A stretch of DNA of 58,711 nucleotides, counting the filler, from Narcine bancroftii (lineage: Eukaryota): the NCBI RefSeq assembly GCF_036971445.1. It is 5 parts of 5 records of this genome, joined end to end, with 100 filler letters (N's around TTAATTAATTAA, not from the genome) between each part and the next. Parts side by side here need not be neighbours in the genome. Positions count along the whole stretch, not along the records: positions 2,255 to 30,945 come from NC_091477.1; 4 more parts are not named here. One strand, given 5' to 3'. A model generated the notes under the pieces. That model worked only from the letters and a program-made list of their open reading frames with translations. It ran no database searches and had not been told where the DNA came from. Shown one piece after another: positions 1 to 58,711 of this stretch (the first letter of the stretch is position 1; each line of letters opens with the position of its first letter). The position numbers and the translations under genes were made by a program.

Positions 1-12125: not shown

Positions 12126-12678
12126 TCCGCTTGCCTCTTATTCTTGGCTTCACTGGGTATCGGCCAGTAACCGTCAATCTTCCTTCGCAACACTAAACCC
12201 GTTATCCTTTGAATAAGCCCAGAAAATCTGTGCCTCGCCATCTCCATGGCAAATGTATTCCTTTCAGTTCCAGCTTCCTTCATCTCAACATCATCTCGAG
12301 ATGCCAATTAACTGTGCTTGGTATCTGATGATTACAAGCAACTTTAATCACAATAACTTTATTATTTTCCTATTTGTGATGAGGGACTTGTAATTTCTTT
12401 TTGAACAATTAACAAATTCAACATTACCTTAATTAAAGCTGCCTGGTACAGGTCACCTTCAAGGTACTGTAAAGCTAATGTGCCCTTTATGAATGAATAA
12501 TACATATGAATATCAATTTGTTAGAATGCAAATACAGATTGTCAGATCTCTCTCTACCTCCAAACCACTTAGAAAATGTGTAGAAAGTATTTCCTTTCAT
12601 TTATGTCACCTAATTATGGTGCGAACCTGCTGTCAGCCATCTGCTAGCTCAACAGAGGGCAGAAGGGCATTTTATCAT

Positions 12679-12786
12679 TCATTTTATCTTGTTAGTTTCT
12701 GCTTCTAATGTACTTAATCTGTGTAGAATGGAAGCACTCAGGGAGGAAAGGTGATGAAGTACACTTCTGCCAAACTTGACCTCTCC
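12679..12786 (-). CDS. Candidate terminal coding exon of an unidentified gene (GEVKFGRSVLHHLSSLSASILHRLSTLEAETNKIK*)
   Basis: Strong polypyrimidine acceptor (CCAACCCCCTTTTCTCTATCTAG) followed by 35 open codons; no homolog recognised. Confidence 0.25.
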   Translation of the reverse strand, partial: GEVKFGRSVLHHLSSLSASILHRLSTLEAETNKIK

Positions 12787-14705
12787 CTAGATAGAGAAAA
12801 GGGGGTTGGAAATGAGATGAGTCGATGAATTTCAATAACCATTTTTAAAAATGCTATTTTCATTAAACGGGAAGCCTGAGCTGTTGAATTTAAAGCATAA
12901 ACTATCTCCAAACACACACACAATCTAGAAAGAAAGACATTTCATGCATCATCCACTGCACAAGGTTATTCATTATAGGATGCCTTTTAAAACTACATTG
13001 TCAGTATTTAACATGACTGTGGTTTACAATGCAATTCCTGTTCCTTCTCGCTGAGACTTGTACACTCAACCTGGTCATCGCTTCAGGTCTTTGCAAATAC
13101 TTTCCCTTTAATGATACAGACAGAAACATGCCCCTTGGAGCATTTTATTTGATTTTTATTGTCACCCAATAGAGACTTAATTCAATCTCTGGAGTAAAGT
13201 TGAAAGCCTTTTAGAACTGGTGTGTTGCGTAGTGACAAGAAATCTCAGTAGCTTTCAGATTCTCCACATTTCAAGCCACAATATACTTGTGTTTCACCGA
13301 AACATGGAAATTTACAAACATTAGCTCAAGATATTAACTTTTTTTAATATATACAAAGAACTGATTTGTCTTATGAACCAGTGTCAGTCATTTTCTTTTG
13401 CTACCTTTCCTCTGCTCTGTTTCCACCTTTCCCATTTTTCCAAAGCCTCCAATGGATTTTTTGTTTGTATCAGTTTTCTCAGGACACTTTTCTCTGACTA
13501 TAAAATGTTATTTAAACAAAAGAAAATGCAGGAATACTTAACTGACCGGACAGAATCTGCGAGGGAAAATAAAAACAAATGAATAAACAGATGTGGCTTT
13601 GTATGGCACATGGATCTCGGGATGATCTGATGCACCTTGTTGTCCAAAGCAATGATTGTTAAATGTAATTTGCTGAATTGAGAGGCATAATTTTGTTGGC
13701 AAAGTCCCTTGAAGAGCATGAAATTGCTGCCTTCTCTGCTCTTGTGACCTTGAGAGCTATTGAGTCTACACCAGACTATTCCCATCACTGCAGAAGATGC
13801 CCAATAGCATTTCATCAGCCCAATCCCCCTTTTTATTTCCTTGAAACCTTTTCTCTCTCATATGTTCATCAATTCCCCTCAATTTCCTTGCCACCCAACT
13901 GCATTAAGTAGTTTATAGTGGCCTGCATCAGTGATCAGTAGCTGTGGGGAGAGATTGGATAGACTGAGCTTGTTTCTTCTGGAGCAAAGGTGGTTGAGAG
14001 GAGACATGAGAGAGGTATAAATAGGAGGGATAAGTGGAATCTTTTCCCCTATGGTTGGATTATCAGAAACAAGAGGGCTTCTGCTTTAGGTGGGATGAAG
14101 GAGTTTTAAAAGGGATTTTGCACAGAGAAATAACTGATGTCGAGAACTTGCTACCAGAGGAGGAATCAAATACATTTATAATAGAATCCCCATTATCTGG
14201 AATTCAATCAAGCAGAAATTCAAACAAAAAAGGAGGAAATCAATCAATCAATCAATCAATCAAATAAATAAGACTGGGCAGATGGACCCCATGGGGGAGC
14301 GCTAAGACTTCGTTGGACCTGTGCAAGCTTGCCCTGCTGAACTAGCAATGCCCCTCCACGTGTGTGCGTTCTTTTCACTGTTGCCACTTGTGTGGTGGTC
14401 TGTCGGGTTGTCGGCGCGAGGAAGGTGCGCCGAGGGCCTGACCGGAGCACTTGCATGAGGTGAAATTGGTCGTCAGTGTAAGTAAGGTGCGCTGACCAGT
14501 TGGGTGGAGGTGAGTTGGGTTGTCAGGGTGGTAAAGGTGCTCATGTAATGCAACACCTTGGAGAAGATGGGAGCAAACGTTCAGCAGTGGAGTGCCCCGA
14601 TTGCAACAACTGTTTGAATAAAGTTTCAATAAAGTTGCATGGGAATGAGAGGCTGGCTGATGCCACTCACCACTGGGTTACTCTCTCAGTGTCTCCCTAT
14701 CCCTG

Positions 14706-14817
14706 CCTAGTAAGAGTCTTTATCTTTATTAGTATTATGTATATTAGTAAGGCTTTTTTTGTAATCTTGGGGAAGGGGCTTAATTATGATGGTGGCACAG
14801 TTGACCTAGTGACTAGT
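14706..14817 (+). repeat. 112-bp direct repeat, copy 1
   Basis: CCTAGTAAGAGTCTTTATC...GACCTAGTGACTAGT is identical by eye to 17031-17142. Confidence 0.95.
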
Positions 14818-15057
14818 TGTGATAGTACAGATCTATCACCAATGTACATAGTGTATATAGTTACTGTATCTAGACTGTGCTTACAGCGATTGGCTGAGAG
14901 CTAAGCCACACCTATTGTTTGGGCCTTAAAGGGTTGTGTCCCTAGCCAGGTCGGATCATTCCGGACTGGTCGGCCACCTGTGAAGAGCTCCGGTCTTTTG
15001 CTAATAAAAGCCTTGGTTTGGATCAACAAGTCTTTGGTTCTTTCGACGAGCTCTACA
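14818..15057 (+). mobile_element. 5' LTR (240 bp) of a Ty3/Gypsy retrotransposon
   Basis: TGT...ACA termini; ATTGG at 14889; TATA-like CTTAAAG at ~14925; AATAAA at 15003; gag ATG 35 nt downstream. No 3' LTR is present, so the right boundary is inferred. Confidence 0.8.
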
Positions 15058-15091
15058 ATTTTATTAGCAAAAGGAATTTTTTTTGAAAGGG

Positions 15092-17035
15092 ATGGAGCGT
15101 TTAACTCGGCCAGAAAAACTTGATATCGACCCACAGTCAGCTACAGCCTTCAAAGCCTTTAACTTCTGGCTGCTGAACTTTGAAAACTTCCTGAGATTCA
15201 TTCAGGTGGAGGAGGATAACCAGCGTCTAACAGCATTGCTGTCTATGGTGTCCTTGAGAGTCTACGAGAACATCCAGGATGAGACCACTTACACCGCAGC
15301 CATAAAGGTACTGAAAGGACTGTATGATCAACCGGTGAACAGAGTTCATGCCCGGCTCATGCTTGCGTCGAGGAAACAACAGCCCGGCGAGTCCAGCAGG
15401 GCATATTTACAAGTACTAAAGGCATTGGGCAAGGACTGTAACTGTGTGGACAAAACTGCTGCCGAGATCACTAGCGACCTCGTCCGGGATGCCTATGTGG
15501 CCGGGCTCCGATCGAACGAAGTGAGGCTGCGTTTGCTCGAACAAGGGGTAGAAAAACTAGAGGACGTGGCCCGGATTGCAATCACGATGGAGGATGCAGC
15601 CTTAAAGTCCACCGAGCTCTCTAGGGACTGGACCCCTCGTTCTGATGTGAGTAGAGTGCCCTTCTACCCTACCCCTGACGGCCTGTCGGCTGCTGCTACC
15701 CTGCCCCGTGCGAACCCAAAATGTTATTTCTGCGGGAGGAACAAGCACAGCAGGTCCCAGTGCCCAGCAAGAAAAGCCAGGTGCCAGAAGTGCCTTAAAA
15801 ACGTCCACTTTGCTGCAGTCTGTAGGTCTAAAATGGCCGCCAGCAAACACAGTGCCTCGTGTGAAGCCCAACCGCCACTATCCCATTCAAACTCTTCTTC
15901 CCCAGAGCTCTCGTCCAATGAGAGCGAGGGCTCCCCTGCACGGCAACGCCTGACGTCACGGAGACGCCGAACCCGGAAGGGGCAACCCACCGTCGCAACC
16001 ATGGTGATGGCCTGCCTCTCGCCCGCCGCTGCTGCCGCCGCCACAGTCACCCCCGGGGCCGACGCTACCGCCGCTGCTGCCACCGCCACGGACACCCCCG
16101 GGGCCGACACTACCGCCGCTGCTGCCGCCGCCACGGACACCCCCGGGGCCGACGCTACCGCCGCTGCTGCCGCCGCCACGGACACCCCCGGGGCCGACGC
16201 TACCGCCGCTGCTGCCGCCGCCACGGACACCCCCGGGGCCGACGCTACCGCCGCTGCCGCCGCCGCCACAGACACCCCCGGGGCCGACGCTACCGCCGCT
16301 GCTGCCGCCGCCACGGACACCTCCGGGGCCGACGCTACAGCCGCTGCTGCCGCCGCCACGGACACCCCCGGGGCCGACGCTACCGCCGCTGCTGCTGCCG
16401 CCACAGACACCCCCGCGGCCAACCAGGTGCTCACCCTAGCGTCCATCGCTGACGACCGCCAGGGCCCGACCACCGATCACGAGCAACTACAAACCCCACT
16501 ACTTACCATTCACCCGCCACAACAGCACTTCCGGGAGGTTCTCCAACCTGCTCCTCGAGCGTTGACTACGTCATCCTGTTGCGTGACGTCATCCCGTTGC
16601 GTGACGTCATCGCGCAAAACTCGCCTGTCAACTGCTTCAATAACATTAAACCAGCAATGCTCTCATCCCCTCACCAGAGCAATGGAACTGATTAAAGTGC
16701 ATGGACACTACACCAATTGCTTATTTGACTCTGGGTCAACTGACAGTTTTATCCAGCCAGATCTGGCCCTCCGTTGGGGACTTGACATTATCCCCACTAC
16801 CCAGAGGATCTCATTAGCGACGAGGTCGCACTCGACTGGGATAAAGGGGTATTGCATCGCCACGCTGGAAGTACAGGGCGTGACGGTCACCCACTTTAAA
16901 TTATTCGTCCTTCCCCAATTGTGCGCCCCAGTGTTGCTGGGATTAGACTTCCAGTGTCAGTTCCAAACGGTGTCCCTACACTTTGGGGGACCCCACGCCC
17001 CCCTCTCGGTCTGCCATCGCCATCGCCCCACCTAG
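15092..17035 (+). CDS. Ty3/Gypsy Gag-aspartic protease polyprotein, truncated before RT
   Basis: Uninterrupted ORF: capsid-like region (RKQQPGES), two Zn knuckles (CYFCGRNKHSRSQC, CQKCLKNVHFAAVC), retropepsin motifs LFDSGS and VLLGLDF. The stop codon comes from the flanking repeat (TAG 17033-17035). Confidence 0.92.
   Translation: MERLTRPEKLDIDPQSATAFKAFNFWLLNFENFLRFIQVEEDNQRLTALLSMVSLRVYENIQDETTYTAAIKVLKGLYDQPVNRVHARLMLASRKQQPGESSRAYLQVLKALGKDCNCVDKTAAEITSDLVRDAYVAGLRSNEVRLRLLEQGVEKLEDVARIAITMEDAALKSTELSRDWTPRSDVSRVPFYPTPDGLSAAATLPRANPKCYFCGRNKHSRSQCPARKARCQKCLKNVHFAAVCRSKMAASKHSASCEAQPPLSHSNSSSPELSSNESEGSPARQRLTSRRRRTRKGQPTVATMVMACLSPAAAAAATVTPGADATAAAATATDTPGADTTAAAAAATDTPGADATAAAAAATDTPGADATAAAAAATDTPGADATAAAAAATDTPGADATAAAAAATDTSGADATAAAAAATDTPGADATAAAAAATDTPAANQVLTLASIADDRQGPTTDHEQLQTPLLTIHPPQQHFREVLQPAPRALTTSSCCVTSSRCVTSSRKTRLSTASITLNQQCSHPLTRAMELIKVHGHYTNCLFDSGSTDSFIQPDLALRWGLDIIPTTQRISLATRSHSTGIKGYCIATLEVQGVTVTHFKLFVLPQLCAPVLLGLDFQCQFQTVSLHFGGPHAPLSVCHRHRPT
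16024..16416 (+). repeat. In-frame 45-bp tandem repeat (~8.7 copies) encoding DTPGADATAAAAAAT
   Basis: GCCACGGACACCCCCGGGGCCGACGCTACCGCCGCTGCTGCCGCC units, nearly identical, CpGs largely intact. Confidence 0.95.
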
Positions 17036-17142
17036 TAAGAGTCTTTATCTTTATTAGTATTATGTATATTAGTAAGGCTTTTTTTGTAATCTTGGGGAAG
17101 GGGCTTAATTATGATGGTGGCACAGTTGACCTAGTGACTAGT
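17031..17142 (+). repeat. 112-bp direct repeat, copy 2
   Basis: Matches 14706-14817; the host element resumes at 17143. Confidence 0.95.
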
Positions 17143-18689
17143 GCAACACTCTTACTTCACCGGCGACTGGGGTTTGAATTTAAATTTAAATGTAAGTTAC
17201 GGGAATTTTCTGATTAAAGTGAACTTTACATTAAGATAACAATACTAATCTTTTTCAAATTACATTTTGCACTGTCTTTTATGTTTTAAATGGTGTTTTC
17301 TTAATACAGGTGTATTAGTTAGGCATTGGAAGAATGAGTCTCAGTCAAATGGACAATTTGCATATCTGACATCTGCGATCCTGTAAGTGCCACATAATTG
17401 GGATTCTACTGTACTATGTTTAAGAGGCATTTGGACTGTTACTTGGACAAGGCATAGAATGCAACAATTCTACTGTAGGCCAAATGGATTAGCCAAGTCA
17501 AGTTTGTCATCTGATTTGAACAAGTACAATCTGATGAAACAGTGTTTTCCCAGTCCTCGGTTCAAAACGTGCAGACATACAACCAGACAAAACAGAGAGA
17601 CAAACAATACATATGCAGAACAAGTATTTTTTTCTATACAAATAAATAAATATTGTTTTGTACACATGATGGAAGAAAAAAGTCAATGAACCCACACCAG
17701 GCTGCAGACAGCTGGAGTCTGGCTTGAAACTAGCTGAAGGGGTACCAGGTATCGGAATCGGGTGGCGAGAAGGTGCTGAGGACACTGAAGGCTGCCTAAT
17801 TGTATCAGAGGTTGGGTTCTGGAGCTCGGGTTGGTGACGTTTTGGACTAGACTTTGCGGGAGGGCTGGAGGCGAATCCATGGATGCTCAGTGATCCTGGG
17901 GGATCTCTCTTTTGCTTCTTTCTTTGACTGTGTGGCTCCAGGCAATATCTGCTAATGGCGAATCTGTCTGCCTTACAGCAGACAAAAGCAACTTTGTGCA
18001 ATATGACACTCTTTTTATTACATGATAATAAATTGAGTCTTGAGTCTGAGCAGTTCCTTTGGTTGTTCACCGTTCTCACTGCCCGCAAGAAGAGTAAATA
18101 GGCCTATGGTGTGGCATGGCCCTGGTGGGCCAGATGATCTGTTTCTTGTTGCACAATTTTATGATTCAATGACTTAACCAGTACATCTTTCGGAAGAATC
18201 CAGAATACCTGGAAGAAACCAATGCTTTTACAGGGCGAATGTACAAATGCCACCCAGACTGCTTCCAAGGTCAGAATCGAACTTGGGTCACTGGTGTTAT
18301 CAGGCAGCAGCGATAAATGCTGCTCCACTTTGACCCTGCTCCATATACTCACTAAAACTTGCTGGAATTTCTCAAACTTGAGCCTGTGTCTGCCAAAGAC
18401 ATAGCACTTGCAAGTCTCAGATATGTTGGTGCAATATGAAATTAATTGATTCATTCTCATTTTAATGAGACCAAGTGGTTTAGCAGAAGTATAGATGAAA
18501 CATACAGAATTCATTTTGCTGTTGCTAAGCAATTAATCAAAATCTCACAGCAGGTGAAATTGGTGCCACAATGAACCTACAGATCAAAAGTACAATTGTA
18601 ATGCTGTGTCCTTGAGTGGTCTGCTTCCTTGGAACTTTGAATTGGAGTGTAAAGCTGTTTTAAGTTTAACATATTGTCTCGGAGAACAA

Positions 18690-19200
18690 TAAACACCTCA
18701 TTTTTCACCTGGGATTTTTACAAACCATTGGGATAAACACTGAATTTTCTAATTTCAGGTAATCCTCTATTCCTGTGTTTTCCTCCCCCTCCTTCTAATC
18801 CTCCTTTTTTTCCCCTCCCAGTTATGTTCTATCTCATTTCCCCCCCCCCCTTTACTCCCGTCTCTCTCTCTCCTAATTTCACCCATCAGTCCCCTCCCCC
18901 ATCTGGTTCTACTTACCTCCAGCTTTCAGTTCCTATTATCACTTTCCTTGTGTCAGATTCCAGCACTGTTACTGTTCATCGCCTGCCCACCTCCTGGCCC
19001 CAAGCAGCTGCCTCCACCACCTTCTCTCCCACCTCGCTCCTCCTCCATCTCCCAATTCCATCCCTCTATGCCACAAGCTGGGACCATCATGCTTCACCCT
19101 TCCCTGATCCACCAATCTCCTTCTGGCTTCTGTCTCCTCTTCTTTCCTCTCCACTTGCAGTGCTAAAGCAGGATTTCGACCTGACTCGTAGATGATTTCT
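18690..19200 (+). mobile_element. Penelope-like 3' remnant
   Basis: Degenerate HLIFHLGILQT.GINTEFSNFR* at ~18694-18762, followed by a C/T-rich tract. Confidence 0.5.
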
Positions 19201-19777
19201 CCACCAGACAACCGTCTAGAGACCTTCTGTTACTAGGCCTTGAGGGGAAGTCCTTCAAACAGCAGAAGTCAGAGTAATGACAAGATGCCAACAGTAATGG
19301 TTCTAAATAGAGAGCAAATGTAACAATGTACATTGATGAAATGTATGGATGTGACACCACGGACGTGAAAAGACTTTGAATACTTTTGCTTTTTTTGTGG
19401 GGAAAAAAAATCTCTTGTGAATAAAGCTTATTTTTGGAAGAAAAATCATTCTCCTGTCCCCCGCAAATGCTGCGTCACCTCCTGAATTCCTCCAGCAGTT
19501 TGCTATTGGCTCCAGATTCCAGCATCTGCAGTCTCTTGTGTGTCTCTCTCTGTTGTCACTGTCACCTACAATAGCTCTTCTCTGAACATGGTGGAAAGCA
19601 AGCAGATTGGACAGTCATTTATCTGGGGAATGGGATGTTCATGTAACAGCTCCTCAGAAGTTGCACATTAGTTTATCAAAACCATAGAATCGTACAGCAC
19701 AGACACAGTCAAGCACCATTTCTTTCACTCAAGATAATGAACTGTCCTTGTGCTGTGTGATTTTAGGCCTACTGATT

Positions 19778-20244
19778 CTTCTTCTTTGGCTTGGCTTCGC
19801 GGACGAAGATTTATGGAGGGGGTAAATGTCCACGTCAGCTGCAGGCTCGTTTGTGGCAGACAAGTCTGATGCGGGACAGGCAGACACGGTTGCAGGGGAA
19901 AATTGGTTGGTTGGGGTTGGGTGTGGGGTTTTTCCTCCTTTGTCTTTTGTCAGTGAGGTGGGCTCTGCAGTCTTCTTCAAAGGAGGTTGCTGCCCGCCGA
20001 ACTGTGAGGCACCAAGATGTACGGTTTGAGGCGATATCAGCCCACTGGTGGTGGTCAATGTGGCAGGCACCAAGAGATTTCTTTAGGCAGTCCTTGTACC
20101 TCTTCTTTGGTGCACCTCTGTCACGGTGGCCAGTGGAGAGCTCGCCATAGAACACGATCTTGGGAAGGCGATGGTCCTCCATTCTGGAGACGTGACCCAC
20201 CCAGCGCAGCTGGATCTTCAGCAGCGTGGACTCGATGCTGTCGA
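19778..20244 (-). mobile_element. 5'-truncated RTE-clade LINE (ORF2 C-terminus and (GAA)n tail)
   Basis: GHVSRMEDHRLPKIVFYGELSTGHRDRGAPKKRYKDCLK...C..C...HKRAC; 10-bp TSD CCTACTGATT at 19768-19777 and 20245-20254. Confidence 0.9.
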
Positions 20245-20769
20245 CCTACTGATTAGTTGCCCTCTGAAAATGCCTCATCCACATTGCAGGAATGAATTTT
20301 TAAAAAACACACGGGACCTTCTTTTAGAAGTGTCATTTTAAAAAATCTCCATCAACAGACAGGATTCCACCCTGTGGTATTTCGTGTTTATCCATTGTTT
20401 AAACTTGTGCATTTGCAATGAAATACTGTGAAGGAGCATCAGGTCGATTAACACCTGCTGTGAAAAAGCGCATTAATCAGCTGTGTGCACCCCTTCATTA
20501 AAACTGATAGGATGGTGTGCTTTCCAGCTCTGCCTTTGTACTTTTAGCCCGTTGATGTTGTGCTTGCTGTGAAATAGTTGTTGATATTTTCTTGGCTTGT
20601 TATCGGTCTTGCAATTGCTGTAATTTTGCAGCTGAATTGTCTTTAGGTTTCCAAGGATCTGTGTAATGGTTCATCAGGCCAGCTCTACCTAAAAATCCTT
20701 TACAAAGAAATAATCAAAGCTATGGCACCATCATGATCTAGTATCACAGATTTTAATTTAAAAAGGCCA

Positions 20770-21545
20770 TGAGTCAGCATACAGGAGGGCGATTGAAAAT
20801 TGGCTGAATGGTGCACCAACAATAACCTTGCACTCAATGTTACCAAAACTAAGGAACTGATTGTTGACTTCAGGAAGGGAAAGTTGAAGGTATACAATCC
20901 AGTGATCATTGAGGGATCAGTGGTGGAGAGGGTGAGAAAATTTAAGTTCTTGGGAGTCACTGTCTTGGAGGCTCTTTCTTGGACCCAACACATCAATGGC
21001 ACCGTGAAGAAAGCACGTTAATGGCTTTGTTTCCTCAGAAGTTTGCGGAAGTCTGGCATGAGACCAGAACCCTTGGCAAATTTCTACAGAGGTGTAGTGG
21101 AAAGTGTGCTGAACAGCTGCATCAGAGTTTGGTATGGTGACAGTGATACTTCTGAGCGTAAAGCCCTCCAAAGGTAGTGGACATCGCATCACAGGGAAAA
21201 CCTTCCACACTATTGAGAACAGGCAACGCTGCTGTTAGAGAGCAGCAGCAATCGTCAAGGATCCATACCACCCAGCACTCGCTCTGTTCTCGCTGCTGCC
21301 ATCAGGAAAGAAGTATAGGCTCACAAGACTCACACCACCAGGTTCAGGAACAGCTGCTACCCGTCCAAAAACAAACTCTATCAGGGACTCATTTAAGGAC
21401 TCTTACCTGTGCTATTTGTTTACATATATAGACTGTGTACAGTTTTTTGCACTACCAATAAAGTGCTAATCCTGCCTGTCCCACAGGTAAAATAATCTCA
21501 GGATTGTATGTGATGTCATGTATGTATTCTGATAATAAATCTGAA
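20770..21545 (+). mobile_element. Rex1/Babar-type LINE 3' fragment
   Basis: WCTNNNLALNVTKTKELIVDFRK...FKFLGV...LSW...FYRGVVESVL...WYG with in-frame stops. Confidence 0.85.
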
Positions 21546-22016
21546 ATCTATTGTAACTTGCTGTTCATCAAGAGCATTAGATTTTCCATGTATTTGTTTG
21601 TAATGATTGTGGCCATAGACTAACGACAAATGCATTCAAATTGGTGAAACTGCAAAGTTACATGATGATCATAAAATTGACCAGATTATTGCATAAAGCT
21701 TGTTAGTTTGCCTACAGAACCATTTGATAGGGCTGACTGATTCTCAGAATAAATGCCTTTCCCTGAAAGGAATGAGCAATAAATAGAATGTTCCTAAAAC
21801 TGAATGAACCATGGAGATCTGGGGTGCATGGTTTTAGTCTTTTGGGGGTCATATCCATCTGGAAACTGTGGATGCCAAAAGCAATTCACTTAGATCATGG
21901 ACTGGCCACTAGGATGTTAGAATCTCTCGTGACTCTCTGGTTAGTTCTGGATAACGTACGCAGTTTGGAACTGAAGTGAGGTTTAAGTTTAATTAATTTT
22001 TATCTCAGTGGTCAAA

Positions 22017-22102
22017 TTATCTTGAGGGAACAAATGCCTTAAGAGCATAGACAGCGTAGACCTTCAGTGCAAGGTACATAAAGGCAGGTTCCCTCATGGA
22101 TC
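22017..22102 (-). CDS. Candidate exon of an unidentified gene ((G)SMREPAFMYLALKVYAVYALK...)
   Basis: Very strong acceptor TTTTCTTCTCCTTTTTCTCTGCTAG in non-repetitive sequence; reading frame and 3' end uncertain. Confidence 0.3.
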
Positions 22103-23179
22103 CTAGCAGAGAAAAAGGAGAAGAAAATGAATGCATAAATAAATGCCCCGATTTGTGTGAAGTTTATTAATCTGTTCCTGTCAATATTGTATTCCCTCTC
22201 CAGGTTGGGCAAATAACTTAGATCTGATTTCCAGTTAGTGAGGCACATGTAGGGTTCACTGCCATTTAGCAACCTACATCTCAGGGGCTGAGTGAATTCT
22301 GGCCAGGATTCCAAACTGCATTAACAGCACTTAAAAATTGCATTGGAATCAATTTAGCAATATCCTACAAAATCACAATTTCCTTTCTAATTGTTCCTAA
22401 ATCTAATTTCTATAAATGCATTTCTGTTAATGCATTTTTAAATTTAACCCATGGATTCCAATTCATTTCTGAAGCTTTTAAGGTTGGTGTGGCTACGATC
22501 TTCCCATATGAAGAAATAATTAGTAGTGACAATTTTAATTGAGTTAAAGTCTCCATTAAAACTTTTAGTCAAAATTCCGAACAAAGAAATGGACTGTATT
22601 CTTCATATTGTTGGGAGTAAATTCTGGGATATTGTATCAAACTTTTCTGATGCACCCGATGATATTAAATTTATATTTAGACATACAGCACGGTAACAGG
22701 CCATTTCAGCCCTTGAGCCTATGATGCGCAATTACACCCAATTAGCCTACAATCCCAGTACGTTTCAAACGGTGGGGGGAAACTGAAGGCCTGGGGAAAA
22801 CCCACGCAGACACAAGGAGAAGGCGCAAACTTCTTACAGACAGCATGGGATTCGAATGCTGATTGCTGGCGCTAACCACTATACCACTCCATATATAACT
22901 AAGCAAGTTGTTTACGGTTCAGATTTCCAGCATCTGTAGTTATTATTGCATTTGAAACAATTATGGGAGTGTTTTCTCCAGAAGGAGTGTAATGATTGAA
23001 GAATGGCGTTCACCTTTCCTCATGGGCCAAGGCATATGGGCAATAAATACTGGCCTCACAGGAATGTCCACAAGCCAGAAAGGAACATGTCTGGCAGTGT
23101 CAGATATTGCCTGATAAGACTCATGGGAAGTGCAATGAGATAGAACACAGGAACAGCACACGAGTCTGAGCTAGACATG

Positions 23180-36383: not shown

Positions 36384-36945
36384 GTAAGTACAAATATTGT
36401 ATTACAGAAATATGATTGTGTGAAGGACAGTTAATATTAGTGTGAGCTATGAAGAAGGTTTTGAACACGCGCAGCTAGTGTTTATTTTTGAAGTAATGTA
36501 TCAACTAAATGGTATTTCCGTAACTGTATTTAAATTGCAGTGGAGTATAATGAGATTTCCTCCAGTTCGAATGGATATTTGTTGTCCAAGAATGTTTGAC
36601 ATGTGATTTGAATTTGTCCTCACTGTGCTACCTTGGGTAAATGTTAAATTGTATCTTTTTGAGTTGTATATGTCACAATGGTAATGGAGCTCTTCAACAC
36701 TTTAAGAGAAGGGTCTATGTATGAATTGAAGGAGAAGACGCTTCTGAATTTTAGAACGCGTGTGGAAGGTTTTCCTTGGGTGATGCAGAGGAAGAGGATT
36801 GTGGATTCCGATTTAGAAAATCTAATTGGCAACATGTTATCATCAATACTGTTTGGCTTTTCTTTGACTCCTTCATGCTGGAACGTGTTGTAGTTTTGTA
36901 ATCGGGCGGCGTGCTCTGTATTTGCCAGGGTTCAGTACTAGCAGA

Positions 36946-37165
36946 AGCCTAAATATGCCTGAGATTGCCTGTTCTTGGAAGTTAAGCAGGCCCCGGCCTA
37001 GACAGTATTTGGAGGGGAGACCGCCCAGGAACACCAGGTGCTGTAGGTTTCATTAAGGGGCATTGAACAAAGTGGAGACTCTGGTAGACAAAAGTTAAAA
37101 GAATTTCATGTTTGTTACATTCTAAGTGTAGAATTATGTGGCAATAATGGAACCATTACCTTTTT
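36946..37165 (+). mobile_element. 5S rRNA-derived SINE (SINE3-type) with LINE-like tail
   Basis: GGAAGTTAAGCAGG...AGTATTTGGAGGGGAGACCGCCCAGGAACACCAGGTGCTGTAGGTTT aligns to the 3' two-thirds of 5S rRNA. The ~115-nt tail recurs inverted at 39541-39660. Confidence 0.75.
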
Positions 37166-38342
37166 GACCTTTTTAGATGGATATTTTCACTGGCTGTTCA
37201 TATTTACAAAACAGATTATCATTGTGTTAACTTGGAAGGAGTTTTAGACACTATCCCTATCACTTGTAGCAACAATTGTTTCCAGTGTCTATGCCATGGA
37301 TAATCATTCTAATTTGCATTAACAGTCAGTGGTGATGTCCTATCTGTTGCATTTATCTTGGACTTCTACCTTGCACTGAATGCATGAGTCAACAGCTCAT
37401 TCAATAAGAAGGTGATTCCCAAATATCCCTTAATTGTCAAAAAAAAAACTTTCAGGTGACATTTTTGATGTAAGGCACACTTTGCAAACTACTGAACAAT
37501 AATAACATATGTTGGCTGAGATTTCACTGGAGAACTCCAATTATATACCTCCATAATGGATGTTGGAAAGGTTAAAATATAACCGCAGACTTTTGGAATC
37601 CTTGTTCTGTGGACTGAAAAGCTCAACAGTGAAGAGATGAAATTTAAAACCAAGTCTAGTTTTAGAAGGTTCTTCTTGGCTACTGCCTGCGGCTTATGAG
37701 AGAAATTCTACTTACTAGAATTTAGTGTTTCATTGTAATATTGCTTTGTCGTTACTAGCCATGAATAAATGAATAATAATACGTACTCTTGATGGGAATT
37801 GTTCTATTTACAAAATCTGTGTTGCGTTCCTTAGTTTATTTTTCACTCATGTTCCTCACTGCTATAGGGATGGATTGATCAAGCAACCCAAAATGTATCT
37901 TGCCGTACTTGTTCAACTGTGTAATTATGTTTAAGGAAGCATTTTTCAGGACCATATCATTTTTGCAGCCATAAAGAATCTGCTGGAGGAACTCAGCAGG
38001 TCGAGCAGCATCAGTGGGGACAAAAAGAGTAGTTGACATTCCAGGTCAGAATTCTTCATCCAGTCCAAGCGTAGAGTGCATAGCTGGTATAATATGGACG
38101 GGGGTGGGTGGGGGGGGGGGGAAGGAGTTAGATGACCCAGAGGAGGATTGGTGAACTGGGGATGGTTGAAGGCCGATGGACAAATGGGGAGGGCGAGAGG
38201 TGGAGTTGGGAGACAGTTCATTGGACAAAGGGATAGAAATTTGAGATCGAAATTTTTACTTGAGATGAAAAATTGTACCGCTTTTTGTGGATATCATTTT
38301 TGTTTGGTGTTCGGAATGATAAAAATACCAAGAAAGTGAATA

Positions 38343-38890
38343 CAATAGAGTCCCCATTATCTGGCACCTATAGGCATTTCAGATGATAGATATACAAATT
38401 TTCCAGTTGTCTAAGATTTGCTCTTCCAATGCCTAATACACCTGCATTAAGAATACATAATTTAAAAGACAAAAGACAGTGTAAAATGTTAAGTAATTTG
38501 GAAAAAAAAAATCAGTTTTGTAGTCTTTAATTATGTCAAGTTCACTTTATTCGGGTAATTCCTGTAACTTACAAAATTTAAATACGAACCCCAGTCGCCG
38601 GTGCTGTAACGTCGTTGTGCTAATGCTAACTGTGTTGCCGTCATAGATGGCATCCCAACTGCTAAATTCACAGATAAAGCCTTAATAATATACTCAATAC
38701 TAATAAAGATAAAGACTTATTAGGCAGAGATAGGGAGGCACTTTGGGAGAGTCGCCTGGCTCTTCATCCTGGGCATTGCCATTTCAATGCAACACAACTT
38801 TATTGAAACTTTACCACCAACAACTTGACTCTCCTCCACACAAGTATCGAAGTCACCTTCCTCGCGTTGACAACCCAACCCACCTCCACA
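38343..38890 (-). mobile_element. Second copy of the Tigger-like element seen at 14179-17411, without the Gypsy insertion
   Basis: Reverse complement aligns to ~14500-14817 joined directly to 17143-17411. Confidence 0.7.
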
Positions 38891-41397
38891 GAAATGTCTC
38901 TAGTCAGGCCTTTGACCTTGTGTTACAGCAAAAAGAATGGACACACATTGAGGGGCAATGAAGTTGCTTTGTGTGAATTAATTTAAACACAGGATCAAAC
39001 AGAACTCCCAACTATCGTATTTGCGCATTTAGACAGAATAACGGAAGTGCGGTAATTAAGGAGGTGGGACTTGCAAGGCCGCTGCAGCAATGTCATCCTT
39101 GACGTCTGATGTACGTGGATGTACATCGCCACTGCAATGAGTGTAACGTGAATCACAAACGTCTGAAATAACCCGTTCACAGAATGCCTACAGTTAACTT
39201 TAGACTGCAGGCATACAGGGAAATTTACCGGGGGTCGAGGAGGTAAAATATCAGAACATGAATGGCACCATTCCCATTCCAAGTTTTTTTACACAGCATG
39301 TGTTCCGGGAAAATGGCATTAATTTCCTAGAATGCAACGTCTGTGTAGCAAAAAAAGTGGAGTTTAAACAGTGAGAGAATGAGCCAACTGTATCCAAATA
39401 CCATTTGGTCTATTGTACCAGCAATGAGATTTTGAAGAACTCTGACCTTTACCCACATTGTCCTAACATATTCTTTCCATTTGTATATTTGGAACTCTTA
39501 AATGTTATTGGATCAACTTTTAGGTGGTTATTCCAGATAAAGGTAAAGTTTCCATTGTTATCACATGATACTACATTTAGAATGTAACATTCATGAAATA
39601 CTTTAACTTTTGCCTACTGTAAGGAAAACCAAGGGTCGCCACTTTGTCCAGTGCCCCTCAGAGATGAGGCCTCAGCGAGGAATGAACTCGCAAACCCTGT
39701 TTCATTTGAACAAAAGACTCCTTTTGTCATTTTTCTGTTATTCTCTTTATGAATAGGCCAAAACAGAACGTGCGTGACTGATTGGAAGATTTGGAGGGGG
39801 TGGAGATGTGTAGAAAAGGAAGATGTAAACTTGTGTAGCAGATTTTGTTCTTTGGAATGTCTGAGAGCACTTTAGCCATTAAATTATTTTTTGAATCTGT
39901 ATTGTCGTTTTGCTTGCAATATTTGGACACGAGAAAAATGCCAAATGGCTTCCTGGCTGGCGTTGAGGAAAAAATGTTGACCAGGTCCGGGAGCAACCTT
40001 GAATGCTGTCATGCAGTTTTCCAAACAAGTAATACCTGAATGATATGTCCTTTAACTCCTGACTTAGCAAGGTATATTTTCAACTGAGGCAAACTGACAC
40101 TAAACCTTAATCTAACCTGACGTTTGACTGGCCAGGGCTGGCTGAAAAGAAAAATCCAAAAGACACGACTGCAGTCAATTAATTTTAAAATCAACATAAG
40201 CGTCCTATACTGGTATCTGCAGCTCCTTTAGTGAATCCACAAATAACTTGATTCCAGGGCTGTAATGTCAGCTAATGTAATGGACATGCAAAGTTTTCAC
40301 ACCATTTTCCAGCTCGAAAATCCTGGGCTGGAAGTGTTTGGTTTTTGTGGCCAACGAAGTTTTGTCATATCACGATTTAACACTTTTTTGGTTTTACACT
40401 TGCAGCTAGGCTCACAGGAAGCTGGCCGGATTCTAGGCAGCAGCTACATATTGAGATTTAATATCAACTAATTGGATTTTTACTGTGCTGGCAGTAACCT
40501 TTTGAACTTTGTCCTTTAGTTGTGTTTAATGAAGGACTGTTCTCTTCCTTGTGTTTCATCTTGTGCTCATTTTAAAAGTATTTGCATACTTGTTTAAAAA
40601 CTTATTTAGTCCGCTTTATTCCATCTTGTAATGAATTCCATATTGCAATACACTCAGCTCCCATTAAAACAACTGAATGCACTTCACTCGACAGTGTCTG
40701 AGAGAGAACAGTTGATGTATTAAGTCCATCCTTATGTTCATCAGGTCATAAGTTGATGCCCTCTTGCTGAAGACTGTGACCTGTTCATTTGATGTGTGGG
40801 AAGGAGTGGATTTGTGTGGGGTCACTGATGGGACACCAAAGGGCGGGTACTTTAAATTGGTGGGGATATCCCAAATGCCTTCTGTGGTGACTCAAGTTAA
40901 TTATTTTGGGGATGCATAATAGATTAGATACTGGAAAATGGAACTAGAGTAGCAGGTTCTGACTTGAAATGTCAACCATTTTTCTCCCACTGATGCCGCT
41001 TAACCCACTAATTCCTCCGTCAGGCTGTTTTCTGCAATTAATTAATTCTGTTAAGTTGCAGTTCCCTTTTAAGGGAACAAAGTACACATTCTATTATTTT
41101 GCCAGACTAATTAGAGGTAAGACTGGCTTTCTTTAAGTGTGATTTGCTATAAATCATTCTGTGAGCATCTATAAAGTTGCTGATCATTTAAAATTCTGTG
41201 TTATTTCCAACACGCTGTCAGTAGGGATTTTGCCCTTAATTCCCTTCAGTCCCATTGAGAAGTATAATTAGTTATTTTCTTTTGTCTGTCTCATACCCTT
41301 TTTAAAATAGTAGGCATCTGTAATCTTACATAGTCAGCTTGAGGAAATGTTCTCGTCCTTTGATTTCCTCTTGTCTTATTTCTCTCTCTATTTTTAG

Positions 41398-41484
41398 TTG
41401 GGATGAATGGGTTCCAGAAAGCAGAGTGCTGAAGTATGTGGACACAAACCTGCAAAAGCAGAAAGAACTACAAAAGGCTAATCA
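41398..41484 (+). CDS. MORF4L1: MORF4L1 exon: (N)WDEWVPESRVLKYVDTNLQKQKELQKAN(Q)
   Basis: TAG|...|GTGAGT; 87 nt; phase-compatible with neighbouring exons. Confidence 0.97.
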
Positions 41485-42716
41485 GTGAGTATGTGAGCAG
41501 AACTGACGAAAGGGGAAATGAAACTGTCTGCCAGGCACTTGTGAACATCCATTTTAGGATGAACCCAGCACACTCTCTCGGGCTGCTTGGACAAACGGCA
41601 ATTTTTAAACAGCCTTTATAACTTCAGGAAACAGCAGCAGCATTAAATAAAATTGGACACTGAACCACTTGGAAATATTAGAAGAGCTGACTAAAATGCT
41701 CTGTTGCATTCTATGCTTGAATCGAAGTCTGTTCAAAAAGCGTAAGTAAAGAAATGATAATTAAATGGGGTGAATAGTCCAGTGATGCTGCAGGATTGAT
41801 TGCTATTTCAGTTCCAGCAATTTGGGTTTGATTCTGGCGCTGTGTCTGCACTTCCTCTCTGTTAGCACAAATTTCCTCTTGTTTAGTTTTTTTGACCACC
41901 GTTAAACATACAGATTGGCCATTGCTAAATGCCTCTCGTGTGCAAGTGAATGATAGAAACTGGGGAGAGTTGATTGGAATATCAGAAGAATAAAATGAAA
42001 CTACGGTAGGTGCGTGCTTGGTCACCACAGAGCCTGTGGGCCGAATGTCCTGTTTCTGTGTAGTATGACTTGAATAGTTCACAGATGTCTGTATTTTATT
42101 TTCCATCCTGAAAGAATTACTAAGGACAGAATTCAATCAGACTTTTATGTAATGTAGAGATTTTTTATTTGTACAGTGGCTCTCACAAATTGGAGTATCC
42201 CAGTTCTTTATAGACAGTGGCACTTTTTAAAAATACAGCCACTGTTGTTTGCTTGCATTAACACAATATGATAGTTGAGGATTATATATTGGCCAAGCAT
42301 CTGGGAAGAGCTTTTCTACTCGTTGATGTATTGACCTTAGGAACTTTCATGTGTTGAAAGTGAAATTATTATCCAGTAAAATTCCCATTATCTGGAGTGC
42401 AAGCAATGGACAAAAAAAAAATTGTGGAAAATAAATAGGTAAAAAAAAATATGGAAGTTTAAAATCAGCAATCCCGTAACACAATCTTAAGTGACCGGAA
42501 AATTCACTTATTCAGCATCTACCAATCCCTATAGGGGGTTTCACTGTATTGTGAAGAGATTTCAGTGGTGCATCTCCAATTTGTATGTGGACATAGTGAT
42601 TTTGTTTTGTCAGAACATGGAAGATAATGACATGGATGAGAAAGAGTTAATATATAAATTGGTGAATTTCCAATGAGAAGCGTTTTGAATGTTTTGAACC
42701 TTTCTGTTTACTTTAG

Positions 42717-42797
42717 AGAGCAATGGGCAGAGGGCAAGATGAGGGGCGCTGCACCAGCCAAGAAGGCTTCCTCCATGCAACAAAAGAATGTTGAAAT
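42717..42797 (+). CDS. MORF4L1: MORF4L1 exon: EQWAEGKMRGAAPAKKASSMQQKNVE
   Basis: TAG|...|GTAAGT; 81 nt. Confidence 0.95.
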
Positions 42798-45734
42798 GTA
42801 AGTGACCTGGGTCTGCAAATATAAAACATTCATGAATTTTACAAGTAATTCAGGAGAACTTTTTCATAGTGATAATTAGAATGCAGAATTCACCATCACA
42901 TTGAATTTAAGGCCATTGGTATGGATTTGTATTTAAATTTAGATAAATGAGGGAGAGAGAGACTGAGAAAGAAATACTGATATTTTGAGATTGAGGAGAG
43001 AAAATTCATACAGAGCAAGAACAATGACATTTTGGATTGAGTACCCTTTTCTTAAAAATTCTGTGATTGACATCCTGGGTTAGCATCTAATTTAAATCTA
43101 GAATGATAATGTAATGAAGGATTTTTTAAAAATTCTGACTGTTACTTCCTCATAGTTGATTTGAAGCAAAATTATCTTAAATAACCTATGACACAAGACC
43201 ATTTCTATTGGTATCTCTTTGACTTGGCTTCGTGGACGAAGATTTATGGAGGGGTAATATAAAAATACACAATTATTTGCAAATCCATGAAACTGCAGAT
43301 GTTGAAAATCTGAAACTAAAACACTGTCTCTGAAGCATAAGCTCTGATGATAAGTATCCATGGGAACCTCTAAAATGTCTTTCTTCCTGATTTGTGGCTT
43401 TCTCTTTACCATTATGGACTTGATTCTGCATCAAACCTATTTTCCTCAACTCCACTCTCGCTCTCTCTTGTGGACTGAGCATGCACAGCTCCCAATCCTG
43501 CTTCCACATTCTGCAGATCATTCTTTTCAATTTTGGTCAGCTCCAAGATGATTCTACCAACAGTGCACAAGCAGAGACAAAGTTGGAGAAGCTGGTGGGG
43601 AAAATCTCCCCAAACTCCAAGTACAATAATTTTTAATCTCTTTGCTACAAAAATAGCAGCAAATGAGTAACTGCAATTTTAATTACATAATTTACTTCAG
43701 TATTTTGGGTATGGACAAATGGTTATGTGGAATTGTAAATTTACAATGGGAAAACATGGGAGACCAATTATTCAAAGACCTTGTTGGTATTGATGGTTTA
43801 AAAGCATTTGAGGACAAAACCAGATATCCAAAACATTATGCCTATTGCCACAGGATTGAGTAGTGGTTGTCTGGATACATAAACATCCCAAATGTTGACT
43901 GTCAAAACAAATAAAACCATGACCATGTGTTAATTGGCAAAGCATTAGGTCAGGAATCATCCGTGATCTCATTCTGGGGCCTTTGATATTGTTCAGTTAA
44001 CAGAGCTCCATTGTCAACGTGTTAGACCAATACATGCCATAACGTCTTATGGTCGCATCCACTTCCAAAGAATCTGAGCTGGTAGCTGGCTCCCTTCATG
44101 GACAGTAATTATTCATTCCATAATGTTTTGTCATGCAGCTATCTTTGTCATTTCAAAACTGAATACTCCTTGTAGTTTACATTTGAAGGCTGTTTGAAAG
44201 TTTGTTCTTGTAGTAGCGACCACTGCACTATAATCTGATTAGGTGCTGCTCTTAAAATGGAGCACTGACATACAGTCAGTTAGGGCAGGAGTGACCCTGG
44301 GCTTCTAGTTAATGGTCAGTTTAATTCTCCATCCCTCTCTCACTTTGACCTCTGGCCCAACATATGCTTGACGAACAGCATCTTGTCTTGTTTCAGGGCA
44401 TGTTCACACTTTGGGACTCGATATTGAACTGTCCAACATTGATTGACTGCCATTTCTTCCTGTCTGTTTCAGAACTGGATATTTATGCTGGTGCTAATAT
44501 TTAACTCAGTTTCTTTCTCATTTACGATAACCTGGGCTACTGGGCATCCCCCACAGTCCTGATATGAGCAATGTTTGATGCTGGCTTAAGCCTAAACGTT
44601 CTTCTAACTGCCATATGTGGTCTCTTATCAGTCACTTCTTTCAACTCATCTCTTCCCCCACCATCTCTATAACTGAAACTAAATTCTTTTCTTCCCATTT
44701 CCGACAAAAGGTCTTCAGTCAGAAACATTACCTCAGCTTCCCTTTCCATAGATGCCGAGTGACCTGTTTTTCTGCTGTTTTCATTCATGTTCCTTTTTAA
44801 AATCTGCTAGACATAGTAAAAAGAATCAGCAATGAATTATCTCGATAGTGGGGACAACTATGTGCAGCATACATTCTCCCAAACTCAATGAGAGGTATCT
44901 GAGAGGCAACATTTCATGCAGAGGGTGGTCTGTATCTGGAATGAGGTACTGGAGGAAATTATATAAGCAGGTACAGTTACTATATTCAAAAGACATGTTG
45001 CCAGTTATGTAGATAGGAATGGCTTTGAAGAGTATAGAACTAATGAAGATTGATAACTCGCTCGGCATGGGTGGGTTGGCCTGAAGGGCCTGGACCCCTA
45101 CTTCATTTTTAACATGCATGGCTTGCATTTTTTTGTTTCATTTTTGTCAAAACTTAACTAGGGGTTCAGTGATTGTATTTCTAGCCAAATTCAGGGTTGG
45201 GTGGGCCCGTTTAATGATTTTCTCCTAATGTTTTACTGAACTGCAGAGTTTTGGGGATGGGATCGAGAGAAGGTGGAGGAATTCTGGAATTTACTTGAGA
45301 AACATTTTCCCTGGCTTCTTTACTCCCTGGCTAGCCAGTGAGAGCTGCATTATTTGGAATGCTTTCCGACTGAATGTTTTCTCCAGCAGTCTGTTCATTG
45401 CCAATGGCTCTGTAAAGGGCATGATATTTAAACAATGGCCAGGAGAAATGTTAATTGCAGCAGTGTAAATCCATCAGAAAGCAAATTAACAGATTCTGTT
45501 TTCAGAAGAATTATTTAATAAGGTTTAAGTGTGCCTGTTGCAGGAAATTTAAATTGTTTATCCATCTTGTACTAATTTCTTGAAGACATGCCACATACAA
45601 ACGGCCCTTCTTGCGCCACTGCAGTAAAATCTATTTGCTGGTTTACCATTTGAAAGTTTTTTTTTTGTTGTTGATGAGAATAAAGAATTGCATTAATACG
45701 GTGTACAAAAATCATAAAACGTTCTCTATTTCAG

Positions 45735-45760
45735 AAAAACCAAGAAGAATAAACAGAAAG
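45735..45760 (+). CDS. MORF4L1: MORF4L1 26-nt exon: KTKKNKQK
   Basis: CAG|...|GTAAGT; phase-compatible. Confidence 0.95.
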
Positions 45761-45929
45761 GTAAGTTTGCTTAAAACTCTGAATTAAGTCTTTGTTATTG
45801 CGTAGATCGTTAATACAACAGACAAAGGCCTGATGCTTACATACAGAATCTAGAGTTAGTTCTTACCCCTGGGTCCAGGCACTGGAGCAATAAACTAACT
45901 AAAGCTCCTGACCAGGTTCTTTTTCTTTC

Positions 45930-47480
45930 AATTTTTAAAAATTGTTTTTTAGAGGAAATACAATACCATAAAGAAAAGGGAACAAAACTGAAAATACAGT
46001 ATCACATGGGTACATATTAATGTAAAACTTCAAACAGTATAGACTCTCTATTCCCCCTCTGCATGGGTGAAAATAAAAAAAAAGTATTGTGTGAAAAAAA
46101 AACAACCCACCTAACTTTAATGATTAAAAAAAGAACAAAAAACAGCGGAGCAGCTTATCCTGAGGGTTACATATATTTTGTAGTTTTTAGTTCCTACTGT
46201 AAATCAAAAAAAAAGGTAAAATTGTATCTCATCTGGAAGAGAGTACCTCTAATCACATTAGAAACATTTACATCATATGAAAATAAGACATAAAAGGTCA
46301 CTGTGTATCTTTAAATTTCACCGATGAATCAAATACGATATCTAATTATTTTCTAAACTTAAACAAGACATGAGAAAACCAGTGAAACACTGTTGGAGGT
46401 CGAGAGTCTTTCCATTTGAATAGAATACGACTTCTGCCCAGCAATGTAGAGAAGGTGCCAAGATGGTATGGAGAAATTCAAAGTTGTATTCCTTTGGAAA
46501 AAATTGCATATAGTATGAGAAATAAATATGCTCCTTTTGCATATTTGGTGCCCATACACCCAATTATTAGGTTTAAATTTGTAATAATGTCCACTTTATG
46601 CCTCTAGATCTGTGAGATTCTCTGAATTGTTTTGAAGAGCTTCTATATATGTGTGTTAGACGACATCTCTCTGTGCAGTCTTGAACATTTTCTTTTTCTT
46701 CTATGTTTATATAGCTATAATTTCTTTTATATTAACTATTTGAAGGTAGGGGTGAACACAATCATGTATGTAACTTTTGATTTGTTTCTTTTCGAATGTG
46801 TATTACTATATTAATTCTGATCACTGCATGTATGGAGAGAATCTTAAATAAGGTATAAAAAAAAATGTAAAGAAGGCCACAACCTGTTGTGTGGGTATAG
46901 AAAAACTCCTTATGTCTGGGTCAATATCCCTGAAAAGAGCAGTTATTGGATTGGGTCATAGATCCACCTGGAGTAGAGTTGAAAAGATATTAAAAATGTA
47001 TTTCTAATAGTTTTCTAAAGAAGAACAAGACCAAAACATGTATGTCAATTTAGCAATTTCAAATTTGCATCTGTCACAAACAGGGTTAATATTAGGAGAA
47101 AAAACAATAGCCAATTTATCTTTGGACATGTGAACATGATACACCACTTTGAATTGGACTAATGAATGTCGGGCACATAGAAGAGGTATTTATCAGTTTA
47201 AAAATGTTGTCCCATAGATCCTCAAGATGATGGTCTTGTAAATTTTAGTTCCCAAGCCTTTTTAATCTATGAAGTACTGGTTATAATTCTATAATCTATC
47301 ATATATAATTCCAATTAACCCTTTCTGAGAGGGATTCAATTGAAAAATATTATCAACTGGTGGATATATAATTGGAAAATCTAGTAATGTGGCATTTAAG
47401 AAATTTCTAATCTGTAAAGAGCTTTTTTTTTAAAAAAAAAAGAGATTTGTTGTCATATTTACCTGCAAGATGTTCAAAAG
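45930..47480 (-). mobile_element. Decayed L1 3' fragments, antisense to MORF4L1
   Basis: T-rich tail at ~45930 and L1 ORF2 C-terminal remnants on the minus strand. Confidence 0.55.
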
Positions 47481-47797
47481 ATCCTGACCAGCTTCTGTGT
47501 GGATGTTATTGACCATGTGGAACTATTTTGAATAGGATCGTTTTTTTTTACCCATGGCAATGTTTGAGGTCTTAAATAAATTATAATTGCCGCATTGTTT
47601 CTTGTGCATAAATTGTATGCAAAGTCATGAGGTAAATCACAAGACATATTTAGAAAAATAAAGGGACTGGTTGTAAACCGAAGGTGAGATTGGGGTTCTT
47701 GACACTGGACTGGTACAGGATCCACTACTCAGTGTTTTGTTGGGAATGATATGTTGACCAGCATCCCTTTGGAAACAGTTATCAATTTGACTCTCCG

Positions 47798-48278
47798 CAA
47801 TCCACATTCCCACCAGGTTCTAGGCACAGAGGTCACATTATCCTCAATCCACATTCCCACCAGGTTCTAGGCACAGAGGCCACATTATCCTCAATCCACA
47901 TTCCAACCAGGTTCTAGACACAGAGGTCACATTAGCCTCAATCCACATTCCCACCAGGTTCAAGGCACAGAGGTCACATTATCCTCAATCCACACTCCCA
48001 CCAGGTTTTAGACACAGAGGTCACATTATCCTCAATCCACATTCCCACCAGGTTCTAGACACAGTTACATTATCCTCAATCCACACTCCCACCAGGTTCT
48101 AGGCACAGAGGTCACATTATCCTCAATCCACACTCCCATCAGGTTCTAGGCACAGAGGTCACATTATCCTCAATCCACACCCCCAACAGATTCAAGGCAC
48201 AGAGGTCACATTATCCTCAATCCACATTCCCAACAGGTCCCAGTCAGAGAGGCCACATGACCCTTGACAATCCACATT
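47798..48278. repeat. 47-bp minisatellite, ~10 copies
   Basis: CAATCCACATTCCCACCAGGTTCTAGGCACAGAGGTCACATTATCCT at 47798, 47845, 47892, 47939, 47986, 48033, 48077, 48124, 48171 and 48218. Confidence 0.95.
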
Positions 48279-48439
48279 ATAGTATGACACTAATAAAACT
48301 GAAATAATTGATTAATATAGCTATAACACTGCTATGGTTGTGGAAATGGGTGTACAAAATATTTCATTATCTACATTTTAACAGAAATATACAGTCGTGC
48401 ATTTTCTCAGATGTTAAGACATTTGATATTCTTGAAATG

Positions 48440-48822
48440 CTATAATGCTAAATGTATTCCATTAGAAAAAATAACATATAATTTAAGAAATAATATTACA
48501 ATATTTGAACAAATATGGGAGCCATACATGAAACACAATAGAGAAACCCTACCGGGGACATCTACCACCTAAAATGACAGAAGGAGAAGGGAATGAAAAG
48601 AATTGACTCAGTGGAATTTCTTGTTTATTTTTATTGAGTGACGACATTGTTTGACGGGTTTAATGTATCTTAGATTCTGAACTTTAAATGAATGGGAGGG
48701 GAGGTAGGGAGGGTGGGATGGGAAGAGGGAGGGGTGGGGGGAGAAAATGACACTATATATTTGAAAAGGAAAATGTATGTATCTTGATCAATGTGGTTTA
48801 TAGTGTGAAAAAAAAAAAAAAT
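48440..48822 (+). mobile_element. L1 3' end (ORF2 tail, G-rich 3'UTR, poly-A)
   Basis: CIPLEKITYNLRN...FEQIWEPY, a G-rich tract and an A run at ~48808-48821. Confidence 0.75.
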
Positions 48823-49649
48823 TGTATATTGCTGGGATATAGTAGTCAAATGTAAACCTGCCACAGATTCTAATGTTAAAACTAGTTTGATTTGATTATT
48901 GCAAGCACAGCTGCTTTACTGATTTTTTTTTTGGGGGGGTGGGGATTGTTATTAATGGTGTACAGGGAAAAGATTGAAATGATTAATTTCTCTGTAAGCT
49001 TTCAGAAGAGCCAGTGACCTGTAATTTCAGCTTTCAAGATATGATAGTTGATAGGGGAAAAAAAACCCATTCTCTTTGGAAAATGGATCAGTTTATACAG
49101 CTCAGATTATGAACTGGTGCAGAAGAAGAACCGGGAGGGGCATTTTTCCCTTGACTGTTGGGATCTCGAGGGCTACCAGATAGTGAAAGGGGGTTAGACC
49201 TGTGTGTAAGGCCCAGGACCTTGTTGATTGTGATAAATGGGGTGCTGAGGGACGAAGCAAGATGACTTGAGCCAACAGACAGAAACTGAATGGCCACTGT
49301 AGATGAGCAGCTTTCAAAGAAGATTTTGATTTTGGAGGATTTACAGAATTCCTGTCTTCAAATGATCTTGAAACTGGTCAAATTGATAGGGGCATTCAGG
49401 ATTGACTGAAGATACCCTCTTTGGAAATTGCACATTCTGATGAGCACCACTTCTTGATGAATTTAACCATTTTTCGATGCAGCTTTAGTACTCCAGTTGT
49501 TCACCGGGGAATTGTACAAATGATATTTTGGCTGAAATCTTTGACAGTCCTGCCTGGAAATGGTGTGGTTATATAGCAGTAATCTCCTGAGGGTATCCTG
49601 GTTCTCTTGATAATTGCAGCAGTAACGTCTTTGTTTTTGGCTTTTTTAG

Positions 49650-49738
49650 CCCCCACAGCTGGTGATGGAAGTGGCACCAGTGAAACTCCACAACCTCCCA
49701 GGAAGAAAAGGGCAAGAGTGGACCCCACAATGGAAAGT
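49650..49738 (+). CDS. MORF4L1: MORF4L1 exon: PTAGDGSGTSETPQPPRKKRARVDPTMES (NLS)
   Basis: TAG|...|GTATGT; 89 nt. Confidence 0.95.
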
Positions 49739-50504
49739 GTATGTAGTTTGTTTGAATGTGTGCTTAATATCCAATAGCAGCACCAGGATGTAAACTGGTA
49801 GAAACTTAATCTCTAACTAGTATTTGATCTCAAAATCCTGAACTTGCTACTGCACTATTACTTAGATATGCTGATGCCTAACCGTTACGGGATACAGCCA
49901 TCCATTGACTTGCGTCCGGTTTATGTTCTGGAAGTGGGGATCCAAATCGATTTGGGCATAAGTCAATCATTATAGGTGAAATATACTGTGCAACGTAACC
50001 TACCGTGGCACACAATTTTTTTCAGATAATTATGCAAGAGAGTGTGCTTTTTTCAAAGTGAATAGGGTACACATTAATTTAATAACACAATAACAATTAA
50101 AAGTACATTCATATAGATTTCAAATTGAGTGTGTACTATTGTACGGCTGGCAGCACAATCGCTTTGGCTCTTGAGCTCACATGTTGAATGCGTGACTTAA
50201 AGTCCCCTAATGCCCGCCAACATTGGTCCCGGTGTAAATTAACATTTTTTTATTAAGCCCTTATGGTAACCTCAGACATATCTGCGATTGAACGTTACTC
50301 GATCGGGCGTGTTGAGATATTGCTGTACATGCATTAAATAGCAGAAGTTTATACATATGAAAACTGGATACTTGCACACATACATTCAAGATGTTACATT
50401 TTAATGTTGGTTACTTCTGTAGTTAATTAGCCTTTGTTCCCTCCCTAGGAGAGCTGTGTTATCAGCTTCCTAATAAACCAAGATGCCACACGGTTAGCAT
50501 AGAA

Positions 50505-58711: not shown

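What the first reader, a model, noticed from the sequence alone, without database searches (positions are those of the whole stretch)
14995..15074. Gypsy element with no tRNA PBS: the leader is a perfect antisense copy of its own poly(A) signal
Seen: after the inferred LTR end (CA 15056-15057) there is no TGG. Instead TTTTATTAGCAAAAG (15059-15073) is the exact 15-nt reverse complement of CTTTTGCTAATAAAA (14995-15009), which contains the only AATAAA of the LTR (15003-15008); a G-U pair can extend it. Established: Tf1/sushi elements self-prime using their own RNA, and retroviruses must silence the 5'-LTR poly(A) site. Inference: one duplex may do both jobs. Cleavage after 15009 would leave a 3'-OH positioned to copy U5, and the local hairpin masks AAUAAA at the 5' LTR because the partner strand follows only that LTR. 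Unlike Tf1, the putative primer seems to lie ~40 nt inside the transcript if CTTAAAG is the TATA box. Self-priming as such is known, and I cannot check whether this poly(A)-coupled variant has been described.
Basis: partly seen in the sequence, partly recalled or inferred. Interest (0 to 1): 0.8.

Follow-up and report, generated by a model that had tools for sequence, protein, structure and literature searches.

The report
Self-priming Gypsy clade, primer hides poly(A)
This broken jumping-gene copy and 18 related families have no tRNA docking site; that site instead pairs with 11-18 letters of the element's own end repeat, usually across its poly(A) signal, so the group likely starts copying itself with a piece of its own RNA.

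Summary
Confirmed and clade-wide. The LTR is 14818-15057 (read depth steps, loose ends). No TGG follows it, and 15059-15073 is the reverse complement of 14995-15009, which covers the LTR's only AATAAA. In 29 of 36 related Gypsy loci a perfect helix of 10 bp or more sits at the same place (controls 2 of 66). Across 19 families it starts one base after the LTR's CA and ends at a conserved AAA|RCCT junction. Own arms pair at 12.8 of 13 positions, swapped arms at 7.7; none has TGG. One copy about 99% like its siblings changed both arms together. Tf1-like self-priming is likely (0.8) but inferred. This is not Tf1/sushi: no chromodomain, no pretzel. AATAAA/ATTAAA closes the arm in 13 of 19 families, but a silencing role is untested. 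The proposed start 40 nt upstream has no clade-wide support; conservation begins at -11, which suggests a primer at the RNA's 5' end. Most copies in two DNA runs pair only 14 bp. This copy is truncated. The scan noted the same signature before in other genomes.

The parts
14818..15057 (+). 5' LTR, 240 bp, TG...CA
   Evidence: depth steps, loose ends and 15057-to-14818 joints; ends
14926..14931 (+). Not conserved across families
   Evidence: Inr/TATA consensus recalled
14995..15009 (+). 5' arm, predicted self-primer; 13-bp clade-wide core 14997-15009; G at -10 (15000) kept in 18 of 19 families
15003..15008 (+). AATAAA, only canonical poly(A) hexamer of the LTR, inside the arm
   Evidence: 13 of 19 families
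15010..15013 (+). GCCT right after the predicted cut; in many families the 5' strand of a small RCCU...AGGY hairpin, imperfect in this family
15059..15073 (+). Primer-binding site, starts one base after the LTR's CA, complementary to the arm, no TGG
15092..17030 (+). gag-protease ORF (two CCHC knuckles, 45-nt tandem repeat, aspartyl protease), broken off after the protease; no RT, RNase H, integrase or 3' LTR here
   Evidence: full-length relative P0012 98% identical over Gag
15647..15648 (+). GT splice donor after Gag codon 185; a RefSeq ray gene model leaves Gag here and continues in host BRCA1-like sequence
14706..14817 (+). Left copy of an exact 112-bp duplication of a host repeat flanking the truncated element
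17031..17142 (+). Right copy of the 112-bp duplication

Best explanation
This is a truncated copy of a chromodomain-less Gypsy retrotransposon whose primer-binding site pairs with its own LTR, and the clade likely primes reverse transcription with a piece of its own RNA, as Tf1 does. Shown: the LTR end, the duplex, its fixed register (one base after CA; ending at AAA|RCCT), covariation across families, and the absence of a tRNA-type site. Inferred: transcription starts about 11-13 nt before the junction (near 14997-14999). The first 11-13 nt fold onto the PBS, closing a 21-66-nt loop that usually begins with a small stacked hairpin. The element's RNase H would cut at AAA|RCCU (after 15009), and RT would extend the 3'-OH through the spacer base, U5 and the rest of R. 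The 15-20 nt between the cut and the 3' poly(A) site would carry first-strand transfer. Plus-strand synthesis would copy the retained primer back into the PBS, which explains paired changes. The poly(A) hexamer lies in the primer because R is very short; the duplex is predicted to hide it at the 5' end, but whether that matters is open (about 0.35).
For: 29 of 36 loci with a Gag start have a perfect helix of 10 bp or more, against 2 of 66 control scans. In 19 families own arms pair at a mean 12.8 of 13 positions and swapped arms at 7.7, with 2 of 342 swaps reaching 12; positions 8, 9, 12 and 13 each show all four Watson-Crick pair types; TGG in 0 of 19. LTR ends are fixed independently by LTR pairs and 5-bp target duplications, e.g. 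L001, L008, L009, L010, L013, L014, L086. L008 is 98.5-99.2% identical to four siblings but carries one change in the arm of both LTRs and the matching change in the PBS. A sister ray subfamily differs on both arms and stays complementary; one X5 contig departs at both 15002 and 15066. Conservation starts at A-11 (14 of 19) and G-10 (18 of 19), with nothing from -70 to -12. A mismatch at position 14 persists in several copies of two families, as expected if only about 13 nt are copied. RT and RNase H domains are present in P0012. Tf1's primer is its first 11 bases, cut by RNase H between 11 and 12 (PMC7175516, passages).
Against: No transcript start, cut site, poly(A) site or strong-stop DNA was observed; the RNA-guess contigs showed no poly(A) junction. 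Pairing runs to 15-18 bp in 7 of 19 families, beyond a strict start at -11. L002 (same insertion as L039) has an arm change in both LTRs that the PBS lacks: an expected intermediate under the copy model, but not support. The paired-change signature rests on one event in the loci plus one ray subfamily. The 19 families share ancestry, so the p-values overstate independence, and I chose the best-preserved copy per family. The flanking duplexes that Tf1 needs are absent. A generic test of the small hairpin did not beat controls (16 of 19 vs 54 of 95 at 4 bp or more).
Confidence: 0.8

Rival explanations
1. One reading: self-priming from an internal primer about 37 nt inside the transcript (start near 14958), with the duplex also needed to silence the 5' poly(A) site.
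For: TTAAAG at 14926 and TCATTC (A at 14958) have TATA-Inr spacing (consensus recalled). The duplex forms at P 0.96-1.0 from that start too. Pairing beyond 13 bp in some families needs an RNA that starts further up. AWTAAA closes the arm in 13 of 19 families against 5 other hits in the roughly 250 nt scanned per family.
Against: No conserved signal from -70 to -12, and TTAAAG near -84 in only 2 of 19 families. An unpaired 5' tail on the primer would let plus-strand synthesis overshoot the PBS (inference from retroviral second-strand transfer, recalled). 6 of 19 families have no canonical hexamer in the arm.
Confidence: 0.25
2. The duplex is only a regulatory structure (5'-specific poly(A) mask, or a packaging or translation switch) and priming uses something else.
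For: The hexamer is predicted fully paired in the 5' context and more open at the 3' LTR. An HIV-1 hairpin that holds AAUAAA regulates polyadenylation (PMC2645353, start of abstract).
Against: A mask has no reason to begin exactly at CA+1 in 19 of 19 families, or to persist where the arm has no canonical hexamer (6 of 19). No other primer site exists at the LTR boundary.
Confidence: 0.1
3. A cellular RNA (tRNA 3' end, tRNA fragment, snRNA) is the primer and the LTR match is incidental.
For: None found. I had no host tRNA set to search, so a fragment match for the ray family alone is not excluded.
Against: No TGG in 19 of 19. PBS letters differ between families and always follow the element's own LTR; at positions 6-13 own arms pair 8 of 8 in 17 of 19 families, swapped arms 3.9 on average and never 8.
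Confidence: 0.03
4. Self-priming, but the cut is made by the RNA itself or by a host nuclease rather than by the element's RNase H.
For: The junction AAA|RCCT is strongly conserved, and an AGGY partner lies 8-25 nt downstream in 11 of 19 families against 7 of 108 control windows.
Against: No conserved unpaired core; L027 has a loop of only 21 nt. No ribozyme match in Rfam: 2 hits at E 0.28 and 0.92, far below their gathering scores. RNase H does this job in Tf1.
Confidence: 0.07

Closest known systems
Tf1/Tf2 (Schizosaccharomyces pombe), Tj1, Tosmo1-3 and the Tf1/sushi group of chromoviruses
   Same: PBS just after the LTR's CA is complementary to an LTR sequence instead of a tRNA; Ty3/Gypsy domain order PR-RT-RH-IN; predicted primer length 11-13 nt against 11 in Tf1 (PMC7175516, PMC4600332, PMC5341516, bioRxiv 2022.12.06.519325; passages).
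   Different: No chromodomain; no three-duplex pretzel; short loop with a stacked RCCU...AGGY hairpin; two CCHC knuckles in Gag, where the fission-yeast elements have none; poly(A) hexamer at the primer's 3' end; no experiment.
Tcn1 chromoviruses and TAR (Houba, Osr-1) Ty1/copia lineage of plants
   Same: Self-priming predicted from LTR-PBS complementarity of 10 bp or more starting 0-5 nt after the LTR (PMC6317226, passages); this clade meets that criterion.
   Different: Different lineages and hosts. TAR already shows self-priming proposed outside chromoviruses, so independent origins are not new in principle.
Cigr-1 clade of Ty3/Gypsy (Ciona intestinalis; 'Gypsy-Cigr')
   Same: Recalled, untested lead: Cigr-1 is about 4.2 kb with LTRs near 245 bp and one ORF near 1,200 aa with a Mag-like Gag, as these elements are (3,975-4,210 bp). 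The clade is reported in molluscs (PMC6238403, passages).
   Different: No labelled Cigr-1 sequence could be obtained, so membership is not tested; the passages I saw say nothing about its priming.
5'-LTR poly(A) suppression in retroviruses (HIV-1 polyA hairpin and U1 at the major splice donor; foamy virus; signal in U3 for RSV, MMTV, HTLV-1; weak site in MoMLV)
   Same: A hexamer present at both RNA ends must be ignored at the 5' end (PMC3694450, passages).
   Different: Here the partner strand exists only after the 5' LTR and is the primer-binding site itself; none of the three mechanisms listed in that paper does this.

Membership tests
Ty3/Gypsy LTR retrotransposon | LTRs TG...CA with short target duplication | tested here: met
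   window LTR; 5-bp duplications in relatives; this copy itself has an abnormal 112-bp duplication
Ty3/Gypsy LTR retrotransposon | Gag-PR-RT-RH-IN order | tested here: met
   P0012, 98% identical over Gag: PR 525-610, RT 719-877, RH 963-1064, IN 1155-1251
Tf1/sushi group | PBS complementary to the element's own LTR, no tRNA site | tested here: met
Tf1/sushi group | Chromodomain at the integrase C-terminus | tested here: not met
   no chromo-family Pfam hit in 13 of 13 clade polyproteins (6 at E 0.001; 7 more at E 1); a very diverged domain could be missed
Tf1/sushi group | Three-duplex 'pretzel' around the primer:PBS helix | tested here: not met
   loop vs sequence 3' of PBS 5.89 against control 5.82; loop head vs U5 tail 4.21 against 4.06, 19 families; definition from bioRxiv 2022.12.06.519325
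Tf1/sushi group | Primer is the 5' end of the transcript | tested here: inconclusive
   conservation starts at -11; no raw RNA reads available
Tf1/sushi group | Primer released by RNase H cleavage | not testable with these tools
   RNase H domain present in P0012; needs biochemistry
Tf1/sushi group | Monophyly with Tf1/sushi in RT-IN trees | not testable with these tools
   no labelled chromovirus sequence could be brought into a tree; Ty3 is only a distant match
Cigr-1 clade | RT-RH clusters with Cigr-1 | not testable with these tools
   source paper not held; peptide motifs absent from the readable supplements of two papers and from main texts
tRNA-primed Gypsy elements | PBS starting with TGG, complementary to a tRNA 3' end | tested here: not met
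   0 of 19 families

The most novel reading that the evidence does not exclude
A large animal Gypsy lineage evolved self-priming independently of Tf1/sushi by making its PBS antisense to its own poly(A) signal. One duplex then silences 5' polyadenylation while the RNA is made and, after a cut at a conserved AAA|RCCU junction set by a stacked hairpin, becomes the primer, so that 3'-end control and initiation of reverse transcription are one switch.
Probability: 0.3. Interest if true: 0.8.

Novelty: new variant of a known kind. Interest (0 to 1): 0.6.

Why it matters
Self-priming is proven only for Tf1 and otherwise tied, in the papers I could read, to Tf1/sushi, Tcn1 and the plant copia TAR lineage. 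A chromodomain-less lineage with named relatives in rays, echinoderms, a sea anemone, a nematode and arthropods (their leaders were not seen) would be a further, probably independent, solution with a different RNA architecture. Such elements would escape control by tRNA supply and tRNA fragments, and LTR finders that demand a tRNA PBS would under-call them. The fixed AAA|RCCU junction gives an exact, testable prediction for the cut, and the hexamer inside the primer offers a compact model of how 5' poly(A) suppression and priming could be linked.

Tried and rejected
No whole genome is held for this window, so no genome-wide copy survey or host tRNA search was possible. Viral contigs held no relative. 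No RNA holder on record was listed; the RNA-guess contigs gave no start, end or poly(A) junction, and their depth cannot rank parts. Rfam: nothing near a gathering score. ARAGORN on 12 loci: one unrelated call. A conserved TATA box at either geometry, a G/U-rich downstream element richer than upstream sequence (G+T 0.57 against 0.62), and a pretzel were looked for and not found. L021 seemed to have CA-A-TGG at its contig start, but its real PBS lies further on and is complementary over 12 nt to the arm at the contig's other end. Literature: 10 full-text searches listed no paper describing self-priming in this lineage or a primer overlapping the poly(A) signal; I read passages of some hits, not whole texts. 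Five papers were not held, among them the Tf1 primary papers and the Cigr-1 paper; Butler 2001 was not tried. Repbase, Dfam and GyDB entries could not be searched; I recall Repbase notes on 'self-primed' animal Gypsy families, unverified, which could lower novelty. Two .fas supplements and several unreadable or unsearched files of PMC8556966, and one pdf and one pptx of PMC6238403, were not seen and could hold the clade name.

Full report
1. What the stretch is. The finding lies at the 3' end of the 5' LTR of a Gypsy retrotransposon. An ORF from ATG 15092 encodes Gag with two CCHC knuckles and an aspartyl protease and breaks off at about 17030. Its Gag is 98% identical to P0012, a 1,457-aa Gag-PR-RT-RH-IN polyprotein from the ray Narcine bancroftii, so the host is probably that ray or a near relative (inference). 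The window holds no second LTR; the fragment is flanked by an exact 112-bp duplication. This copy cannot replicate by itself, so the question concerns the family.

2. Laid contigs fix the LTR at 14818-15057: depth steps at both ends, 392 X1 contigs and 25 X10 contigs leave the sequence behind 15057, and 3 join 15057 to 14818. Taken alone the repeat is modest: one other perfect 15-bp short-range inverted repeat exists in the window and the fold z-score is -1.43. In DNA runs X1 and X10 about 90% and 99% of depth reads A at 15073, which shortens the perfect run to 14 bp; in X5 the window's letter is the majority.

3. Relatives. 36 of the 91 had a Gag start with more than 80 nt upstream. 29 of these 36 carry a perfect helix of 10-18 bp there. 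The same scan moved 450 nt downstream or 400 nt upstream reached 10 bp in 2 of 66 cases. The 7 misses: L021 has its arm at the other end of a contig split in the LTR (12-nt complement); L040 and L073 keep the helix with a mismatch and a wobble; L028, L038, L057 and L068 are decayed copies of families that have it (judged by eye).

4. Covariation. Clustering at 80% gag identity gave 19 groups. For counts I took the best-preserved copy of each, left out L021 and added L024, again 19. Their Pol is 42-65% identical to P0012. The PBS starts one base after the LTR's CA (L043 after a one-base re-anchoring), and LTR pairs with 5-bp target duplications confirm that end in several families. Own arms pair at 12.8 of 13 positions, swapped arms at 7.7; 2 of 342 swaps reach 12. 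Pairing is near complete to position 13 and fades from 14 (14, 12 and 7 of 19 Watson-Crick at 14, 15, 16). No family has TGG. This excludes a shared cellular primer. L008 differs from four siblings by about 1-1.5% yet has a change in the arm of both LTRs and the complementary change in the PBS, as expected if the primer is copied into the PBS. It also has one unmatched change at position 14, and L002 has an arm change in both LTRs without a PBS match. A sister subfamily in the ray runs replaces a two-letter stretch by a three-letter one on both arms and stays complementary; one 382-nt X5 contig departs at both places.

5. What else is conserved. Aligned on the arm's 3' end, the conserved positions are A-11 (14 of 19), G-10 (18), A-6 (15), A-3 to A-1 (19, 18, 18) and G/A, C, C, T at +1 to +4 (16, 16, 16, 18). 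Nothing from -70 to -12 stands out (shared ancestry inflates the p-values). The commonest letters at -13 to -8 read TTAGTT, like the invertebrate initiator with +1 at the A (recalled), which would give an 11-nt primer as in Tf1. Pairing at -12 and -13 needs slightly earlier starts, and a mismatch at 14 persists in several copies of the L001 and L008 families. I therefore put the RNA's 5' end at -11 to -13 with about 0.6-0.65. An AGGY partner for RCCT lies 8-25 nt downstream in 11 of 19 families against 7 of 108 control windows, predicting a small hairpin stacked on the primer helix. A generic helix-length test did not separate it from controls, and in the ray family it is imperfect.

6. The poly(A) link. 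AATAAA or ATTAAA ends at the last or second-last arm base in 13 of 19 families; only 5 other such hexamers occur in the scanned LTR stretches. The other six have GTTAAA (2), TTTAAA, GATAAA or no likeness (2); L004 has ATTAAA 11 nt further on. Folding predicts the hexamer paired to the PBS at 0.94-1.0 in four 5'-leader contexts, and its first two bases at 0-0.13 paired in two LTR-only contexts, with the rest 0.06-0.84. So masking is structurally plausible. Need is not shown: if the hexamer lies within 15 nt of the cap, proximity alone may silence it (recalled), and U3 enhancers and U1 binding do this job in HIV-1 and foamy virus (PMC3694450, passages). The overlap may simply follow from a very short R whose first bases are both the primer and the poly(A) signal. 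No poly(A) junction was seen in the RNA-guess contigs.

7. Mechanism. Shown: boundary, duplex, register, covariation, no tRNA site. Inferred by analogy with Tf1 (first 11 bases pair with the PBS, RNase H cuts between 11 and 12; PMC7175516, passages): folding of the RNA's 5' end onto the PBS, a cut at AAA|RCCU after 15009, extension through 15058 back to 15010, transfer by the 15-20 nt of R left before the predicted poly(A) site near 15025, and copying of the primer into the PBS. Confidence in self-priming 0.8; in a functional masking role about 0.35.

8. Comparison. It works like Tf1/sushi but is not a member. No chromodomain hit in 13 of 13 polyproteins and no pretzel duplexes above control; both features define that group in bioRxiv 2022.12.06.519325 (passages). 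Self-priming is also predicted for Tcn1 and the plant copia TAR lineage (PMC6317226, passages) and proposed for Tj1 (PMC4600332, passages). Named protein relatives come from rays, echinoderms, a sea anemone, a nematode and arthropods; 911 Gag representatives score E 1e-10 or better. The size and Gag type recall Cigr-1, which I could not test. Other papers seen as passages: PMC3601003, PMC6934838, PMC6238403, PMC3670739, PMC2864245, PMC5341516, PMC7472051, PMC10680173; PMC8556966 by supplement search only; PMC2645353 by start of abstract only. Ten searches listed no description for this lineage, but key primary papers and Repbase, Dfam and GyDB were out of reach. Earlier notes of this scan report the same signature in other genomes; I saw them after forming my reading, and they are not independent evidence.

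9. Verdict. A real, conserved feature: probable self-priming in a widespread chromodomain-less Gypsy lineage, with the poly(A) signal usually inside the primer. New variant of a known kind; interest 0.6. The dual-function reading has probability about 0.3 and would merit 0.8.

Noticed in passing
window 14706-14817 and 17031-17142: The truncated element has a precise TG start on the left, breaks off after the protease on the right, and is flanked by an exact 112-bp duplication of a host repeat instead of a 5-bp one. This looks like one-ended integration or a later tandem duplication with deletion.
   Followed up: partly
window 15647-15648: RefSeq ray gene models named BRCA1, collectin-10 and DnaJB13 match this Gag over about its first 186 residues; the BRCA1 model leaves Gag at this GT donor. 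LTR-driven chimeric host transcripts may be common in this genome.
   Followed up: partly
window about 15980-16430: A 45-nt tandem repeat (15 aa, Ala/Thr-rich) lies between the zinc knuckles and the protease, with slightly different copy content in P0012; it is absent from the distant relatives P0016, P0018 and P0019.
   Followed up: no
window 14818-15057 against 15059-15400: Summed contig depth over the LTR is about ten times that over the internal region in DNA runs X1 and X10, a hint of many solo LTRs; depth is not a copy number.
   Followed up: no
L081-L091: Eleven loci of this Gypsy clade lie in contigs filed under bacterial MAGs in the GTDB set, several with full LTR pairs and target duplications: probably animal DNA contaminating those bins.
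   Followed up: no
L007, L011, L054, L081, L082, L024: Contigs in which pol end, PPT, one LTR, PBS and gag start follow each other: collapsed repeats or one-LTR circles.
   Followed up: no
window 14819-14840 and 14945-14970: Two further hairpins in U3, one at the very start of the LTR.
   Followed up: no
window 2154-2255, 30946-31045, 54751-54850, 56670-56769: Assembly gaps of N with a TTAATTAATTAA spacer in the middle.
   Followed up: no
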